A stretch of 64,000 nt of DNA, taken from NCBI GenBank assembly GCA_964419785.1, contig CAYQRM010000112.1, positions 5,927-69,926 of the forward strand, read 5' to 3'. Below the pieces are notes generated by a model. The model did not search any database, was not told the origin of the DNA, and saw only the letters and a list, made by a program, of their open reading frames with translations. Position numbers and translations under genes: made by a program. The DNA comes from an uncultured Solibacteraceae bacterium (GTDB lineage: Bacteria > Acidobacteriota > Vicinamibacteria > Vicinamibacterales > SCN-69-37). Position 1 is the first letter of the stretch; every line of letters begins with the position of its first letter. This document shows, one piece after another, positions 1 through 64,000 of the stretch.

Positions 1-125
1 CCGGAAAGCTTTTCGTTAGCGAAAGCACCCTCACGACGCATTCGGCGCGCCTCTTCGACAAGCTCGGCGCTCGCCGCCGATCGCAGGCCGTCCAGCTCGG
101 CAAGAACGCCGGACTCATCCCCTGA
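1..125 (+). CDS. LuxR/FixJ-family HTH regulator, C-terminal end only (5' partial at window edge)
   Basis: Frame 3 reads GKLFVSESTLTTHSARLFDKLGARRRSQAVQLGKNAGLIP*, the recognition-helix pattern of LuxR-type HTH domains. Stop at 123-125. Confidence 0.6.
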   Translation, partial: GKLFVSESTLTTHSARLFDKLGARRRSQAVQLGKNAGLIP

Positions 126-560
126 CGATCTGGAATCCCCTCGCCCGGAAGCGGTCTTCCTGGATCTCGAGCGCACGCTGGACAAAGCGTGCGCGCTCAT
201 CGCGGAGGCCGGCAAGAACGGCGCGACGCTCGCGGTGTTTCCGACGCGCTCGCGTTCAAATCGAAGTATCTCGCTGACGCGCACGCCTGGCTCAACCCCG
301 GCGGCAGCGTCATCGTCGATCCGGACGGCAAGATCGTCGCCGGACCCGCGAACGAGTGCGAGACGATCTTGTACGCAGACGTTCGGCCGGATCAGCTCAT
401 CGGCGCGAAGTGGCAGCTCGACATCGCGGGTCACTACGCGCGTCCGGACGTGTTCGAGTTGCGCGTGAATCGAACACCGACGCCGATCGTCCGCAAGATC
501 GACGCGACGCCGGCACCCGCGAAACGACCTGCCAAGCGGCCAGCGAGGAAGCGACGATGA
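121..560 (+). pseudogene. nitrilase/CN-hydrolase family gene remnant (internal deletion plus frame change, catalytic core missing)
   Basis: Frame 1 (about 139-250) reads PEAVFLDLERTLDKACALIAEAGKNGATLAVFPT, a nitrilase N-terminus up to the FPE motif. Frame 3 (about 245-560) reads WLNPGGSVIVDPDGKIVAGPANECETILYADVRPDQLIGAKWQLDIAGHYARPDVFEL, a nitrilase C-terminus. The roughly 170-180 aa normally between them (Lys and Cys of the Glu-Lys-Cys triad) are absent. No start codon precedes the N-fragment. Confidence 0.6.
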
Positions 561-565
561 CGTCA

Positions 566-1159
566 TTAGCGCTCGCTGAGGCGCGACGCCACGTCGGCGT
601 CCCAATGTTTCTGCGCGTCCGCCCGCCGGCCGTTCCGCGTCTCATCGTCGTACCGCTTCTGCTCGGCGGACTGCGTCTTGATCAATCCGTCGGCAAGAGC
701 GGCGAGATCCTCGTTGCTTCGCATGCACGGCTCGTAGAGTCCGGCGAAATACTTCTCCATCTTGCGCGCGTGGATTTCGGCGAGATCGAAGTGCGTCTGC
801 TCGTGTTGCAGCGTGCGGGCGTTGTCGGCTGGCGAGGAAATGACGGAAGGCAGCACCCAGGAATCGCCCGGGATCATCGCGTTGATCACGCGGAATTGAA
901 GCGCGCGGCCCGTGCAGCGCACGCCGTAGAACAAGCCGTACTCGAGGTGCGCGGCTTCCCCGAGGTCGGCGTTGACGACGGCGCCTGTGAAGTCGTCCCA
1001 GGTCAGCTTGCGGGTCGCTGACCAGATCACGCCGTGACGGTCGGCGATCTGACTTTGAATGGTTTCGATCAGGGGAGGCTGTTGCTGGCGGTCCTGGCCG
1101 CCGGCAGGCATCGCTGCGGCGGTGACGATCGTTGCGAGGAGAGCAGCGACGATCTTCAC
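566..1159 (-). CDS. secreted DUF922-like putative zinc metallopeptidase
   Basis: 197 aa. N-terminal signal peptide (MKIVAALLATIVTAAAMPAGG). HEQTHFD (HExxH) motif as I recall for DUF922 predicted secreted Zn proteases. Confidence 0.6.
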   Translation of the reverse strand: MKIVAALLATIVTAAAMPAGGQDRQQQPPLIETIQSQIADRHGVIWSATRKLTWDDFTGAVVNADLGEAAHLEYGLFYGVRCTGRALQFRVINAMIPGDSWVLPSVISSPADNARTLQHEQTHFDLAEIHARKMEKYFAGLYEPCMRSNEDLAALADGLIKTQSAEQKRYDDETRNGRRADAQKHWDADVASRLSER

Positions 1160-1183
1160 GTGAAATCCACGAGGGGTGTCCTG

Positions 1184-2191
1184 TCAGCCCAGGGCGTCAG
1201 CCGACGTGGCGCCGTAGAACGAGTACCACGCGCTCGCGGACGCGAGCGCGGCATTGACGTTGTTGATGTTCTCGACGCCCTTGGACTCGAGCCACGCGCG
1301 AAACGCGGCGGCGCCCTGCTTCGCGTAGACCGGAATGCCGTCCTTCCAGGTCGCGCGGCCGCAGAGCACGCCTGCGTAGCGCACGCCTGATTCGGACGCG
1401 AGCGCGAGCGACTCGGTGAACTCCGCGTTGCTCACGCCGGCCGAGAGATAAATGAACGGCTTGGTCGCGGCCTTCGCCGCTTCGAGGAAAAGCTTCTTCG
1501 CTTCGTCGCGCGTGTACGCGCGCTCGCCGGCGAACGCCTTCGCGCCCTCGACGCATTTCATGTTGATGGGCACCTCGACTTTGAGCACGTCGACCCCGTA
1601 GCGATCCTTCGAGAACTCGGCCATCGCGCGCGTCACCGCCTCGGGCTTCTTCTTCGCGAATGCGGCGCCCTTCTCGTCGGCGCCTTCTTCATAGACGACG
1701 AACTCGAGGAAGAACGGGATGTCGTTCGCCCGGCACTCGTCGCCGATACGTTCGACCCATGCGTGCTTGATCTCGTTGATCGGTTTCGGATCGAACGGCG
1801 TGTAGTACAGAAGAATCTTGACGCAATCCGCGCCGGCTTCCTTGAGGCGCCGCGCCGACCAGTCGTCGAGCAGATCCGGCAGCCGGCCGGGACCGGTCTT
1901 GTCGTAGCCAGTCTTCTCGTACGCGAGCAGCAGTCCGGCGTTCTTCGCGCGCTTCTTCGAGGGCCCGATGCCCCACTCGGGATCGAGCAGGATCGCGCTG
2001 GCGTGCGGCGTGAGCACCTCGGTGACGAGGGCCTTGAACTCCTCCATCATCGCGTCGGTGATGTCGCCGCCCTTTTCCTTGGCAAGCGCCTTCTGCAACG
2101 AGCCGCGTTGATCCATGGCGGCCGCCGCGATGACCCCGCGGTTGTTCGCGACGTGCTTCATGCCTGCCAGCTTGCCGGGTGTGAGCTTCAT
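1184..2191 (-). CDS. lacD: tagatose-1,6-bisphosphate aldolase (LacD family, class I)
   Basis: 335 aa, colinear with remembered LacD: AMDQRGSL, LLDPEWG, LLLAYEKTGYD, VLKVEVPINMK, YLSAGVS, GVLCGRATW. Confidence 0.85.
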   Translation of the reverse strand: MKLTPGKLAGMKHVANNRGVIAAAAMDQRGSLQKALAKEKGGDITDAMMEEFKALVTEVLTPHASAILLDPEWGIGPSKKRAKNAGLLLAYEKTGYDKTGPGRLPDLLDDWSARRLKEAGADCVKILLYYTPFDPKPINEIKHAWVERIGDECRANDIPFFLEFVVYEEGADEKGAAFAKKKPEAVTRAMAEFSKDRYGVDVLKVEVPINMKCVEGAKAFAGERAYTRDEAKKLFLEAAKAATKPFIYLSAGVSNAEFTESLALASESGVRYAGVLCGRATWKDGIPVYAKQGAAAFRAWLESKGVENINNVNAALASASAWYSFYGATSADALG

Positions 2192-2201
2192 AGGCCGGCA
2201 G

Positions 2202-3413
2202 TCATTTTACTGAATCCGCCAAAAGACTCCCGGCGTTATTTTTCAGCGGATAGCGGAACTCCTCGACCGTGGCGGCCTCGACGGCCTCGGACACGAGCGG
2301 CTCGAGCGCCAGGTTGGCCTCCGCGCGCTCGACGCTCTCGCGCGTCGCGCGAGTGGTGGGAAACTGCGGTGTAAAAAGCGTGCAGCAATCTTCGTCGGGA
2401 ATGATCGACGTTTCGTAGGTGCCGAGCTGGAGCGCCTGCGACGTGATCTCCTCCTTATCGAATCCCACGAGCGGTCTGAGCAACGGCATCGTCGCCACGC
2501 TGCCGACGACATCGAGATTCTCGATCGTCTGGGACGCGACCTGGCCGACCGAGTCGCCGGTGACGAGCGCGAGAGCGCGCGTTCGTCGCGCGAGCGCTTC
2601 GGCAATGCGCAACATCAAGCGGCGATAGATGACGACCCGCAGGGCGGGCGGAACCGTGACGACCACGCGCTGCTGAATCGGACCGAAGGGCACGAGGAAC
2701 AGCCGCGATTTGAGCTGATGCCGCGCGAGCAGCTTGGCGAGCGCGCGCGCCTTGTCCTGCGACGTCCGCGACAGAATCGGATAACTGTGAAAGTGGACGA
2801 GGTTGGCGCGGCACCCGCGCCGAATCATCCGCCATGCCGCGACCGGCGAGTCGATGCCGCCCGAGAGCAGACACAAGACTCGGCCGCTCGTGCCGATCGG
2901 CAGCCCACCCGTCCCCTGCTCCTTGCCGATGTACACGAATGCTTCGTCACTCAGAATCTCGACGTGAATCTTGATCGCCGGGTTCGAGAGATCGACGGGC
3001 CATCCCGTCCGGTCCTGTACGAGTCGTCCGAGCACGCGCTCGACGTCGGGCGACGGCATGGGAAATCGCTTGTCGGCGCGGCGCGCGGCGATCCGAAAAG
3101 TATTCCCGGAATACTTTTCGCCCTCGTCGACTTCTGCCAGGACGCCCGCGGCGATCGCGTCGAGATCGGCGGTCACACGCCGGGCCCGTGAAAAATTTCC
3201 GATGCCCGGCAGCCGCGACAGACGCTCGCACACCTCCGCCCAGTCCGCGCCCGGCCCGAGCCGCACTTCGATCCGGCCGAGCACCAGGCGCGTGTAGACG
3301 ACGTCGAGGTCGGCGAGGACGGCGCGGATGGAGCGCACGAGCATCGTGATGAACCACGGGCGATTTCGGCCCTTCAGCGCGATCTCGCCGTAGTGGATCA
3401 CGACCGACGTCAT
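2202..3413 (-). CDS. thiI: tRNA 4-thiouridine synthase / sulfur carrier ThiI
   Basis: 403 aa. N-terminal YGEIALKGRNR (THUMP region), PP-loop SGGIDSPVAAW, FRIAARRADKRFP. Confidence 0.9.
   Translation of the reverse strand: MTSVVIHYGEIALKGRNRPWFITMLVRSIRAVLADLDVVYTRLVLGRIEVRLGPGADWAEVCERLSRLPGIGNFSRARRVTADLDAIAAGVLAEVDEGEKYSGNTFRIAARRADKRFPMPSPDVERVLGRLVQDRTGWPVDLSNPAIKIHVEILSDEAFVYIGKEQGTGGLPIGTSGRVLCLLSGGIDSPVAAWRMIRRGCRANLVHFHSYPILSRTSQDKARALAKLLARHQLKSRLFLVPFGPIQQRVVVTVPPALRVVIYRRLMLRIAEALARRTRALALVTGDSVGQVASQTIENLDVVGSVATMPLLRPLVGFDKEEITSQALQLGTYETSIIPDEDCCTLFTPQFPTTRATRESVERAEANLALEPLVSEAVEAATVEEFRYPLKNNAGSLLADSVK
3094..3120. repeat. perfect 27-nt palindrome inside thiI, member of the GAAAAG-N-ATNCCGGGAATACTTTTC motif family
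   Basis: cgaaaagtattcc-c-ggaatacttttcg: 13-nt arms around one central base. Related copies at 15091-15115, 43649-43673 and 43692-43717. Confidence 0.8.
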
Positions 3414-3421
3414 GCCGATGA

Positions 3422-4783
<1,362 letters not shown>

Positions 4784-4787
4784 TGAG

Positions 4788-5693
4788 TCAGCGAGCGGCG
4801 CGGCCGGATCGCACCCGCCACCAGGTGCGAACGGCGAGCTGGGCCTGGGCTGGGCGCGGCACGCGAATCACGGCGGTGAACACGTCGCAGCGCGCTGCTT
4901 CGATGCGGCGCAGCAGATCGAAGTAGATCGCGCGCATGATCTCGGCCGGCAGAAAGCGACGGGCGTCGGCGCTTGGCAGCGCGCGAACCGCGCGCGAGAA
5001 GAACACGCGCGCCCGGGCCGCGTGGTGCTCGAGAACGGCTCGCACGCGGTCGTTCTTCACACCCGCGCCAGCTTCATTGACTTCGCGCGCGACATCCTCC
5101 TCGGCGCATCCGAAGCGCCGAAGATCCTCGAGCGGCAGATAGAAACGGCCGCGACGATAGTCGACGCCGACATCGCGCAGGATATTCGTCAGCTGCAGCG
5201 CGACACCAAGATCGCGCGCATAGTCGAGCGCCGCCGGTTGCGTGTAGCCGAAGATTTCAGAACAAATCAGTCCGACGGCCGACGCCACTCGATGGCAGTA
5301 GGGCTCGAGGTCCGCAAATGTTTCGTACCGCCGTGGCGTCGCGTCCATGGCGACGCCGTCGATGAGCGCGTCGAATTGCGCGCGCGGCAGGTGGTGAGGC
5401 ACGACAAACGGCTGCAGCGCCTGTCCTTGCGGCGTCGTGGGCGCGCCTTTATCGAACACGCGCGCGATCTCGTCGCGCCACTGCGTCAGGGCAGCCTGCG
5501 CGCGCGCGGGATCGGTCTCGAGATCGACGCTGTCGTCGATGGCGCGGCAGACGTCCCACACGGCGGTAATCGCGCGCCGCTGCGGCGGCGAGAGGACGAG
5601 AAACGAGTAGTAGAAGCTCGTCTTCCGCGTCACCGCGCGGCTCCACTCGACCACGCGAGCGTCCGCCATCCGATCGACACCGCGTCGCTCCAT
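4788..5693 (-). CDS. hpnD: presqualene diphosphate synthase (squalene/phytoene synthase family)
   Basis: 301 aa. SFYYSF, DDSVD and NILRDVGVD Asp-rich motifs of the SQS/PSY family. Middle gene of the hpnC-D-E order. Start may be the internal Met at 5669. Confidence 0.85.
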   Translation of the reverse strand: MERRGVDRMADARVVEWSRAVTRKTSFYYSFLVLSPPQRRAITAVWDVCRAIDDSVDLETDPARAQAALTQWRDEIARVFDKGAPTTPQGQALQPFVVPHHLPRAQFDALIDGVAMDATPRRYETFADLEPYCHRVASAVGLICSEIFGYTQPAALDYARDLGVALQLTNILRDVGVDYRRGRFYLPLEDLRRFGCAEEDVAREVNEAGAGVKNDRVRAVLEHHAARARVFFSRAVRALPSADARRFLPAEIMRAIYFDLLRRIEAARCDVFTAVIRVPRPAQAQLAVRTWWRVRSGRAAR

Positions 5694-6508
5694 CTAAGCT
5701 TGGGCCGGCGGCGAAACACGTCGTACCCACCGCGCTCGAGCTGGTCGAGGATGCGCATGCCGCCGAGCCACGTCGCGCGCAGCTCCCAGCGCAGCCGTCC
5801 TTCAACAGCGTCGGTCACGGGCCGGCCATCTCGAAAGAGCGCACGCGTGTACTCCACCGCCGATGCCAGCGCCGCGCGCCATTCCGGCGACATGCGACGA
5901 CGGCCGAGGTCCTGCTCGTCCGCGCCGGTCTGGCGAAGGATCGCGAGCGGGAGGTACAGCCGGCCGCGGCGCCAGTCGATCTCGAGGTCCTGCCAGAAAT
6001 TCGCGAGCTGCAGCGCCGTGCAGATCGAGTCGGACCAGCGATCGAGTCGATCGTCGTGATACTCGGCGATGCGCAAGACCAGCCGACCAACCGGATTGGC
6101 GGATCGACGGCAGTAGTCGAGGACATCGCTCCAGGTCTCGTAGCGCTTGACGAGCACGTCCTGCCGAAAGGCACTCAGCAGATCCTCGAACAGCGAGACG
6201 TCGAGGTTGTAGGTGCGGATCGTCTCGGCGAGCGCGATGAAGATCGCGGACGCGTCGGAATTGTCGCTGGGACGATCGCCCTGGACCGCCTGATGAAGCC
6301 GATCGCGCCAGTCGTCGAGCAACGCGAGCCGCGCGTCGTTGGTGCGATCGCCTTCGTCGGCGAAATCGTCGGCGATCCGTGCGAACGCGTAGACCGCCGC
6401 GATGTGAGGTCGCGCATTCGCCGGCAGGAGGCGCGAGGCGACGGGAAAATTCTCGTAGTGCTGCCGCGCGAGCCGCAGGCAGATCGCGTACGCCGCGTCC
6501 GCTACCAC
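5630..6508 (-). CDS. hpnC: hydroxysqualene synthase (squalene/phytoene synthase family)
   Basis: The SQS/PSY motifs HYENFPVAS, ARIADDFADEG and ANFWQDLEID start only after the Arg-rich leader of the 373-aa ORF. GTG at 6508 overlaps the stop of the upstream gene (GTGGTAG), giving 292 aa. Confidence 0.8.
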   Translation of the reverse strand: MVADAAYAICLRLARQHYENFPVASRLLPANARPHIAAVYAFARIADDFADEGDRTNDARLALLDDWRDRLHQAVQGDRPSDNSDASAIFIALAETIRTYNLDVSLFEDLLSAFRQDVLVKRYETWSDVLDYCRRSANPVGRLVLRIAEYHDDRLDRWSDSICTALQLANFWQDLEIDWRRGRLYLPLAILRQTGADEQDLGRRRMSPEWRAALASAVEYTRALFRDGRPVTDAVEGRLRWELRATWLGGMRILDQLERGGYDVFRRRPKLRWSDAVSIGWRTLAWSSGAAR

Positions 6509-7056
6509 TCGATCTCGGCCTTGCCCGCGCGGGCGGTCGCCGCCCGGGCCATGACGAACAGCAGATCCGACAGCCGGTTCATGTACACGATGACGAGCGG
6601 ATCGACGGCCTCGGTGCCGAGCGCGACGATCGCGCGCTCGGCGCGGCGGCAGACGGTGCGGGAGAGGTGCAAGATCGCTCCGCCAGGCGCGCCGCCGGCG
6701 AGAATGAAGCGTCTCAGGGGCGGCAGCGTCGCATCGAGCGCGTCGATCCACTGCTCGAGCCGAGTGACATCCGCGTCGCCCAGCTTCGCCTTCTCGACGC
6801 GCGAGGCGATCTTGTGGCGCGGGTCCGCCAGCATCGCGCCGAGCGCGAACAAATCGCGCTGGATGTGATCGAGCATCGCGTCGATCTCACGGTCAACGCC
6901 GTTGGCGCGCGCGAGTCCGATCCACGCGTTGAGCTCGTCGACATCCCCGTACGCGCCGACGCGCGGATCGGCCTTCGACACCTGGGTACCATCAAAGAGT
7001 CTGGTGTCACCACTATCGCCAGTCTTGGTGTAGAGGGGGACGGGGGATTTTTCCAC
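6502..7056 (-). CDS. pduO: ATP:cob(I)alamin adenosyltransferase, PduO type
   Basis: 184 aa. N-terminal YTKTGDSGDT motif and helical bundle typical of PduO-type ATR. Confidence 0.85.
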   Translation of the reverse strand: MEKSPVPLYTKTGDSGDTRLFDGTQVSKADPRVGAYGDVDELNAWIGLARANGVDREIDAMLDHIQRDLFALGAMLADPRHKIASRVEKAKLGDADVTRLEQWIDALDATLPPLRRFILAGGAPGGAILHLSRTVCRRAERAIVALGTEAVDPLVIVYMNRLSDLLFVMARAATARAGKAEIEW

Positions 7057-7108
7057 AGTTTCAGGCCAAACAGGGACGGAGGTCGCTCGGGTCCCCTATT
7101 ATGGCACC

Positions 7109-7804
7109 GTGCCGCGACGCCCAAAGCGCCTGCCTCTGCCGGCGCCGCCGCTTCGCCAGTGGTTCCGCCGCCGCCTCCTCAGCTGGTACCGAAAGCACGG
7201 ACGCGACCTGCCCTGGCGCGAAACCCGCGACCCGTATCGCATCCTCGTCTCCGAGGTGATGCTCCAGCAGACGCAGGTCGATCGCGTACTGCCAAAGTAC
7301 GAAGAATGGCTCGTCCGCTATCCCACGTTCCATGCGCTCGCCGAGGCGCCCGAAGCGGACGTCGTCAGAACGTGGTACCCGCTGGGCTACAACATCCGGC
7401 CGCGACGCCTCCACGCCATTGCCCGCGAAGCCGTGACGAAATTCGGCGGCCGGCTGCCCGACGATGAGCCAACGCTGCGATCGTTCAAGGGCATCGGCGA
7501 ATACACGGCCGGAGCGGTCATGAGCTTCGCGTTCGGCAAGCGCGCGGCGATCCTCGATACCAACGTCGCCCGGGTATTGTTCCGCGTGTTCATCGGCCGC
7601 GGCGAACCTCGCGCGCACGCGACCGAGCGTCATCTCTGGGACGTCTCCCGCAGCGTGCTGCCCCACCGGCACGTCTTCGACTTCAATCAGGCGTTGATGG
7701 ACTTCGGTGCGACGGTCTGCCGCGCGCGCAAGCCCGAATGTCTCATGTGCCCGATGAGCCGCAAGTGTCGCGCGTACCCGTTCAATCCCGACAATGAGCG
7801 CTAA
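7109..7804 (+). CDS. mutY: A/G-specific adenine DNA glycosylase, catalytic HhH-GPD/FeS domain only (no C-terminal Nudix-like domain)
   Basis: 231 aa. WYRKHGRDLPWR, SEVMLQQTQV (catalytic Glu), DTNVARV (catalytic Asp), 4Fe-4S loop CRARKPECLMCPMSRKC. GTG start. Confidence 0.8.
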   Translation: MPRRPKRLPLPAPPLRQWFRRRLLSWYRKHGRDLPWRETRDPYRILVSEVMLQQTQVDRVLPKYEEWLVRYPTFHALAEAPEADVVRTWYPLGYNIRPRRLHAIAREAVTKFGGRLPDDEPTLRSFKGIGEYTAGAVMSFAFGKRAAILDTNVARVLFRVFIGRGEPRAHATERHLWDVSRSVLPHRHVFDFNQALMDFGATVCRARKPECLMCPMSRKCRAYPFNPDNER

Positions 7805-8207
7805 TCGCGCCCCGATCGTCGTCCTTGCCGCCGTTGTGGAACGCGACGGGCGATTTCTGGTCGCGCGACGTCTCGCGCACGGACACTTGCCCGGACTCTG
7901 GGAATTTCCTGGCGGCAAGTGCGAGGCCGGCGAAACGCACGAGGCGTGCCTCGCTCGTGAGCTGATGGAGGAGCTCGGCGTCCGCTCAGCGATAGGCGAT
8001 GAGATCATCGTCACCGAGCACGCGTACGCGGATCGAACGGTGCGACTGCATTTCAGGAGCTGCACGATAGACGGCGAGCCGGAACCGCGTCTGGGTCAAG
8101 AGATTCGATGGGTCACGCGCGACGCGCTCAGGACACTGGAGTTCCCGGCGGCTGATCGCGAGCTCATCGAGTGGCTCGCGACTTCACCATCGCCACGTCC
8201 ACGCTGA
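7794..8207 (+). CDS. mutT: Nudix hydrolase, MutT-like 8-oxo-dGTP diphosphatase
   Basis: 137 aa. Intact Nudix box GGKCEAGETHEACLARELMEELGV. Overlaps mutY by 11 nt. Confidence 0.8.
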   Translation: MSANRAPIVVLAAVVERDGRFLVARRLAHGHLPGLWEFPGGKCEAGETHEACLARELMEELGVRSAIGDEIIVTEHAYADRTVRLHFRSCTIDGEPEPRLGQEIRWVTRDALRTLEFPAADRELIEWLATSPSPRPR

Positions 8208-8877
8208 CCGTCTGTCCGTCGCGCACGGTGACCTTGACCGGGGCGGCTTTGAGCATCTCGTGCCAAAAGCGCAGCTCGACGATGCCCGCGGGCACGTTGT
8301 CCAGGCGGAACCTGCCGCCGGCGTCGCTCACCACGGACAGCTCGTCGCTGACGAACACGTAACCGCGCATCCACGTGTGCGTGCTGCACGAAAGCGTGAC
8401 GACACCGGACCCGTCGAGTGGCTTCGTGACCGTGAGGTTCGGCACTGGCAGGCTGATGTTGAAATACGCCTTGCCGTCCGCGCCAACTGCGCGCACCGTG
8501 TGGAGGACTGGATCTTTGCTCGTCATCCTCAGCGTGCCGTTCGGCTGCAGCACCGACACGCGCGGCACGAACGCGCACTTCTCGTTGCTGATCGCGGCTT
8601 CGGCGGCGAGCTGCGCCTTGACGCCTGTCGCGGTCACGACGACGTTCGCGAGATGGCCGGACCGATCGACGGTAATCGCCTCATTCGCCACCGACGACCC
8701 GCACACGCTCGGATCGATCGTGGCCTGAATCGACTTGAGGGCGCCTTCGTTCGTCGTGATGGTGCCAATCACGGTGCCGCCGGAGCGAGCGCTGAGGTGC
8801 GGCTGAGTTGAAGCGAGCGCGATCGCGCAAATGAGAACGGAAAGACAGAGAGCCGTGTGACCGCGCCGGAAGCACAT
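8164..8877 (-). CDS. secreted cupredoxin-like (type-1 copper) protein with C-terminal carboxypeptidase-regulatory-like domain
   Basis: 237 aa with a signal peptide. LHTV...SCSTHTWMRGYVFV parallels the amicyanin ligand loop HCTPHPFMRGKVVV (His, Cys-x2-His-x2-Met). The tail GRFRLDNVPAGIVELRF...VTVRDGQTVSVDV is CarboxypepD_reg-like. 3' end overlaps mutT by 44 nt (convergent). Confidence 0.6.
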   Translation of the reverse strand: MCFRRGHTALCLSVLICAIALASTQPHLSARSGGTVIGTITTNEGALKSIQATIDPSVCGSSVANEAITVDRSGHLANVVVTATGVKAQLAAEAAISNEKCAFVPRVSVLQPNGTLRMTSKDPVLHTVRAVGADGKAYFNISLPVPNLTVTKPLDGSGVVTLSCSTHTWMRGYVFVSDELSVVSDAGGRFRLDNVPAGIVELRFWHEMLKAAPVKVTVRDGQTVSVDVAMVKSRATR

Positions 8878-8893
8878 CTGATTGACCTCGTCC

Positions 8894-9883
8894 TTATCCA
8901 GCGAAGCCTGTGACCTCCGCGGTCGCGTCGCCGTCCGCCGTCGGCGCGACGACGCGCGTTCCGACCGTCGCGACGTCGCGATGCACGTAGCCGAGCGCGA
9001 CCACGCGGCCGTTCATCGGAGACACGGCGGCGCTGGTGATGCGCCCGGTCTCGCGTCCGGCAGCGGTGAGGGGCGCGCCTGGCTCCGGCGGCGTGACGAC
9101 CCCGGCGTCGAACGTGAGCTTCACGAGCCGGCGCGCGACTCGTCCCGAACCGCGATGCAGCACGCGAATGATCACTTCCTGACCGACGTAGCAGCCTTTT
9201 GTCGTACTGATCGCACGATCGAGCAAGCCGGCTTCGAGCGGAATCGTATCCTCGGTCGTGTCGACGCCGAACGCCGGCCGGCCCGCGTCGATCCGCAGCG
9301 CCTCGTCGAGCTCCGCGTCGATCTCGACGGCTCCAGCGGCCGCCAATCGCGAGAGCAGATCCTCGCGCGCGGACACCGGCGCCCACAGCTCAAATCCGGC
9401 AAGCGCCGTGTCATCGACGCGGACGACGCGCACGTCGCCGAACGTTTGGTGAGCCAGAACCGTGAGGCCATCGACCTTCGTACGATCGATTGCCAACGCG
9501 CGCGCGATCGTGCCGGCGGCGTCTCCACCGATGACGCCAATTGCAGTCGTCGCAGCCGACGCGTCAGTCACGCGCACCTGCTCGGCGAAAATCAACTGAT
9601 CAAACCGCGTCGCCAGCGCCGCCGCCTGACCCGGCGCGACTTCGACATCGAGCGACGACTCGCCGACCAGAACGCGGAGCATGGCGATCATCCGGCCCTG
9701 TGGCGTGAGATACGCCGCGTCTACTCCAGTACCGGCCACGGCTGCGCCGATGTCGTTGGTGACGAGCGCTTGAAGGAACGCCCGTGCGTCGCGGCCCTCG
9801 AACGCCAGGCGGCCGCGACCGGACCGGTCGATCCAACCGGCCCCGGCCTCGATGATGCGATACTGATCGGCGATGCGCGTCAC
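8894..9883 (-). CDS. ygfZ: folate-binding YgfZ/GcvT-family protein (Fe-S cluster repair / tRNA modification)
   Basis: 329 aa. Aminomethyltransferase-like N-terminus and the diagnostic KGCYVGQE motif. Confidence 0.8.
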   Translation of the reverse strand: MTRIADQYRIIEAGAGWIDRSGRGRLAFEGRDARAFLQALVTNDIGAAVAGTGVDAAYLTPQGRMIAMLRVLVGESSLDVEVAPGQAAALATRFDQLIFAEQVRVTDASAATTAIGVIGGDAAGTIARALAIDRTKVDGLTVLAHQTFGDVRVVRVDDTALAGFELWAPVSAREDLLSRLAAAGAVEIDAELDEALRIDAGRPAFGVDTTEDTIPLEAGLLDRAISTTKGCYVGQEVIIRVLHRGSGRVARRLVKLTFDAGVVTPPEPGAPLTAAGRETGRITSAAVSPMNGRVVALGYVHRDVATVGTRVVAPTADGDATAEVTGFAG

Positions 9884-11552
9884 TCGCGGGCTCTCCGGTC
9901 ATCTTATCGTTGCGATTCTCTGCGTCACAACCGCGGGGGTCGGCGTCCGCGCGTTTCAAACGGGTCAGGTCGGCGAATCGGCGACATTCAACATCGTGCT
10001 GCGCGGCACGCGCGTCGGCTTCGAGACGGTCTCCATCACCTCGTCGGCCGGCGGCTATGAGATCTCATCGTCGGGCCGGCAGGTTGCGCCCGTCGATCTC
10101 ATCACGTCGAAGTTCGACGTCGTCTACGCCACGGACTGGCAGCCGCAGAAGCTCACGATCGAAGGCATCCTCAAGGGCCAACTCATCACGCTCTCCGCGA
10201 CGTTCAACCTGACGACGGTGACGGTCGACATGATGCAGGCGGGCCAAAAGGGCTCCGTGCTGCAGGACATCACGCCGCGCACTATTGTTCTGCCGAACAA
10301 CTTCTACGCAGCGTACGAAGCGCTCGCGATGCGGCTCGGGGCGGCCACGCCCGGCTCTCGCTTTCCGATCTACGTCGCCCCGCAGGCGGAAATCACGGCG
10401 ACCGTCGACCGCATCACCGACCGGCGCTTTTCGACGCCGACCGGGCCGATCGACCTGAAGCAAGTCGACCTGACATTTGCAGACTCGCCGCAGCCGCTGG
10501 CAGTCGAGATGTGGATCGATACGCACAGCCGGCTGGCGCGGCTGTCGATCCCCGCGCAATCGCTGGTCGTGCTGCGCGACGATTTGTCGTCGGTGATGAC
10601 GCGCGAGGAACTCGTGCGCAATATCGGCGATACGACGCTCTTCATTCCGGCCAACGGCTTCAATCTCGGCGCCACGGTCACGACACCGACGACCGCCGTG
10701 CCAAAAGCTCCGGCCGTTGTCTTGGTGGGCGCGTCGGGTCAGCAGGATCGTGAGGAGGCCGTCGCCGGCCTCCCGGTGTTCGGCCAGATTGCCGGCGCGC
10801 TGTCGAATGCCGGCTTCCTCGTCGTGCGATACGACAAGCGCGGCAGCGGTCAAAGCGGCGGTCGCATCGAGGGCGCCACGCTCGCCGACTACGCCGACGA
10901 CGTCGTCACGGTGGTGAAGTATCTGCGCGATCGTAAAGACGTCGACGATAACCGCATTGCCGTCGTCGGATACGGCGATGGCGGCGCCGTGGCGTTGCTC
11001 GCAGCCGACCGCGAAAAGCGCATCAAAGCGATCGCGCTGCTCGAAGCCGGCGGCTTCACCGGCCGCGAGATCACGCTCGAGCAACAGCGGCACGCGCTCG
11101 ATCAATTGAAGACGACTGATGCTGACCGGCAGGCGAAAATCGCCATGCAGACCCAGATCGTCGACGCGACCATCAAAGGCGACGGCTGGACTGGCGTGCC
11201 CGACGACGTGCGGAAGCAGGCCGACACGCCTTACTTCAAGAGCTGGCTGCTCTTCGATCCGGCGAGCGTGATCAAGCGCCTCGATCAGCCGCTGCTCATC
11301 GTCCAGGGCGAGCGGGACAGAGAATTCCCGGTCGCGAACGCGGATCGACTCGAAACGCTCTCACGCGCGCGCACGAAGCTGCCGGCCACGGCGACGAGCA
11401 AGGTGATCGTGCCCGGCATCAATCACCGACTCGTCCCGGCCACGACCGGCGAGATCAGTGAGTACGATTCGCTCAAGAGTCAGACGGTCGCGCCGCAGGT
11501 CACCGACGCGGTGATCAACTGGCTGCGCGGCGTGTTCGCGCCGAAAAAGTAA
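9873..11552 (+). CDS. secreted alpha/beta-hydrolase-fold protein with N-terminal beta-rich domain; nucleophile Ser replaced by Gly
   Basis: 559 aa with a signal-like N-terminus. The C-terminal half has the hydrolase pattern VVLVGASG...RYDKRGSGQS...VVGYGDGG...IVQGERDREF...INHRL. The usual GHSxGG elbow reads GYGDGG. Confidence 0.7.
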   Translation: MRVTRGLSGHLIVAILCVTTAGVGVRAFQTGQVGESATFNIVLRGTRVGFETVSITSSAGGYEISSSGRQVAPVDLITSKFDVVYATDWQPQKLTIEGILKGQLITLSATFNLTTVTVDMMQAGQKGSVLQDITPRTIVLPNNFYAAYEALAMRLGAATPGSRFPIYVAPQAEITATVDRITDRRFSTPTGPIDLKQVDLTFADSPQPLAVEMWIDTHSRLARLSIPAQSLVVLRDDLSSVMTREELVRNIGDTTLFIPANGFNLGATVTTPTTAVPKAPAVVLVGASGQQDREEAVAGLPVFGQIAGALSNAGFLVVRYDKRGSGQSGGRIEGATLADYADDVVTVVKYLRDRKDVDDNRIAVVGYGDGGAVALLAADREKRIKAIALLEAGGFTGREITLEQQRHALDQLKTTDADRQAKIAMQTQIVDATIKGDGWTGVPDDVRKQADTPYFKSWLLFDPASVIKRLDQPLLIVQGERDREFPVANADRLETLSRARTKLPATATSKVIVPGINHRLVPATTGEISEYDSLKSQTVAPQVTDAVINWLRGVFAPKK

Positions 11553-11608
11553 GCGGCCGCCGGGCTCGAGATGTACTACACTCTTGGCCGCCCGGGTACG
11601 GGCTCCCT

Positions 11609-11902
11609 ATGCCTGGCTGGATCCTCGAGAGCGGCGAGCCACCACTGACACTGCGGCTGCCGTCGGGCGCGATCAAGACGCTCGGTCGTACGGCGCGCGC
11701 GGATTTCATCGTCGACGCCGCGCTCGTCTCGCGCCTTCACTGCCGGCTCACCGCCGATCGATCCGATCAGCTCGTCGTCGAAGACCTCGAGAGCACGAAC
11801 GGCACGCTCGTCAACGGCCGCAAGATCGATCGCGCGGTGCTGAAGATCGGTGACCGGCTGCAGGTTGGCCGCGTCGCGTTCGAAGTCCGCGCTTCCGAAT
11901 AG
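11609..11902 (+). CDS. stand-alone FHA domain protein
   Basis: 97 aa. LGRTARADFIVDAALVSRLHCRL...STNGTLVNGRKI fits the FHA core (G-R...S-x-x-H...N-G). Confidence 0.8.
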   Translation: MPGWILESGEPPLTLRLPSGAIKTLGRTARADFIVDAALVSRLHCRLTADRSDQLVVEDLESTNGTLVNGRKIDRAVLKIGDRLQVGRVAFEVRASE

Positions 11903-11905
11903 CGC

Positions 11906-12544
11906 TCACGTCAAGAACGGATTCGTTCGGCGCTCCTCGCCGATCGTCGTGTCCGGACCGTGGCCGGAGTGCACGATCGTCTCGTCGGGAAAGGCGAACA
12001 GCACGCGGTGGATCGATTCCATGAGCGTGTCGTAGTCGCCGCCCGGAAGATCGGTGCGCCCGATCGAACCCGCAAACAGCGTGTCGCCAACGAACAGCTC
12101 GCGCAGGGCCTCGGACGGACGGCCGATTGCAAGACAGACGCCGCCAGGACAGTGGCCAGGCGTCGGCAGCACGTCGACGATGTACTCGCCGAAGCGCAGC
12201 GGCGTTCCCGGACTGTAGAAAGCGTCGACGGGCGGCTGGGGCGCCACGGTGAGGCCGAACATCCGCCCCTGTTCGACGACCCCGTCATACAGCGGCAGGT
12301 CCGCGCGGTCGAGCCAGACCGACGCGCCGAGCCCAGCCTTGGCACGTGCGACCCCGGTGATGTGATCGAGATGCGCGTGCGTCAGCAAGATCGCGCCCAC
12401 GTTGAGCCGATCCTCGCGCGCCGCCTTCAGCAACTGGTCGACCTCATCGCCGGGATCGATGAGTACCGCCTCTCGGGTCGTCTCGCACGAGACCAGGTAA
12501 CCGTTCTTGAAGAATGGTTCGACGGCCGCGCATCGAATTCGCAT
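11906..12544 (-). CDS. MBL-fold metallo-hydrolase (glyoxalase II-like)
   Basis: 212 aa. THAHLDHITG (HxHxDH), later TPGHCPG and HSGHG. Confidence 0.8.
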   Translation of the reverse strand: MRIRCAAVEPFFKNGYLVSCETTREAVLIDPGDEVDQLLKAAREDRLNVGAILLTHAHLDHITGVARAKAGLGASVWLDRADLPLYDGVVEQGRMFGLTVAPQPPVDAFYSPGTPLRFGEYIVDVLPTPGHCPGGVCLAIGRPSEALRELFVGDTLFAGSIGRTDLPGGDYDTLMESIHRVLFAFPDETIVHSGHGPDTTIGEERRTNPFLT

Positions 12545-12596
12545 CGCCCAATCGTCGCATAACGGAGCTCGGCGTCGGGACGGCTATGATGACGCG

Positions 12597-13568
12597 ATGA
12601 CGCGAGACGCCGATGCACCGACGATTGACGATGTGCGGCGTGCGGCAGCGCGAATCCGCGGCGCGGCGTGGCGGACGCCGCTGCTTCGCTCGGACTGGCT
12701 GTCGGACGTTGCGAGGGCCGCTGTCTGGCTGAAGCTCGAAACCGTGCAGACGACGGGCGCGTTCAAGATTCGCGGTGCGGAGAACGCGATCGCGCGTATC
12801 GCTGCCGACCGGCCGCATGTGCGCCGGATTCTCACGGCCTCGGCGGGTAATCACGGACGAGCGATTGCGCTGGCCGCGAATCGGGCGCGGCTGGCCGCGC
12901 GCATCTACGTCCCGGCGAGCGCGCCCAGCGCCAAGAAGGACGCTATCAAACGGCTTGGCGCCGAAATCGTCGAGACATCGTCGTACGACGAAGCGGAGAG
13001 GCTGGCGCACGGTGAGGCGGGCCGCGGCGATACGGCGTTCGTGTCGGCGTACAGCCACCCGGACGTCATTGCCGGCGCTGGAACCATCGCGCTCGAGATG
13101 CTCGAGGACGAGCCGTCGCTCGACACGATCATCGTGCCGCTCGGCGGCGGCGGTTTGCTGTCCGGCACGGCTGTCGTCGCGCGCGCCAGCGATACGGACG
13201 TTCAAGTGATTGGCGCTGAGGTCGAGGCATCCCAGGTGTTTACGGCTTCGCTCGCCGCCGGCCGCATCACCAAAGTCACGGTGCTGCCGTCGCTCGCGGA
13301 CGGACTGACGGGCAACATGGAGCCCGATAGCCGGACGTTTGAGCTGGTGCGCGCGCTTGTGAATCGCGTCGCGGTCGTGGCGGAAGACCCGCTGGCGCGG
13401 GCGATGCGAGAGCTCATCCGGCGAGAGCGGCTGATCGTCGAGGGCGCGGGGGCTGCTGGCGTCGCCGCGGTGCTCGCGGGCGGACTCGATCTGTCGGGCC
13501 GGCGCGTCGGCATCGTGCTGACCGGCCGCAACGTTGATCCGGATGTCGTCGCGCGAGTGCTGAACTAG
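12597..13568 (+). CDS. PLP-dependent threonine/serine dehydratase (fold type II, no ACT domain)
   Basis: LETVQTTGAFKIRGA PLP-lysine motif, SAGNHGRA, GGGGLLSG. I place the start at Met 12597 (MTRDADAPTIDDV) rather than at the upstream ORF start 12507. Confidence 0.8.
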   Translation: MTRDADAPTIDDVRRAAARIRGAAWRTPLLRSDWLSDVARAAVWLKLETVQTTGAFKIRGAENAIARIAADRPHVRRILTASAGNHGRAIALAANRARLAARIYVPASAPSAKKDAIKRLGAEIVETSSYDEAERLAHGEAGRGDTAFVSAYSHPDVIAGAGTIALEMLEDEPSLDTIIVPLGGGGLLSGTAVVARASDTDVQVIGAEVEASQVFTASLAAGRITKVTVLPSLADGLTGNMEPDSRTFELVRALVNRVAVVAEDPLARAMRELIRRERLIVEGAGAAGVAAVLAGGLDLSGRRVGIVLTGRNVDPDVVARVLN

Positions 13569-14278
13569 CTTTTCTTCGGCTGCGCCGGACGAATCTCGAT
13601 CTTGCTCGGCAGGCTCCGCTTCGGATGCCGCAGCAGGTCTACGACGACCTCCGCGATATCGTCGGCCGCGAGCTTCCAGTCATCGTCCTGTGTGAGCTTG
13701 TGGCCATTGAACTCGGTTGCGACCGAGCCGGGCATGATCACACTCACGCGAATGTTGTCGAAGCGCACTTCCTGCATCAGCGATTCGCTGAACGCGACGA
13801 GGCCGGCTTTCGACGCGCAGTACGCCGCGCCGCCGGGAAAATAGTTGCGGCCGGCGAGGCTCGCGATGTTGACGATCCACCCGCCGCCCGATTGCTTCAT
13901 CGCCGGAATGGCCGCACGCGTGCAGTAGAAGACGCCGGTCAGGTTCGTGTCGATGATCTCGGACCAGCCGTCGTCGGTCATGGTGGCGACGTCAGCGAAC
14001 GCGCCCACCCCGGCGTTGTTCACGAGGAGATCGAGACCGCCGAAGCGGCGAACGGTGTCGGCGACGAGCGCTTCGACGGCCGATCGATCGCGCACGTCCA
14101 CGGCCGCGCCCGCGACGCTCGCCTTGTCGCGCGCGCCGGTTGACAGCGTGCGCACGGCTGCGTCGACGCTGGACTGACGGCGGCCGGTGATCATCGCGCT
14201 TCCACCCCCCGCGACGACCGCCTTCGCGATCGCAAAGCCAATTCCCTTCGTTCCGCCCGTCACGATGGCTCTAGACAC
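13565..14278 (-). CDS. SDR-family oxidoreductase
   Basis: TGGTKGIG Rossmann motif, NNAG, catalytic YCASKAG. Start is uncertain: GTG 14278 avoids overlap with the divergent gene, and ATG 14311 or 14326 are also possible. Confidence 0.8.
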   Translation of the reverse strand: MSRAIVTGGTKGIGFAIAKAVVAGGGSAMITGRRQSSVDAAVRTLSTGARDKASVAGAAVDVRDRSAVEALVADTVRRFGGLDLLVNNAGVGAFADVATMTDDGWSEIIDTNLTGVFYCTRAAIPAMKQSGGGWIVNIASLAGRNYFPGGAAYCASKAGLVAFSESLMQEVRFDNIRVSVIMPGSVATEFNGHKLTQDDDWKLAADDIAEVVVDLLRHPKRSLPSKIEIRPAQPKKS

Positions 14279-14303
14279 GTCACACCTCGCCTGCTCATAG
14301 AAT

Positions 14304-15068
14304 ATGCCCATGTCGTCGGTCGCCATTCTCGGCGCGGGCCCTATCGGCGCGGCGATCGCGCAGTGGATAACGGAGCGCGCACGATTTCGGGCGGTCCGCT
14401 TGATCGACGCGAACGCGAGCGTCGCCGCGGGCAAAGCGCTTGACCTCCGTCAATCCGGACCAATCGATGGCACGGACGTGGACGTCTCCGCGACGGCTGA
14501 CGTGCTGGCCGCGGTGGGCGCGAGCGTGATCGTGATCGCCGACGCCGTCGAAGGCGGCGAATGGCAGGGTGAAACGGGCCTTGCGCTGGTCCGCCAGTTG
14601 GTTCGAGTCGACGCGACTGCGCCGCTCGTGTTCGCCGGACCAAAGCAAATCGCGCTGATGGAGACGGTCTTCGCGGAGCTGAAGGTACCGGCGAAGCGCC
14701 TCGTTGCCACCGCCGCCTCGGCCATTCCGGGCGCTGTCCGAATGCTCGTCGGCGTCGAGCTGGGACGCTCGGGCCTCGATGTGGCCGTGACACTGACGGG
14801 GCGGCCGCCTCACTTCGCGATTGCCTGGTCCTCAGCGACCGTCGGCGGCGCGCCGCTGACCGAGCACGTTGGGCCTCATCGCACGCGCGCAATTTCCGAC
14901 GCGCTCAGCCGCCTCTGGCCGCCGGGCCCGCAAGCCATCGGCGCTGCCACGGCGCGGATCGCCGAAGCTCTCGCCTTCGGCTCCCGCTCGGTCCATCAAG
15001 CCATGGTGATCGGAGCCGAGGGTGCGACGATGGGGACGGGGCTTTTTTCCACAGATCCGGCCCCTTAG
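14304..15068 (+). CDS. malate/lactate dehydrogenase-like protein, truncated and lacking catalytic residues
   Basis: 254 aa. N-terminus AILGAGPIGAAIAQW...RLIDA...AGKALDL aligns to MDH/LDH. The substrate Arg loop (PRKPGMSRDDL) reads EGGEWQGETGL and the GGHGD catalytic-His loop reads TGRPPHF. Confidence 0.6.
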   Translation: MPMSSVAILGAGPIGAAIAQWITERARFRAVRLIDANASVAAGKALDLRQSGPIDGTDVDVSATADVLAAVGASVIVIADAVEGGEWQGETGLALVRQLVRVDATAPLVFAGPKQIALMETVFAELKVPAKRLVATAASAIPGAVRMLVGVELGRSGLDVAVTLTGRPPHFAIAWSSATVGGAPLTEHVGPHRTRAISDALSRLWPPGPQAIGAATARIAEALAFGSRSVHQAMVIGAEGATMGTGLFSTDPAP

Positions 15069-15781
15069 GAGCCGGAGGTCAAGGAATTCCGCAAAGTATT
15101 CCCGGTATCCTTTGCAAAAACTGCAGCGATCCCGGCGACAACTGCGTCCTCGACCTCGGACATCGGCAGCGTTCGCCCGACCAGACGATCGAGCGACGTG
15201 ACGCCGCGATCCGCGATTCCGCACGGGACGATGAGATTGAAGTTCTCGAGATCCGTGGACACGTTCAACGCGAAGCCGTGGCTCGTGATCCACCGGCTAA
15301 TGCGCACACCGATGGCCGCCAGCTTCGCCTCGCGTCCCGGCGGCCCCACCCAGACACCCGTGAGCCCGGCGACGCGGCCGGCGACGACGCCAAACGGCTT
15401 GACCGCGATGATCAACGCTTCCTCAAGGTCGCGCACGTACTGATGCACGTCGCAGCGATCCGGCCGGAGGTCGAAGATCGGATAGCCGACGAGCTGGCCC
15501 GGACCATGGTACGTGACGTCGCCGCCGCGGCCCGTCTCGACGACGGTCACGCCGCGCTCTCGCAGCTCCTCGGCGGAGGCGATGATGTTCGTTGCTCCGC
15601 CTCGCGTGCGAACGCCAAGCGTGATCACCGGAGGATGTTCGAGCAGGAGCAGCGTGTCGCCAATTCGGCCTGCGCGACGATCTTCGACGAGCTCCTGCTG
15701 CAGCGCGAGGCCCGCATCGTACCCCACGCGGCCCAGGCGACGAACGTCGAGCTCGCGGGCCACGGCAGGTGCTACAGCCAC
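15065..15781 (-). CDS. lipB: lipoyl(octanoyl) transferase
   Basis: LLLLEHPPVITLG, ETGRGGDVTYHGPGQLVGYP, AAIGVRISRWITSHGFALNV. GTG 15781 overlaps the E2 stop. The last ~17 aa (AKDTGNTLRNSLTSGS) are encoded by a repeat element. 3' end overlaps the convergent MDH-like ORF by 4 nt. Confidence 0.85.
   Translation of the reverse strand: MAVAPAVARELDVRRLGRVGYDAGLALQQELVEDRRAGRIGDTLLLLEHPPVITLGVRTRGGATNIIASAEELRERGVTVVETGRGGDVTYHGPGQLVGYPIFDLRPDRCDVHQYVRDLEEALIIAVKPFGVVAGRVAGLTGVWVGPPGREAKLAAIGVRISRWITSHGFALNVSTDLENFNLIVPCGIADRGVTSLDRLVGRTLPMSEVEDAVVAGIAAVFAKDTGNTLRNSLTSGS
15091..15115. repeat. copy of the 25-nt quasi-palindromic GAAAAG..CCGGGAATACTTTTC motif family
   Basis: gcaaagtattcccggtatcctttgc. 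Flanks are changed in a complementary way (gcaaag...ctttgc) relative to the other copies (gaaaag...cttttc). Confidence 0.75.
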
Positions 15782-17178
15782 GACTCGTCGAAGCTCTGCA
15801 GTCGATCCTTCAGCGCCTGCAGGAACCGTCCCGCATCCGCGCCATCGATCAATCGGTGGTCGTAGCCGAGCGTGAGGTAGCACATCGGCCGCACGGCGAT
15901 CATGTCATCGACGACGACGACGCGCTTGTCGATGCTGCCGACGCCGAGGATCGCCACCTGCGGCTGGCTGATGATCGGCAGCCCAAACACCGCGCCAAAA
16001 ATACCGGGGTTGGTGATCGTGAACGTCCCGCCCTGCACTTCCTCGGGCTTGAGTTGCTTGCTGCGGGCGCGCGCCGCCAGATCCTGAATCGCGCGGCACA
16101 GCCCGAGCATGTTGCGCTCGTCCGCGTTGCGAATCACGGGCACGATCAAGCCTTGATCGAGCGCGACGGCGATGCCGAGATTGATGTCGCGCTTGTAGAC
16201 GATGTTCTCGCCATCGAGCGATGCGTTCGAGAACGGAAACTGCCGAATCGTATCGACAGTCGCCTTCGCGATGAACGCCGTGTACGTCAGCTTCGCGCCC
16301 GCTGCCTCGTACTCGGCCTTCTTCTTCAGCCGGATCTCGTCGATGCGGCCGAAGTCCACCTCGTACGCCGAGTACACGTGCGGCGACGTGTGCACGCTCA
16401 TCACCATGTGCTCGGCGATCTTCTTGCGGATGATGCCCATCTTCTCGATGCGCACGTTCTCGCCGGGCTGGAAGGCAAGCGGCGGCGCGATGGGCGCAAC
16501 AGGCGCGCGCGCAACGGCTGGAGCCGCAGCCTTCGCCATCGGCTTCGCACCGCTTTCGACGACGGCGAGAATGTCCTTCTTCGTCACGCGTCCCGAAATG
16601 CCGGTGCCGTGCAGCTGTGTGATGTCGATGTCGTGCGTCTCCGCAATTCTTCGCACGAGCGGTGACGAACGAGTGCGACGTAGATCGGCGAGCGTGGCCA
16701 CCGGAGAGACGGGCACGTCGGGCACGTCGGGTACGTCGGGTACGCCGGGTACGCCGGGTACGCCGGGTACGCCGGGTACGCCGGGTACGCCGGGTACGCC
16801 GGGTACGCCGGGTACAACAGGTACGACAGGTACGTCAGGTCCTCGGTGGCGGCTCTCTTCGCTCGCCGCATCCTTGGTTTGAGTTGAAGCGGCTGACGGC
16901 GGAGTCGCGTTCCGCGGATCCGTCGCCGGCTTCTCTCCCGCCGCGCCAATCACTGCGACGACGCTGTTGACGGGAACGGTCTCGCCCTCCTTCACGCGGA
17001 TCTCGAGCAACACGCCCGTGCCAGGCGCGGGAATCTCGGCGTCAACCTTGTCAGTCGAGATTTCGAAGAGCGGCTCGTCCTTGTCGATCGCGTCGCCGAC
17101 CTTCTTGATCCAGCGCACGATTGTGCCCTCAGCGATCGACTCGCCCATCTGGGGCATCACGACATCAGTAGCCATCAA
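15772..17178 (-). CDS. 2-oxoacid dehydrogenase E2 (dihydrolipoamide acyltransferase), single lipoyl domain
   Basis: 468 aa. Lipoyl domain (EISTDKVDAEIPAP), subunit-binding domain (SPLVRRIAETHDIDITQLHGTGISGRVTKKD), catalytic DHRLIDGA. Substrate specificity cannot be assigned because no E1 is present. Confidence 0.85.
   Translation of the reverse strand: MMATDVVMPQMGESIAEGTIVRWIKKVGDAIDKDEPLFEISTDKVDAEIPAPGTGVLLEIRVKEGETVPVNSVVAVIGAAGEKPATDPRNATPPSAASTQTKDAASEESRHRGPDVPVVPVVPGVPGVPGVPGVPGVPGVPGVPGVPDVPDVPDVPVSPVATLADLRRTRSSPLVRRIAETHDIDITQLHGTGISGRVTKKDILAVVESGAKPMAKAAAPAVARAPVAPIAPPLAFQPGENVRIEKMGIIRKKIAEHMVMSVHTSPHVYSAYEVDFGRIDEIRLKKKAEYEAAGAKLTYTAFIAKATVDTIRQFPFSNASLDGENIVYKRDINLGIAVALDQGLIVPVIRNADERNMLGLCRAIQDLAARARSKQLKPEEVQGGTFTITNPGIFGAVFGLPIISQPQVAILGVGSIDKRVVVVDDMIAVRPMCYLTLGYDHRLIDGADAGRFLQALKDRLQSFDESWL
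16711..16836. repeat. 9-bp in-frame tandem repeat (14 units, 8 identical) inside the E2 inter-domain linker
   Basis: gggcacgtc x2, gggtacgtc, gggtacgcc x8 (16738-16809), then gggtacaac, aggtacgac, aggtacgtc. Encodes VPVVPVVPGVPGVPGVPGVPGVPGVPGVPGVPDVPDVPDVPV on the minus strand. Confidence 0.95.
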
Positions 17179-17192
17179 GCGCTCCTGTCAGT

Positions 17193-17262
17193 CCCTGGGC
17201 CCCGGGGCCCAAGGCTAAAGCTCAACTCCGATTCTGGGGCCTGGGCCTGCTCCCTGGGGGCC
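17193..17262. repeat. intergenic REP-like element (GGCCCAAGG...AGCTCAA...CTGGGGCCTGGGCCT family)
   Basis: Between the lpdA stop and the E2 start. Shares ordered blocks with 57195-57270. Confidence 0.6.
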
Positions 17263-18690
17263 TCAGATATGAATCGCCGCACCGTGCGCCGCGTGCGCCG
17301 CCTCCCCCACCGCTTCCGACATTGTTGGATGCGCGTGGATGGTGCGGATCAATTCTTCGACCGTCGATTCGAGCCGAAGAGCCACGGTGGCCTCGGCGAC
17401 GAGCTCGGTAGCGCGCAGACCAATCATGTGCACGCCGAGCAGCTCGTCGTACTTCTTCTCGGCGACAATCTTCACGAACCCCTCGGTCTCGTTGGCCATC
17501 TTCGCGCGTCCAAGGACGCCGAACGGAAACGTCCCGATACGCACGTCGTAGCCGCGATCGATCGCTTGGCTCTCCGTCAACCCGACGCTGGCGATTTCCG
17601 GATCGCAGTACGTGCCCGCCGGCACATGGTCGTAGTTGATCGGCTGCACGTCGCGTCCGGCGATTCGTTCGGCGAGCACAATGCCCTCGGCCGACGACAA
17701 ATGCGCGAGCTGCGCGTGCGCGCCGGTGCCCATCGTGATCACGTCGCCGATCGCGGAGATACCCGGCACGCCGGTGCGAAACAGGTTATCCACCTTGACG
17801 TACCCGCGCTCGAGCGTGAGGCCCACCTCGGCCGCACCAAGCCCGTCGGTCACCGGCCCGCGGCCCGTCGCGACGAGCAGCTTCTCGACCGTCATCGTTT
17901 CGGTCTTGCCGTCTGTCGCCTGTAGCGCGATCGTCACCGCGCCGTTCTTGACGGTCGCCGACGTGACTTTCGTCGCGGTGTGGATCGCGATGCCGCGCTT
18001 GCGAAACGCCTTCTCCAGCTCGGCCGACACGGCCGCGTCTTCGTTTGGCACCAGCCGCGGCAGAAGCTCGATGAGCGTGACCTCGCTACCGAAGCGACGG
18101 AAGATCGACGCGAACTCGACACCGACCGCGCCGCTCCCCATGATCGCGATCGACTTCGGCACGGGCTCGAGATGGATGGCTTCGTCGCTCGTGATGATGT
18201 GCGTCTTGTCGATGTCGATCCCCGGCACGCTGCGCGGCTGCGATCCGGTCGCGACGATGATCTCCTTCGCTGCGATCGCGCGCGCGTCCGCTCCCGACAC
18301 TTCGACGCCGCCTTTGCCGATCAGCCGCGCGCTGCCTTTGATCCACGTGATCTTGTTCTTCTTGAAAAGAAATTCGACGCCCTTCGTGAGGCCCGTGACG
18401 ATCTTGTCCTGACGCGCGTGCACGCGTGCCATGTCGATCGACGGCTGCGCGTCCTTCCCGAAGCTGATGCCCCAGGTTGACGCGGCTTCCTGCGCGATCT
18501 TGAACGCGTGCGCGTGCTCGAGCAGCGCCTTCGTCGGGATGCAGCCCCAGTTGAGACACGTGCCGCCGAGCGAGGTCGCTCGCTCGACGACCGCGACGCT
18601 CAAGCCGAGCTGCGCCGCGCGAATGGCGGCGACGTACCCGCCGGTACCGGCGCCGATCACGACCACGTCGTACTGGTTGGAGCTGGGCAC
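17263..18690 (-). CDS. lpdA: dihydrolipoyl dehydrogenase (E3)
   Basis: 475 aa. GAGTGGYVAAIRAAQLG, redox disulfide GGTCLNWGCIPTK, C-terminal HAHPTMSE. Confidence 0.9.
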   Translation of the reverse strand: MPSSNQYDVVVIGAGTGGYVAAIRAAQLGLSVAVVERATSLGGTCLNWGCIPTKALLEHAHAFKIAQEAASTWGISFGKDAQPSIDMARVHARQDKIVTGLTKGVEFLFKKNKITWIKGSARLIGKGGVEVSGADARAIAAKEIIVATGSQPRSVPGIDIDKTHIITSDEAIHLEPVPKSIAIMGSGAVGVEFASIFRRFGSEVTLIELLPRLVPNEDAAVSAELEKAFRKRGIAIHTATKVTSATVKNGAVTIALQATDGKTETMTVEKLLVATGRGPVTDGLGAAEVGLTLERGYVKVDNLFRTGVPGISAIGDVITMGTGAHAQLAHLSSAEGIVLAERIAGRDVQPINYDHVPAGTYCDPEIASVGLTESQAIDRGYDVRIGTFPFGVLGRAKMANETEGFVKIVAEKKYDELLGVHMIGLRATELVAEATVALRLESTVEELIRTIHAHPTMSEAVGEAAHAAHGAAIHI

Positions 18691-18701
18691 GCGGGCTTAC
18701 C

Positions 18702-18926
18702 TCACGATTCGGGGCGCGCGGACGCTGGAGACTCGGATGCGGTATCGCCGCTCGGCCCGCCGTCGAGTTTGGCCACGCGCGCGCGGAGCCGGGCGAACTC
18801 GAAGCGGAGCTCCCAGTGCGACTGGCTGAGCGCGGAAAACCGCCGGGAAATCGCCGCCACGCGCAGTGCGGCCACGACCGAGACGAGCGCGCCCCCGGCA
18901 GCCAGGGCGACCATCCACATAGCCAA
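18702..18926 (-). CDS. small hypothetical membrane protein (one TM helix plus amphipathic/coiled segment)
   Basis: 74 aa. MAMWMVALAAGGALVSVVAALRVAAI then SQSHWELRFEFARLRARVAKL. High GC3 consistent with coding. Stop lies 12 nt before the lpdA start. Confidence 0.45.
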   Translation of the reverse strand: MAMWMVALAAGGALVSVVAALRVAAISRRFSALSQSHWELRFEFARLRARVAKLDGGPSGDTASESPASARPES

Positions 18927-18975
18927 CTAGTCTACTTCGACGGGGGAACCAACGACGAGGCGGGACACGCGGTGA

Positions 18976-19012
18976 CGCTCGTTGACAGGTGAACACCACC
19001 TGTCAACGAGCG
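18976..19012. promoter_or_regulatory. perfect 16-bp inverted repeat carrying two opposed TTGACA boxes (operator/promoter or hup terminator)
   Basis: cgctcgttgacaggtg-aacac-cacctgtcaacgagcg. Lies between the hup stop (19035) and the start of the small ORF/lpdA operon (18926). No U-tract on either side. Confidence 0.5.
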
Positions 19013-19034
19013 CCCAGCCGTGTGATCTCGGTGA

Positions 19035-19334
19035 CTACTTGCGGGGCAGGACTGCGTCTTTCAGCTGCTTCGCAATACGAGCCTTCACGACCGTCTTGGC
19101 TGGGATCTTGATCGGCTCGCCAGTGGCCGGGTTGCGTCCCTCACGTGCCTTGCGACGCTGCACGACCAATTTGCACATACCGGGCAGCACGAACTCCCCG
19201 GAACGCTTCAGCTCTTTCTCACTCAGTCGGAGCAGTTCATCGAACAGATCGCGCACCTGGGTGCGCTTCATGTCGAACTTCTCCGCGAAGTGCGCGAAGA
19301 GCTCCATCTTGCCCATGCGCCGGGCGTCGGCCAT
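19035..19334 (-). CDS. hup: HU/IHF-family DNA-binding protein
   Basis: 99 aa. GEFVLPGMCKLVVQRRKAREGRNPATGEPIKIPAKTVVKARIAK is the HU arm motif (R-N-P-x-T-G). Confidence 0.9.
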   Translation of the reverse strand: MADARRMGKMELFAHFAEKFDMKRTQVRDLFDELLRLSEKELKRSGEFVLPGMCKLVVQRRKAREGRNPATGEPIKIPAKTVVKARIAKQLKDAVLPRK

Positions 19335-19481
19335 GCGTCTTCTCCCTGGCTAGGGCGCGCGTTCAAGGTTGTGTCGTTGAACCGCGCGCGCATGCGGTCC
19401 GACGGCAAAGACGAAAAACGGGCCGTATCGTAGCCTTCTGCCCGAAAAGATGTCAATCGCCCGAGTGACTAAAATGATCCC

Positions 19482-19826
19482 ATGTCCGCTGTCGAAACCT
19501 TCCCGAATCCGCGCCCCGAGCGCGACTACGAGATCGAGATCCGTTGTCCGGAGTTCACGTCGATGTGTCCCAAAACCGGACTTCCGGATTTCGGCGAGAT
19601 CGTGATCCGGTACATCCCCGACGCTTCGTGCATCGAGTTGAAAGCATTGAAGTACTACCTGCTCGCGTATCGCAATCAGGGCATCTTTTACGAGGCCGCG
19701 ACGAACAAGATCCTCGACGATCTCGTGGCCGCCTGCGGGCCCCGAAAAATGACCGTAACTGGGGCATTTTCCGCCCGCGGCGGCATCACAACGAACGTCG
19801 TCGCGACGTACGAAAAAAATAAATAA
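19482..19826 (+). CDS. queF: NADPH-dependent 7-cyano-7-deazaguanine reductase (unimodular type)
   Basis: 114 aa. Catalytic Cys loop [10 protein letters not shown] and QueF motif ELKALKYYL. Confidence 0.9.
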
Positions 19827-19827
19827 A

Positions 19828-20094
19828 TTGAACGACGATCCTGTTCCCATCCCCATTACGGGCGAGCTCGATCTGCACGCGTTCCGAGCCGCCGACATTC
19901 CCTCCGTCGTCGACGAGTACCTGCAGGCAGCGCGCGAAGCGGGACTGACGGAGATCCGGCTCATCCACGGTCGAGGGCGCGGCGTGCAGCGCGGCATCGT
20001 GCAAGCGCTCCTCGAACGCCATCCACTCGTCGTCGAATTCTGGGACGACCACGACGCGCATCTCGGCGCGACCTGGTGCCGGCTGGCATCGTGA
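19828..20094 (+). CDS. stand-alone Smr (small MutS-related) nuclease-domain protein
   Basis: 88 aa. LDLHAFRAADIPSVVDEYL...EIRLIHGRGRGVQR matches the Smr core (LDLHG...HG.G.G.L). TTG start 1 nt after the queF stop. Confidence 0.75.
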   Translation: MNDDPVPIPITGELDLHAFRAADIPSVVDEYLQAAREAGLTEIRLIHGRGRGVQRGIVQALLERHPLVVEFWDDHDAHLGATWCRLAS

Positions 20095-20280
20095 TTGCGT
20101 AGACACCAGTCAACTTCGACGTGAGAAGCCAGAAGTTAGACGCAAGAACCGCAACGGTGCGCAGCGCGTTGCAGATTCTGCACGGCCTGCGCGCGGACAA
20201 GGTGGCAGTTTCTGCAAACCGATCGCCTCGCAGCGGGCCGTTACGCGCGTATTCGGCAAGAGCGCTGGCGGATCGAGCGC

Positions 20281-22611
20281 GTGCGCGCGCAGCACGGCGT
20301 GACTCGCTACGACGTCGCCAGGCGCGATCGCCGGCGCACGTTTCTCGCGCCATTCGACCGGCCGACGACGTCGACCGACGATGGCCGGCCAACGCGCGTG
20401 TCGGCGGCACATGCGTTCGCCCGCCTCGCCGGGCAGATCGCGTCGGCGCGCGGGGTTCGCACGATCTCGTCCGCGGTTGGCGCGGATCTGACGATCTTGC
20501 CGCACCAGCTCGAGCCCGCGCTGGCGGTGATCGCTGGCGCTCGACGGGTGCTCGTGGCCGACGAAGTAGGCCTCGGCAAGACGATTCAAGCGGGCCTCGT
20601 GATCGCCGAGGTCGTTCGACGCCTGGCGGCGGCGCGGGTGCTCGTCGTCGTCCCGGCGTCGCTCGCCGAGCAGTGGGAAGAGGAACTGGCGCAACGGTTC
20701 GGGCTGGCGTGCCGTCACGGCGATCGGTTTTCGATCGACGCGCTCTCGCAACGCGCGGCCTCGGCGGACAACCCGTGGCGCCTCGCCGGCGTGTGGATCG
20801 CGTCGCTCGATTTCTTGAAGCAGCTGCATGTGTTCGAGTCGCTGCCGGCGGCGGCATGGGACCTGGTCGTGGTCGACGAGGCGCACGTCGCGTGCGGCGA
20901 CTCGGATCGTCACGCAGTGTGCCGCCATCTGACCGCGAGCGCGAGGAGCGTCGTCCTGCTCACGGCGACGCCCCATGACGGCGATCCGGCGCGATTCGCC
21001 CGGCTGCTTTCCCTCGGCACGCGTGGAGACAGGAACGAGTCGATCGAAATCTTTCGCCGGACGCGACGCGACTTGAATCTGGATGCGCCGCGGCGCACAA
21101 CGTGGCATCGCGTCGCGCCAAGCGAGGCGGAGTCGCGATTGTTCGACGCGCTGCTTGGATTTGAGCGCCACGTGCTCGCTGCGACTGGTACGGAGCGTCA
21201 GGACGTCGCTCGGCTCCTGCTCTCGGTGTTTCGCAAGCGCGCTCTGTCCACGGCCGCAGCGCTTGGCATCTCGCTGCAACGCCGGCTTGCGTGGCTTGAC
21301 GAGGTTGGCGGGACGGTCGAGGCGGCTCCGCGTCAGCAAGCGTTGGCGTTCGGCGAAGCCGACGAGTTCGGGGCGGACGAGGCGATCGGATTGTCCGTGG
21401 ATCTCGGCCTCGATCCAAATCGCGAGCGTCTGTGGATCCGTCGCGTGCTCGGCCTCGCCACGGCCGCTGCGCGGCACGAAACCAAGGTGCGTCGTCTCTT
21501 CGCGCTGGTTCGTCGCGCGCGCGAGCCCATCGTCATCTTCACGGAATTCCGCGACTCGCTCGACGCGATTCGACGTCGGTGCCCTGCCGGGCTTGCCGTC
21601 GCTTGCCTGCACGGCGGCCAAACCGCGGCCGAACGCCGGGTCGAGCTCGGCCGCTTTCAGCGCGGCGAGGCCTGCGTACTGCTCGCCACGGACGTCGCGG
21701 GCCTGGGCCTCAATCTGCAGGCGCGCTCGCGGCTCGTCGTCAATGTCGAGCTGCCATGGAATCCAGTGCGGCTGGAGCAACGTGCGGGTCGCGTCGATCG
21801 GTTCGGCCAAACCAAGCGCGTGCACGTGGCGCTCTTCGTCAGCACTCATCGAGCCGAATCGATCGTCATTGTCCGGCTGGCCGAACGGGCTCTCGCTGCC
21901 GAGCGAGCCACCGACGACGTGCCGATCGACGGCGGTCTCACCGGCAGTGCGTTGCGCGCGGCCGTGTGGACGGGCGAAGCGCCGGCGCGTCCGACGCCAA
22001 CTTCGCCACCTTGGTCCGTCACGAGACGCTGGTCGCGCGTAGCTCGCGTCGCGGCGCGAGCGCTCGAACGGCAACGCGCATTTCGCCGCCACTGGCGCGC
22101 ACCGGACGTCGACTGCGAGCGTCCGTGCTGGGCCATCGCTCCATCCTTCGGGTTCGATAGACCGGGCGGGCGTGGCGGGCTCCTCGTGTTCAATGTGCCG
22201 ATCGTCGACAGTGCCGGCACGGTCGTCGAGTCTCATGTCGTGCCGTTAGTCGCGCCGGTTCGTAGCCTGCGCGATGCTCTCGCGTCGTCAGCAATCGACA
22301 TCGCCCGCGCCAAAGCCATGGCGGCGGTTTGGCCGCGGTGCCGGCGGCTGACTCGGGTCCTTCGGCGCAGCCACGATCGCGAGGTCGCGCGCGAGCTTGC
22401 GCTCGGGCGCTGGCTCGCGGACCGTGCGCGGCCGGGCGAGGCGCAGCCCGGCTTGTTCGATCGGCGCGAGTGGCAAACGTGGCGGGCGCGTGCTGATCTC
22501 GTCGGCGAGATCGCGCGCGCGACAAACGCTCGAATTGCCGATCTCGAGCGCGAGGCAACGATCGAGATCGGTCGCCCGTCGCTCATCGCCGTCTTGGCGG
22601 CGAGCCGATGA
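20281..22611 (+). CDS. SNF2/DEAH-type SF2 helicase/translocase with unassigned ~270-aa C-terminal region
   Basis: 776 aa. Motif I DEVGLGKT, II VVVDEAH, III LLTATPH, V LATDVAGLGLNLQ, VI QRAGRVDRFGQ. GTG start. The frame is open upstream to 20140 without a canonical start. Stop overlaps the next start (ATGA). Confidence 0.85.
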   Translation: MRAQHGVTRYDVARRDRRRTFLAPFDRPTTSTDDGRPTRVSAAHAFARLAGQIASARGVRTISSAVGADLTILPHQLEPALAVIAGARRVLVADEVGLGKTIQAGLVIAEVVRRLAAARVLVVVPASLAEQWEEELAQRFGLACRHGDRFSIDALSQRAASADNPWRLAGVWIASLDFLKQLHVFESLPAAAWDLVVVDEAHVACGDSDRHAVCRHLTASARSVVLLTATPHDGDPARFARLLSLGTRGDRNESIEIFRRTRRDLNLDAPRRTTWHRVAPSEAESRLFDALLGFERHVLAATGTERQDVARLLLSVFRKRALSTAAALGISLQRRLAWLDEVGGTVEAAPRQQALAFGEADEFGADEAIGLSVDLGLDPNRERLWIRRVLGLATAAARHETKVRRLFALVRRAREPIVIFTEFRDSLDAIRRRCPAGLAVACLHGGQTAAERRVELGRFQRGEACVLLATDVAGLGLNLQARSRLVVNVELPWNPVRLEQRAGRVDRFGQTKRVHVALFVSTHRAESIVIVRLAERALAAERATDDVPIDGGLTGSALRAAVWTGEAPARPTPTSPPWSVTRRWSRVARVAARALERQRAFRRHWRAPDVDCERPCWAIAPSFGFDRPGGRGGLLVFNVPIVDSAGTVVESHVVPLVAPVRSLRDALASSAIDIARAKAMAAVWPRCRRLTRVLRRSHDREVARELALGRWLADRARPGEAQPGLFDRREWQTWRARADLVGEIARATNARIADLEREATIEIGRPSLIAVLAASR

Positions 22612-25600
22612 CGACGATCCATGGCATCAGTGGCTCGCTGCTGCCTGCGCAGTTTCTCGTCACCGTATTGTCACGGGGACCGGACGGCGGACGCGACCCG
22701 AGGCTCGAACAGAAGCGCCGCCAGCTCGAACGATGGTGGCGGGCCGTCGAATCGCGACACGGGCCGGTCAGCGGCCTGCACGCGCTCTTCGACGACGTCG
22801 CCATGCCGCTCTTCGGCGCGCTGGGATTTCGCGCGTCGGGCGCGCGGATTGAGCGCGAGCGATTCGTCGTGCGCCTCGACACGCCCGCATCGGCGCCGGT
22901 CGCGCTCATCGTGGCGCCGTGGGCGTCTCGGGCCTCGCTCGCTTGGCGCGAGCTGCTGATCGCCGCGAGGGCGATCGGTGCCGACTGGTGCTTCCTCCTC
23001 GGCCCGCCGTTCTTGTCGCTCGTCGACGTCCGAGGTCACGCGTCCCGGCGCGGGCTGGAGTTCCGCATGCCCCACGTGCTCCAACCGGCGAGCTTCGGCC
23101 CGTTCTGGGCGCTCGCCCACGCTGGCGCGTTCGACGCCCCCGTTCGCGGCGCGCTTACCGATCTCGACGCGCTGGTTGCGGCCGCGAGCGGGTTTCAGGA
23201 TCGCGTCCGCGCCGACCTGCAGATCGGCGTCACGGCGGCTCTGCGCGCGCTGCGGCCGGTCGTCTCGGCCGGCGCCAACGGGTTCGACGAGGCTCTAACG
23301 CTCGTGTATCGAATGCTGTTCCTGTTGTTCGCGGAGTCGCGCGATTTGGTACCGCGGTCGCATCCGATCTACGCGGGCGCATACGCGCTCGGCTCGCTAT
23401 GCCAGGCCGCCGCGGGAGGCCATCAGCCGGGGCTTTGGGACGGACTGGCAGCAATCACGCGATTGCTGCGCACCGGCTGCCGCATCGACGATCTCGTGGT
23501 CGCGCCGTTCAACGGCCGGTTGTTCGCGCGTGCGTCGGCGACGACGCTCGAAGCAGGCTCGCCCAAGGCCCGCTCAACGCCCAGAGTCACGAAGCGCGAC
23601 GCCGCGGTTCAGCGCGCACTGGTCGCGCTCGGCACGCGGACGGGACGCGCCGGCCTCGAGCACATCAACTACGCCGATCTTGGCGTGGAGCAGCTCGGCG
23701 CGGTCTACGAGCGTGTGCTCGATCTCGATCCAGATTGCCTCGATGACGAACCTGCGGTCCGCGACGTGCGCGCTCGCTCCGGCGCTCACAGCGAGCGTCG
23801 AAAACAGACGGGCACGTTCTACACACCTCAGCCGCTCGCGGAGTTCGTCGTCCGGCGCACGCTCGCGCGGCTCGTCGCGGGCGCGAGCTCGGACGCGATC
23901 CTCGCGCTTCGCGTGGTCGATCCCGCGATGGGCAGCGGCGCGTTTCTCGTCGCGGCTTGCCGATATCTCGCCGCGGCGTACGCGCGAGCGCTTGTGGACG
24001 AAGGACGGTGCGCCGAGACCGACCTCGACGACCTCGAGCGCGCGAACATCCGGCGGCTCGTTGCAGAACGATGCCTTGCTGGCGTGGACGCGAATCCTGT
24101 CGCCGTACAACTCGCGCGACTGTCAATCTGGCTCACGACGCTTGCTGCCGGCAAACCCCTCGGCTTTCTCGATCATCGTCTGCGTGTCGGCAACAGCCTC
24201 TTCGGCGCATCGCCCGACGATCTTCGACGGCTGACGATGAAGCGCGCGTCGGTGGATCAGCCGCTGTTCGATCTGGAGGCGGGCGAGCTCGAGGAGGCGA
24301 TGAGCCGAATGGCCCGACCCCTCGTCGAGCTGGCCGAGCGGCCCGACGATTCGGTCGCCGACGTCCATGCGAAGGAAGCGGTCTGGGCACGACTGACGGG
24401 CGACGTTTCTCCGCTGCGCCGCTGGCGCGACGCCGCCGACCTGTGGTGCGCGCGCTGGTTCTGGCGCGGTCAGCCGCCGAGTCCGCAGGAGGTCCGCGCG
24501 GCACTTGATGCACTCCTGCGCGACGATCGCACGCTCGCCTCGTCGACGCTCGGTCGGTGGATCGCTCAGGCGCGCAGTCTGGCGGCGGAGCAGCGATTCT
24601 TCCATTGGCCGCTCGAGTTCACGGACGTCTTCTACCAGCCATCCGGCGAGGTGCGCGATCGGCCCGGCTTCGACGCCGTCATCGGCAATCCGCCATGGGA
24701 GATGGTGCCGCTCGTCCGTTTCATTCGCGAGTCCGGTCTTTATCCTTCTTGCGATCGAGGTCATCTCAATCTCTATCAGCCGTTCCTCGAGCGATCGCTC
24801 TCGCTCACACGCGACGGCGGACGAACGGGTCTGATTCTGCCGTGGGGCTTGGCGGTCGACGATGGCGCGACGGCACTCCGACGGCGACTTCTCGATCGCA
24901 CGAGCCTTGAAACGCTGGTCGGGCTCGACAACGCCGAAGCGCTGTTCCCGATTCACCGCGGCGTGAGGTTTCTCGTCATCGTCGCGAAGGCCGGCGGCCA
25001 GACGCGCGAGGTACGAGCGCGTTTCGGCGTGAAGACTGCGGCGCAGATCGACGATCTCCCGGATCGCGAAGATCCGGCTGAATCCGCTTACCCGATCCGC
25101 CTGACGTTGAATGGTCTTGGCACCGTGGGCGGCCGGACGCGCCGGTTCCCGGACGTACGGTCCGATCGCGATCTCGAGCTGCTCCAGCACGTGGCGTCGA
25201 TCGGCCCGGCGCTCGGCAGCCGCGAGGGTTGGAACGTTCAGTTCGGACGCGATCTCAACGCGACCGACGATCGCGAGAGTTTAGGCACGAGCGGCCTGCC
25301 GGTGATCGAAGGCAAGCACCTGCAGCCGTTCGTCGTCGACACCGGCGCGGCGACGTCGCGCATCGCGCACGCGGAGGCGTCGCGCCGGTTCCCCGATCGC
25401 CGCTACGAGCGGCCGCGGCTCGGCTACCGTGACGTGTCGGCGTTCGCGAACCGCCTCTCTCTCATCGCCGCCATCGTCCCGCCGGGCGTGCTCTCCACGC
25501 ACACGGTCTTCTGCCTGCGCACGCCGATCGACGCCACGCGCGAGCACTTCCTCTGCGGGCTGTTCAATTCGTACGTCCTCAACGCTGTCGTCCGGATGCT

Positions 25601-25862
25601 GATGGGCGGACACCTCACGACGAGCCTCGTCGAGGACCTTCGCGTCCCGGCATGGACGGGCGACGAAGAGCAGCGGCGAATCAGCGCGCTGGCGCGGCGG
25701 CTCGCGCGGTGTCCGGCATCCGGCCGATCGCTTGCGGCACTCCAAGCGGCCATCGCCCGCCTGTACCGGCTCGACGCGTCGATGTTCGCGCACGTGCTCG
25801 CCGGCTTTCCGCTTGTCCCGGAGGCCGATCGCCGGCGCGCCTTCGACGCGTTTGCGCTATAG
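22608..25862 (+). CDS. Eco57I/Type IIG-like N6-adenine DNA methyltransferase with N-terminal nuclease-like (apparently non-catalytic) domain and C-terminal specificity region
   Basis: 1084 aa. GTFYTPQPLAEF, motif I VVDPAMGSGAFLVAA, motif IV VIGNPPWE. Helical LVYRMLFLLFAESRDLVP segment typical of Type IIG/BREX-type methylases. No D...(D/E)xK triad seen in the first ~220 aa. Confidence 0.85.
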   Translation: MTTIHGISGSLLPAQFLVTVLSRGPDGGRDPRLEQKRRQLERWWRAVESRHGPVSGLHALFDDVAMPLFGALGFRASGARIERERFVVRLDTPASAPVALIVAPWASRASLAWRELLIAARAIGADWCFLLGPPFLSLVDVRGHASRRGLEFRMPHVLQPASFGPFWALAHAGAFDAPVRGALTDLDALVAAASGFQDRVRADLQIGVTAALRALRPVVSAGANGFDEALTLVYRMLFLLFAESRDLVPRSHPIYAGAYALGSLCQAAAGGHQPGLWDGLAAITRLLRTGCRIDDLVVAPFNGRLFARASATTLEAGSPKARSTPRVTKRDAAVQRALVALGTRTGRAGLEHINYADLGVEQLGAVYERVLDLDPDCLDDEPAVRDVRARSGAHSERRKQTGTFYTPQPLAEFVVRRTLARLVAGASSDAILALRVVDPAMGSGAFLVAACRYLAAAYARALVDEGRCAETDLDDLERANIRRLVAERCLAGVDANPVAVQLARLSIWLTTLAAGKPLGFLDHRLRVGNSLFGASPDDLRRLTMKRASVDQPLFDLEAGELEEAMSRMARPLVELAERPDDSVADVHAKEAVWARLTGDVSPLRRWRDAADLWCARWFWRGQPPSPQEVRAALDALLRDDRTLASSTLGRWIAQARSLAAEQRFFHWPLEFTDVFYQPSGEVRDRPGFDAVIGNPPWEMVPLVRFIRESGLYPSCDRGHLNLYQPFLERSLSLTRDGGRTGLILPWGLAVDDGATALRRRLLDRTSLETLVGLDNAEALFPIHRGVRFLVIVAKAGGQTREVRARFGVKTAAQIDDLPDREDPAESAYPIRLTLNGLGTVGGRTRRFPDVRSDRDLELLQHVASIGPALGSREGWNVQFGRDLNATDDRESLGTSGLPVIEGKHLQPFVVDTGAATSRIAHAEASRRFPDRRYERPRLGYRDVSAFANRLSLIAAIVPPGVLSTHTVFCLRTPIDATREHFLCGLFNSYVLNAVVRMLMGGHLTTSLVEDLRVPAWTGDEEQRRISALARRLARCPASGRSLAALQAAIARLYRLDASMFAHVLAGFPLVPEADRRRAFDAFAL

Positions 25863-25872
25863 TCCCCGCACA

Positions 25873-27396
25873 GTGCCCACGTACGGCTTCGTCATCGATC
25901 TGCGCAAGTGCATCGGGTGTCACGCGTGCACGATCGCCTGCAAGGCCGAACACGACATTCCCGTCGGCGTCAATCGCTGCTGGGTCAAGACGGTCGAGCG
26001 CGGCAAGTTTCCAGACACACAACGCTTGTTCCTCCCGGTCCTGTGCAATCAGTGCACGGAAGCCCCATGCATGGCGATCTGCCCCACCGGCGCGCTCTTC
26101 AAGCGCAAGGACGGCATCGTCGATCTCAACAGCGCGTCCTGCATCGGCTGCCGCGCCTGCATGGCCGCGTGCCCGTACGATCAGCTCTTCATCGATCCGG
26201 GCACGCACACCGCCGAAAAGTGCAACTTCTGCGCGAACCGAATCGAGAATCAGCTGCAGCCCGCATGCGTGAGCGTGTGCCCGACCGAGTGCCGCATCTT
26301 CGGCGACCTCGACGATCCGACGAGCCAGGTCTCGGAGGTCGTCCAGCGCCAGCCGTTCATGGTCCGCAAGCCGGAGAAAGGCACCGGGCCCAAAGTCTTC
26401 TATTTGGGCGCGGACGAAAGCCTGCTGCGTCCGGAAATCGCCGCCCGGCCGATCCTTTTCAAGGAAGGTCAGGCGCACCTGCGTCCCCCCGGCGCCGTCG
26501 AGCCCGATCCGCTGCGCCCGGGTGATCCGCGCGTGGACTACGACGTTCCGCACAAAAAGGCGTGGGGATTCGATCTCGTGCTGTACCTCGTCGCCAAGGG
26601 CGTTTCGACCGGCGCGATGTTTCTGTCGGCGCTGTTCTGGCTGATGGGCGATCGATCGCCGCTCGTGAGCTTCGCGGGACCGTTCCTGTCGCTGGTGTTC
26701 GCGATGGGCACGGCCGTCCTGCTCATCGTCGATCTCGAGCGGCCGGAGCGCTTCTACTACATCCTCACGCGTCCGAACTGGCGATCGTGGCTCACGCGCG
26801 GTGCGGTGCTCCTCACCGCGCACAGCCTCGTCGCCGGCTTGTGGATTCTCTGTGTGCCGCTTGGCTGGACGATGGCGGTCACGCTCTTGGCTGTGCTCGC
26901 GCTGGCGACGTCGCTTGGCGCGACGGCGTACACCGGCTTCCTGTTCGCGCAGGGTCTGGCGCGCGATCTCTGGCAGGGCCCGCACGCGACGATCGATTTG
27001 ATCGTGCAGGCGGCTGCCGAGGGCAGCGCCGCCATGCTCATCGTCGCGATCGTGGCCGGCGGAGAGCACAGCACCATCCGCGCGCTCGGGCTCACGCTGG
27101 CGTTCGCGTCGCTCGCGCACATGACGATTCTCGTGCTCGAGCATCTGCTCACACCGAGCCCGACCGTGCATCACGAGCTGGCGGTGCGCGCGATTCGCTT
27201 CGGCACGTACCGGCAACTCTTTTGGGCCGGCGCGCTCGGCCTCGGCGGCCTGGCGCCAATTCTGCTCGTCTCGTTCGCTTCGCTCGCGAGCTTCTCGCTC
27301 GTCACGCTCGTCGCCGCCTCGCTGTTGGCGCTGACGGGGAGCCTGGCGTGGGGGTACGTTTGGGTGGAGGCCGGGCAGGCTGTACCTAACTCGTAA
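25873..27396 (+). CDS. fused 4Fe-4S ferredoxin (PsrB/DmsB-like) and NrfD/PsrC-like 8-TM membrane anchor
   Basis: GTG 25873 begins VPTYGFVIDLRKCIGCHACTIACK. Four Cys clusters (CIGCHACTIAC, CNQCTEAPC, CIGCRACMAACP, CNFC...CVSVCP) are followed by about 8 predicted TM helices. The upstream part of the 554-aa ORF overlaps the methylase 3' end and is not coding. Confidence 0.8.
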   Translation: MPTYGFVIDLRKCIGCHACTIACKAEHDIPVGVNRCWVKTVERGKFPDTQRLFLPVLCNQCTEAPCMAICPTGALFKRKDGIVDLNSASCIGCRACMAACPYDQLFIDPGTHTAEKCNFCANRIENQLQPACVSVCPTECRIFGDLDDPTSQVSEVVQRQPFMVRKPEKGTGPKVFYLGADESLLRPEIAARPILFKEGQAHLRPPGAVEPDPLRPGDPRVDYDVPHKKAWGFDLVLYLVAKGVSTGAMFLSALFWLMGDRSPLVSFAGPFLSLVFAMGTAVLLIVDLERPERFYYILTRPNWRSWLTRGAVLLTAHSLVAGLWILCVPLGWTMAVTLLAVLALATSLGATAYTGFLFAQGLARDLWQGPHATIDLIVQAAAEGSAAMLIVAIVAGGEHSTIRALGLTLAFASLAHMTILVLEHLLTPSPTVHHELAVRAIRFGTYRQLFWAGALGLGGLAPILLVSFASLASFSLVTLVAASLLALTGSLAWGYVWVEAGQAVPNS

Positions 27397-27442
27397 TGAG
27401 GCAATGGGGCATTGGGGCACGCACTGCCTCATTGCTCCATTG
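27396..27442. repeat. REP-like hairpin of the CATTGCCY octamer family
   Basis: atgaggcaatggggcattggggc...tgcctcattgctccattg in the 62-nt spacer between the FeS/NrfD and Mo-subunit genes. Related copies at 30212-30230 and 52369-52434. Confidence 0.7.
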
Positions 27443-27458
27443 ACGCGATTCAACGCGA

Positions 27459-30215
27459 ATGTCTGACTTCCCAAAGCACCCTGACCCATCGAAGTGGGAC
27501 AACTACGTCGATTTCGAATCGACGAGCTGGCCGAAGAAAGATCGCCGGCGGTACTGGATCATTCCGAGCATCTGTTTCAACTGCGAGTCGGCGTGCGGAA
27601 TTCTCACGTACGTCGACAAGGACACGCTCGAGGTTCGCAAGATCGAAGGCAACCCGGTGCATCCCGGCTCGCGCGGCCGGACGTGCGCGAAGGGCGTGGT
27701 GACGCCGAATCAGCTCGAGGATCCCGATCGGGTGCTGTATCCGCTCAAGCGGAACGGCGCGCGCGGCGGCGGCGGCTGGACGCGCGTGTCGTGGGACGAA
27801 GTGCTCGAGGATCTCGGCGGCCGGATCCGCAAGGCGATTCAGGAGGACCGCCGGCACGAAGTGATGTACCACGTCGGCCGGCCCGGCGAGGACGGCTACG
27901 TCAACCGCGTGTTGCAGTGCTGGGGCCTCGACGGGCACAACAGCCACACGAACGTCTGCTCGTCGTCGGCGCGGCTCGGACATTTTCTGTGGACCGGCGC
28001 GGATCGGCCGTCGCCCGATCACGCCAACGCGAAGACGATCCTGCTGCTCTCCTCGCACCTCGAGGCGGGACACTACTTCAACCCGCACGCACAGCGGATC
28101 ATCGAAGGCCAGTCGCACGGCGCGACACTCATCGTCATCGATCCGCGTTTGTCGAACACGTCGGCCAAAGCCAATCTCTGGCTGCCGGCGCAGCCGGGCA
28201 CTGAGAGCGCGCTTCTGCTCGCGATCGCGCGGTATTTGATCGATCGCAAGAAGTACAACCGCGAGTTCGTGCGCCGCTGGGTGAACTGGGAGGCGTATCT
28301 CGAGGCCGGCTGGCCCGACCTGCCGCGGACGTTCGACAGCTTCGAAGACGCCCTGAAGCAGGACTACGAAGTGTTCACGCCGGAGTACGCCGAAATCGAA
28401 TGCGGCGTGCCGGCCGCGCGCGTGATCGAGGCCGCAGAAGCGATCGCGGCGGCGGGCACGGCGTTCTCGACGCACAGCTGGCGCGCGGCCGCATCGGGTC
28501 ACCTCTGGGGCTGGCAGATCACGCGCTGCCTCTATTTCCTCGTCGTGCTGATGGGCGCGATCGGTGAGCCGGGCGGAACGAACTTGCACGTCACGAACAA
28601 ATTCGTGCCGAAGCATCCCAATCCCCCGCCGCCGCCCGACTACTGGAACGAGTTGCTCTTCCCGAAGGAGTTTCCGCTCGCGTTCTTCGAGATGAGCTTC
28701 CTGCTTCCGCACTTTCTCAAAGAAGGACGCGGGCGGCTGGACACCTACTTCACGCGCGTCTACAACCCACTCTGGACGAATCCCGACGGCTTCACGTGGA
28801 TGGAGGTGCTGAAGGACGAGTCGAAGATCGGCATGCACATCGCGCTCACGCCGATCTGGAGCGAGACGGCGTGGTTCGCGGACTACGTGCTGCCGATGGG
28901 CCTCGGCACCGAGCGTCACGATCTCATGAGTCAGGAGACGCACGCCGGCCGATGGCTCGGCTTCCGGCAACCCGTCAAGCGCGTCGCGCTCGAGAAGAAA
29001 GGCAAGACCGTCGATCACACCTACGACGCGAATCCCGGCGAGGTGTGGGAAGAAGCCGAGTTCTGGATCGCGCTCTCGTGGAAGATCGATCCCGACGGGT
29101 CGCTCGGCATCCGCAAGTTCTTCGAATCGCCCACGCGGCCGGGCGAGATGATCACGCTCGATGAGTACTTCGGTTGGATCTTCGAGCACTCGGTGCCGGG
29201 CCTGCCTGAAGCGGCCGCCAAAGAAGCGCTCACGCCGCTTCAGTACATGCGGCGTTACGGCGTGTTCAAGGTCGACGAGGTCGCCTACAGCAAGGCGCAC
29301 GAGCAGTCGCTGTCCGCAGCCGCCATGAAAGGCGCGTCGATCGACGACACCACGAACCTCATCAGGAAGGACGGCGCCACGATTGGCGTCGTGATCGACG
29401 GCATGCCGCGCGTCGGATTCAACACGCCGTCACGCAAGCTGGAGTTCTACTCGCCGACGCTCGCGGCGTGGGGCTGGCCCGAGCACGCGATCCCGCTCTA
29501 CATCCCGGGTCAGGTCTACTGGCGCGACCTCAATCGCGCTGCCAACGAATTCGATTTGCTGCCGAACTTCCGGCTGCCCACGCTCGTGCACACCCGCTCG
29601 CCCGTGAAGTGGCTGTACGAGATCTCGCACAACAATCCACTGTGGATTTCGACCGGAGATGCGATCGCGCTCGGCCTCGCCGCCGGCGATCTCGTCAAGG
29701 TGAAAACCGCGATCGGATACTTCGTCACGCGCGCGTGGGTCACCGAAGGCATCCGTCCAGGCGTCGTCGGGATGTCGCATCACCTCGGACGATGGCGGCT
29801 CAACGAAGATCAGGGTGGCGCGCGCGCTGCCTCGTCGCTCGTGCGCATCGTGCCCGACGGCGAGGGGCGCTACAAGATGCGGCAGGTCCACGGCGTCAAG
29901 TCGTTCTCGAGTGACGATCCCGACAGCGGGCGCGTCTGGTGGAGCGAGATCGGCGTCCATCAAAACCTGACGTTCCCCGTGCAACCCGATCCCGTGAGCG
30001 GCATGCATTGCTGGCACCAGCGCGTGACGGTCGAGAAGGCCGGCGCCGACGATCGCTACGGCGACATCGTCGTCGATACCAACGAGTCGTACCGGATTTA
30101 TCAGGAATGGATGGCGAAGACACGCCCCGCGCCTGGACCTGATGGCACGCGACGGCCGATGTGGTTCGACCGACCGCTGCGACCGACGCCAGCTGCGTAC
30201 AAGATCGACAAATGA
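27459..30215 (+). CDS. molybdopterin (bis-MGD) oxidoreductase catalytic subunit, no Tat signal
   Basis: 918 aa. FS0 motif CFNCESACGI...RTCAKG near the N-terminus. Colinear with the DMSO-reductase superfamily Psr/Ttr-type A subunits. The N-terminus MSDFPKHPDPSKWDNY lacks an RR-plus-hydrophobic signal. Confidence 0.8.
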   Translation: MSDFPKHPDPSKWDNYVDFESTSWPKKDRRRYWIIPSICFNCESACGILTYVDKDTLEVRKIEGNPVHPGSRGRTCAKGVVTPNQLEDPDRVLYPLKRNGARGGGGWTRVSWDEVLEDLGGRIRKAIQEDRRHEVMYHVGRPGEDGYVNRVLQCWGLDGHNSHTNVCSSSARLGHFLWTGADRPSPDHANAKTILLLSSHLEAGHYFNPHAQRIIEGQSHGATLIVIDPRLSNTSAKANLWLPAQPGTESALLLAIARYLIDRKKYNREFVRRWVNWEAYLEAGWPDLPRTFDSFEDALKQDYEVFTPEYAEIECGVPAARVIEAAEAIAAAGTAFSTHSWRAAASGHLWGWQITRCLYFLVVLMGAIGEPGGTNLHVTNKFVPKHPNPPPPPDYWNELLFPKEFPLAFFEMSFLLPHFLKEGRGRLDTYFTRVYNPLWTNPDGFTWMEVLKDESKIGMHIALTPIWSETAWFADYVLPMGLGTERHDLMSQETHAGRWLGFRQPVKRVALEKKGKTVDHTYDANPGEVWEEAEFWIALSWKIDPDGSLGIRKFFESPTRPGEMITLDEYFGWIFEHSVPGLPEAAAKEALTPLQYMRRYGVFKVDEVAYSKAHEQSLSAAAMKGASIDDTTNLIRKDGATIGVVIDGMPRVGFNTPSRKLEFYSPTLAAWGWPEHAIPLYIPGQVYWRDLNRAANEFDLLPNFRLPTLVHTRSPVKWLYEISHNNPLWISTGDAIALGLAAGDLVKVKTAIGYFVTRAWVTEGIRPGVVGMSHHLGRWRLNEDQGGARAASSLVRIVPDGEGRYKMRQVHGVKSFSSDDPDSGRVWWSEIGVHQNLTFPVQPDPVSGMHCWHQRVTVEKAGADDRYGDIVVDTNESYRIYQEWMAKTRPAPGPDGTRRPMWFDRPLRPTPAAYKIDK

Positions 30216-30230
30216 GGCATTGCCCCATTT
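30212..30230. repeat. short copy of the CATTGCCY element family
   Basis: atgaggcattgccccattt spans the gap between two convergent stop codons. Confidence 0.5.
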
Positions 30231-31352
30231 CTAACGACGAGTGATATCGGCTCTTAGAATGCGGCAATCGGGGTTTGTCCCTGACACCGTGCAATTCGTG
30301 AAGTAGATCGCCCTGCTGTCGGCCGACCAGCGCGGCGTTGTCGCCTGGCCGAGGGTGTTGGCGACGAGCGTCGGATGGCTGCCGTCGGCGTCCATCACGA
30401 AGATCTGATCGTGCGACCGCCGATCCGACGCAAACGCGATGTGGCGGCCGTCGGGCGACCAGGCCGGCCAGCCATCGAATGACGCATCGTTGGTCAGGTT
30501 GCGCTCGCCGGTACCGTCGGCGTTGACAGCGAAGATCTCCGAGTTCGATCCGACGACCTTGCGGAATGCCAGCTGCGAGCCGTCGGGCGACCACGACGGG
30601 AACGTGTCGACTGCACCATCGTGCGTGATGAACCGGCGTCCCGTGCCGTCTTTGTGAATCTCGACGAGCTCGAACTGAGCGGCCGCACCGGGCGCGCTCG
30701 TCTGGACGCTGTACGCGAGGCGGTCGCTGTCGGGCGCCCACGACGGATCAATCGCCGCGCCGGCTTCCCTGGTCACCTGTTGCAGTCCGGTACCGTCGCT
30801 GTTGATCACGAAGAGCTGCGACGGGCCGGCCACGTCCGACACGAACGCGATGAGCTTGCCGTCGGGCGACCACGCCGGGGCATCGTCATTCGCGTCGTGA
30901 GCCATCAGGCGCCGCGGGGGGCCGCCGCCGAACGTGATTGCGAACAGCTGATCGCGTCCGTCCACGTTCGCGACGTACGCCATCTGCTTGCCGTTGGGCG
31001 CGAGCGTCAGCGCCACGCTGAACGTGTGCGTAACTTCCTCGGCCGCGTCGGCATCGACCGACCGCATCGAGTACCACAGCGTGATCGCCATGACGATGAG
31101 GACGATGGCGGTCGATGATGCGAGCAGCGTGTCGTGGCGTCGCACGGCGTCGACGAATGACGCGACGATCCGCGTCACAGGAATGGCCATGAGGATCGCC
31201 AGGCCGATCCTCAGCATCATGGACGCGCGGTCGCTGCCCACGAACGACAGGATGAGGCCGACGATGAGCGCGGCAGCACAGAGGCCGACGCCCAGCCGCA
31301 GCACGCGGCCGATCTGTTCCTCGAGACGGTTCAGCTCGGCGGTCGCCATCAC
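30231..31352 (-). CDS. DUF1634-like membrane domain fused to a TolB-like (PD40) beta-propeller
   Basis: 373 aa. N-terminal ~110 aa has 3 TM helices. Then repeated PAWSPDGKLIAF, PSWAPDSDRLAY, PSWSPDGSQLAF, PAWSPDGRHIAF, PRWSADSRAIYF. GTG start overlaps the TauE stop (GTGA). Confidence 0.7.
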   Translation of the reverse strand: MMATAELNRLEEQIGRVLRLGVGLCAAALIVGLILSFVGSDRASMMLRIGLAILMAIPVTRIVASFVDAVRRHDTLLASSTAIVLIVMAITLWYSMRSVDADAAEEVTHTFSVALTLAPNGKQMAYVANVDGRDQLFAITFGGGPPRRLMAHDANDDAPAWSPDGKLIAFVSDVAGPSQLFVINSDGTGLQQVTREAGAAIDPSWAPDSDRLAYSVQTSAPGAAAQFELVEIHKDGTGRRFITHDGAVDTFPSWSPDGSQLAFRKVVGSNSEIFAVNADGTGERNLTNDASFDGWPAWSPDGRHIAFASDRRSHDQIFVMDADGSHPTLVANTLGQATTPRWSADSRAIYFTNCTVSGTNPDCRILRADITRR

Positions 31353-32167
31353 CCGGGCCTCACAACGAAGTAGATCACCGCGACGGTCACGAGCACGGCC
31401 GCCATCAGCAACTTGTGCGCGCGAGCGCCGCTCCGGGCGCTAATCGCGAATCCGAGGCGCGATCCGAGGAGCACGCCGAGGACGGCCGCCGCGGCGAACT
31501 CGGGCACGACGTCGCCGCGGATGAAATAGTTGATCGCGCCAATCACGGCGGTGGCCGCGATCATCAGCGCGCTCGTTGCGGCCGCGACGCGCACCGGCAC
31601 GCCGCACCACGCGTTGAGCGCCGGCTCTTTCAGCACGCCGCCGCCGATGCCGAGCATCGACACGACGCCCGCGAAGAATGAGATGCCGAACGCCACGATC
31701 GGCCGCGTGAGCTGATACGCGACCTCGGCGCCCGTGTCGTCATCGTGGTACCGTCCGCCGAGCAGGCCGACGTCGATGTGGGGATCGCGAATCACGTTGC
31801 GTCGATCGAGGCGGCTGAGCGTGACCGCGGCCACCAACGCCATCACGACGCCGAAAATCAGTCTCAACGAGGCGTCGGAGAACCGGTGCACGAAGTACAG
31901 TCCGACCAGCCCGCCCGTCGTCGTGAAGATTTCGAGGACCATGCCGAGGCGGAGATTGACGAGGCGGAGACGCCCCGGCGATGCGGAGGTGACGCTGGAG
32001 GTCGCGATGACCGTGATCAGGCTGATGCCGAACGCGGTCCGCACCGGCAGGCCGAGCACGAGATTCAGGAACGGCACGAGGAAGACACCGCCCCCGATGC
32101 CCAGGAGCGCGCCGAGCGCGCCGGCCACGGCGCCAGCGACGAGCGTCATCACAGCCGGCACGATCAC
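31349..32167 (-). CDS. TauE/SafE (TSUP, DUF81) family anion exporter
   Basis: Polytopic membrane protein with twice-repeated GIGGGV motifs (LLGIGGGVFLVP and MLGIGGGVLKEP). Start taken as GTG 32167 (ATG 32149 also possible). The upstream part of the 332-aa ORF is Arg/Pro-rich and non-coding. Confidence 0.75.
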   Translation of the reverse strand: MIVPAVMTLVAGAVAGALGALLGIGGGVFLVPFLNLVLGLPVRTAFGISLITVIATSSVTSASPGRLRLVNLRLGMVLEIFTTTGGLVGLYFVHRFSDASLRLIFGVVMALVAAVTLSRLDRRNVIRDPHIDVGLLGGRYHDDDTGAEVAYQLTRPIVAFGISFFAGVVSMLGIGGGVLKEPALNAWCGVPVRVAAATSALMIAATAVIGAINYFIRGDVVPEFAAAAVLGVLLGSRLGFAISARSGARAHKLLMAAVLVTVAVIYFVVRPG

Positions 32168-32271
32168 GGCCGAAATCGTAACACTTCGCGATGGCAGCCC
32201 TGGAAACCGCGCGGTTTGCGCGCACCTCGTCCAGGGGTCAGAATGATCTGAGCACCCTTTGGGGAGGTCCC

Positions 32272-32721
32272 ATGATGGCCCGGTTCGTTGTAGCGGTTGG
32301 ACTTGCTGTCGCCGCTCAGGCCCCACAAGCGCCCGCGCGCGATCCACTATTCAGCGCGAAGCACTTGTCGTGCTCGTTTCCCGTGTATGCCGCGCCGGTC
32401 TGGAAAGACGGCGCCGCACAGGTCGTGAGTCGCGCGCAGGATTTCAGTTTTGACATCGACTCGATCGATAACAGGCCGAAGAAGAACAACGCACGGATCG
32501 TCGCTCCGGGCGGCGCGACGGCGCACGCGTCGACGGTCGTCACGCCCACCGGACTGAATGTGATCGAAGCGACGCCGGGCGGCAATCTCAACATCACGAC
32601 GATCTTTGTCGCCGGCGGTCCAAGCGGCAAGTATCTTGCAGTGCACTCACGGCATCTCGGCGATCCGAATTCTGCACCGTCCGTGTCGCAGAACTACGGT
32701 ACGTGCGGCATCGTGCCCTGA
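32272..32721 (+). CDS. hypothetical secreted protein
   Basis: Start at MMARFVVAVGLAVAAQA (signal peptide). 149 aa. No motif I recognise. Codon usage looks coding. Confidence 0.5.
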   Translation: MMARFVVAVGLAVAAQAPQAPARDPLFSAKHLSCSFPVYAAPVWKDGAAQVVSRAQDFSFDIDSIDNRPKKNNARIVAPGGATAHASTVVTPTGLNVIEATPGGNLNITTIFVAGGPSGKYLAVHSRHLGDPNSAPSVSQNYGTCGIVP

Positions 32722-32735
32722 CAGGGAGAGTGAGC

Positions 32736-33362
32736 ATGCGCAGCGGACATTCGACCCTCCGCACTTTCGCGGGAGTCATCGTCGCAAGCATCGTCGTGTC
32801 GGCGATCGGCGTGCCGCTGGGTGCGCGCCAGATCCGGGCGGGCGTGCTCGCCACGTGGAAGGACGGAGAGACGTGGACGCAGTATCACGACGATACGCGT
32901 GAAACCGAGAAGGGTCTCGGACTCATCCTGGGCGGCTCGGGCGGGCAGATGCGACTCTCCTTCGTCGCTCGGCTCGCGGGCCGCTTCCCCAATAAGCCGC
33001 CGTCGACGGTCGCGATCGAAGCGGCCGCCGACCCGATGGGCAATCCGAACACGCTCAGAAATCCGACGCTCCGGTTTCTCGTGACGCCCGCGCCTGACGA
33101 CAAACAGCCGCCGGACCAGAAACGCATGGTGGACGAGAAGCCCATCGTGCTGGAACTTTCGGATCGGATGGTCGTCGACAATCCCGCACCGGGCGCGATG
33201 GTCAACGACGCCGTCGCCAGACTCAAGCCCGAGGAGTTCGAAGCGATCGCCTACGCGAAAGCCGTCAAGGCGCACATCTTCATGGTCGACGTCGAATTCA
33301 GCGCCGCCCAGTTGAAGGCCCTGCAGAAGTACGCCGAGAGCGTCTTCCTGAAGAAGAACTGA
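32736..33362 (+). CDS. hypothetical secreted protein
   Basis: MRSGHSTLRTFAGVIVASIVVSAIGVPLGA signal/anchor. 208 aa. No recognisable motif. Confidence 0.5.
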   Translation: MRSGHSTLRTFAGVIVASIVVSAIGVPLGARQIRAGVLATWKDGETWTQYHDDTRETEKGLGLILGGSGGQMRLSFVARLAGRFPNKPPSTVAIEAAADPMGNPNTLRNPTLRFLVTPAPDDKQPPDQKRMVDEKPIVLELSDRMVVDNPAPGAMVNDAVARLKPEEFEAIAYAKAVKAHIFMVDVEFSAAQLKALQKYAESVFLKKN

Positions 33363-33363
33363 C

Positions 33364-34275
33364 GTGCGTCGCTGGCGCGCGTACGCGCTGCGCTCGCTGA
33401 CGGCGATCGTCCTGGTCGTCGCGACAGGCGCGGCATCTGTCACGCGTTCGCGCGCGCACGAGCTCATCACCAATCCGCGCGCAACGAGACACCTCTCGAC
33501 GAGAACCCCCGCCGACTATGGTATGCCGTACGAGGAAGCGACAGTCACGACGGCCGACGGTCTGAAGCTCGTCGGTTGGTTCGTACCCTCACAGAACGGC
33601 GCGTCGCTGATCCTCGTGCACGGCTACAAGGATCAGCGCGGATCGATGCTGCAGGTCGCGAGCGTTCTGCATCGACACGGCTACGGGCTGCTGATCCTTT
33701 CGGTACGGGCGCACGACTTGAGCGACGGCGAGCTGATTTCGTTCGGTCATTATGAGATGCAGGACCTCGACGCCTGGTATGCGTACGAGATCGCGCATCC
33801 CGGCGTCGATCCGGGCGAGATCGGCATCTTCGGCGTATCGATGGGTGGATCGCTGGCGCTGCAATACGGCGCGCGCAACCCCCGTATCGCTGCCATCGTC
33901 GCCGACAGCGCGTTCTCGTCGCTTTCCGACACCGTCGCCACCAGCGTAAAGTTCTTCACCGGCCTGCCGCCGTTCCCGTTCGCGCCGATGATCTTGTTCT
34001 GGTCCGAGCGCGAGGCCGGCTACGACGTCAGCGAGATCGACGCGAAGCGCTGGATTCCGCAACTCTCGCCGCGCCCGGTCTTCGTCATGCAGGGCGATGC
34101 GGACGTCGTCGTCTCACCGCGAAGCGGCGAACGGCTCTACGAGGCCGCCGGCCAGCCGAAGGAATTCTGGCACGAGCCCGACGTCGGCCACGCGCAGTTC
34201 CTGCAGAAGCATCCCGCCGACTTCGAGCGGCGCGTCGTCGGATTCTTCGATCGGTACTTGCTGCATACGAAGTGA
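33364..34275 (+). CDS. alpha/beta hydrolase (BAAT/dienelactone-hydrolase-like)
   Basis: 303 aa. ILVHGY, nucleophile elbow GVSMGGS, VMQGDADVVV, C-terminal GHAQF. Confidence 0.8.
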   Translation: MRRWRAYALRSLTAIVLVVATGAASVTRSRAHELITNPRATRHLSTRTPADYGMPYEEATVTTADGLKLVGWFVPSQNGASLILVHGYKDQRGSMLQVASVLHRHGYGLLILSVRAHDLSDGELISFGHYEMQDLDAWYAYEIAHPGVDPGEIGIFGVSMGGSLALQYGARNPRIAAIVADSAFSSLSDTVATSVKFFTGLPPFPFAPMILFWSEREAGYDVSEIDAKRWIPQLSPRPVFVMQGDADVVVSPRSGERLYEAAGQPKEFWHEPDVGHAQFLQKHPADFERRVVGFFDRYLLHTK

Positions 34276-34300
34276 TCACGCGGCATCGGTGATCGGATCA

Positions 34301-34442
34301 ACCACGAAGCTCACGAAGGCCACGAAGCAAGAGTGCCAGCGATCGTGGCTAAGAGCCGACCAACCACGTAGGCTCGCGGCGGCGCCGTCGATCTGACGGC
34401 GCGGTTCTCTCCGAGCTTCGTGGCCCTTCGTGAGCTTCGTGG
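34301..34442. repeat. 28/29-nt inverted repeats built of three CACGAAG nonamers, flanking an ~85-nt core (REP/MITE-like element or bidirectional terminator)
   Basis: Left arm accacgaagctcacgaaggccacgaagc (34301-34328). Right arm gcttcgtggcccttcgtgagcttcgtggt (34414-34442). One indel. Lies between convergent genes. A 22-nt partial copy is at 48151-48172. Confidence 0.8.
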
Positions 34443-34445
34443 TGA

Positions 34446-35735
34446 TCAGCTCTTGGCGCGGCTTTCGACAGGGATCACCTCGGCGGGTGTGTCGCGGCCG
34501 TACTGCCACAGTTGCGGCGTGAGAAAGACGACGAGACCGGTCGCGACGAGGCAGCCGAAGCCGCCGCTCACGACCGAGAACGGCGCGCCGAGCCAGTTCG
34601 CGACGGTGCCGGCCTCGAGCTCGCCGAGCTGCGGGCCGCCCATGAAGAACACCATGTTGATGCCCGTCATTCGGCCGCGCATCTCGTCGGGCGTGTCGAG
34701 CTGGCGAATGAGATTGCGAATCACCATGCTGACGGCATCGCTCGCGCCCGAGAGCGCGAGGCAAAGAAAAGAAATCCAGAAGATCGTCGAGAATCCAAAA
34801 ATCACCGTCGACGCGCCGTAGGCGATGACGGCCCAGACGAGCACGGGCCCGCGGCGATCGATGTCGTCGATGGCGCGCACCATGATCAGGCTGCCGAGGC
34901 TCGCGCCCACCGCGGGCGCCGCGTAGAGCCAGCCGTACCCGCGCGGGCCGACGTGCAGGATGTCCTGCGCGAAGATCGGCAGAAGCGCCATGGCCGACGC
35001 AAAGAACGTCGCGAAGAAATCCAGCAGCATCGTCGATCGAATCATCGGCGAGCGGAAGACGAAGCGCAGGCCCTCGCGCGCGGCGTGGAGCGACATCTCG
35101 TCGCCCGCGTGGCTCTTGCCGCGCTCCATCTTCGGCACGTCCTTCATCATTCCGAGCGCGACGACGACGACGAGAAACGAGATGGCATTGAAGACGTACG
35201 CCCAGGCAACGCTGGAGAGCGCGATCACGACGCCACCGAGCGCCGGTCCGCCAACTTGCGCGACCTGCACCATCACCGTGTTGAGGCTGATCGCGTTCGG
35301 CAGATCCTCGCGCGGCACGAGCATGGGCAGGAGCGCCTGGCGCGCCGGCGCGTCGAATGCGCTCGTCGCCGCGCCAATCGCCGCGAGCACGTAGATGGGC
35401 CAGACGACGCTCAGGCCCATGAACGTCAGAAACGCCAGCGTCGACGCGACGAGCGTGCCGCCGATCTGCGTCACGAGCATCAGCTTGCGCCGATCGAACA
35501 CGTCTGCCGCAACGCCACTGATCAGCGAGAAGAGAATGATCGGCACGACTCGAACGAGCCCGACCATGCCGAGTGCGATCCCCTTGTGACTGGGCTCGAC
35601 GAGCAGCGAGACGTGCCAGAGGATCGCGGCCTGCTGCATGAACGAGCCCGCGAACGAGACGAACAGACTCAGCCACAGCAACCGGAAGTTGCGGGACCTC
35701 AGCGCGCGGGCGTTGAGCGGAAACCTCGACGTCAC
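34446..35735 (-). CDS. MFS transporter (EntS/MFS_3-like)
   Basis: 429 aa, 12 predicted TM helices. N-terminus RALRSRNFRLLWLSLFVSFAGSFMQ is typical of this MFS subgroup. Confidence 0.8.
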   Translation of the reverse strand: MTSRFPLNARALRSRNFRLLWLSLFVSFAGSFMQQAAILWHVSLLVEPSHKGIALGMVGLVRVVPIILFSLISGVAADVFDRRKLMLVTQIGGTLVASTLAFLTFMGLSVVWPIYVLAAIGAATSAFDAPARQALLPMLVPREDLPNAISLNTVMVQVAQVGGPALGGVVIALSSVAWAYVFNAISFLVVVVALGMMKDVPKMERGKSHAGDEMSLHAAREGLRFVFRSPMIRSTMLLDFFATFFASAMALLPIFAQDILHVGPRGYGWLYAAPAVGASLGSLIMVRAIDDIDRRGPVLVWAVIAYGASTVIFGFSTIFWISFLCLALSGASDAVSMVIRNLIRQLDTPDEMRGRMTGINMVFFMGGPQLGELEAGTVANWLGAPFSVVSGGFGCLVATGLVVFLTPQLWQYGRDTPAEVIPVESRAKS

Positions 35736-35745
35736 GATGTGACGG

Positions 35746-36687
35746 TCAGGATCCTAGTACAACTGGCGGTCCGGCCGCATGAGGCTTGAGCACGGCGTAG
35801 AGGGAGGCCATGATGGGCGTCGGCACGCCCTTGGCCTGTCCGCGCCGCACGACGCTGCCTTGCAGCGCTTCGACTTCGATGCGCTTGCCTTGCGAAAGGT
35901 CAATCAAGAGCGACGATCGCGTCGCCGGCGGAATCCCGGACACGTACTTGCGCATCCGATCGAGGTGATCGGCGGCCATCGCCACGCCGTGCGCCTTCGC
36001 GACTTCGACGACCTCGGCCACGGCGGCGACGAACATTTCGCGGGTGTAGGGATCGCCCCACACCGGACCGAGCGGCAGCCGCGACGCGCCGGTGAACGCC
36101 GCAAACGGCGCGAGGTACGTGAATTTCTCCCAGATCGCCGGTCGCGAGTCGGCCACCGCCTCCGCGTGAATGTCGGCGGCCTTGAGAATAGGCTCGATCG
36201 CCGCAACCCGCTTCGACGTCTCTTTCGGCGCGCCGAAGCATTCACCGAATACGATCCGCCGATGCGTCCCGGTCTGGCGGATGACGCCGGGCGACTCCAC
36301 GGCGGTCGCGATGTAGGTCGCGCCGGCGATTGTCGGCGCTTCGCCGATAACGCGTGCGACCTCGTCCGCGCTGTCGACCCCGTTTTGCACCGTCAGCACA
36401 ACGGTGCCAGGACCGACGAGCGGTTTGATGAGCGGAATCGCCGTCGCGTTGTCGTACGTCTTTACGGTCAGCACGACGACGTCGGTCGGCCCAAGCTTGG
36501 CGGGATCGCTTTCGGCGCGGAGCGGCGCCGTGAAATCGCCGAGCGGACCGACAACGCGAAGCCCGTGCTGTCGAATCGCGTCGAGGTGCGCACCGCGCGC
36601 AATGACGCTGACGTCCTGTCCCGACCGCTGCAGCAGCGCGCCGTAATAGCCGCCGACCGCACCCGCACCGATGAACACGAACCGCAT
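35746..36687 (-). CDS. panE: 2-dehydropantoate 2-reductase (ApbA/PanE family)
   Basis: Start at MRFVFIGAGAVGGYYGALL (ATG 36687, 1 nt after the upstream stop). ApbA N- and C-domains (SSLLIDLSQGKRIEVEAL). Confidence 0.8.
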   Translation of the reverse strand: MRFVFIGAGAVGGYYGALLQRSGQDVSVIARGAHLDAIRQHGLRVVGPLGDFTAPLRAESDPAKLGPTDVVVLTVKTYDNATAIPLIKPLVGPGTVVLTVQNGVDSADEVARVIGEAPTIAGATYIATAVESPGVIRQTGTHRRIVFGECFGAPKETSKRVAAIEPILKAADIHAEAVADSRPAIWEKFTYLAPFAAFTGASRLPLGPVWGDPYTREMFVAAVAEVVEVAKAHGVAMAADHLDRMRKYVSGIPPATRSSLLIDLSQGKRIEVEALQGSVVRRGQAKGVPTPIMASLYAVLKPHAAGPPVVLGS

Positions 36688-36688
36688 G

Positions 36689-38050
36689 CTACTTGTATCG
36701 CTTTCCGTGCTTGACGACGATGTCAACGCGCTGAAGGAGATCGATGTAGCGCAACACATCGCCGCGCACCGCGATGATGTCGGCGAACTTGCCCGCCGTC
36801 ACGGTGCCGACGTCCTTGTCCTTTTTCATCATCAATGACGGCCAGTACGTCGCGGCGCGAATCGCCTCCATCGGCGGCACGCCCATCTCGCGCACCCAGA
36901 TGTCGAGCTCGTTCCACGTCGTCTGGCTGTGGAACTGCATCGGGATCCCGCTGTCGGTGCCAATCAGCATCGTCACGCCCGCTTCTCGCAACTGCGTGAA
37001 CTTGCGCTTCAACGTCGGCTTGCGCGCCGGCGTGAGCTGGAAGTAGCTCATCTCGGCCGGATGCTGAATCGACTGACGAATGTCATCGATGATGTCTTGC
37101 GGCAGGCCGAGGTGCCACGACGGATCATCGAGCATCTCAGGATTGTCGCGCATGTACTCGTAATTGAAGAGCCCTTCGACCGTCGGCGTCCAGAAGAGCG
37201 GCCCGAGGGCCATCTTCGCGGTGCGCTCGCGAATCAGGTCCATGATGTCGGACGGATACTCCGGCGCGGTCGCCAGACCCGTGTGCTGCAGATCGTCGGC
37301 GCCGTACTTGAGCGCCAGGCGAATCTCGTCGGGTCGATGCGCGTGCGCGATGACCGGAAGATGATGCGCGTGCGCTTCGTCGATGACCGCGCGCACTTCG
37401 TCGGCCGTCATTTGATCCTGATCGATCAGTTTGATCACATCAACGCCGGCCGTGGCGAGCTTGCGCACTTTCGCGATGGCGTCGGCGGCACCCGAGACGC
37501 CCCAGCGGAAGTAATCCGTGCCGGGATACGGCTCGTGCTGGAGGAACGGGCCCGCGACGTAGAGCGTGGCGCCTGGAATCTCGCCGCGGTTGATCGCATC
37601 ACGCACGTGAATGCTGGCCTCGAGCGGACCGCCGAGATCTCGGGCCGTCGTGACGCCCGCCATCAGCAGCTGCCGCGCCGACGCCGGCATCACGTCCTTC
37701 TCGAGCCGCGACGGATACGTCTTGTCCCAATGCTCGTAGTCGGAGTGCCCGTCGATCATGGTGTGCACGTGCATGTCCCAGAGCCCGGGCAGGACCGACA
37801 TGCCTTCGGTCGAGATCACTTCCGCGTCGGACGGCACGGCGAGCGTCCCCACCTGGCCGATCGCCGCGATCCGCTCGCCGCGTACGATGATCACGGAGTT
37901 ACGAATCGGCGTGCTGCCAAATCCATCGATGAGCGTGCCGCCAACGAGTGCCAGCGGCTTGCCGCCCGCACCTGCTGCCTGCTGCGGTGCCGGGCCCGCG
38001 CCCACCGAGACGACGGCGATGACAATCGGAGCGATCAGCCTCAAGCGCAT
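36689..38050 (-). CDS. secreted amidohydrolase-family metallohydrolase
   Basis: 453 aa with a signal peptide. LPGLWDMHVHT (HxH metal site), later HAHRPDE and GTDSG. Confidence 0.8.
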   Translation of the reverse strand: MRLRLIAPIVIAVVSVGAGPAPQQAAGAGGKPLALVGGTLIDGFGSTPIRNSVIIVRGERIAAIGQVGTLAVPSDAEVISTEGMSVLPGLWDMHVHTMIDGHSDYEHWDKTYPSRLEKDVMPASARQLLMAGVTTARDLGGPLEASIHVRDAINRGEIPGATLYVAGPFLQHEPYPGTDYFRWGVSGAADAIAKVRKLATAGVDVIKLIDQDQMTADEVRAVIDEAHAHHLPVIAHAHRPDEIRLALKYGADDLQHTGLATAPEYPSDIMDLIRERTAKMALGPLFWTPTVEGLFNYEYMRDNPEMLDDPSWHLGLPQDIIDDIRQSIQHPAEMSYFQLTPARKPTLKRKFTQLREAGVTMLIGTDSGIPMQFHSQTTWNELDIWVREMGVPPMEAIRAATYWPSLMMKKDKDVGTVTAGKFADIIAVRGDVLRYIDLLQRVDIVVKHGKRYK

Positions 38051-38059
38051 TGGTCCTCC

Positions 38060-38560
38060 TCAGTAGCGGAGCATCGTCAGTGCTCCGGTCGCGGGCACCA
38101 GGACGAACAGCTTGTCATATTCGTCGTCCGCGACGGTGACGGCCGGGCCGCCAAGTGCTTTGATGATCGCGGGGACGGTGTTCGAGTGACCGACGACCAG
38201 CACGATGTCGTGCGCGTGCTTCGTCCTGAGCTCGTCGACCAGCGCCGCGGTATCAGACGATGACCTGATCGTGGTCGTCAGCTTGAGCGCCGCCGCGACT
38301 GGAGCAGCGGTCTGCTGGGTGCGCGCGAACTCGGTCGCATAGATCGCCGTGACGCCCGACGACGACAGCATCGCGGCCAGCTTGTCGGCGCGCGCTTTGC
38401 CGACGGCCGACAGCGGAGGATCCGCAGTTCCGCCCATCGGTGGCGTGCCGCCATCTGCCCGCTCGGCATGGCGAACGACGATCACGAGCTGCTGCGCCGC
38501 GGCGACGGAGGGCAACAACATCGCGACAGCCACGAGCCAGCCGGTCAGCTTTGTACGCAT
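38060..38560 (-). CDS. secreted histidine-phosphatase superfamily protein (SixA/PGAM-like)
   Basis: 166 aa with a signal peptide. VIVVRHAERADG (RHG-type motif) and VVGHSNT. Confidence 0.75.
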   Translation of the reverse strand: MRTKLTGWLVAVAMLLPSVAAAQQLVIVVRHAERADGGTPPMGGTADPPLSAVGKARADKLAAMLSSSGVTAIYATEFARTQQTAAPVAAALKLTTTIRSSSDTAALVDELRTKHAHDIVLVVGHSNTVPAIIKALGGPAVTVADDEYDKLFVLVPATGALTMLRY

Positions 38561-38676
38561 GGCCTACCTCAAACAGCGTACTGCTCCGAACGGACCAACG
38601 GGTCAGGCCCGGCTGACGCCAGCAGGGCCGGGCCCGGCCCACTTCAACGCCGAGTATCATGACTTAAGTTCACTCG

Positions 38677-39792
38677 ATGGCGTTCAAGTCCCGAGCGACC
38701 CTTCCAGGCACGGCGTTCACGCTACCCGCGCGGTACTACACGGATCGCGGGCTGTTCGAGCGTGAGCTCGACTTGTTCTACCGCCGGATGTGGGTCGGCG
38801 TCGGGCGGCTCGAGGAGATTCCGACGCGCGGCGCGTATCTGACGCGTGAAGTCGCCGGCGACAACATCATCGTCTTGCGCGCGACGGACAGCGGAGACGT
38901 CCGCGCATTTTTCAACGTGTGTCGTCATCGCGGCACGCGTCTTTGCGGAGACGAAACCGGCCAGCTCGCCGGCGCGATTCAGTGTCCGTATCACGCGTGG
39001 ACCTACGATTACGAGGGCCGCCTCGTCGGCGCGCCGCACATGGACGGCTCGCCTGGCTTCGCGAAAGAGGAATTCCCGCTGGGCCGCATTCGCGCCGGCG
39101 TGTGGGACGGCTTCGTGTTCGTCTCGCTCGACGCGAAGGGTCGCACGCTCGAGGAGCACCTCGCTTCCCTTCCCGCACAGTTCGCGCCGTGGGGCCTCGC
39201 CGATCTCGTGCGCGCGCATCGCATCATCTACGACGTCCGCGCGAACTGGAAGCTCATCGTCCAGAACTACAACGAGTGCCTCCACTGTCCGACGCTGCAT
39301 CCGGTGTTGAACAAACTTTCGCACTATCTCAGCGGCGAGAACGAGCCGCTGCAGCCGACGTACATGGGCGGCCGGATGGACCTCAACGACGGGGTGCAGA
39401 CGATGACCAGTGACGGCACGTGTGCGCGCGATCCGCTGCCGGGCTTGTCGTCCGCCGATCGCCGACGCGTGTATTACTATTCCGTGTTTCCGAATTTTCT
39501 GATCGCGCCGCATCCCGACTACGTGCTCACGCACACGCTGTGGCCGATCGCGCCCGACCAGACGCGCATCGTGTGCGAGTGGCTCGTCCATCCGCGCGAG
39601 CGGGCCCGGCCCGGCTTCGACCTGTCCGATGCCACGGCGTTCTGGGACATGACGAACCGGCAGGACTGGCACATCTGCGCGCTCGCACAAGCGGGCATCA
39701 GCTCACCGGCCTACCGGCCCGGCCCGTACTCCAACCGTGAGGATCTATTGTTCGCGTTCGACCAGTTCGTCCGTCGCACGCTGGGAGATTGA
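38677..39792 (+). CDS. Rieske [2Fe-2S] non-heme-iron oxygenase alpha subunit (choline monooxygenase/GbcA/CntA-like clade)
   Basis: 371 aa. Rieske CRHRGTRLC...CPYHAWTY. Mononuclear-iron region NWKLIVQNYNECLHCPTLHP parallels CntA [20 protein letters not shown]. Confidence 0.8.
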   Translation: MAFKSRATLPGTAFTLPARYYTDRGLFERELDLFYRRMWVGVGRLEEIPTRGAYLTREVAGDNIIVLRATDSGDVRAFFNVCRHRGTRLCGDETGQLAGAIQCPYHAWTYDYEGRLVGAPHMDGSPGFAKEEFPLGRIRAGVWDGFVFVSLDAKGRTLEEHLASLPAQFAPWGLADLVRAHRIIYDVRANWKLIVQNYNECLHCPTLHPVLNKLSHYLSGENEPLQPTYMGGRMDLNDGVQTMTSDGTCARDPLPGLSSADRRRVYYYSVFPNFLIAPHPDYVLTHTLWPIAPDQTRIVCEWLVHPRERARPGFDLSDATAFWDMTNRQDWHICALAQAGISSPAYRPGPYSNREDLLFAFDQFVRRTLGD

Positions 39793-39795
39793 CTG

Positions 39796-40308
39796 ATGGC
39801 GATCTATTTGACGATTCGGGTGCTTCACGTGCTGATGGGCGCGGTGTGGGTAGGCTGGACCCTGTTCCTCGTGATGTTTCTGCAGCCGGCGGTGCTCGAC
39901 ACCGGAGCCGAAGGCGCGAAAGTCATGGCGGCCGTCGAGCGGCGCGGCTTCATCGCCGGCATTCCAATCGTCGCGGGGCTTTCGATCCTCTCGGGCCTCT
40001 GGCTCTACTGGCGCTACACTGCCGGCTTCAGCCCGTCGATCAGTCAGAGCCATGCCGGCATGGCGTTTGGCGCTGGCGGCGCGCTCGCGATCATCTCGGC
40101 GATCCTGGGTGGCGCGGTCGTGAGTCGCCTCGCGAAGAAAGCCAATACGTTGTCCCAGGAAGCGGCGACGATGCCCGAGGGGGCGAACCGTGTCGCGAAA
40201 ATGGCGGGAGCGCTCGAGCTCAGAAAGCGCATGCTCGCGATCACCAAGATCATCGCCGTCCTGCTCGTCGCCACCATCGCGCTCATGAGCATCGCGATCT
40301 TGATCTGA
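39796..40308 (+). CDS. hypothetical 4-TM membrane protein
   Basis: 170 aa with four hydrophobic helices. 3-nt gap after the Rieske gene. No motif recognised. Confidence 0.55.
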   Translation: MAIYLTIRVLHVLMGAVWVGWTLFLVMFLQPAVLDTGAEGAKVMAAVERRGFIAGIPIVAGLSILSGLWLYWRYTAGFSPSISQSHAGMAFGAGGALAIISAILGGAVVSRLAKKANTLSQEAATMPEGANRVAKMAGALELRKRMLAITKIIAVLLVATIALMSIAILI

Positions 40309-40336
40309 TCGACATGGCATTGATTTCCCGGGCCGC

Positions 40337-41239
40337 ATGCTGAAGCGGCGCCTGCTGCGCGCGCTCGGCCACCAACGCTATCTGCGATTCGGCGTCCGCG
40401 ATCGCATTCTGCGCCGCTTCGACGATCCCGCGACTGCGGACGGGGCGGAGTTCGTCACGCCGTTCTTCGGCACGCGTTATCGCGGGCAGTTCGACAGCTT
40501 CATCGACTGGAGCACTTACTACTACGGCGCGTATTCGTTCGACGATCTCGAGCTCATCGGCGATCTGCTGACGGCGTGGCGCGAGCCGGTATTCGTCGAC
40601 GTCGGCGCCAACGTCGGGCACCACACGTTGTTCGCCGCGACGCGCTGCCGTCGGGTGATCGCGATCGAGCCGTTCGAGCCGCTCGTGAAGCGGATCCAGC
40701 AAAAGGTCGACGAGAACACGATCACGAACGTCACGATCGTGCCCTGCGGCCTGGCCGATCGGAACGGAGCGGCGGCCTTCACGCCTCCGACGACTCACAA
40801 CCGCGGCACCGGCGGGTTCGGCCAGGCGCAGTCCGGCTCCGTCACGCTGCCAATTCGCCGCGGCGACGATGTGCTCGCAGACGTGGGCGCGACCGCACCG
40901 AATTTCATCAAGATCGACACCGAAGGATTCGAGCTCCACGTCCTCGAGGGACTGGCGAAGACGCTCGCCGCGGCACGACCGGTCGTCCTCGCGGAATGGT
41001 TGCCGCCGGCACTCGCGACATCCGACCAAGGACGCGCGCTCTTCCCGGACGGCTACGCGTTCTATCGGCGGCGACCCGACGACGCCGCGTTCGGTGTCTT
41101 TCGGGTCGCGCATCGACGTCTCGAGCTCTTGTCGGACACGTGGCCGGACGCGGACATCCTGGCCGTGCCGGTCGAATTTCGTGGACGGATCGCTTCGGAT
41201 CCACTGGCGGCGCGCGCCGCGTCGCGCTTCGGCGGCTGA
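40337..41239 (+). CDS. FkbM-family SAM-dependent methyltransferase
   Basis: 300 aa. VFVDVGANVGHHTLFAA and IKIDTEGFELHVLEG are typical of the FkbM family. Confidence 0.75.
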   Translation: MLKRRLLRALGHQRYLRFGVRDRILRRFDDPATADGAEFVTPFFGTRYRGQFDSFIDWSTYYYGAYSFDDLELIGDLLTAWREPVFVDVGANVGHHTLFAATRCRRVIAIEPFEPLVKRIQQKVDENTITNVTIVPCGLADRNGAAAFTPPTTHNRGTGGFGQAQSGSVTLPIRRGDDVLADVGATAPNFIKIDTEGFELHVLEGLAKTLAAARPVVLAEWLPPALATSDQGRALFPDGYAFYRRRPDDAAFGVFRVAHRRLELLSDTWPDADILAVPVEFRGRIASDPLAARAASRFGG

Positions 41240-41272
41240 GCGAACTCGGACAGCCGGAAATGCGGCGAGCGC

Positions 41273-42394
41273 GTGGCACAATGTCGCATGCGCTCGACGC
41301 TCTTCGTCGTCTCGCTGACGATCGCGGTGGGCGGGTTCGCCGCGCCGCAGAATTCGCCCGCGCCCGCGCCGGTTGAGAGCCACATCGACGTCCAGAAGGT
41401 CGCGACGGGCGTCTACGCGGCGATTCGCACCGAGCCGCCGGGCCTCTTCTTCGATTGCAACAGCGTCTTTCTCATCAACGACGCCGACGTGATCGTCGTC
41501 GACACCAACATCACGCCGTCGTCGGCGCGTGCGTCGCTCGCAGCGCTGATGAAGCTCACGAACAAGCCGGTGACGGCGGTCATCAACACGCACTGGCACG
41601 ACGATCACATCATCGGCAACCAGGTCTATCGCGACGCGTTTCCGTCAGCGGAGTTCATCGCGCAGTCGAGCACCGCGCAAGATCTGCCGACGGTCGGCGC
41701 GAACAACCGGAAACAGCTCGTCGAGCTGGGCCCGCAGATGGTGACGCAGTTGCAGATGTCGATCGACCAGCGCAAGAGCCTGACGGGCAACCCGCTCTCG
41801 GACGATGAGCGCACGAGCTACGAGAGCGACATTGCGTCGGCCAAGCGATTCTTCGCGGAAGCGCCGCTCATCCAGATTGTGATGCCGACCAGGCTCGTGG
41901 ACACGTCGCTCACGCTCAAACGCGGCAGCCGCCAGATCGACGTCATGTTTCTCGGCCGCGGGCACACGGGCGCCGATCTCGTCGTCTGGCTGCCTGCCGA
42001 GAGCATCGCCATCACAGGCGACCTCGTCGTGTCGCCGGTGCCGCTCGTCGGCTCGACGTCGCATCCGCTCGAGTTCGGCGCCACGCTCGAGAAGCTCGTG
42101 GCGCTGCGGCCGGCCATCTTCATTCCGGGCCACGGACCTGTGATGCACGACGACAAATACGTGCGCCTGGAGATGGCGCTCCTCGCGTCGCTCAAATCTC
42201 AGGTCGAAGCGTCGGTCGCGCGCGGCGAAACGCTCGCGCAGGCGCGGAAGAGCGTCAACCTCGCCGACCTGAAGAAGGACTTCGCCGGCTCGTCGCAGTC
42301 GCTGAGCTTCATCTTCGACAATTACGTGTCGTCATCAGGCGTCAGCGCGGCGTATCGCGACGCGACGGCGCCCAAACGTGACGAACGGCCCTGA
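41273..42394 (+). CDS. secreted MBL-fold metallo-hydrolase
   Basis: 373 aa with a signal peptide. NTHWHDDHIIGN (HxHxDH), later GHTGADL and IPGHG. Confidence 0.8.
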   Translation: MAQCRMRSTLFVVSLTIAVGGFAAPQNSPAPAPVESHIDVQKVATGVYAAIRTEPPGLFFDCNSVFLINDADVIVVDTNITPSSARASLAALMKLTNKPVTAVINTHWHDDHIIGNQVYRDAFPSAEFIAQSSTAQDLPTVGANNRKQLVELGPQMVTQLQMSIDQRKSLTGNPLSDDERTSYESDIASAKRFFAEAPLIQIVMPTRLVDTSLTLKRGSRQIDVMFLGRGHTGADLVVWLPAESIAITGDLVVSPVPLVGSTSHPLEFGATLEKLVALRPAIFIPGHGPVMHDDKYVRLEMALLASLKSQVEASVARGETLAQARKSVNLADLKKDFAGSSQSLSFIFDNYVSSSGVSAAYRDATAPKRDERP

Positions 42395-42409
42395 TCTTAG
42401 AATGCGCGC

Positions 42410-43693
42410 GTGCCGCTGACGCGCAATCAGATTCGCGGGTTCTGGGCGTCGTGGGGTGGCTGGACGCTCGACGGCATGGACTCGTTCATCTATGCCCTCG
42501 TCCTCGCGCCCGCACTGACCGAGCTCCTTCCAAAGTCCGGCATCCCGGCGACCGCCGGCAACGTCGGCTACTACGGCGGCTTGCTGCTCGCGTTCTTCCT
42601 CGTCGGATGGGGCCTGTCGATGGTCTGGGGCCCGATCGCGGATCGCTTCGGCCGCGTGCGAACGCTGGCGCTCACGATTCTCTGCTACTCGCTCTTCACG
42701 TTTCTCGGGGCGGCGACAACGAACGTCTGGCAGCTCGGCGCGTGCCGGCTCCTCGCGGGCATCGGGATTGGCGGCGAGTGGTCGATGGGCGGCACCTTCG
42801 TCGCCGAGGAATGGCCCGAGTCGCGACGGACGATGGCCGCCGGATATCTCCACACCGGCTACTACGTCGGCGTGTTTCTCGCCGCGCTCGCCAATTACAC
42901 GATTGGCGCCCACTACGGATGGCGCGCGATGTTCGTGGTCGGCGGCGCACCAGCGTTCTTCGTCGCGTTCGTTCGATACGCCGTCGTCGAGCCCGCGCGG
43001 TGGACGGATCAGAAACGCGCGCTCGGATCGCGGCTGACGATGCGCGGTGCGTTCGCGATGTTGTTCTCGCCGCGATATCGACGCCGAACATTGCTCAACT
43101 CGACGTACATCTTCGTGTCGATCGTCGGACTGTGGGCCGGGTCAGTCTACGTGCCGGCGTCCGTCACGCATCTCGCTGCGGCTGCCGGCTATTCGGCGCG
43201 CGACGGCGTCCAGCTCGCGTCGAACGCGACGATGCTCCTCTCGACGGGCACGATTCTCGGCTGTCTGGCGCTGCCACCGCTGGCTGAACGGCTGGGCCGA
43301 CGCGTGACGCTCGCGCTGTACTTCTTCGTCATGTTCGTGACGATCGCGATCGGCTTTGGCTACGTCTATTACCTGGCGGAAGGCGCGATTTTCTGGTTTC
43401 TCGTGTGCCTGTTCGTGCTCGGCGTTGGCGGAGCCAACTTCGCGGTGTACACGCTGTGGCTGCCGGAACAGTACGAGACGAGCTGTCGTGCCAGCGCGTT
43501 CGCCTTCACGACGTCGGTCGGGCGATTTCTTGGCGCGGGTGTGACGTTCCTGGTCGGCGCCGGCGTCGCGCATTTCCAATCGATCGGAACGCCGGTCGCG
43601 CTCACGTCGATCGCGTTTCTCGCCGGTATGCTGCTGTTGCCGTTTGCTGAAAAGGATACCGGGAATACTTTTCTCGACGTGTCCACTTCTTGA
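42410..43693 (+). CDS. MFS transporter
   Basis: 427 aa, 12 TM helices. GPIADRFGRVRTL loop motif. The C-terminal EKDTGNTFLDVSTS is encoded by the repeat hairpin. Confidence 0.8.
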   Translation: MPLTRNQIRGFWASWGGWTLDGMDSFIYALVLAPALTELLPKSGIPATAGNVGYYGGLLLAFFLVGWGLSMVWGPIADRFGRVRTLALTILCYSLFTFLGAATTNVWQLGACRLLAGIGIGGEWSMGGTFVAEEWPESRRTMAAGYLHTGYYVGVFLAALANYTIGAHYGWRAMFVVGGAPAFFVAFVRYAVVEPARWTDQKRALGSRLTMRGAFAMLFSPRYRRRTLLNSTYIFVSIVGLWAGSVYVPASVTHLAAAAGYSARDGVQLASNATMLLSTGTILGCLALPPLAERLGRRVTLALYFFVMFVTIAIGFGYVYYLAEGAIFWFLVCLFVLGVGGANFAVYTLWLPEQYETSCRASAFAFTTSVGRFLGAGVTFLVGAGVAHFQSIGTPVALTSIAFLAGMLLLPFAEKDTGNTFLDVSTS

Positions 43694-43717
43694 GAAAGTA
43701 TTCCCGGTATCCTTTTT
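43649..43717. terminator. long hairpin formed by two inverted copies of the 25-nt motif, followed by a T-run (likely bidirectional terminator)
   Basis: gaaaaggataccgggaatacttttctc - loop gacgtgtccacttctt - gagaaagtattcccggtatcctttttt. About 25-bp stem with one bulge. The MFS stop codon lies at the loop/stem junction. The stop of the convergent gene is at 43719. Confidence 0.75.
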
Positions 43718-43718
43718 T

Positions 43719-44915
43719 CTACGGCGGCGTTTGCGTCTTTCGCTTCGGATTGAAGAACGGCGTCGGCGTGACGGTCGCGCGCACGCGATGTCGTACCGCG
43801 TCGACCGTGTGCTCGACGGTGAGCTCGGTCCCCGGGCCAGCTGAGGCCGACTCCACGGTCGCGATCCCGATCATCTGCTTCAGCACCGGCGACCACGTCG
43901 ACGACGTCATGCGACCGATCTGACGTCCGCCAGCGTGCACGGGCACGGCCACACGCGAGGTCGTCGCCTGCGCGAGCGGCGGCAGCCCGACTGCCTCGTA
44001 GAGCGCTTCCACGTCCGGCCAGTGCATCGCGAGGCCGACGATGCGCCGCCGAGGGCCGCGCGTGCGTTCTGCCGCAAGCGCCGCCCGGCCGATGAACGGC
44101 CCTTTGTCGAGCTCGACGAGCCGGTCGAGGCTCATCTCGAAGGGTGTGTAGAGCTGCGATGACGTCAGCGCCTTGCGCACGCTGCAGAAATCGACGTCGA
44201 TGAGCAGCAACCCGGCCTCGACCCGCGCGACATCGAGCGCCAGCAGGCCCGTCGGCAGCAAACCGTACGGGGATCCGGCCCCGACGAGCGCGTCCCAGAC
44301 CGCACCGGCGTCGGCGCGATGCATCCAGATCTCGTACCCGAGATCGCCGGTGTATCCCGTGCGGGAGATCTCGACGGATCGTCCGGCGATCGTTCCATTC
44401 GTGACGCGGAAGTACTTCAAGCCGTCGATGTCCGCCCGGGCGGCCGCGCGAAGCACGTTCGCCGACGTCGGTCCTTGCAGCGCGAGCGCGGCGGTGCGCT
44501 CGGAAATGTCTTCGACGCCGACCGTCAGACCGGCCGACTGTCGCGTGATCCAGCTCAAGTTCGGATCGGCGGCGGTCCAGCGGAATCGGTCCTCCGCCAG
44601 CCGCGTGACCGTCCCGTCGTCAATCACCCGGCCGTCTTCGTCGCACCACGGCGTGTAGATGACCTGACCGGGCGTGAGCCTCGACGCGCTGCGCGTGATG
44701 ATGCGATCGACGAGCTTCACCGCGTCGCGGCCGGTGACGAGATACTTGAAGAGGGGCGAGATGTCGAGCAGCGCCGCACCGTTGCGGATCGCGTTGTACT
44801 CGTGCTCGTGCAGCGGCTCGTACGAGCTCGGCGCGTAATAGCCGGCCCAGTCGCGATAGCTCAGGCTCGCGCAGAGCGGGAACGTCCGGTCGTGAAACGG
44901 AGTGCCGACGGGCAC
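43719..44915 (-). CDS. aminomethyltransferase-family (GcvT-like) folate-binding protein
   Basis: 398 aa. AGYYAPSSY...EYNAIRNGAALLDISPLFKY...ALQGP...ISRTGYTGDLGYEIW is colinear with GcvT/DmdA-type enzymes. Confidence 0.75.
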   Translation of the reverse strand: MPVGTPFHDRTFPLCASLSYRDWAGYYAPSSYEPLHEHEYNAIRNGAALLDISPLFKYLVTGRDAVKLVDRIITRSASRLTPGQVIYTPWCDEDGRVIDDGTVTRLAEDRFRWTAADPNLSWITRQSAGLTVGVEDISERTAALALQGPTSANVLRAAARADIDGLKYFRVTNGTIAGRSVEISRTGYTGDLGYEIWMHRADAGAVWDALVGAGSPYGLLPTGLLALDVARVEAGLLLIDVDFCSVRKALTSSQLYTPFEMSLDRLVELDKGPFIGRAALAAERTRGPRRRIVGLAMHWPDVEALYEAVGLPPLAQATTSRVAVPVHAGGRQIGRMTSSTWSPVLKQMIGIATVESASAGPGTELTVEHTVDAVRHRVRATVTPTPFFNPKRKTQTPP

Positions 44916-44953
44916 GGGGAATTATAGTGCTTGCTCTTATATGATGAGCGCGA

Positions 44954-46534
44954 ATGCCGAGCAAGTATGACGCGATCGTCGTCGGCGCGGGGCACAACGG
45001 GCTGACGACGGCGGCGTACCTCGCACGAGCGGGTCGCAAGGTCCTCGTCCTCGAAAAACGCCACGTGGTGGGCGGCGCGGCGGTCACCGAAGAGATCTTC
45101 CCGGGATTCAAATTCTCCGTCTGCTCGTACGTCGTCTCGCTGCTGAGGCCGGAGATCATCCGCGAGCTCGGTCTGGCGAAGCACGGCCTCGAGATCCTGC
45201 CGCTCGACGGCACGTTCACGCCGATGCCGAGCGGCGACTATCTCTGGCGTGTGGACGATCACGCCCAGACGTACCGAGAGATTGCGCGGCACTCGCGCCT
45301 CGACGCGGACGTGTACGACGAGTACGGCCGCGCGATGGTCGAGATGGGTCGCTTCGCGAAAGCGATCCTCGCGATGACGCCGCCCGATCCGTTTTCGATG
45401 AAGCTCAAGGATCTGCGCGCGCTCGGCGCGCTCGCCAAGCGCTTCAGAGATCTGCCGGACACCGACCGCTATCACCAGCTTCAGCTGTTGACGATGAGCG
45501 CAGTCGATTTTCTGGATCAATGGTTCGAGACCGACGTCCTGAAAGCGACGATGTCGGCGTCGGGCATCATCGGCACGTTTCAGGGCGTGCGCTCGCCCGG
45601 CACCGCGTATGTGCTGCTCCACCACTACATGGGCGACATCGACGGCGCCTTCAGATCGTGGGGGCTGTCGAAGGGCGGCACGGGACAAGTGTCCGCCTCG
45701 ATCGCCGGCGCCGCGAAAGCGGCGGGTGCGGAGATCCGATTGAGCTCGCCTGTCCGGCACATTCTCGTGAGCGGCAACGACGCGACGGGCGTCGTGCTCG
45801 AAAACGGCGACTACCACATGGCGTCGATCGTGCTGTCGAGTGTCGATCCCCGCCTGACGTTCCTGCACATGGTCGGCGAGGACCATCTGCCCGACGACTT
45901 CGTCGAAGACATTCGCCGGTACAAGTTCCGCGGATCCTCGGGCAAGGTCAATCTCGCGCTCGACGGCCTGCCGAGCTTCACGTGCAAGCCAGGACCGGGA
46001 CCGCATCTGCGCGGCGCGATTTCCATCTCGCCGAGCGTCGACTACATGGAGCGCGCCTACGACGAAGCGAAATACGGACGGTTCTCGCGTCGTCCGTACA
46101 TCGACATCGTCATTCCGAGCCTGACCGACTCGACGCTCGCGCCGCCGGGCAAGCACGTCATGTCGTGCTTCGTGCAGTACGCGCCGTACGCGCTTCGCGA
46201 CGGCAGCTGGGACGAGGCGCGCGAGAGTTTCGGCGATACGGTGATCGACACGATCGCCGAGCACGCACCGAACATTCGCAATCTGATTCTTCATCGCCAG
46301 GTGCTGACGCCGCTTGATCTCGAGCGCGAGTTCGGCCTCACCGAAGGCAACATCTTTCAAGGCGAGCTCTCGCTCGAACAGCTCTTCTTTCTGCGGCCCG
46401 CGCCAGGCTGGGCGGATTACCGCACGCCGATTCGCCGGCTGTACCTTTGCGGCTCGGCCACGCACCCGGGCGGCGGGATCATGGCGGCGCCCGGGCGCAA
46501 CGCCGCCCTCCGCGCGCTGGCGGATCGGTACTGA
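44954..46534 (+). CDS. CrtI/phytoene-desaturase-family NAD(P)/FAD-dependent oxidoreductase
   Basis: 526 aa. YDAIVVGAGHNGLTTAAYLARAGRKVLVLEKRHVVGGAA. C-terminal LCGSATHPGGGI. Confidence 0.75.
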   Translation: MPSKYDAIVVGAGHNGLTTAAYLARAGRKVLVLEKRHVVGGAAVTEEIFPGFKFSVCSYVVSLLRPEIIRELGLAKHGLEILPLDGTFTPMPSGDYLWRVDDHAQTYREIARHSRLDADVYDEYGRAMVEMGRFAKAILAMTPPDPFSMKLKDLRALGALAKRFRDLPDTDRYHQLQLLTMSAVDFLDQWFETDVLKATMSASGIIGTFQGVRSPGTAYVLLHHYMGDIDGAFRSWGLSKGGTGQVSASIAGAAKAAGAEIRLSSPVRHILVSGNDATGVVLENGDYHMASIVLSSVDPRLTFLHMVGEDHLPDDFVEDIRRYKFRGSSGKVNLALDGLPSFTCKPGPGPHLRGAISISPSVDYMERAYDEAKYGRFSRRPYIDIVIPSLTDSTLAPPGKHVMSCFVQYAPYALRDGSWDEARESFGDTVIDTIAEHAPNIRNLILHRQVLTPLDLEREFGLTEGNIFQGELSLEQLFFLRPAPGWADYRTPIRRLYLCGSATHPGGGIMAAPGRNAALRALADRY

Positions 46535-46537
46535 CGC

Positions 46538-48121
46538 ATGCGTGACGCGATCGTCATCGGCGGCGGACTGAACGGCTTGATCGCTGCGGCGTCGCTCGCG
46601 CGGCGCGGCGTGTCCGTCGTGCTCGTCGATCAGCGGCCGGAGATCGGCGGCGCGGCAGTCACCTCGGAAATCGCCCCAGGCTTTCGCGCGCCGGCGCTCA
46701 GCCACGCGCTCGGACCGATCGACGCGCACGTCGCGCGCGCGCTCAGACTCAGCCATGCGGGCGTCGAGCTCATCACGCCCGATCCCGCGGTCACGTCACT
46801 CGGACAGGATCGGCGAACGGTGGTGTTTCACCGCGACCCGGTTCTGACGGCGGCGTCCATTCACCCGCACTCGTCCGGCGATGCCTCGCGCTGGCGCGGA
46901 TTTCTGCAGACGACCCAGCGGATCACCGACATCATCGCGGCGTTCGATCACCAGGCGCTGCCGTCGATCGACGACTTGCGGACGCGCGACTGGTGGCCGC
47001 TTGTCAAGATCGGGCGGCGCGTTCGGAATCTCGGCAAGGCGGATCTCGCGCGCTTCGCTCGCTGGCTGCCGATGGCCGTTGCCGATCTCGCCGCCGAGTG
47101 GTTCGAGACAGACCTCCTGCAGGCCGCGATTTGCGCTCGTGCCGTGTTCGGCAACTTCGCTGGACCCTGGTCGGCGGGCACGGGCGCGATGCTGCTGCAA
47201 TCGCTCGCTGCCGATCCGTTCCCTGTCGGCAGTGGCGTCACCGCGAAGGGCGGCCCTGGCGCGGTGACGCAGGCGCTGGCCGCCGTGGCCAGCAAGGCTG
47301 GCGCGGAGATCGTGACGGGAGCGCGCGTCGTGCGAATCGTCGTGCGCGACGGCCGCGCCACGGGCGTCGAGCTCGAGAATGGCCAATCACACGAAGCCCG
47401 CGCGATCGTCGTGGCGATCGATCCGCGCCGCGCGATGCTGGAGCTCGTCGATCCCGTCGAGCTGCCGGTGCGATTCCGCCAGCGCATGAAGAATGTGCGC
47501 GCCCGCGGCGTCACGGCCAAGATCAACCTCGCGCTCTCGAGAACACCCACCTTCCCCGCGCTCGCGGACGACCTGGTGCCGCTTCGCGGACGGTTCCTTA
47601 TTGCTCCGAACGTCGACTATCTCGAGCGCGCGTTCGACGCAGTGAAGTACGGCGAGATGTCGGCCGAGCCCTGGCTCGAGCTCTCGATGCCGAGCGTGCT
47701 CGATCCGACGCTTGCGCCCGACGGCAAGCACGTCATGTCGATCTACGCGCACTACGCGCCGCGGCAGCTGCGCGGCGCGGAGTGGGACGCCACGCGCGAG
47801 ACGCTGTACCGATCGGTGCTTCGCGTGCTCGAGCCGCACATTCGCGATCTTCCGTCGTTCATCGTCGCCCGGCAGGTCATCACGCCGGAAGATCTCGAAC
47901 GCGACCTCGGCGCCTCGGGTGGACACATCTTTCATGGCGAGCCGACGATCGATCAGTCGTTCATCGCGCGGCCGCAGCTTGGCTGGGCGCAATACCGCAC
48001 GCCGATCGCCGGACTGTTTCTGGCGAGCGCGGGCACACATCCCGGCGGCGGTCTCACCGGCCTCTCCGGCTGGCTCGCTGCCGAGACCGTGCACGGCGAT
48101 CTGAAGAACCGCCGGCGATAA
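46538..48121 (+). CDS. CrtI-family FAD-dependent oxidoreductase, tandem paralog
   Basis: 527 aa. DAIVIGGGLNGLIAAASLARRGVSVVLVDQRPEIGGAA. C-terminal ASAGTHPGGGL. Colinear with the preceding gene, 3-nt spacer. Confidence 0.75.
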   Translation: MRDAIVIGGGLNGLIAAASLARRGVSVVLVDQRPEIGGAAVTSEIAPGFRAPALSHALGPIDAHVARALRLSHAGVELITPDPAVTSLGQDRRTVVFHRDPVLTAASIHPHSSGDASRWRGFLQTTQRITDIIAAFDHQALPSIDDLRTRDWWPLVKIGRRVRNLGKADLARFARWLPMAVADLAAEWFETDLLQAAICARAVFGNFAGPWSAGTGAMLLQSLAADPFPVGSGVTAKGGPGAVTQALAAVASKAGAEIVTGARVVRIVVRDGRATGVELENGQSHEARAIVVAIDPRRAMLELVDPVELPVRFRQRMKNVRARGVTAKINLALSRTPTFPALADDLVPLRGRFLIAPNVDYLERAFDAVKYGEMSAEPWLELSMPSVLDPTLAPDGKHVMSIYAHYAPRQLRGAEWDATRETLYRSVLRVLEPHIRDLPSFIVARQVITPEDLERDLGASGGHIFHGEPTIDQSFIARPQLGWAQYRTPIAGLFLASAGTHPGGGLTGLSGWLAAETVHGDLKNRRR

Positions 48122-48150
48122 CTGGTGTCTCGCGGTCGTGTTGCGCGCCG

Positions 48151-48172
48151 TCGTGAGCTACGTGGTTGATCC
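48151..48172. repeat. partial copy of the CACGAAG inverted-repeat element
   Basis: tcgtgagctacgtggttgatcc matches 21 of 22 positions of the reverse complement of 34295-34316 (ggatcaaccacgaagctcacga). Confidence 0.65.
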
Positions 48173-48206
48173 AGCTTGAAAGGCTCGAGCCCTGGGCTGA
48201 CGCTGG

Positions 48207-49166
48207 TCAGAACACATCAAGACTCGGATACACGACTGCCTTCGGCGCGGGCACGATGGCCGCAAGATCGCCGCAGGGACGCAGCATCATGATCTCTTCC
48301 GCAGGCGTCTCTTTAACGATGCGCCACTGCGGCGGATGACACCCGCGCGGCAGGCGGGCGCGAACGACGAGCGGACCCTCGGCGGGAGTCCGCGCCGCGA
48401 GCACTTGCAGCATCGCCCCAACGCGCGCGCCGGACGGATCGCGATCGCCGCAATCCTCGAGGACGTTGCCGCGAGGCCCGCGCGTCATGATCACGTACGC
48501 GACGGGCTGATTGGCTTCCTCGGTCACGAAGAACTCGACCGACCTCAGACCGATCGGGCCGAGCCCGGCGAGCAGTCGGCGTCGCGCGAGGACGAACGCC
48601 AGAAAGTCCGCGCTGCGATCGAGCGCGAACGATGCGCCTGCGCGCGCGCGCGCCGAAAGCTCTGCGATGCCGTCCAGATCGCGCGCGTCGCCCGAGCGAA
48701 CGAGCACCGCCGGCGCGCCGCCTCGTCCCCGCAGCACCTCGATCGTCTGCTCCGACGTCGGAACCACCTTGAATCCGAGCTGCTCGTAGTACGTCGCGCC
48801 AATTTCCGAAAACAGCAGCGCCTGCTCGCATCCGCGCCGGGCAGCGTCGGCGACGAGCGCGTCAACGAGAACGTGTGCGTGCCCGCGGCCGCGGAGCACC
48901 GGCGGAGTGAACACAGCGCCAATGCCGGCGACCGCGATTCGGCGCCCCTCGGTCCATGCCTCGAGGTCATACCGCTTGGCGCTGGCGAGCACCCGGCCGC
49001 CCTCGACCAGCGCATGCCTGGACAGCCTCGCCCGGCCCCACGTCGTCTCACGTTGCGCGCGGTACCACTTGGCGTAGGCGTCCTCGGTAAGTCCTTCTCC
49101 CCAAATAGGATAAGTGTCCTGGAGTATCTCGTGGAGCCTCTCGCCGTCCGCCGTCACCAGCTCCAT
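48207..49166 (-). CDS. GNAT-family N-acetyltransferase with C-terminal extension
   Basis: 319 aa. Acetyl-CoA region VFTPPVLRGRGHAHVLVDAL...LLFSEIGATYYEQLGFK. Confidence 0.7.
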   Translation of the reverse strand: MELVTADGERLHEILQDTYPIWGEGLTEDAYAKWYRAQRETTWGRARLSRHALVEGGRVLASAKRYDLEAWTEGRRIAVAGIGAVFTPPVLRGRGHAHVLVDALVADAARRGCEQALLFSEIGATYYEQLGFKVVPTSEQTIEVLRGRGGAPAVLVRSGDARDLDGIAELSARARAGASFALDRSADFLAFVLARRRLLAGLGPIGLRSVEFFVTEEANQPVAYVIMTRGPRGNVLEDCGDRDPSGARVGAMLQVLAARTPAEGPLVVRARLPRGCHPPQWRIVKETPAEEIMMLRPCGDLAAIVPAPKAVVYPSLDVF

Positions 49167-49234
49167 TGCGGGCCGCCGCCTCCGGCCACAATTCTGACCT
49201 TTTTCCTTTAGTCACTGTACAGGTCTAATGGGGT

Positions 49235-51082
49235 ATGACGCCCCAACGCCTGCACCTGATGAGGCCGGTTGTGGCGACCGCCACGGCCGCCACGCTCTTC
49301 AGCCTGCTCACGACGAACCCGATTGCCGCCGAAGGCACGAGCGCCGTGCCTGACAAGGCGGATGCGCGGACGGTCGCGCACGTGCTCGATCGAATCGGTT
49401 TCGGCGCGAAGCCCGGCGACGTCGAGCGCGTCCAGAAAGTGGGCCTCACCGCATACATCGAAGAGCAGCTGCATCCCGAGAAGATTGCGGACGAATCGCT
49501 CACCATGCAGCTCGAACAGTACTCGACGATCACCATGAGCTCGAAGGAGCTCGCCGACAAGTACTACATGCCGGCCATGGAACTGCGTCGCGACGCGCAG
49601 CTCAAGCAGCAGAAGGCTGCGGCCAAAGCCGCCAAGTCCGACGACACGACGACGAACAGCAGCGGCGCGTCGGGCGATGCGAAGCCGACGCCGCCGCCGG
49701 TGCCGCCTGAAGTGCGGCAGGTCCAGCAGGCGCAACAGAACGTCATGAACGAGCTGATGCAGTCGCGCCTGCTCCGCGACGTCGACTCCGACAAGCAGCT
49801 CCAGGAAGTGCTCACCGACTTCTGGTTCAACCACTTCAATGTCTTCGTCGGCAAGGGCCAGGTGCGGGAGTACCTGACGGCATACGAGCGCGACGTGATT
49901 CGTCCGCACGTGCTCGGCAACTTCCGCGACCTGCTCGGCGCGACCGCGCACAGCCCGGCGATGCTCTTCTATCTCGACAACTGGCAGAGCTCGACGCCAA
50001 ACGCGCCGGCGATGCTCAGTCCAGAGATGGAGCGCCGGATTCTGAACAATCCCCGGATGGCGGCGGCGCAGAGGCAGCAGATGGTGTCGCGGCTGCAGGC
50101 GGCGCAGAAGAACGCACCGAAGGGCCTCAACGAGAACTACGGCCGCGAGCTGATGGAGCTCCACACGCTCGGCGTCGACGGCGGCTACACGCAAGATGAC
50201 GTCATCAACGTCGCGCGCGCGTTCACCGGCTGGACGATCGATCGCCCGCAACAGGGCGGCGGATTCGTCTTCAAGCCGCAGATGCACGACACGGCCGAGA
50301 AGACGATCCTCGGCGTGAAGTTCCCTGCCGGCGGCGGCGAGAACGAGGGTGAGCGTGTGCTCGACATCCTCGCGAAACATCCGTCGACCGCACATCACAT
50401 CGCGTTCGAGCTGGCGCAGCGGTTCGTGTCGGACACGCCACCCGCGTCGCTCGTCGACCGCGCCGCGAAGCGTTTCCTCGACACCAAGGGCGATCTGCGC
50501 GAGGTCACGCGCACGATCATCGAGTCCCCCGAGTTCTTTGCCGACGACGCCTATCGCGCCAAGGTCAAGACGCCGCTCGAGTTCGTGGTCTCCGCCGTTC
50601 GCGCGACCGGCGCGGTCGTCGTCAATCCGCAGCCGCTCGTCGCCGAATTGCGAACGCTCGGCATGCCGCTCTATGGCTGCGTGCCGCCGACCGGCTACAG
50701 CATGACGGCCGACGCGTGGGTGAACACGGGCTCGCTGCTCAACCGGATGAACTTCGCGCTGCAGCTCGTGAACGGCCAAGTCCAGCCGGGTCCTGGCGGC
50801 CCGCGCGCCGGCGGACCGCCGCCCGGACGCAACGGTCAGCCGCCGCCTGGGCGATTCGGCGGCCCCGGGCCTGGCCCTCGCGCGTTCGGTCCGCGCGGCC
50901 CGATCCAGATCGATCTCACGACGCTCGCCCCCGACACGACCGAGCAGTCGCGCACGAACTTGATCGACTCGATGCTCGCCGGACAGGTGTCGGACGCGAC
51001 GGCCAGAACGCTCGCGCGCGCCGAGACGCCGCAGCAGCTGGTCGCGCTGACGCTCGGGTCGCCGGAATTTCAGCGGCGGTAA
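49235..51082 (+). CDS. DUF1800 domain protein
   Basis: 615 aa with a signal-like N-terminus. LTDFWFNHFNVF and NENYGRELMELHTLG blocks as I recall for DUF1800. Paired with DUF1501. Confidence 0.7.
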   Translation: MTPQRLHLMRPVVATATAATLFSLLTTNPIAAEGTSAVPDKADARTVAHVLDRIGFGAKPGDVERVQKVGLTAYIEEQLHPEKIADESLTMQLEQYSTITMSSKELADKYYMPAMELRRDAQLKQQKAAAKAAKSDDTTTNSSGASGDAKPTPPPVPPEVRQVQQAQQNVMNELMQSRLLRDVDSDKQLQEVLTDFWFNHFNVFVGKGQVREYLTAYERDVIRPHVLGNFRDLLGATAHSPAMLFYLDNWQSSTPNAPAMLSPEMERRILNNPRMAAAQRQQMVSRLQAAQKNAPKGLNENYGRELMELHTLGVDGGYTQDDVINVARAFTGWTIDRPQQGGGFVFKPQMHDTAEKTILGVKFPAGGGENEGERVLDILAKHPSTAHHIAFELAQRFVSDTPPASLVDRAAKRFLDTKGDLREVTRTIIESPEFFADDAYRAKVKTPLEFVVSAVRATGAVVVNPQPLVAELRTLGMPLYGCVPPTGYSMTADAWVNTGSLLNRMNFALQLVNGQVQPGPGGPRAGGPPPGRNGQPPPGRFGGPGPGPRAFGPRGPIQIDLTTLAPDTTEQSRTNLIDSMLAGQVSDATARTLARAETPQQLVALTLGSPEFQRR

Positions 51083-51112
51083 GCAGGTACGTTTGATCTT
51101 GGAGACGCCATC

Positions 51113-52348
51113 ATGATGACTCGACGCATTTTCATGAAAAACGGCACGCTGGCGCTCGTGAGCCTCGGCTTCGCGCCTGCGTTCATCGCGCGCACGGTGA
51201 AGGCCGCCGAAGCGCGCAAGAAAGTGCTCGTCGCGATCTTTCAGCGCGGCGCCGTCGATGGCCTCAACATGATCGTGCCCTACGGCGACAACTCGTACTA
51301 CCAGTCCCGTCCATCGATTGCGATTCCGCGGCCGAACAACGGCGACGGTGCGGTCGACCTCGACGGGTTCTTCGGTCTGCACCCGCGCATGCGGCCGCTC
51401 GCCGACATTTTCCATCGCAACGAGATGGCGATCGTGCACGCTTGCGGATCGCCCGACGAAACGCGGTCGCACTTCGACGCGCAGGACTACATGGAGAGCG
51501 GCACGCCGGGCGTGAAATCCACGCGCGACGGCTGGCTCAACCGCTACCTGCACGCGAAGGAGCACGAAACCGCGAGCCCGTTCCGCGCGGTCGCACTTGC
51601 CCCGCAGCTGCCTCGTACGCTCCAGGGCTCGGCGCCGGCCCTCGCGATCAATCAGCTGAGTCAGTTCGGCGTGCGCGCGGGTCGTTCCAGCGACAGCATG
51701 GAGTCGACGTTCGAAGCCCAGTACGAAGCGGCCGCCGATACCCTGCTGGCGCCGACCGGCAAGGAAGCGTTCGACGCGGTCAAGATGCTCAAGAACTCGG
51801 ACCCGGGCAACTATGTGCCGGCGAACGGCGCCGATTATCCGCGCTCAGGATTCGGGGACGCGATGCGGCAGATCGCGCAGCTCGTGAAGTCCGATCTCGG
51901 CCTCGAGGTCGCGTTCGCCGAGCTCACCGGCTGGGACACGCACGTGCAGCAGGGCAACTCGACGGGTCAGCTCGCCAACCGGCTCGACGATTTCGCGAAG
52001 GGCCTCGCGGCATTCAACGCCGACATGGGCGACCGCATGGCCGACGTCGTCGTCGTGACGATGTCGGAGTTCGGACGCGCGGTGAGCGAGAACGGCAACC
52101 GCGGCACGGATCACGGCCACGGCAACGCGATGATGATCTTCGGCGGACCGGTCAAGGGCGGCAAGGTCTACGGCCGCTGGCCCGGGCTCGCCGTCAACCA
52201 GCGCTGGGAAGGCCGCGACCTCGCGATCACGACGGACTTCCGCAACGTGTTCGCCGATCTCGTCGCCGTCCACCTCGGCGCGCGCGATGTCTCGTCGATC
52301 TTCCCGGGCTACGAATACAAGGGACAGATCGGGTTCCTTCGCACATAG
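51113..52348 (+). CDS. DUF1501 domain protein (sulfatase-like fold, Tat signal)
   Basis: 411 aa. Twin-arginine leader MMTRRIFMKNGTLALVSLGFAPAF. TMSEFGRAVSENGNRGTDHGHGN block. Confidence 0.75.
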   Translation: MMTRRIFMKNGTLALVSLGFAPAFIARTVKAAEARKKVLVAIFQRGAVDGLNMIVPYGDNSYYQSRPSIAIPRPNNGDGAVDLDGFFGLHPRMRPLADIFHRNEMAIVHACGSPDETRSHFDAQDYMESGTPGVKSTRDGWLNRYLHAKEHETASPFRAVALAPQLPRTLQGSAPALAINQLSQFGVRAGRSSDSMESTFEAQYEAAADTLLAPTGKEAFDAVKMLKNSDPGNYVPANGADYPRSGFGDAMRQIAQLVKSDLGLEVAFAELTGWDTHVQQGNSTGQLANRLDDFAKGLAAFNADMGDRMADVVVVTMSEFGRAVSENGNRGTDHGHGNAMMIFGGPVKGGKVYGRWPGLAVNQRWEGRDLAITTDFRNVFADLVAVHLGARDVSSIFPGYEYKGQIGFLRT

Positions 52349-52368
52349 GCGGCCTCGGAACGTGAAAA

Positions 52369-52434
52369 TTGAGGCAGTGAGGCAACGAGTGAGTGAAGAC
52401 CATTCACACATTGCCTCATTGCCCCATTGCCCCG
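52369..52434. repeat. REP-like hairpin, CATTGCCY octamer family
   Basis: ttgaggcagtgaggcaa - 25-nt loop - ttgcctcattgccccattgcccc. About 13-bp stem. Intergenic. Confidence 0.7.
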
Positions 52435-52507
52435 TTTCCTCGTCGCCCCGCCGGCGCATTGTCTAGACTCGCCGAAGCTCCCGAAGACGCTATGCTTTGG
52501 GGGCCTC

Positions 52508-53632
52508 ATGGATTTGTTCTCGATCCCAACCCCACGCGTCTTCGTCGAGCGCCCTCGTCTCCAACACAACATCGCGGCCATGCAGGCGCGGGCGTCGAAT
52601 GCGGGCGTGCGGTTGCGGCCGCATGCGAAGACGCACAAGAGCCCCGCGATCGCGCGCATGCAGCTCGACGCGGGCGCGGTCGGATTGTGTTGCGCCAAGC
52701 TGGGCGAGGCGGAAGTATTTGCCGCCTCGGGCATCACCGACATTCGTCTTCCCTACCCCATCAATCCGTCGAACGCGTCGCGCGTCATCGCGTTGCTCGA
52801 TCGCGGCGTTCGCCTGTCAATCATTGTTGACGACGGCGACGTCGCGGCGGCGTGGTCGTCGGCGATGGTGCGGGCCGGGCGACGGCTCGACGTGCTGGTG
52901 AAAGTGGATGTCGGGCTGCACCGTTGCGGCGTCGACCCGAATTCACCGGCCGTCGTCGAGATGATTCGCGGCGTGTCCGATCTCGCCGGCGTCAGGCTGC
53001 TCGGCCTGCTGAGCCACGCAGGACACGGCTATCACGCGACGTCGGAAGAGGAGTTGCTGGCGATCGCGGACAACGAGATCACCATCCTCACGTCGCTGGC
53101 TGAGCGCGCGCGAGATGCCGGCGTCGAAATCGGCGAGATTTCCGTCGGCGCAACGCCGACGGCGCGCTTCATCACGCGCCAGCGCGGCGCCACGGAGATG
53201 CGTCCGGGCAACTACGTCTTTTTCGATCGCACGCAGGTGGGCTTGGGCTCGGCGACGCTCGACGATTGCGCCTTGTGGGTCGTTTCGACGGTCGTGAGCC
53301 GGCCGGCGCCGACGCGCATCAACTTCGACGCCGGCAGCAAGACGCTGACCAACGACGGCGTGCGCGGCTTCGGCACGCAGGTCGGGCACGGGCTCGTGTG
53401 TCGCAACCTGGACCATCCGACGCCGGACCCGTCGATTGTGATCGAGCGGCTCTCGGAGGAGCATGGCACCGCGCGCGTGCCCGCGGACTGCCCGCTCAAG
53501 ATCGGCGACCGCGTTCGTATCCTTCCCAATCACTCGTGCGTCGTCAGCAACCTGATGGATGAGCTGCTCGTCGTCGACGGCACGTCGATTGTCGACACGC
53601 TGCCGGTCGCCGCGCGCGGACGGATCTGGTAG
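52508..53632 (+). CDS. D-threonine aldolase / D-serine dehydratase-like PLP enzyme (alanine-racemase-N fold, DSD1/D-TA family)
   Basis: Start at MDLFSIPTPRVFVERPRLQHN. RPHAKTHK PLP-lysine motif. C-terminal RLSEEHG...RILPNHSC. Confidence 0.75.
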   Translation: MDLFSIPTPRVFVERPRLQHNIAAMQARASNAGVRLRPHAKTHKSPAIARMQLDAGAVGLCCAKLGEAEVFAASGITDIRLPYPINPSNASRVIALLDRGVRLSIIVDDGDVAAAWSSAMVRAGRRLDVLVKVDVGLHRCGVDPNSPAVVEMIRGVSDLAGVRLLGLLSHAGHGYHATSEEELLAIADNEITILTSLAERARDAGVEIGEISVGATPTARFITRQRGATEMRPGNYVFFDRTQVGLGSATLDDCALWVVSTVVSRPAPTRINFDAGSKTLTNDGVRGFGTQVGHGLVCRNLDHPTPDPSIVIERLSEEHGTARVPADCPLKIGDRVRILPNHSCVVSNLMDELLVVDGTSIVDTLPVAARGRIW

Positions 53633-53644
53633 AGTTCAACCGCT

Positions 53645-53935
53645 GTGGCGCCAAAAACACTGCCCGGTGAAGCGTTGGGCCTGATCGAAACGCGCGGCTT
53701 CGTCGGCATGATCGAAGCGACGGACGCGATGGTGAAGACCGCCAACGTCGTCTTCGTCGGCTGGCAGAAAGTCGACGCCGGCCTCGTGACCGCGATCGTT
53801 CGCGGTGACGTGGCTTCAGTGAAGGCCGCGACCGACGCCGGCGCCGCCGCCGCACGCAAGGTCGGCGAGCTCGTCGGCGTGCATGTCATTCCGAGACCCG
53901 TCGAGGGGCTCGGGGACATCTTCCCGATCGATTAG
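53645..53935 (+). CDS. bacterial microcompartment shell protein, BMC-H (PduA/EutM/CcmK family)
   Basis: 96 aa. [77 protein letters not shown] is near-colinear with remembered PduA. GTG start 12 nt after the preceding stop. Confidence 0.9.
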
Positions 53936-53995
53936 ACACAAGAACTCCGCGTCAAAATAAGAAGTCCCGGCGAACTGAGAGGACTTCGAGCGCTC

Positions 53996-56641
53996 CTATC
54001 TCCCGTATATCGCCGCGTTGAAGATGACGCGAAACGTCCCGAACGGCTGCCCGCGCCACTGCGGGCGGAAGCCGAGCAGGACGACGTGGCCGTCGCCGAG
54101 CGGGATGTCGAGCGCGGCGGCTTTGCCGTGCAGGTAGTTCTCGCCGAGCATGTAGCCTGAGGCGAGCGGCGATCCGGTGTCCGCGTATTTCGCAAGCACC
54201 GCGCCGTTGAATCCTGGCTGCGGATCGAAAACCGGGCCACCGTCATAGAACACCGCGGCGGTCTCTGGCATGCCCGACATGACGCGCTGCGATCGATCGA
54301 CCTGCACGTTCAGCAGCGAGATCCCCGTGAAGAACTGCGTGCGATTCAGGCCCGCGACCGCGTTTGCGACCGGCAGGTGGAGCTGATCGATCACCGACGT
54401 GCTGCTGCGGTTGAAGCAGACGAGCGTGCCGCCCGCGCGCACGAAGCCGTCGATCGCTCTGACGCGATCTTCGGTGCCGGGCGCAGGAGCTGGCGCCCCG
54501 CCCCGGCCGCCCGCGCCACCGCCACCACCGCGCCCGCCGCCGCGGCCGCCGCCGCCGAACGGACCGCCGCCCTCGTCGGTCACGATGAGCACGTCGAGCT
54601 TGTCGCGCAGGTGGCCCGCTTGAATGTCCTCGGCGCTCACGCGCGCGTACTCGAAGCCGTACTGATCGAGCACCCAGCGCGTCCAGCCCTCGTCCATGCT
54701 CGTCGGCGCGTTGAAGACGCCGAGGCGCGGCTTCTTCACAGAGGTGCCGGTCGCGTTCACGCGCTCAGCCTGGAGCGCGAACATCTTCACGAGCTCGTCC
54801 TGATCGGCCGGCGCGAGACCGTTGATCAGGTACTTGCCGCTCGCGTACTGCACGTCGAGGCCGGCCTTCCACGCGCGATTGAGCGCGCGGAATGTGTTGT
54901 TCTGCGCCGGATCGAGCGCGAGCGCCGTGCCAGATCCGCTGATCTTGCCGGCCGGTGGAACGACCGCGGCCGCGTTGGGACTCGCGTCGAAGCCGATGCC
55001 AGGCACGCTGTCGAATGTCGCCGCGTCGTTCGACGCGGTCAAGTTGTATGGTGTCGGCTTCGCCTTCGGATCGGGTAGCGGCCCGAGCAGCTTCATCTTC
55101 GCTCGCACGTCGGGCGCGAGCGGCTGCTGAATCGCGGTGACGGTGACGCCCATCGACAGGGGCAGCGTCCATCCGGCCGCGTCGTAGGGCTGGTTGAGCG
55201 GCGCGGTCGGCGTCGCGCGCACGTCCGGGTACGCCTGCGGATCGAGCACCTCGCGTGCGAGCGCGGCGAATTCCTGATCGGTCGGGATGACCCACGCCCC
55301 CGCCGGCGCGTCGAGCGCGTCAGCCGTCAGCTGATACACGCGCACGCCCGCGAATGCGAGACGACGCAACAGCTCGACCGCGGCGACCGGGTCGCGCTGC
55401 GATTGCGGCACAAGATACGCGTACGGCGCTGTCGATTTGCCCTGCGCGATCTGGGCGGCGCCAGCTTGATATCGCCCGTAGAGCAGCGACTCCTTGTACT
55501 TCGCCGCGTAGCCAAGCACCGACAGCGCCGCCGTCTCGTCGTATTCGACGGCATTTCGCAAATGCCACTCGCCGCCCGGGTACGGATCGGTGTAGAGCGC
55601 TTTCGGCTGCTTCTGCGCGTCGCTCGCGGTCACGTTGCTTGGAATCGCCGACGCGCCGGCTGTCTCCGTCCAGAATGACGGGATGTTCTTGAAGATCGGG
55701 TTGTAGTCGATATATCCCGGATACCACGCGTCGTACGTGTCGAGCATGTGCACCGCGCCGGGCTGATTATGCTGCGCGAGCCCCTGCGCGATCGCCATGC
55801 CGATCATGTTCACCTCACCCGACGGAATCGGCGGCGCGTGCAGCGCGATCGGTTCGGCGAACGGCGGCAGCCAGATCCGGTACGGATTCGGCGGCGCCTG
55901 GTGCAGCACGTAGACGAGGTTCGGTTCCCAGTCGCGCCACGTGTGCTCCATGACGCGCGACTCGAACATATTCAGCATGTAGGCGTCGCGGTTGTTGTCG
56001 TGGCCGACGAACTCCTGATAGAGGTACGGCATCTGCGGCTGCTGCGCGCGCGGATTTGCCGGATCGACGTGCTGCATAAACCAGTCGGTCACCATCTGCA
56101 TGCCGTCGGGATTGATCGTCGGCCACAGCATGAAGATGACGTTGTCGAAGATCTCCTTCATCTCCGGCTGATCGGCTTTCGACATCAAGTCGTACAAGAG
56201 CAGTGGAGTCTGCTGCGGGCCCGCGATCTCGGTTGCGTGCAGCCCGCCGTCGATGTGCACGAACGCCTTGCCCTCGCGCGCGAGCGTGTGCGCTTCGGCG
56301 TCCGTCAGGCCCTCAGGATGCGCGAGCCGACGCGCGATCTCCCTGTAATGATCGACCTTCGCAAGGTTCTCCTTCGACGAGATCAGCGCGAACCAGTACG
56401 TCCGGCCCTGCGTCGTCTTTCCCGCCTGAACCATCCTCATGCGATCGGGCGCAGCCGCGCGGACTTTCTGGAAGTAGCTCACGGCCTGGTCGTACGTCGC
56501 GAGCTTGAAGTCGGCGCCGGGCTCGAAGCCGAAGACGGACGCAGGCGTCGGAATCGATCCCGACTGGCCGCGCAAGGCGACCGGCACGACGAGGAGCGAA
56601 AGTATGAGGACTCTGGCCAGCACACGCATGGCCGAAATCAT
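53996..56641 (-). CDS. secreted M14-family zinc-carboxypeptidase-like protein with C-terminal GATase1-like domain and Gly/Arg-rich insert
   Basis: 881 aa with a signal peptide. Zn motif HIDGGLHATE (HxxE), HDNNRD block, GGGPFGGGGRGGGRGGGGGAGGRGG insert. Confidence 0.7.
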   Translation of the reverse strand: MISAMRVLARVLILSLLVVPVALRGQSGSIPTPASVFGFEPGADFKLATYDQAVSYFQKVRAAAPDRMRMVQAGKTTQGRTYWFALISSKENLAKVDHYREIARRLAHPEGLTDAEAHTLAREGKAFVHIDGGLHATEIAGPQQTPLLLYDLMSKADQPEMKEIFDNVIFMLWPTINPDGMQMVTDWFMQHVDPANPRAQQPQMPYLYQEFVGHDNNRDAYMLNMFESRVMEHTWRDWEPNLVYVLHQAPPNPYRIWLPPFAEPIALHAPPIPSGEVNMIGMAIAQGLAQHNQPGAVHMLDTYDAWYPGYIDYNPIFKNIPSFWTETAGASAIPSNVTASDAQKQPKALYTDPYPGGEWHLRNAVEYDETAALSVLGYAAKYKESLLYGRYQAGAAQIAQGKSTAPYAYLVPQSQRDPVAAVELLRRLAFAGVRVYQLTADALDAPAGAWVIPTDQEFAALAREVLDPQAYPDVRATPTAPLNQPYDAAGWTLPLSMGVTVTAIQQPLAPDVRAKMKLLGPLPDPKAKPTPYNLTASNDAATFDSVPGIGFDASPNAAAVVPPAGKISGSGTALALDPAQNNTFRALNRAWKAGLDVQYASGKYLINGLAPADQDELVKMFALQAERVNATGTSVKKPRLGVFNAPTSMDEGWTRWVLDQYGFEYARVSAEDIQAGHLRDKLDVLIVTDEGGGPFGGGGRGGGRGGGGGAGGRGGAPAPAPGTEDRVRAIDGFVRAGGTLVCFNRSSTSVIDQLHLPVANAVAGLNRTQFFTGISLLNVQVDRSQRVMSGMPETAAVFYDGGPVFDPQPGFNGAVLAKYADTGSPLASGYMLGENYLHGKAAALDIPLGDGHVVLLGFRPQWRGQPFGTFRVIFNAAIYGR

Positions 56642-56718
56642 ACAACTGAGAAAGTCAGAATTCGGAAATCAGACTCGAGGCCGGCCATCTGGCGAGAACG
56701 CCCGGGATCTCGCGGGAC

Positions 56719-57183
56719 TCATGCTCGCTTCTTGGCTTTCCGTCGCGCGCGCGCCCGGCCGTTCACGCGCTTGAGCGGCAAGCCGTCGCCTGTGATGAGG
56801 GGCTGCGTCGGATCGACGAGCAAATCGAAAATGTGACCTTGTCGCGTGCGCAGGAACAAACCGCGACCGTCCGTCAGCAAGCGCATCTCGCCGGCATCGT
56901 CGAGCGTCTCGGACAATCGACGACGGAAATAGTCGCGGAGGGTGTCCATCATCTGCCTGAGGGCCGCGGGCGCGAAACCCTGTCGCCGAAGCTCCGCGAG
57001 CGCGACAAGCTCAATCAGATCGACCGGCGAGTACCGTCGTTCGGTGAAACCGCCGGCGCTCGTCCGACGTGGCGCAATCGCGGCCAGAAAGATTCTGGCG
57101 GCGTCCCAGCCCTGGAGCTGACGGGCAGACAAACCGGTGAGCGCGGCGACTTCGCGGGCGGAGTAACTGGTTTTAAGACGCAT
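56719..57183 (-). CDS. MerR-family transcriptional regulator
   Basis: YSAREVAALTGLSARQLQGWD HTH, then RRYSPVDLIELVALAELRRQG. ATG 57183 is preferred over TTG 57201. Confidence 0.7.
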   Translation of the reverse strand: MRLKTSYSAREVAALTGLSARQLQGWDAARIFLAAIAPRRTSAGGFTERRYSPVDLIELVALAELRRQGFAPAALRQMMDTLRDYFRRRLSETLDDAGEMRLLTDGRGLFLRTRQGHIFDLLVDPTQPLITGDGLPLKRVNGRARARRKAKKRA

Positions 57184-57194
57184 CGAAGGCTTCA

Positions 57195-57270
57195 GGCCCA
57201 AGGAAGATTAGCGCAAGGCGAGCTCAAGCGCCGCTGGGGCCTGTGGCCTCTCGCCTGGGGCCTGATCCGG
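57195..57270. repeat. second copy of the GGCCCAAGG...AGCTCAA...CTGGGGCCTG element
   Basis: ggcccaagg...agctcaag...ctggggcctgtggcct...cctggggcctg. Same block order as 17193-17262. Confidence 0.6.
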
Positions 57271-57271
57271 C

Positions 57272-57571
57272 CTATTTCAAGAATTTCTGCGCAACCGTAT
57301 CCGCCTGCTTCGCGCCCGCGAGATCCTTTTCGGTGACGCCACCGGCATCGTGCGTGCTCCAGCGCACGGTCACGCGCTTGTAGTTGATGCCGAGATCGGG
57401 ATGATGATCCGCAGCTTCGGCTTCGAACGCGAGGCGCGTCGTGAACGCGATCGCGTCGGGAAACGATCCGAACGTGAACTCGCGCACGATCGCGTCGCCG
57501 TCGCGGCGCCAGCCCGGGCGACTCGACAGTCCCGCGGTGATGTCCTGGTCCGAGAGTTTTCCATCTTTCAT
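57272..57571 (-). CDS. phhB: 4a-hydroxytetrahydrobiopterin dehydratase (PCD/DCoH)
   Basis: 99 aa. FPDAIAFTTRLAFEAEAADHHPDLGINYKRVTVRWSTH is the PCD signature. Confidence 0.85.
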   Translation of the reverse strand: MKDGKLSDQDITAGLSSRPGWRRDGDAIVREFTFGSFPDAIAFTTRLAFEAEAADHHPDLGINYKRVTVRWSTHDAGGVTEKDLAGAKQADTVAQKFLK

Positions 57572-57704
57572 GACCAGATCTTAGTGCGGGCACTGGTCCG
57601 GGCGCTGTGGGACAAAGGACTGATGGACGTCCGCGGACTGTCCGCCACCGGACACCCCGTGTTCGCCAACCTTCGTCGTCAAACTTCCATCTAAGATCAT
57701 CGTC

Positions 57705-60140
57705 ATGCTCGACCTTCGCCATGCGTTCCGGGTGCTCGCGAAGAACTTCAGCGCGAGCGCGATCATCGTCTTCACGCTCGCGCTGGCGATCGGCGCGACC
57801 ACGGCCATCTTCAGCGTCGTCTACGGCGTTCTGCTGCAGCCGTTGCCGTATCCGAATCCGGATCGTCTCGTCGCGATCTCGGAGGTCAATCATCGCGGCG
57901 GCCTCTCCCGGCTCGCCGATCCGAACTTTGACGATTTCCGCGATCGCAATCGGACGATGAGCGCGATGGCGAAGTACACGGCCTACACGGTCTCGGTCTC
58001 GGGCGGATCGGAGCCGACGCGCAGCCTGGTTGGCATCGTATCGAAGGATTTCTTCAACGTGATGGGCGTGACGCCGGCGATTGGCCGCGCGTTCGCGTCC
58101 GATGATTTGCACGTCGGCGCGGTGCCGACGGTCGTCGTCAGTCATCGCTATTGGACGGAGCGTCTGGGCGGGGCGACGCAACTCTCGTCGCTCGTGCTGA
58201 ACATGGAGAATCGCTCGTACGTCGTGATCGGCGTGATGCCCGCGGGATTTCAATTTCCGGCGAACGTCGACCTGTGGGCGCCGGCCGAGCTCGATACCGA
58301 AAATCACAGTCGTACGTCGCACAACTTTTACGGCGTCGGACGCCTGCGCGATGGCACGACCGTCGGGCAGGCCATCGGCGACCTCAGCGCGATCGCGAAG
58401 GACATCGTGCGTCACTCGGACGAGCAGGGCGACTACTTGATGGTCGATGCGATGGCGGTGCCGCTCCAGACGTCGCTCACCGGACGCGTCGGCTCGACGC
58501 TGTACGTGCTGCTCGGCGCGGTGTTCTTCCTGCTCCTCGTGGCGTGTGCGAACGTCACGAACCTGTTGCTGTCGCAGGCCGCCGCGCGCAGCCGCGAACT
58601 GGCGATCCGTCACGCGCTCGGCGCCGGACGCGGGCGGCTGATTCGTCAATTCATCGCCGAGGCGTTCCTGCTGCTCGCCGCGGGATGCGGCGTGGGGATG
58701 CTCGTCGCGTCCGCGGGCATCAGCGCGCTCCTCGCGCTTGCGCCAACCGATCTGCCGAGGCTCGACGACGTCTCGTTGAGCTGGCCGGTGTTGAGCTTCG
58801 CGATGGGCCTCTCGGCGCTTGTCGCCGTTGCGCTTGGCTTTCTCACCGCTGCACGCGCGACTCGCCGCGATCCGCGCGAGACGCTCGCCGACGGCACGCG
58901 CGGCCAGGTCGGGGCGTCGAGCCAGCGCGCGGGCCGCGCCATCGTCGCCGCGCAAATCGCGATCACCGTCGTGCTGCTGGTTGGTGCGGCGCTGCTGGGC
59001 CGGAGCTTGCTGCGCGTGCTGGACGTGAACCCGGGCTTCCGTACGGACGGCATCATCGCGATGAACCTCGATCTGCCGGGCTCGGATGATCCGGCGGCGA
59101 AAGAAAAACTCCCGACGTTCTACGGCGACATCTTCGACCGGCTTGGCGCGATTCCTGGCGTCGAGGACGTTGCCGCGGCGAATGCCGTGCCGATGGATGG
59201 CGGATTGCCCGACGGGATGTTCGCGGTCATCGCGCCGCAGGAGGTTCCGGCGAAGATGAGCGACCTCGGCGTGCTCTTCCAGCAGAAGGAGCGCACGGGG
59301 ACAGCGGATTACTGCGCGGTGTCACCGGCGTACTTCCACGCGCTCGGCATTCCGCTCGTGCGCGGCCGGCTCTTCGACGATCGCGATCAGCGGAACACGC
59401 CGCACGTCGCGGTGATCAGCGAGTCGCTCGCGCGGGCGCGGTGGCCCGGCGAAGATCCGCTCGGCCGCACGGTCGAGTTCGGCAACATGGACGGCGACCT
59501 TCGCCTCCTCACCATCGTCGGCATCGTCGGCGACACGCGTGAGTACGGGCTCGAGCAGCCGCCCCAGCCGACGCTGTACGTCGATTTGATGCAGCGGCCG
59601 CGATTCCAGACGACAGTCGTGATTCGGACGAGCGCCGATCCGCGGGCGATCACGACCGCGGCGCGCGGCGTGCTGCACGAGCTCGCGCCGAACGTGCCGC
59701 CGCGTTTCCGGACGTTCACGCAGATCTACTCGGCGTCGCTCGGCGCGCGGCGATTCAATCTGACCCTGATTGCCGTGTTCGCGGCCACGGCGCTCATTCT
59801 CGCGGTGGCTGGCATCTACGGCGTCATGGCGTACAACGTCACGCGTCGGCGACGAGAGATCGGCGTGCGGATCGCGCTCGGTGCGAGCGCGCTCGACGTG
59901 CTACGCGTTGTGCTCGGCCAGGGACTCGTGACGATTGGCGTGGGTCTTGGCGCGGGTATTCTCGGTGCATTCGCGCTGACGCGCGGTCTGCAGTCGCTGC
60001 TCTTCGGCGTCACACCGACGGACCCGGCTGCGTTTGTCGCCGTCGTGGTCGGCCTGGCCGCGGTCGCGACGCTCGCGTGCTACATCCCCGCAAGACGCGG
60101 CACGCGCGTGAATCCCGTCGAAGCGCTGCGGCAGGAATAG
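57705..60140 (+). CDS. ADOP-family duplicated orphan permease (MacB/FtsX-like ABC permease, no adjacent ATPase)
   Basis: 811 aa. N-terminus LRHAFRVLAKNFSASAIIVFTLALAIGATTAIFSVVYGVLLQPLPYPNPDRLV. Two MacB_PCD plus FtsX modules. Confidence 0.85.
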   Translation: MLDLRHAFRVLAKNFSASAIIVFTLALAIGATTAIFSVVYGVLLQPLPYPNPDRLVAISEVNHRGGLSRLADPNFDDFRDRNRTMSAMAKYTAYTVSVSGGSEPTRSLVGIVSKDFFNVMGVTPAIGRAFASDDLHVGAVPTVVVSHRYWTERLGGATQLSSLVLNMENRSYVVIGVMPAGFQFPANVDLWAPAELDTENHSRTSHNFYGVGRLRDGTTVGQAIGDLSAIAKDIVRHSDEQGDYLMVDAMAVPLQTSLTGRVGSTLYVLLGAVFFLLLVACANVTNLLLSQAAARSRELAIRHALGAGRGRLIRQFIAEAFLLLAAGCGVGMLVASAGISALLALAPTDLPRLDDVSLSWPVLSFAMGLSALVAVALGFLTAARATRRDPRETLADGTRGQVGASSQRAGRAIVAAQIAITVVLLVGAALLGRSLLRVLDVNPGFRTDGIIAMNLDLPGSDDPAAKEKLPTFYGDIFDRLGAIPGVEDVAAANAVPMDGGLPDGMFAVIAPQEVPAKMSDLGVLFQQKERTGTADYCAVSPAYFHALGIPLVRGRLFDDRDQRNTPHVAVISESLARARWPGEDPLGRTVEFGNMDGDLRLLTIVGIVGDTREYGLEQPPQPTLYVDLMQRPRFQTTVVIRTSADPRAITTAARGVLHELAPNVPPRFRTFTQIYSASLGARRFNLTLIAVFAATALILAVAGIYGVMAYNVTRRRREIGVRIALGASALDVLRVVLGQGLVTIGVGLGAGILGAFALTRGLQSLLFGVTPTDPAAFVAVVVGLAAVATLACYIPARRGTRVNPVEALRQE

Positions 60141-60187
60141 CCAAGAGCGATTTACCATCACGTAGACGTTCCGACCGTCCCTGCGCG

Positions 60188-61300
60188 CTATGCCGTTGCC
60201 CCAAATCGATCCGGCGACGTCGACGCGAGGATCGGATCGTCGACATTGTCGACGAGCGAATCCGCCACGAGCTTGGCGGTGATCGGTGCCAGCAGCACGC
60301 CGTTTCGGAAATGGCCGCTCGCCATCATCACGCGCGGCGCTCGGGCGAGCCGGCCGATTGCCGGCAGTCGATCCGGCAGCGCCGGCCGCAGTCCGACCTT
60401 CACGGCTTCGATCGACGCGCGCGCAGCCTCGGGCAGGAGCGCGCTCACCGCGGCGGAGAGATCGCGAACGGCCTCGACCGTCGAATGCTCGTCGAAACCA
60501 ACTTCTTCGACCGTCGCGCCGACGAGCAGCGTTCCGTCCGACCACGGGACGGTGTAGCACGACGAGCCCCAGACGATCGGCTGAGGCAGAAGCGCCTGCG
60601 GCGGCCACTGCAAGTGCAGCAACTGTCCGCGCACCGGCCGGACGGGCGGCGGTATCGCGCCTTTGATGCGGACACGCGACGTCCAACTGCCCGCGGCCAC
60701 GACGACCACGTCCGCGTTGTACTCGCGCGCTCCCGCTCGAACAACGACGCCATCCGCGCCCGGATCGATCTCGAGGACCTCGACGACGTTCTCGAAGCTC
60801 GCGCCGGCGAAGCGCGCGCTCGTGACGAGCGCGGTCACAAGGTCTCCAACGCCGACGAACGCATGAATCGGAGTAAACAGCGCGCCCACTGACGAGCGCG
60901 TCACCGCGGGCTCGAATGCCGCCATCGCGGGTCGATCGAGCCAGCGCGCCTCGATGCCCGCGGCGTCGAGATGACGCTTGGCGACCTCGAGCTCAGCCGC
61001 TTCTGGTTCGTTCAATGCGACCTGCAGCGTGCCCGACCGCGCGTACTCGACGCGCCTGCCGCTCTCGCGCGCTGCGCGCTCGACGAACGCATCGTACAGC
61101 GCGAGGCTCCGCCGCCCGAGCTCGAGCATCGACGCTTCGCCGTGCGACTCGATGAACGGCGCCAGAATGCCGGCCGACGCCTGCGACGCACCGCGCCCGG
61201 GCGCGCGCATGTCCAGAACGGTGACTGACGCGCCGCGGTGCGCAAGCTCTTCGGCAATCGCGGCGCCGATGACGCCGGCACCGATGACTAACACGGTCAC
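60188..61300 (-). CDS. thiO: glycine oxidase / FAD-dependent DAO-family oxidoreductase
   Basis: 370 aa. VLVIGAGVIGAAIAEELAHRGASVTVLD...ASQASAGILAP. C-terminal GHFRNGVLLAP. Confidence 0.7.
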   Translation of the reverse strand: MTVLVIGAGVIGAAIAEELAHRGASVTVLDMRAPGRGASQASAGILAPFIESHGEASMLELGRRSLALYDAFVERAARESGRRVEYARSGTLQVALNEPEAAELEVAKRHLDAAGIEARWLDRPAMAAFEPAVTRSSVGALFTPIHAFVGVGDLVTALVTSARFAGASFENVVEVLEIDPGADGVVVRAGAREYNADVVVVAAGSWTSRVRIKGAIPPPVRPVRGQLLHLQWPPQALLPQPIVWGSSCYTVPWSDGTLLVGATVEEVGFDEHSTVEAVRDLSAAVSALLPEAARASIEAVKVGLRPALPDRLPAIGRLARAPRVMMASGHFRNGVLLAPITAKLVADSLVDNVDDPILASTSPDRFGATA

Positions 61301-61379
61301 AAGGACATCTTATGAACCCTCGGACTTCTCAACACGCACGGACTTCAACGAAGCCGCCTGGACCTGGGGCGGGGCGCCG

Positions 61380-64000
61380 CTATTTCGCGCCCGCGTCCAA
61401 ATGATCCCAATTCAGCATCGCGTTGAACACGAGGAAGAAGTTGCCCTGGGTCTCGAAGCGCCAGAACGGCCGGCAGCCGAAGAGCACCGCATGGCCTCTG
61501 CCGACTGACTCATCGATCACGACCGGATGGCCGGCGATGTACTCGCCACCGGTCAACTCGCCCGAGAGCAGGATGTCGTTCGGATCGGTCGGAAACGACA
61601 GCAGCACGCGCGGGTAGCCGGTCGTCGTGACGCCGAAGTCGCGTCCGGTCGGCGCCGGTTCGGTCGTCGGCGCGGCGCCGCCGCGGCCACGTCCGCCGAA
61701 TCCCGAGCCGGGTCCGCCGCCGCGCGCTCCGCCGAGACCTGCGGGCCCGCCGCCGCGCGGCATGCCGATCGCGTTCGGCGGAGGCGTCCACGCGCCGCCG
61801 TCGAGCGTCGTGAGTCGCGCGGCCACATTCATCGGCGCGAGCGATCCGCCGCCGGGCCGCACGGGCTCGCCGCCGCGGCCGCCCTGCGCCGGCTCGGCCG
61901 CCGGCTGAATCGCCGGTCCCGGTCCGAACAGCGGTCCGACGTTGAACAGCACGCCGAGTGCATTCTGGTCGTAGCCGTAGAGCACCGGACTCGTCTTGTC
62001 GGCGAGCACCGTCTTGAGCACCGAGCCCTGGACGAACAACCCCGCCGGCTGTTCCAGCGTGATGCCGCTCGTGATGTTGTTTTCGGGGAACAGGCGCGCC
62101 GGGCCGCCCTCGGCGATCAGGACACCGCCTTCGTTGACGAACTTCGCGAGCTCGCGGAGGCCGTCCTTGCCGAGGCCGCCGCGCGTATCGTCCGTCTGAT
62201 CGGGCGACGTGCCGATGTTCGGCGTGACGTCCGTCTTCTTGTACGGCGTCGGCGGGCCGGATGGAATGCCCTCGCTCGTCGTGTTCACGTTCGTCTGCGG
62301 ATAGAGGATGACGTCGTACTTCGCGCGCAGGTTGCCCTGGCGCACGAGGTTGTCGCCGAAGTACGTGTACGGCACCTTCAGCTTGTCGAGGGCCATGCGC
62401 CACCAGCCCTCGTCCTGCGTGCTCTGCCAGCTGTGCAGGTAGCCGATGCGCGGCAGCGTCAGGTCGTGCTTCGCCACGGACGGCGCGGGGTCGGTCGCCC
62501 ACGCCATCAACCCGTACTCCTTGACTTGCGGCTCGAGCGCCGTGCGATTCGCGTTGGCGATGACGACCGCCCCGGGCGCGAAGTGGTGACCGCCGAGGTC
62601 GAAGGCCTGCTCGGCGATCTGCATCTTCGTGTCTTTGTTCTGGAACAGGAACGTGATGAACGGATTGTCGGCCGTGTGATCGATGACGATGGTCGATCCG
62701 GTGCCGGTGATCGTGCCGGGGATCTTGAAATCCGCGGTCGCGAGCGTCATCGGCTTGTCGAGAATCGCGTTGTCGTCGATCCGGTAGCTCTTGATGTTGC
62801 GCAGCGCCGGAATGTCCCAGCCGGTGTCGTCGTACGGCCGCGGGTTGTCCGGCGGATACCACTGCACGCCCAACAGCGTCTCGACGACGCCGCCGTACGG
62901 CTGATCCATGCGGATGACGTAATCGCCCGGCGTGACGAGCACCTGGCCGACCTGATACGCCTGCGACGCGACGCTGACTTCGGCGCCTTCGCGGCGAAGC
63001 AGATTCATCAAGTCCGCCGCTTCGACCGCGCGGCGCTGCTTGGCCGGCACGACGTACGCGTACGGCGCGCGCGTCTTGCCCTGCTCGATCATCTGCTTGT
63101 TCTTCGCGTAGTAGTTCTCGAGGAACTTCTCTTTGTTCTTCGCGACCGTGTTGAGCGTAATGAGGAGCGCCGACTCCTGCATGTTCACGTTCGATCGGCT
63201 GCTCCACTGCACGCCCTCGGGCGGAATCGGATCGACGCGGTACCACTCTTTCTCCTGACCCGGCACGCCCCGACCGCCGCCACGTCCGGCTTGCGCCGCC
63301 GCCTGCGCTTCGGGCGTCACCGTCGTCGTTGACGCAGCCGCCGCGCCGGCGTTGCCAGCTCCGCGAGCCGCGCCGCGTCCACCACCCGCACGACCACCGG
63401 CAGCACCGCCAGCGGCGCCCGCCGCACCGGCCGCCGGTTGATCGGCCGGAGCCCCCGCGCGACCACCACCGCCGCCACCGCGTCCGCCGGCTTGACCATA
63501 GCTCTGGGTCTCGTAGAACCGGCCGATCGAATTGTGCGTGACGCCGATCCAGAACATGTAGTTCGGAATCCAGCCGTCGTAGTAGTTGTACGTCCACACG
63601 CCCGGCACGCCGCGCTTGGTCATCTCCATGATTTCGTTCTGCGCGAGCCACCACCACTCGGTCACCTGAATGGGCGCGACGATCGGGTTGTACGGGCCGG
63701 TGCCCGTCGAGACGTACAGCAGCGGCTCCGACTCGTGCAGGTCATGGAAGACCGTCGGGTGCAGATCCAGGAACGACTTCAGCATGTTGTTCGTGAGCGC
63801 GAGTCCCACGCCGATGCCGTCGCGATTGTTGTCGTGCTGCACGTAGTGGCCCCAGTACGCGAGGCCGGGATTGGGCTGACCGGCTTCGGACGCGCGCTGG
63901 CCGTCGACGAGCTTCTCGCGGCCGTCGACTTCCGACGCCGGCGTGAAGACGAAGATCAGGTTGTTGCGGATCTCGTTGATGAACGGCGTGTCCTCGACCG
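61380..64000 (-). CDS. M14-like peptidase paralog with two Gly/Arg-rich inserts (5' partial; continues past the window end)
   Basis: The frame stays open from 63842 to 64000 (VEDTPFINEIRNNLIFVFTPASEVDGRE...YVQHDNNRDG), so the listed Met is an internal GTG. Colinear with 53996-56641, including the C-terminal HAVLFGCRPFWRFETQGNFFLVFNA. Confidence 0.7.
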   Translation of the reverse strand, partial: VEDTPFINEIRNNLIFVFTPASEVDGREKLVDGQRASEAGQPNPGLAYWGHYVQHDNNRDGIGVGLALTNNMLKSFLDLHPTVFHDLHESEPLLYVSTGTGPYNPIVAPIQVTEWWWLAQNEIMEMTKRGVPGVWTYNYYDGWIPNYMFWIGVTHNSIGRFYETQSYGQAGGRGGGGGGRAGAPADQPAAGAAGAAGGAAGGRAGGGRGAARGAGNAGAAAASTTTVTPEAQAAAQAGRGGGRGVPGQEKEWYRVDPIPPEGVQWSSRSNVNMQESALLITLNTVAKNKEKFLENYYAKNKQMIEQGKTRAPYAYVVPAKQRRAVEAADLMNLLRREGAEVSVASQAYQVGQVLVTPGDYVIRMDQPYGGVVETLLGVQWYPPDNPRPYDDTGWDIPALRNIKSYRIDDNAILDKPMTLATADFKIPGTITGTGSTIVIDHTADNPFITFLFQNKDTKMQIAEQAFDLGGHHFAPGAVVIANANRTALEPQVKEYGLMAWATDPAPSVAKHDLTLPRIGYLHSWQSTQDEGWWRMALDKLKVPYTYFGDNLVRQGNLRAKYDVILYPQTNVNTTSEGIPSGPPTPYKKTDVTPNIGTSPDQTDDTRGGLGKDGLRELAKFVNEGGVLIAEGGPARLFPENNITSGITLEQPAGLFVQGSVLKTVLADKTSPVLYGYDQNALGVLFNVGPLFGPGPAIQPAAEPAQGGRGGEPVRPGGGSLAPMNVAARLTTLDGGAWTPPPNAIGMPRGGGPAGLGGARGGGPGSGFGGRGRGGAAPTTEPAPTGRDFGVTTTGYPRVLLSFPTDPNDILLSGELTGGEYIAGHPVVIDESVGRGHAVLFGCRPFWRFETQGNFFLVFNAMLNWDHLDAGAK

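Follow-up and report, generated by a model that had tools for sequence, protein, structure and literature searches.

The bacterial microcompartment (BMC) type closest to the locus described here is ACI, catalogued in Acidobacteria, mainly subdivisions 4 and 6, by Sutter et al. (2021, Nat Commun 12:3809; PMC8217296), and a search of newer literature on ACI function found nothing beyond this catalogue. The third BMC-H gene of ACI is listed there 'by itself', as 'H_marine' (PMC8217296, Supplementary Data 2). A comparable arrangement is known for the β-carboxysome, where the minor BMC-H paralogues CcmK3 and CcmK4 are encoded away from the main locus and are thought to tune shell permeability via separate regulation (summarized in PMC8217296). 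Among the PLP enzymes relevant to the present locus, the D-threonine aldolase AxDTA binds Mn through His347 and Asp349 and has a conserved base, His193; a His/Cys metal site is typical of D-serine and D-threo-3-hydroxyaspartate dehydratases (PMC4401734).

The 64,000-nucleotide stretch of DNA that we analysed (the window) contains a gene for a satellite BMC-H paralogue, H3, which an ORF check places at positions 53645..53935 on the forward strand with a GTG start and a product of 96 aa. Its PF00936 match (1.2e-27) covers profile positions 1–75 of 75 and corresponds to a single full-length domain, and H3 aligns end to end on the PF00936 fold with PduA (3NGK) and EutM (3MPW) at E-values of about 1e-30 to 1e-31, which bears out the original prediction of a protein near-colinear with both. 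The edge lysine that had been recognized in DAMVKTANV aligns with K26 of PduA in DAMVKSANV, and the IPRP part of the corner motif is kept. H3 differs from PduA and EutM in the pore loop, for which the previously noted contrast is confirmed by the PduA alignment, i.e., KVDAGL in H3 versus KIGSGL in PduA (Asp for Gly39 and Ala for Ser40) and QIGGGL in EutM, and in the corner motif, which reads PRPV rather than PRPH. The loop is not of the small, neutral K-I-G-S-G type; judged by its sequence it is a variant pore, and gives no ground for excluding H3 from the BMC-H family. Across about 45 aligned H3 orthologues the pore Asp of KVDAG is invariant, and nearly all have V, A or G after PRP, the two exceptions having PNP or PHP in place of PRP; in every Vicinamibacterales orthologue aligned, V, A or G stands where PRPH has its histidine. 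The pore of an H3 hexamer would thus be ringed by six aspartates, which would be expected to alter passage or binding at the pore.

A whole-genome search with PF00936 and PF03319 returned three BMC-H genes on three contigs and three BMC-P genes, the latter all beside the BMC-H gene H1 on contig C5. Apart from H3, all matches lie on C5 and C138, so that the earlier statement that the window holds no other shell gene stands, whereas the description of H3 as an orphan does not. The main locus on C5 has a class II aldolase (C5:10835-11755; PF00596, 1.1e-49 over residues 9–185), in which the PF00596 domain is followed by a tail of ~100 aa with an amphipathic helix at its end, ending GEIRLTYGQLTALVDEAVRQLAEAG; by inspection, this tail resembles an encapsulation peptide (EP) and is a putative targeting helix. 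H1 (C5:11780-12067) comes next, followed by the three BMC-P genes (PF03319; C5, between 12204 and 13050) and by a gene for an 80-aa Cys-rich protein (C5:13066-13308) with no Pfam match, which begins MTDDELRALVRQAVQRHL and ends CNHCGYCKSHGH; its putative N-terminal EP and its C-terminal cysteines (CNHCGYC) agree with those of its ACI counterpart. PdxJ, TPR and Nth genes border the locus. On C138, the BMC-H gene H2 (C138:11282-11569) precedes an aldehyde dehydrogenase (AldDh; C138:11617-13302; PF00171) of 561 aa with a C-terminal extension, in agreement with the AldDh of the ACI satellite, which has an EP near the C-terminus followed by a domain of ~50 aa; the H2–AldDh arrangement is conserved in relatives.

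The gene content of C5 and C138, together with the separate third BMC-H, identifies the compartment as the ACI type of Sutter et al. It shares with ACI a main locus in which a PF00596 aldolase bearing a C-terminal EP is accompanied by a BMC-H, three BMC-P genes and a Cys protein of ~80 aa, as well as an AldDh satellite with its own BMC-H and a third BMC-H apart from both. The taxonomic position is also in agreement, as the closest relatives of the genome are Vicinamibacterales/Acidobacteriota MAGs, within the ACI taxon range, and Vicinamibacterales belong to subdivision 6. The main locus differs from the catalogued ones in lacking the hydroxyacid dehydrogenase (PF00389/PF02826), since none of the eight PF02826 matches in the genome falls on C5, C138 or C112. 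ACI is nearly universal in Vicinamibacterales: BMC-H genes occur in 71 of 71 genomes of the family, mostly exactly three, and the BMC-P triplet in 117 of the 121 genomes of the order. We therefore consider it likely that H3 is the third, satellite BMC-H paralogue of an ACI compartment encoded elsewhere in the genome, and that its pairing with the preceding PLP enzyme gene reflects a lineage-specific operon context and not an obligate enzyme–shell unit. By the locus description in the catalogue, H3 would correspond to 'H_marine'; it differs from the catalogued gene, which stands alone, in that here and in most Vicinamibacterales it closes a run of co-directional genes and directly follows a DSD1-family PLP gene.

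H1, H2 and H3 fall into three distinct orthogroups, and H3 shares 71–76% identity with H1 and H2 from the loci of relatives. This identity, and the retention of the edge lysine and of most tiling motifs, make co-assembly with the same shell the most likely fate of H3, which would then be a minor facet subunit of a shell built with H1 and H2. The parallel with CcmK3 and CcmK4 lies in the coding of minor BMC-H paralogues away from the main locus; the compartment type is a different one, and H3 stands apart by its acidic pore and modified PRPH motif. One could also read the invariant KVDAG, the loss of the PRPH histidine and the coding site, which is always apart from the BMC-P and H1 genes, as signs that H3 has left shell duty and that its BMC-H fold serves outside a closed compartment, e.g., in sheets, filaments or a metal-binding hexamer, the Asp ring reflecting the new role. 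G009, a family member with a 99%-complete genome that has BMC-H genes and no PF03319 match, would fit such a role. However, H3 has kept the edge lysine and the other tiling motifs and is still more than 70% identical to H1, and it is found solely in lineages with an ACI compartment. Furthermore, a related BMC-H with a KVDAG pore, from family f40 of another acidobacterial class, retains PRPH and is part of an AldDh satellite. A function outside the shell is very improbable.

The gene directly upstream of H3 (52508..53632, forward strand) encodes a fold-type III PLP enzyme of the DSD1/D-TA family, 374 aa counted from its ATG (PF01168, 1.9e-27; PF14031, 4e-22). Its TAG stop ends at 53632, which leaves exactly 12 nt before the GTG of H3, the spacing and the family both being as originally given. 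The best PDB matches are D-threo-3-hydroxyaspartate dehydratase (3WQC, 5e-53) and D-Thr aldolase (4V15, 2e-52). With these enzymes, from Delftia and A. xylosoxidans, respectively, and with chicken D-serine dehydratase (3ANU), it shares the alanine-racemase N domain, the β domain and the PLP lysine, although the identity to 3WQC and 4V15 is only moderate. Across 49 orthologues, K41, H170, H342 and C344 do not vary. In the alignment with 3WQC, the NHSC motif falls on NHAC and assigns His/Cys ligands to the metal site by the PLP, as in 3WQC and 3ANU, the second ligand being Cys in all 49. In this respect the enzyme differs from 4V15, which has Asp349 at the position of the Cys, and the position of the base His193 of AxDTA is occupied by His in just 24 of the 49 orthologues. 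The comparison with the AxDTA catalytic residues does not lend support to a D-threonine aldolase, i.e., to a His/Asp Mn site with base His193. Domain architecture, PLP lysine and His/Cys site are those of DSD1-type dehydratases, and the enzyme is probably a metal-dependent D-β-hydroxy-amino-acid dehydratase, as predicted from these residues. The release of an aldehyde is doubtful for the same reason, given a His/Cys site in place of the His/Asp site and the lack of a conserved aldolase base.

The original prediction had proposed, as one of its two readings, a minimal pairing of an aldehyde-producing PLP enzyme with a shell protein; in such a stand-alone compartment one BMC-H would enclose or scaffold the enzyme, with no canonical BMC involved. 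This reading drew on the lack of further BMC genes in the window and on the acetaldehyde released by the D-threonine aldolases of the family (PMC4401734). Neither the N- nor the C-terminus of the enzyme is extended when it is compared with homologues in the PDB and with about 60 orthologues and homologues: the enzyme aligns with solved homologues from residue 3–4 to residue 371 of 374, and its orthologues share their start and end positions with homologues from BMC-free genomes. The terminal amphipathic encapsulation peptide on a linker that is expected of BMC cargo is absent, and the enzyme would appear to be cytosolic and, by its sequence, a D-hydroxy-amino-acid dehydratase rather than an aldolase. 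No BMC-P gene lies beside the pair in any of about 50 loci, and in relatives either gene is kept where the other is missing. A stand-alone organelle was rejected on the strength of the main locus and the AldDh satellite recovered in the genome-wide search, and the complete ACI shell set also occurs throughout the order; together with the dehydratase-type metal site, these data leave the reading largely refuted and with almost no credence. The other reading of the original prediction, in which the gene is a satellite of a BMC locus elsewhere, is supported.

When both genes are present, their adjacency is the tightest link of the neighbourhood. The PLP gene directly precedes H3 in 22 of 30 loci of the family and in 14 of 19 loci of other families, and among the order-level sample of Vicinamibacterales genomes with both genes the two are co-directional and adjacent in 15 of 18. 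The gap has a median of about 21 nt and is ≤30 nt in 24 of 43 cases; insertions occur to either side of the pair and are rare between the two genes, and the pair persists where the flanking DUF1501 and M14 genes are replaced. The original prediction had named, as evidence against itself, a complete BMC elsewhere that accounts for the gene as a satellite together with an adjacency not conserved in relatives; the former was found, whereas the adjacency is kept across most of Vicinamibacterales. In the order-level sample both genes are present in 18 genomes, H3 only in 6, the PLP gene only in 3–4 and neither in 9, a positive association that is given here as counts uncorrected for phylogeny, seven of the nine 'neither' genomes being from one family.

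These features of the pair, and the precedent of satellite sets of enzymes plus shell protein such as EutABC with EutL (PMC8217296), speak for a two-gene module, in which the PLP enzyme would act on a D-hydroxy-amino acid at or near the ACI shell, with H3 as a dedicated gate or docking tile for substrate or product. The pattern of loss argues in the opposite direction. H3 occurs without the PLP gene in eight genomes (G001, G039, G041, G042, G247, G287, G191 and G412), with the co-directional order DUF1800, DUF1501, H3 in G001 and G039. Conversely, the PLP gene occurs without H3 in loci L111, L113, L115, L116 and L120, where it converges directly on the MerR and ThiO genes, as well as in G226 and G436 and apparently in G385, a fragmented assembly. 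The same conserved slot has thus lost each of the two genes repeatedly and independently. PLP-enzyme homologues at 46–49% identity are present in BMC-free genomes, and the enzyme has no extension that would mark it for a shell. PF01168 and PF14031 are in no catalogued BMC locus, the supplementary tables containing no occurrence of either or of 'racemase' (PMC8217296). The KVDAG-pore BMC-H of family f40 lies 1.2 kb behind the H2–AldDh satellite with no PLP gene near, an arrangement that links the Asp-pore subunit to the BMC and not to the enzyme.

Furthermore, the PLP gene is not exceptional among the neighbours of H3. The genes for a MerR-family regulator (56719..57201, reverse strand; PF13411, 3.5e-08, and neighbour tallies), pterin-4a-carbinolamine dehydratase (PCD; 57272..57571, reverse strand; PF01329, 2.1e-29) and a homologue of glycine oxidase ThiO (60188..61300, reverse strand; tblastn, 54% identity to the L071 orthologue) form a backbone that converges on H3 and is conserved throughout the order. 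These convergent, non-operonic genes are as conserved near H3 as the PLP gene (ThiO in 19 and the PLP gene in 16 of 25 loci), which indicates strong synteny inertia. Neighbour clustering shows that the GNAT and DUF1800/1501 genes are also kept around H3, and since either PLP or H3 is absent from some slots, adjacency does not prove function and was downgraded to a probable operon context. The pairing is common, yet not obligatory, the operon context is lineage-specific, and the pair appears to sit inside a slowly rearranging chromosomal neighbourhood. A dedicated two-gene module is accordingly rather unlikely. A more explicit version, in which an un-encapsulated dehydratase-type PLP enzyme converts a D-β-hydroxy-amino acid at the ACI shell surface and the acidic H3 pore gates a charged product, substrate or metal inward as part of an accessory module, is likewise unlikely.

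Within the satellite-paralogue reading, H3 ends a string of co-directional genes in this genome, behind the PLP gene, and the short spacing suggests that the two are probably co-transcribed. A promoter/terminator scan of positions 52200–54200 found none and is uninformative for this phylum; public RNA runs, with only short contigs of relatives' BMC-H genes and zero depth at the PLP–H3 junction, are uninformative as well. As short gaps suggest co-transcription and hence co-regulation, a functional tie, e.g., co-regulation that tunes shell permeability, may exist and is unproven, as is the meaning of the operon context. In the main, the finding recovers a satellite gene that was already known, and not a new enzyme-plus-shell organelle. 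To the catalogue text that was searched, it adds the invariant aspartate-ringed pore of the third paralogue, its probable co-transcription, across most of the order, with a PLP enzyme of the D-amino-acid type, and a similar Asp-pore hexamer by AldDh in another acidobacterial class. Vicinamibacterales are abundant soil Acidobacteriota in which ACI, although near-universal, has no substrate assigned yet, and these details could steer work on ACI function and on pore chemistry versus shell selectivity; the accessory-module reading, if true, would provide the first clue to ACI metabolism.

The remaining neighbours serve as context. The ThiO-like protein was considered as a D-amino-acid oxidase partner and rejected, as its L071 orthologue scores 288.7 bits on TIGR02352 (cut-off 250.8), i.e., as glycine oxidase ThiO of thiamin biosynthesis. 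Upstream of the PLP gene lie genes for a DUF1800 protein (49235..51082, forward strand; PF08811, 6.5e-145), which recurs upstream in relatives, and for a DUF1501 protein with a Tat-like signal (51113..52348, forward strand; PF07394, 1.3e-36). Downstream, H3 converges with the gene for an M14 zinc carboxypeptidase-like protein of 881 aa (53996..56641, reverse strand; PF00246, 2.9e-21), which is found at this position in loci of family f1 only; the slot is free of M14 in the other families of the order, and the gene is an insertion specific to f1. A GNAT-like acetyltransferase of 319 aa (48207..49166, reverse strand; PF13527, 1.7e-09) has counterparts that directly adjoin H3 in some PLP-less relatives, downstream and co-directional in L078, upstream and divergent in L084.

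The BMC-H gene of the window (H3, 53645–53935, plus strand) encodes a 96-aa protein that matches the PF00936 BMC domain over its full length (1.2e-27), and its GTG start codon follows, after 12 nt, the TAG stop codon (53630–53632) of a DSD1/D-threonine-aldolase-family gene (52508–53632, plus strand). The 374-aa product of the latter, the PLP enzyme, carries PF01168 (alanine-racemase N-terminal domain, 1.9e-27) and PF14031 (D-serine dehydratase-like domain, 4e-22). Coordinates and spacing of both ORFs agree with the original prediction, as do the edge lysine and the altered pore loop when H3 is aligned with PduA (3NGK) and EutM (3MPW). The lysine is kept (DAMVKTANV compared with DAMVKSANV), the pore loop reads K-V-D-A-G-L in place of K-I-G-S-G-L in PduA, and the canonical corner motif PRPH has become PRPV. 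Judged by the PduA alignment, the H3 pore would be lined by a ring of six aspartates.

The genome-wide search for BMC-H and BMC-P genes gave no second shell gene in the 64-kb window, as had been predicted; at the level of the genome, however, searched with PF00936 and PF03319, H3 is not an orphan. The assembly (4.78 Mb, 309 contigs) holds three BMC-H genes spread over three contigs, and three BMC-P genes that are all located on contig C5. The gene order on C5 is a class II aldolase (PF00596) with a C-terminal tail of ~100 aa that ends in an amphipathic helix (GEIRLTYGQLTALVDEAVRQLAEAG), the BMC-H paralogue H1, the three BMC-P genes (PF03319), and an 80-aa protein whose N-terminus is helical and whose C-terminus is rich in Cys (CNHCGYCKSHGH). 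The remaining paralogue, H2, is found on contig C138, directly followed by a 561-aa aldehyde dehydrogenase (AldDh; PF00171) with a C-terminal extension. This gene content agrees on nearly every feature with the acidobacterial ACI microcompartment type, i.e., an aldolase with a C-terminal encapsulation peptide, a BMC-P triplet, a Cys protein of ~80 aa, and an AldDh that is consistently on a satellite (Sutter et al. 2021, PMC8217296); the ACI-listed PF02826 hydroxyacid dehydrogenase is absent from C5, C138 and the window's contig, C112. The closest relatives by name are Vicinamibacterales MAGs, that is, Acidobacteriota subdivision 6. With the main locus on C5 and the AldDh satellite on C138, the proposal that H3 is a satellite shell gene of a distant BMC locus is supported, and H3 is best read as a minor, satellite shell paralogue of the ACI compartment. 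Outside the window, C5 also carries a gene for pyridoxine 5'-phosphate synthase (PdxJ; C5:9073-9933; PF03740, 1.7e-80), ~0.9 kb upstream from the main ACI locus; the intervening genes encode a TPR protein and a small membrane/zinc-ribbon protein.

BMC-H genes are present in all 71 species-representative genomes of the window's family, with exactly three in most. Of 121 near-complete genomes from the order, 117 have the BMC-P triplet. Each of the three BMC-H genes belongs to an orthogroup of its own: the H1 group (pore EKIGAGY) adjoins the aldolase and BMC-P genes, the H2 group (pore EYIGAGY) adjoins AldDh and has conserved flanks of its own, and the H3 group has an invariant KVDAG pore. The ~45 H3 sequences are mutually 75–96% identical, and PRP[V/A/G] replaces PRPH in nearly all of them. 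Identity above 70% and the retained tiling residues suggest that H3 probably co-assembles with H1 and H2. One 99% complete genome of the window's family (G009) has two BMC-H hits, no PF03319 hit, and five DSD1-family paralogues with no orthologue of the PLP enzyme of the window; its compartment may have been lost or remodelled.

Adjacency of the pair was assessed in relatives with our own ORF picking and tblastn. PLP enzyme orthologues (60–90% identity) occur in 58 of the 71 genomes of the window's family, and H3 is the next gene downstream in 22 of 30 fetched loci. In 14 of 19 loci from other families of the order (53–63% identity) the two genes adjoin and run in the same direction; the arrangement persists in those families though the downstream M14 peptidase is never present and the upstream DUF1501 gene is often replaced. 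Adjacency is thus conserved within the order; no BMC-H neighbour was found for homologues beyond it (≤50% identity), the carriers of which include four BMC-free genomes. Since the gap from PLP stop to H3 start is short (median 21 nt; ≤30 nt in 24 of 43 distinct loci), co-transcription is likely; public RNA runs gave short contigs from BMC-H genes of relatives only, none of them across the junction. In one genome (G012; L096/L019) a local rearrangement, M14> PLP> <H3 <DUF1501 <DUF1800, places H3 on the opposite strand, yet still adjoining the PLP gene. DSD1-family homologues with 36–40% identity to the window enzyme occur in many Asgard archaeal MAGs (Promethearchaeota, Thorarchaeota, Hermodarchaeota, Odinarchaeota), with no BMC-H gene nearby at the loci concerned (L123, L127, L134, L136, L139, L143-L148, L151-L154, L161, L163).

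The closest solved structures to the PLP enzyme are D-threo-3-hydroxyaspartate dehydratase (3WQC, 5e-53) and the D-threonine aldolase from A. xylosoxidans (4V15, 2e-52). In the latter, Mn is bound by His347 and Asp349, and His193 serves in base catalysis, whereas in chicken D-serine dehydratase and 3LLX the metal ligands are His and Cys, and His193 is missing (PMC4401734). At the aligned positions the window enzyme has NHSC, as compared with NHAC in the dehydratase and SHVD in the aldolase. All 49 Vicinamibacterales orthologues compared share the PLP lysine, the SHAG histidine and the His/Cys pair, but only 24 have His at the position of His193, which makes a dehydratase (yielding a 2-oxo acid and ammonia) more likely than an aldehyde-releasing aldolase. 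No encapsulation peptide is seen relative to the solved chains and BMC-free homologues, because residues 3-4 to 371 of 374 align with the former and both termini coincide with those of the latter; the amphipathic helix sought at either terminus was not found. Neither PF01168 nor PF14031 appears in the catalogue's tables of BMC-associated families. In Vicinamibacterales, H3 usually ends the gene string, following an enzyme that resembles a cytosolic D-hydroxy-amino-acid dehydratase, and is probably co-transcribed with it.

Clustered over 25 loci, the neighbours of H3 form a backbone that rearranges slowly, [<GNAT] [DUF1800> DUF1501>] PLP> H3> <MerR <pterin-carbinolamine dehydratase <ThiO. The window keeps it, broken up by a family-specific M14 peptidase and an FtsX-type permease, with the DUF1800/DUF1501 pair (49235–52348) upstream on the plus strand, and MerR (56719–57201), pterin-4a-carbinolamine dehydratase (57272–57571) and ThiO (60188–61300) on the minus strand. 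ThiO, a genuine glycine oxidase by its TIGR02352 score (288.7 bits), occurs close to H3 in 19 of the 25 loci and the PLP gene in 16. ThiO converges on H3, so that a shared transcript is impossible; the minus-strand block facing H3 is conserved order-wide all the same. Each member of the pair has been lost independently from the slot. H3 is kept without the enzyme in six genomes (G041, G042, G247, G287, G191, G412), and two others (G001, G039) read DUF1800> DUF1501> H3>. Five Vicinamibacterales loci read PLP> <MerR <ThiO with no intervening H3. In G226 and G436 the enzyme is present, but there are just two BMC-H genes and the KVDAG motif is missing; the same holds for G385, where, however, the PLP gene is on a 4.7-kb contig of a 280-contig assembly and H3 may simply be unassembled. 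Among 37 genomes drawn evenly from the order, 18 have both genes, six H3 only, three to four the PLP gene only, and nine neither (seven of these from one family), a positive association in a count that ignores phylogeny. As convergent, non-co-transcribed neighbours are kept equally well and either gene can be lost alone, adjacency is weak evidence for a functional tie, and a true module of enzyme and gate is unlikely. The minimal compartment of one enzyme and one shell protein is essentially excluded by the ACI shell genes in the same genome, the occurrence of either gene alone and the enzyme's lack of an encapsulation peptide. A Tat-like RRIFMK signal is present in the DUF1501 protein. In PLP-less relatives H3 directly follows the DUF1800/DUF1501 pair (~55-nt gap) and would close an operon that encodes exported, functionally uncharacterised proteins.

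When 401 Acidobacteriota genomes were scanned for K-V-D-A-G-(L/M)-V-T with a degenerate DNA pattern, 30 matched, and the controls gave no match. The matches comprise 24 Vicinamibacterales, one genome of family f28 and five of one genus in the distant family f40 (GC ~50%; L169-L173 from G146, G194, G250, G330 and G370). There, the Asp-pore BMC-H (EKVDAGL; e.g., L173:5899-6219) has PRPH intact and follows the H2-AldDh satellite ~1.2 kb further downstream, separated from it by a vWA-like gene and one for a zinc-ribbon membrane protein; no PLP enzyme is nearby. An Asp-ringed hexamer thus seems to recur as a general component of ACI shells, and only in Vicinamibacterales is it placed behind the PLP gene.
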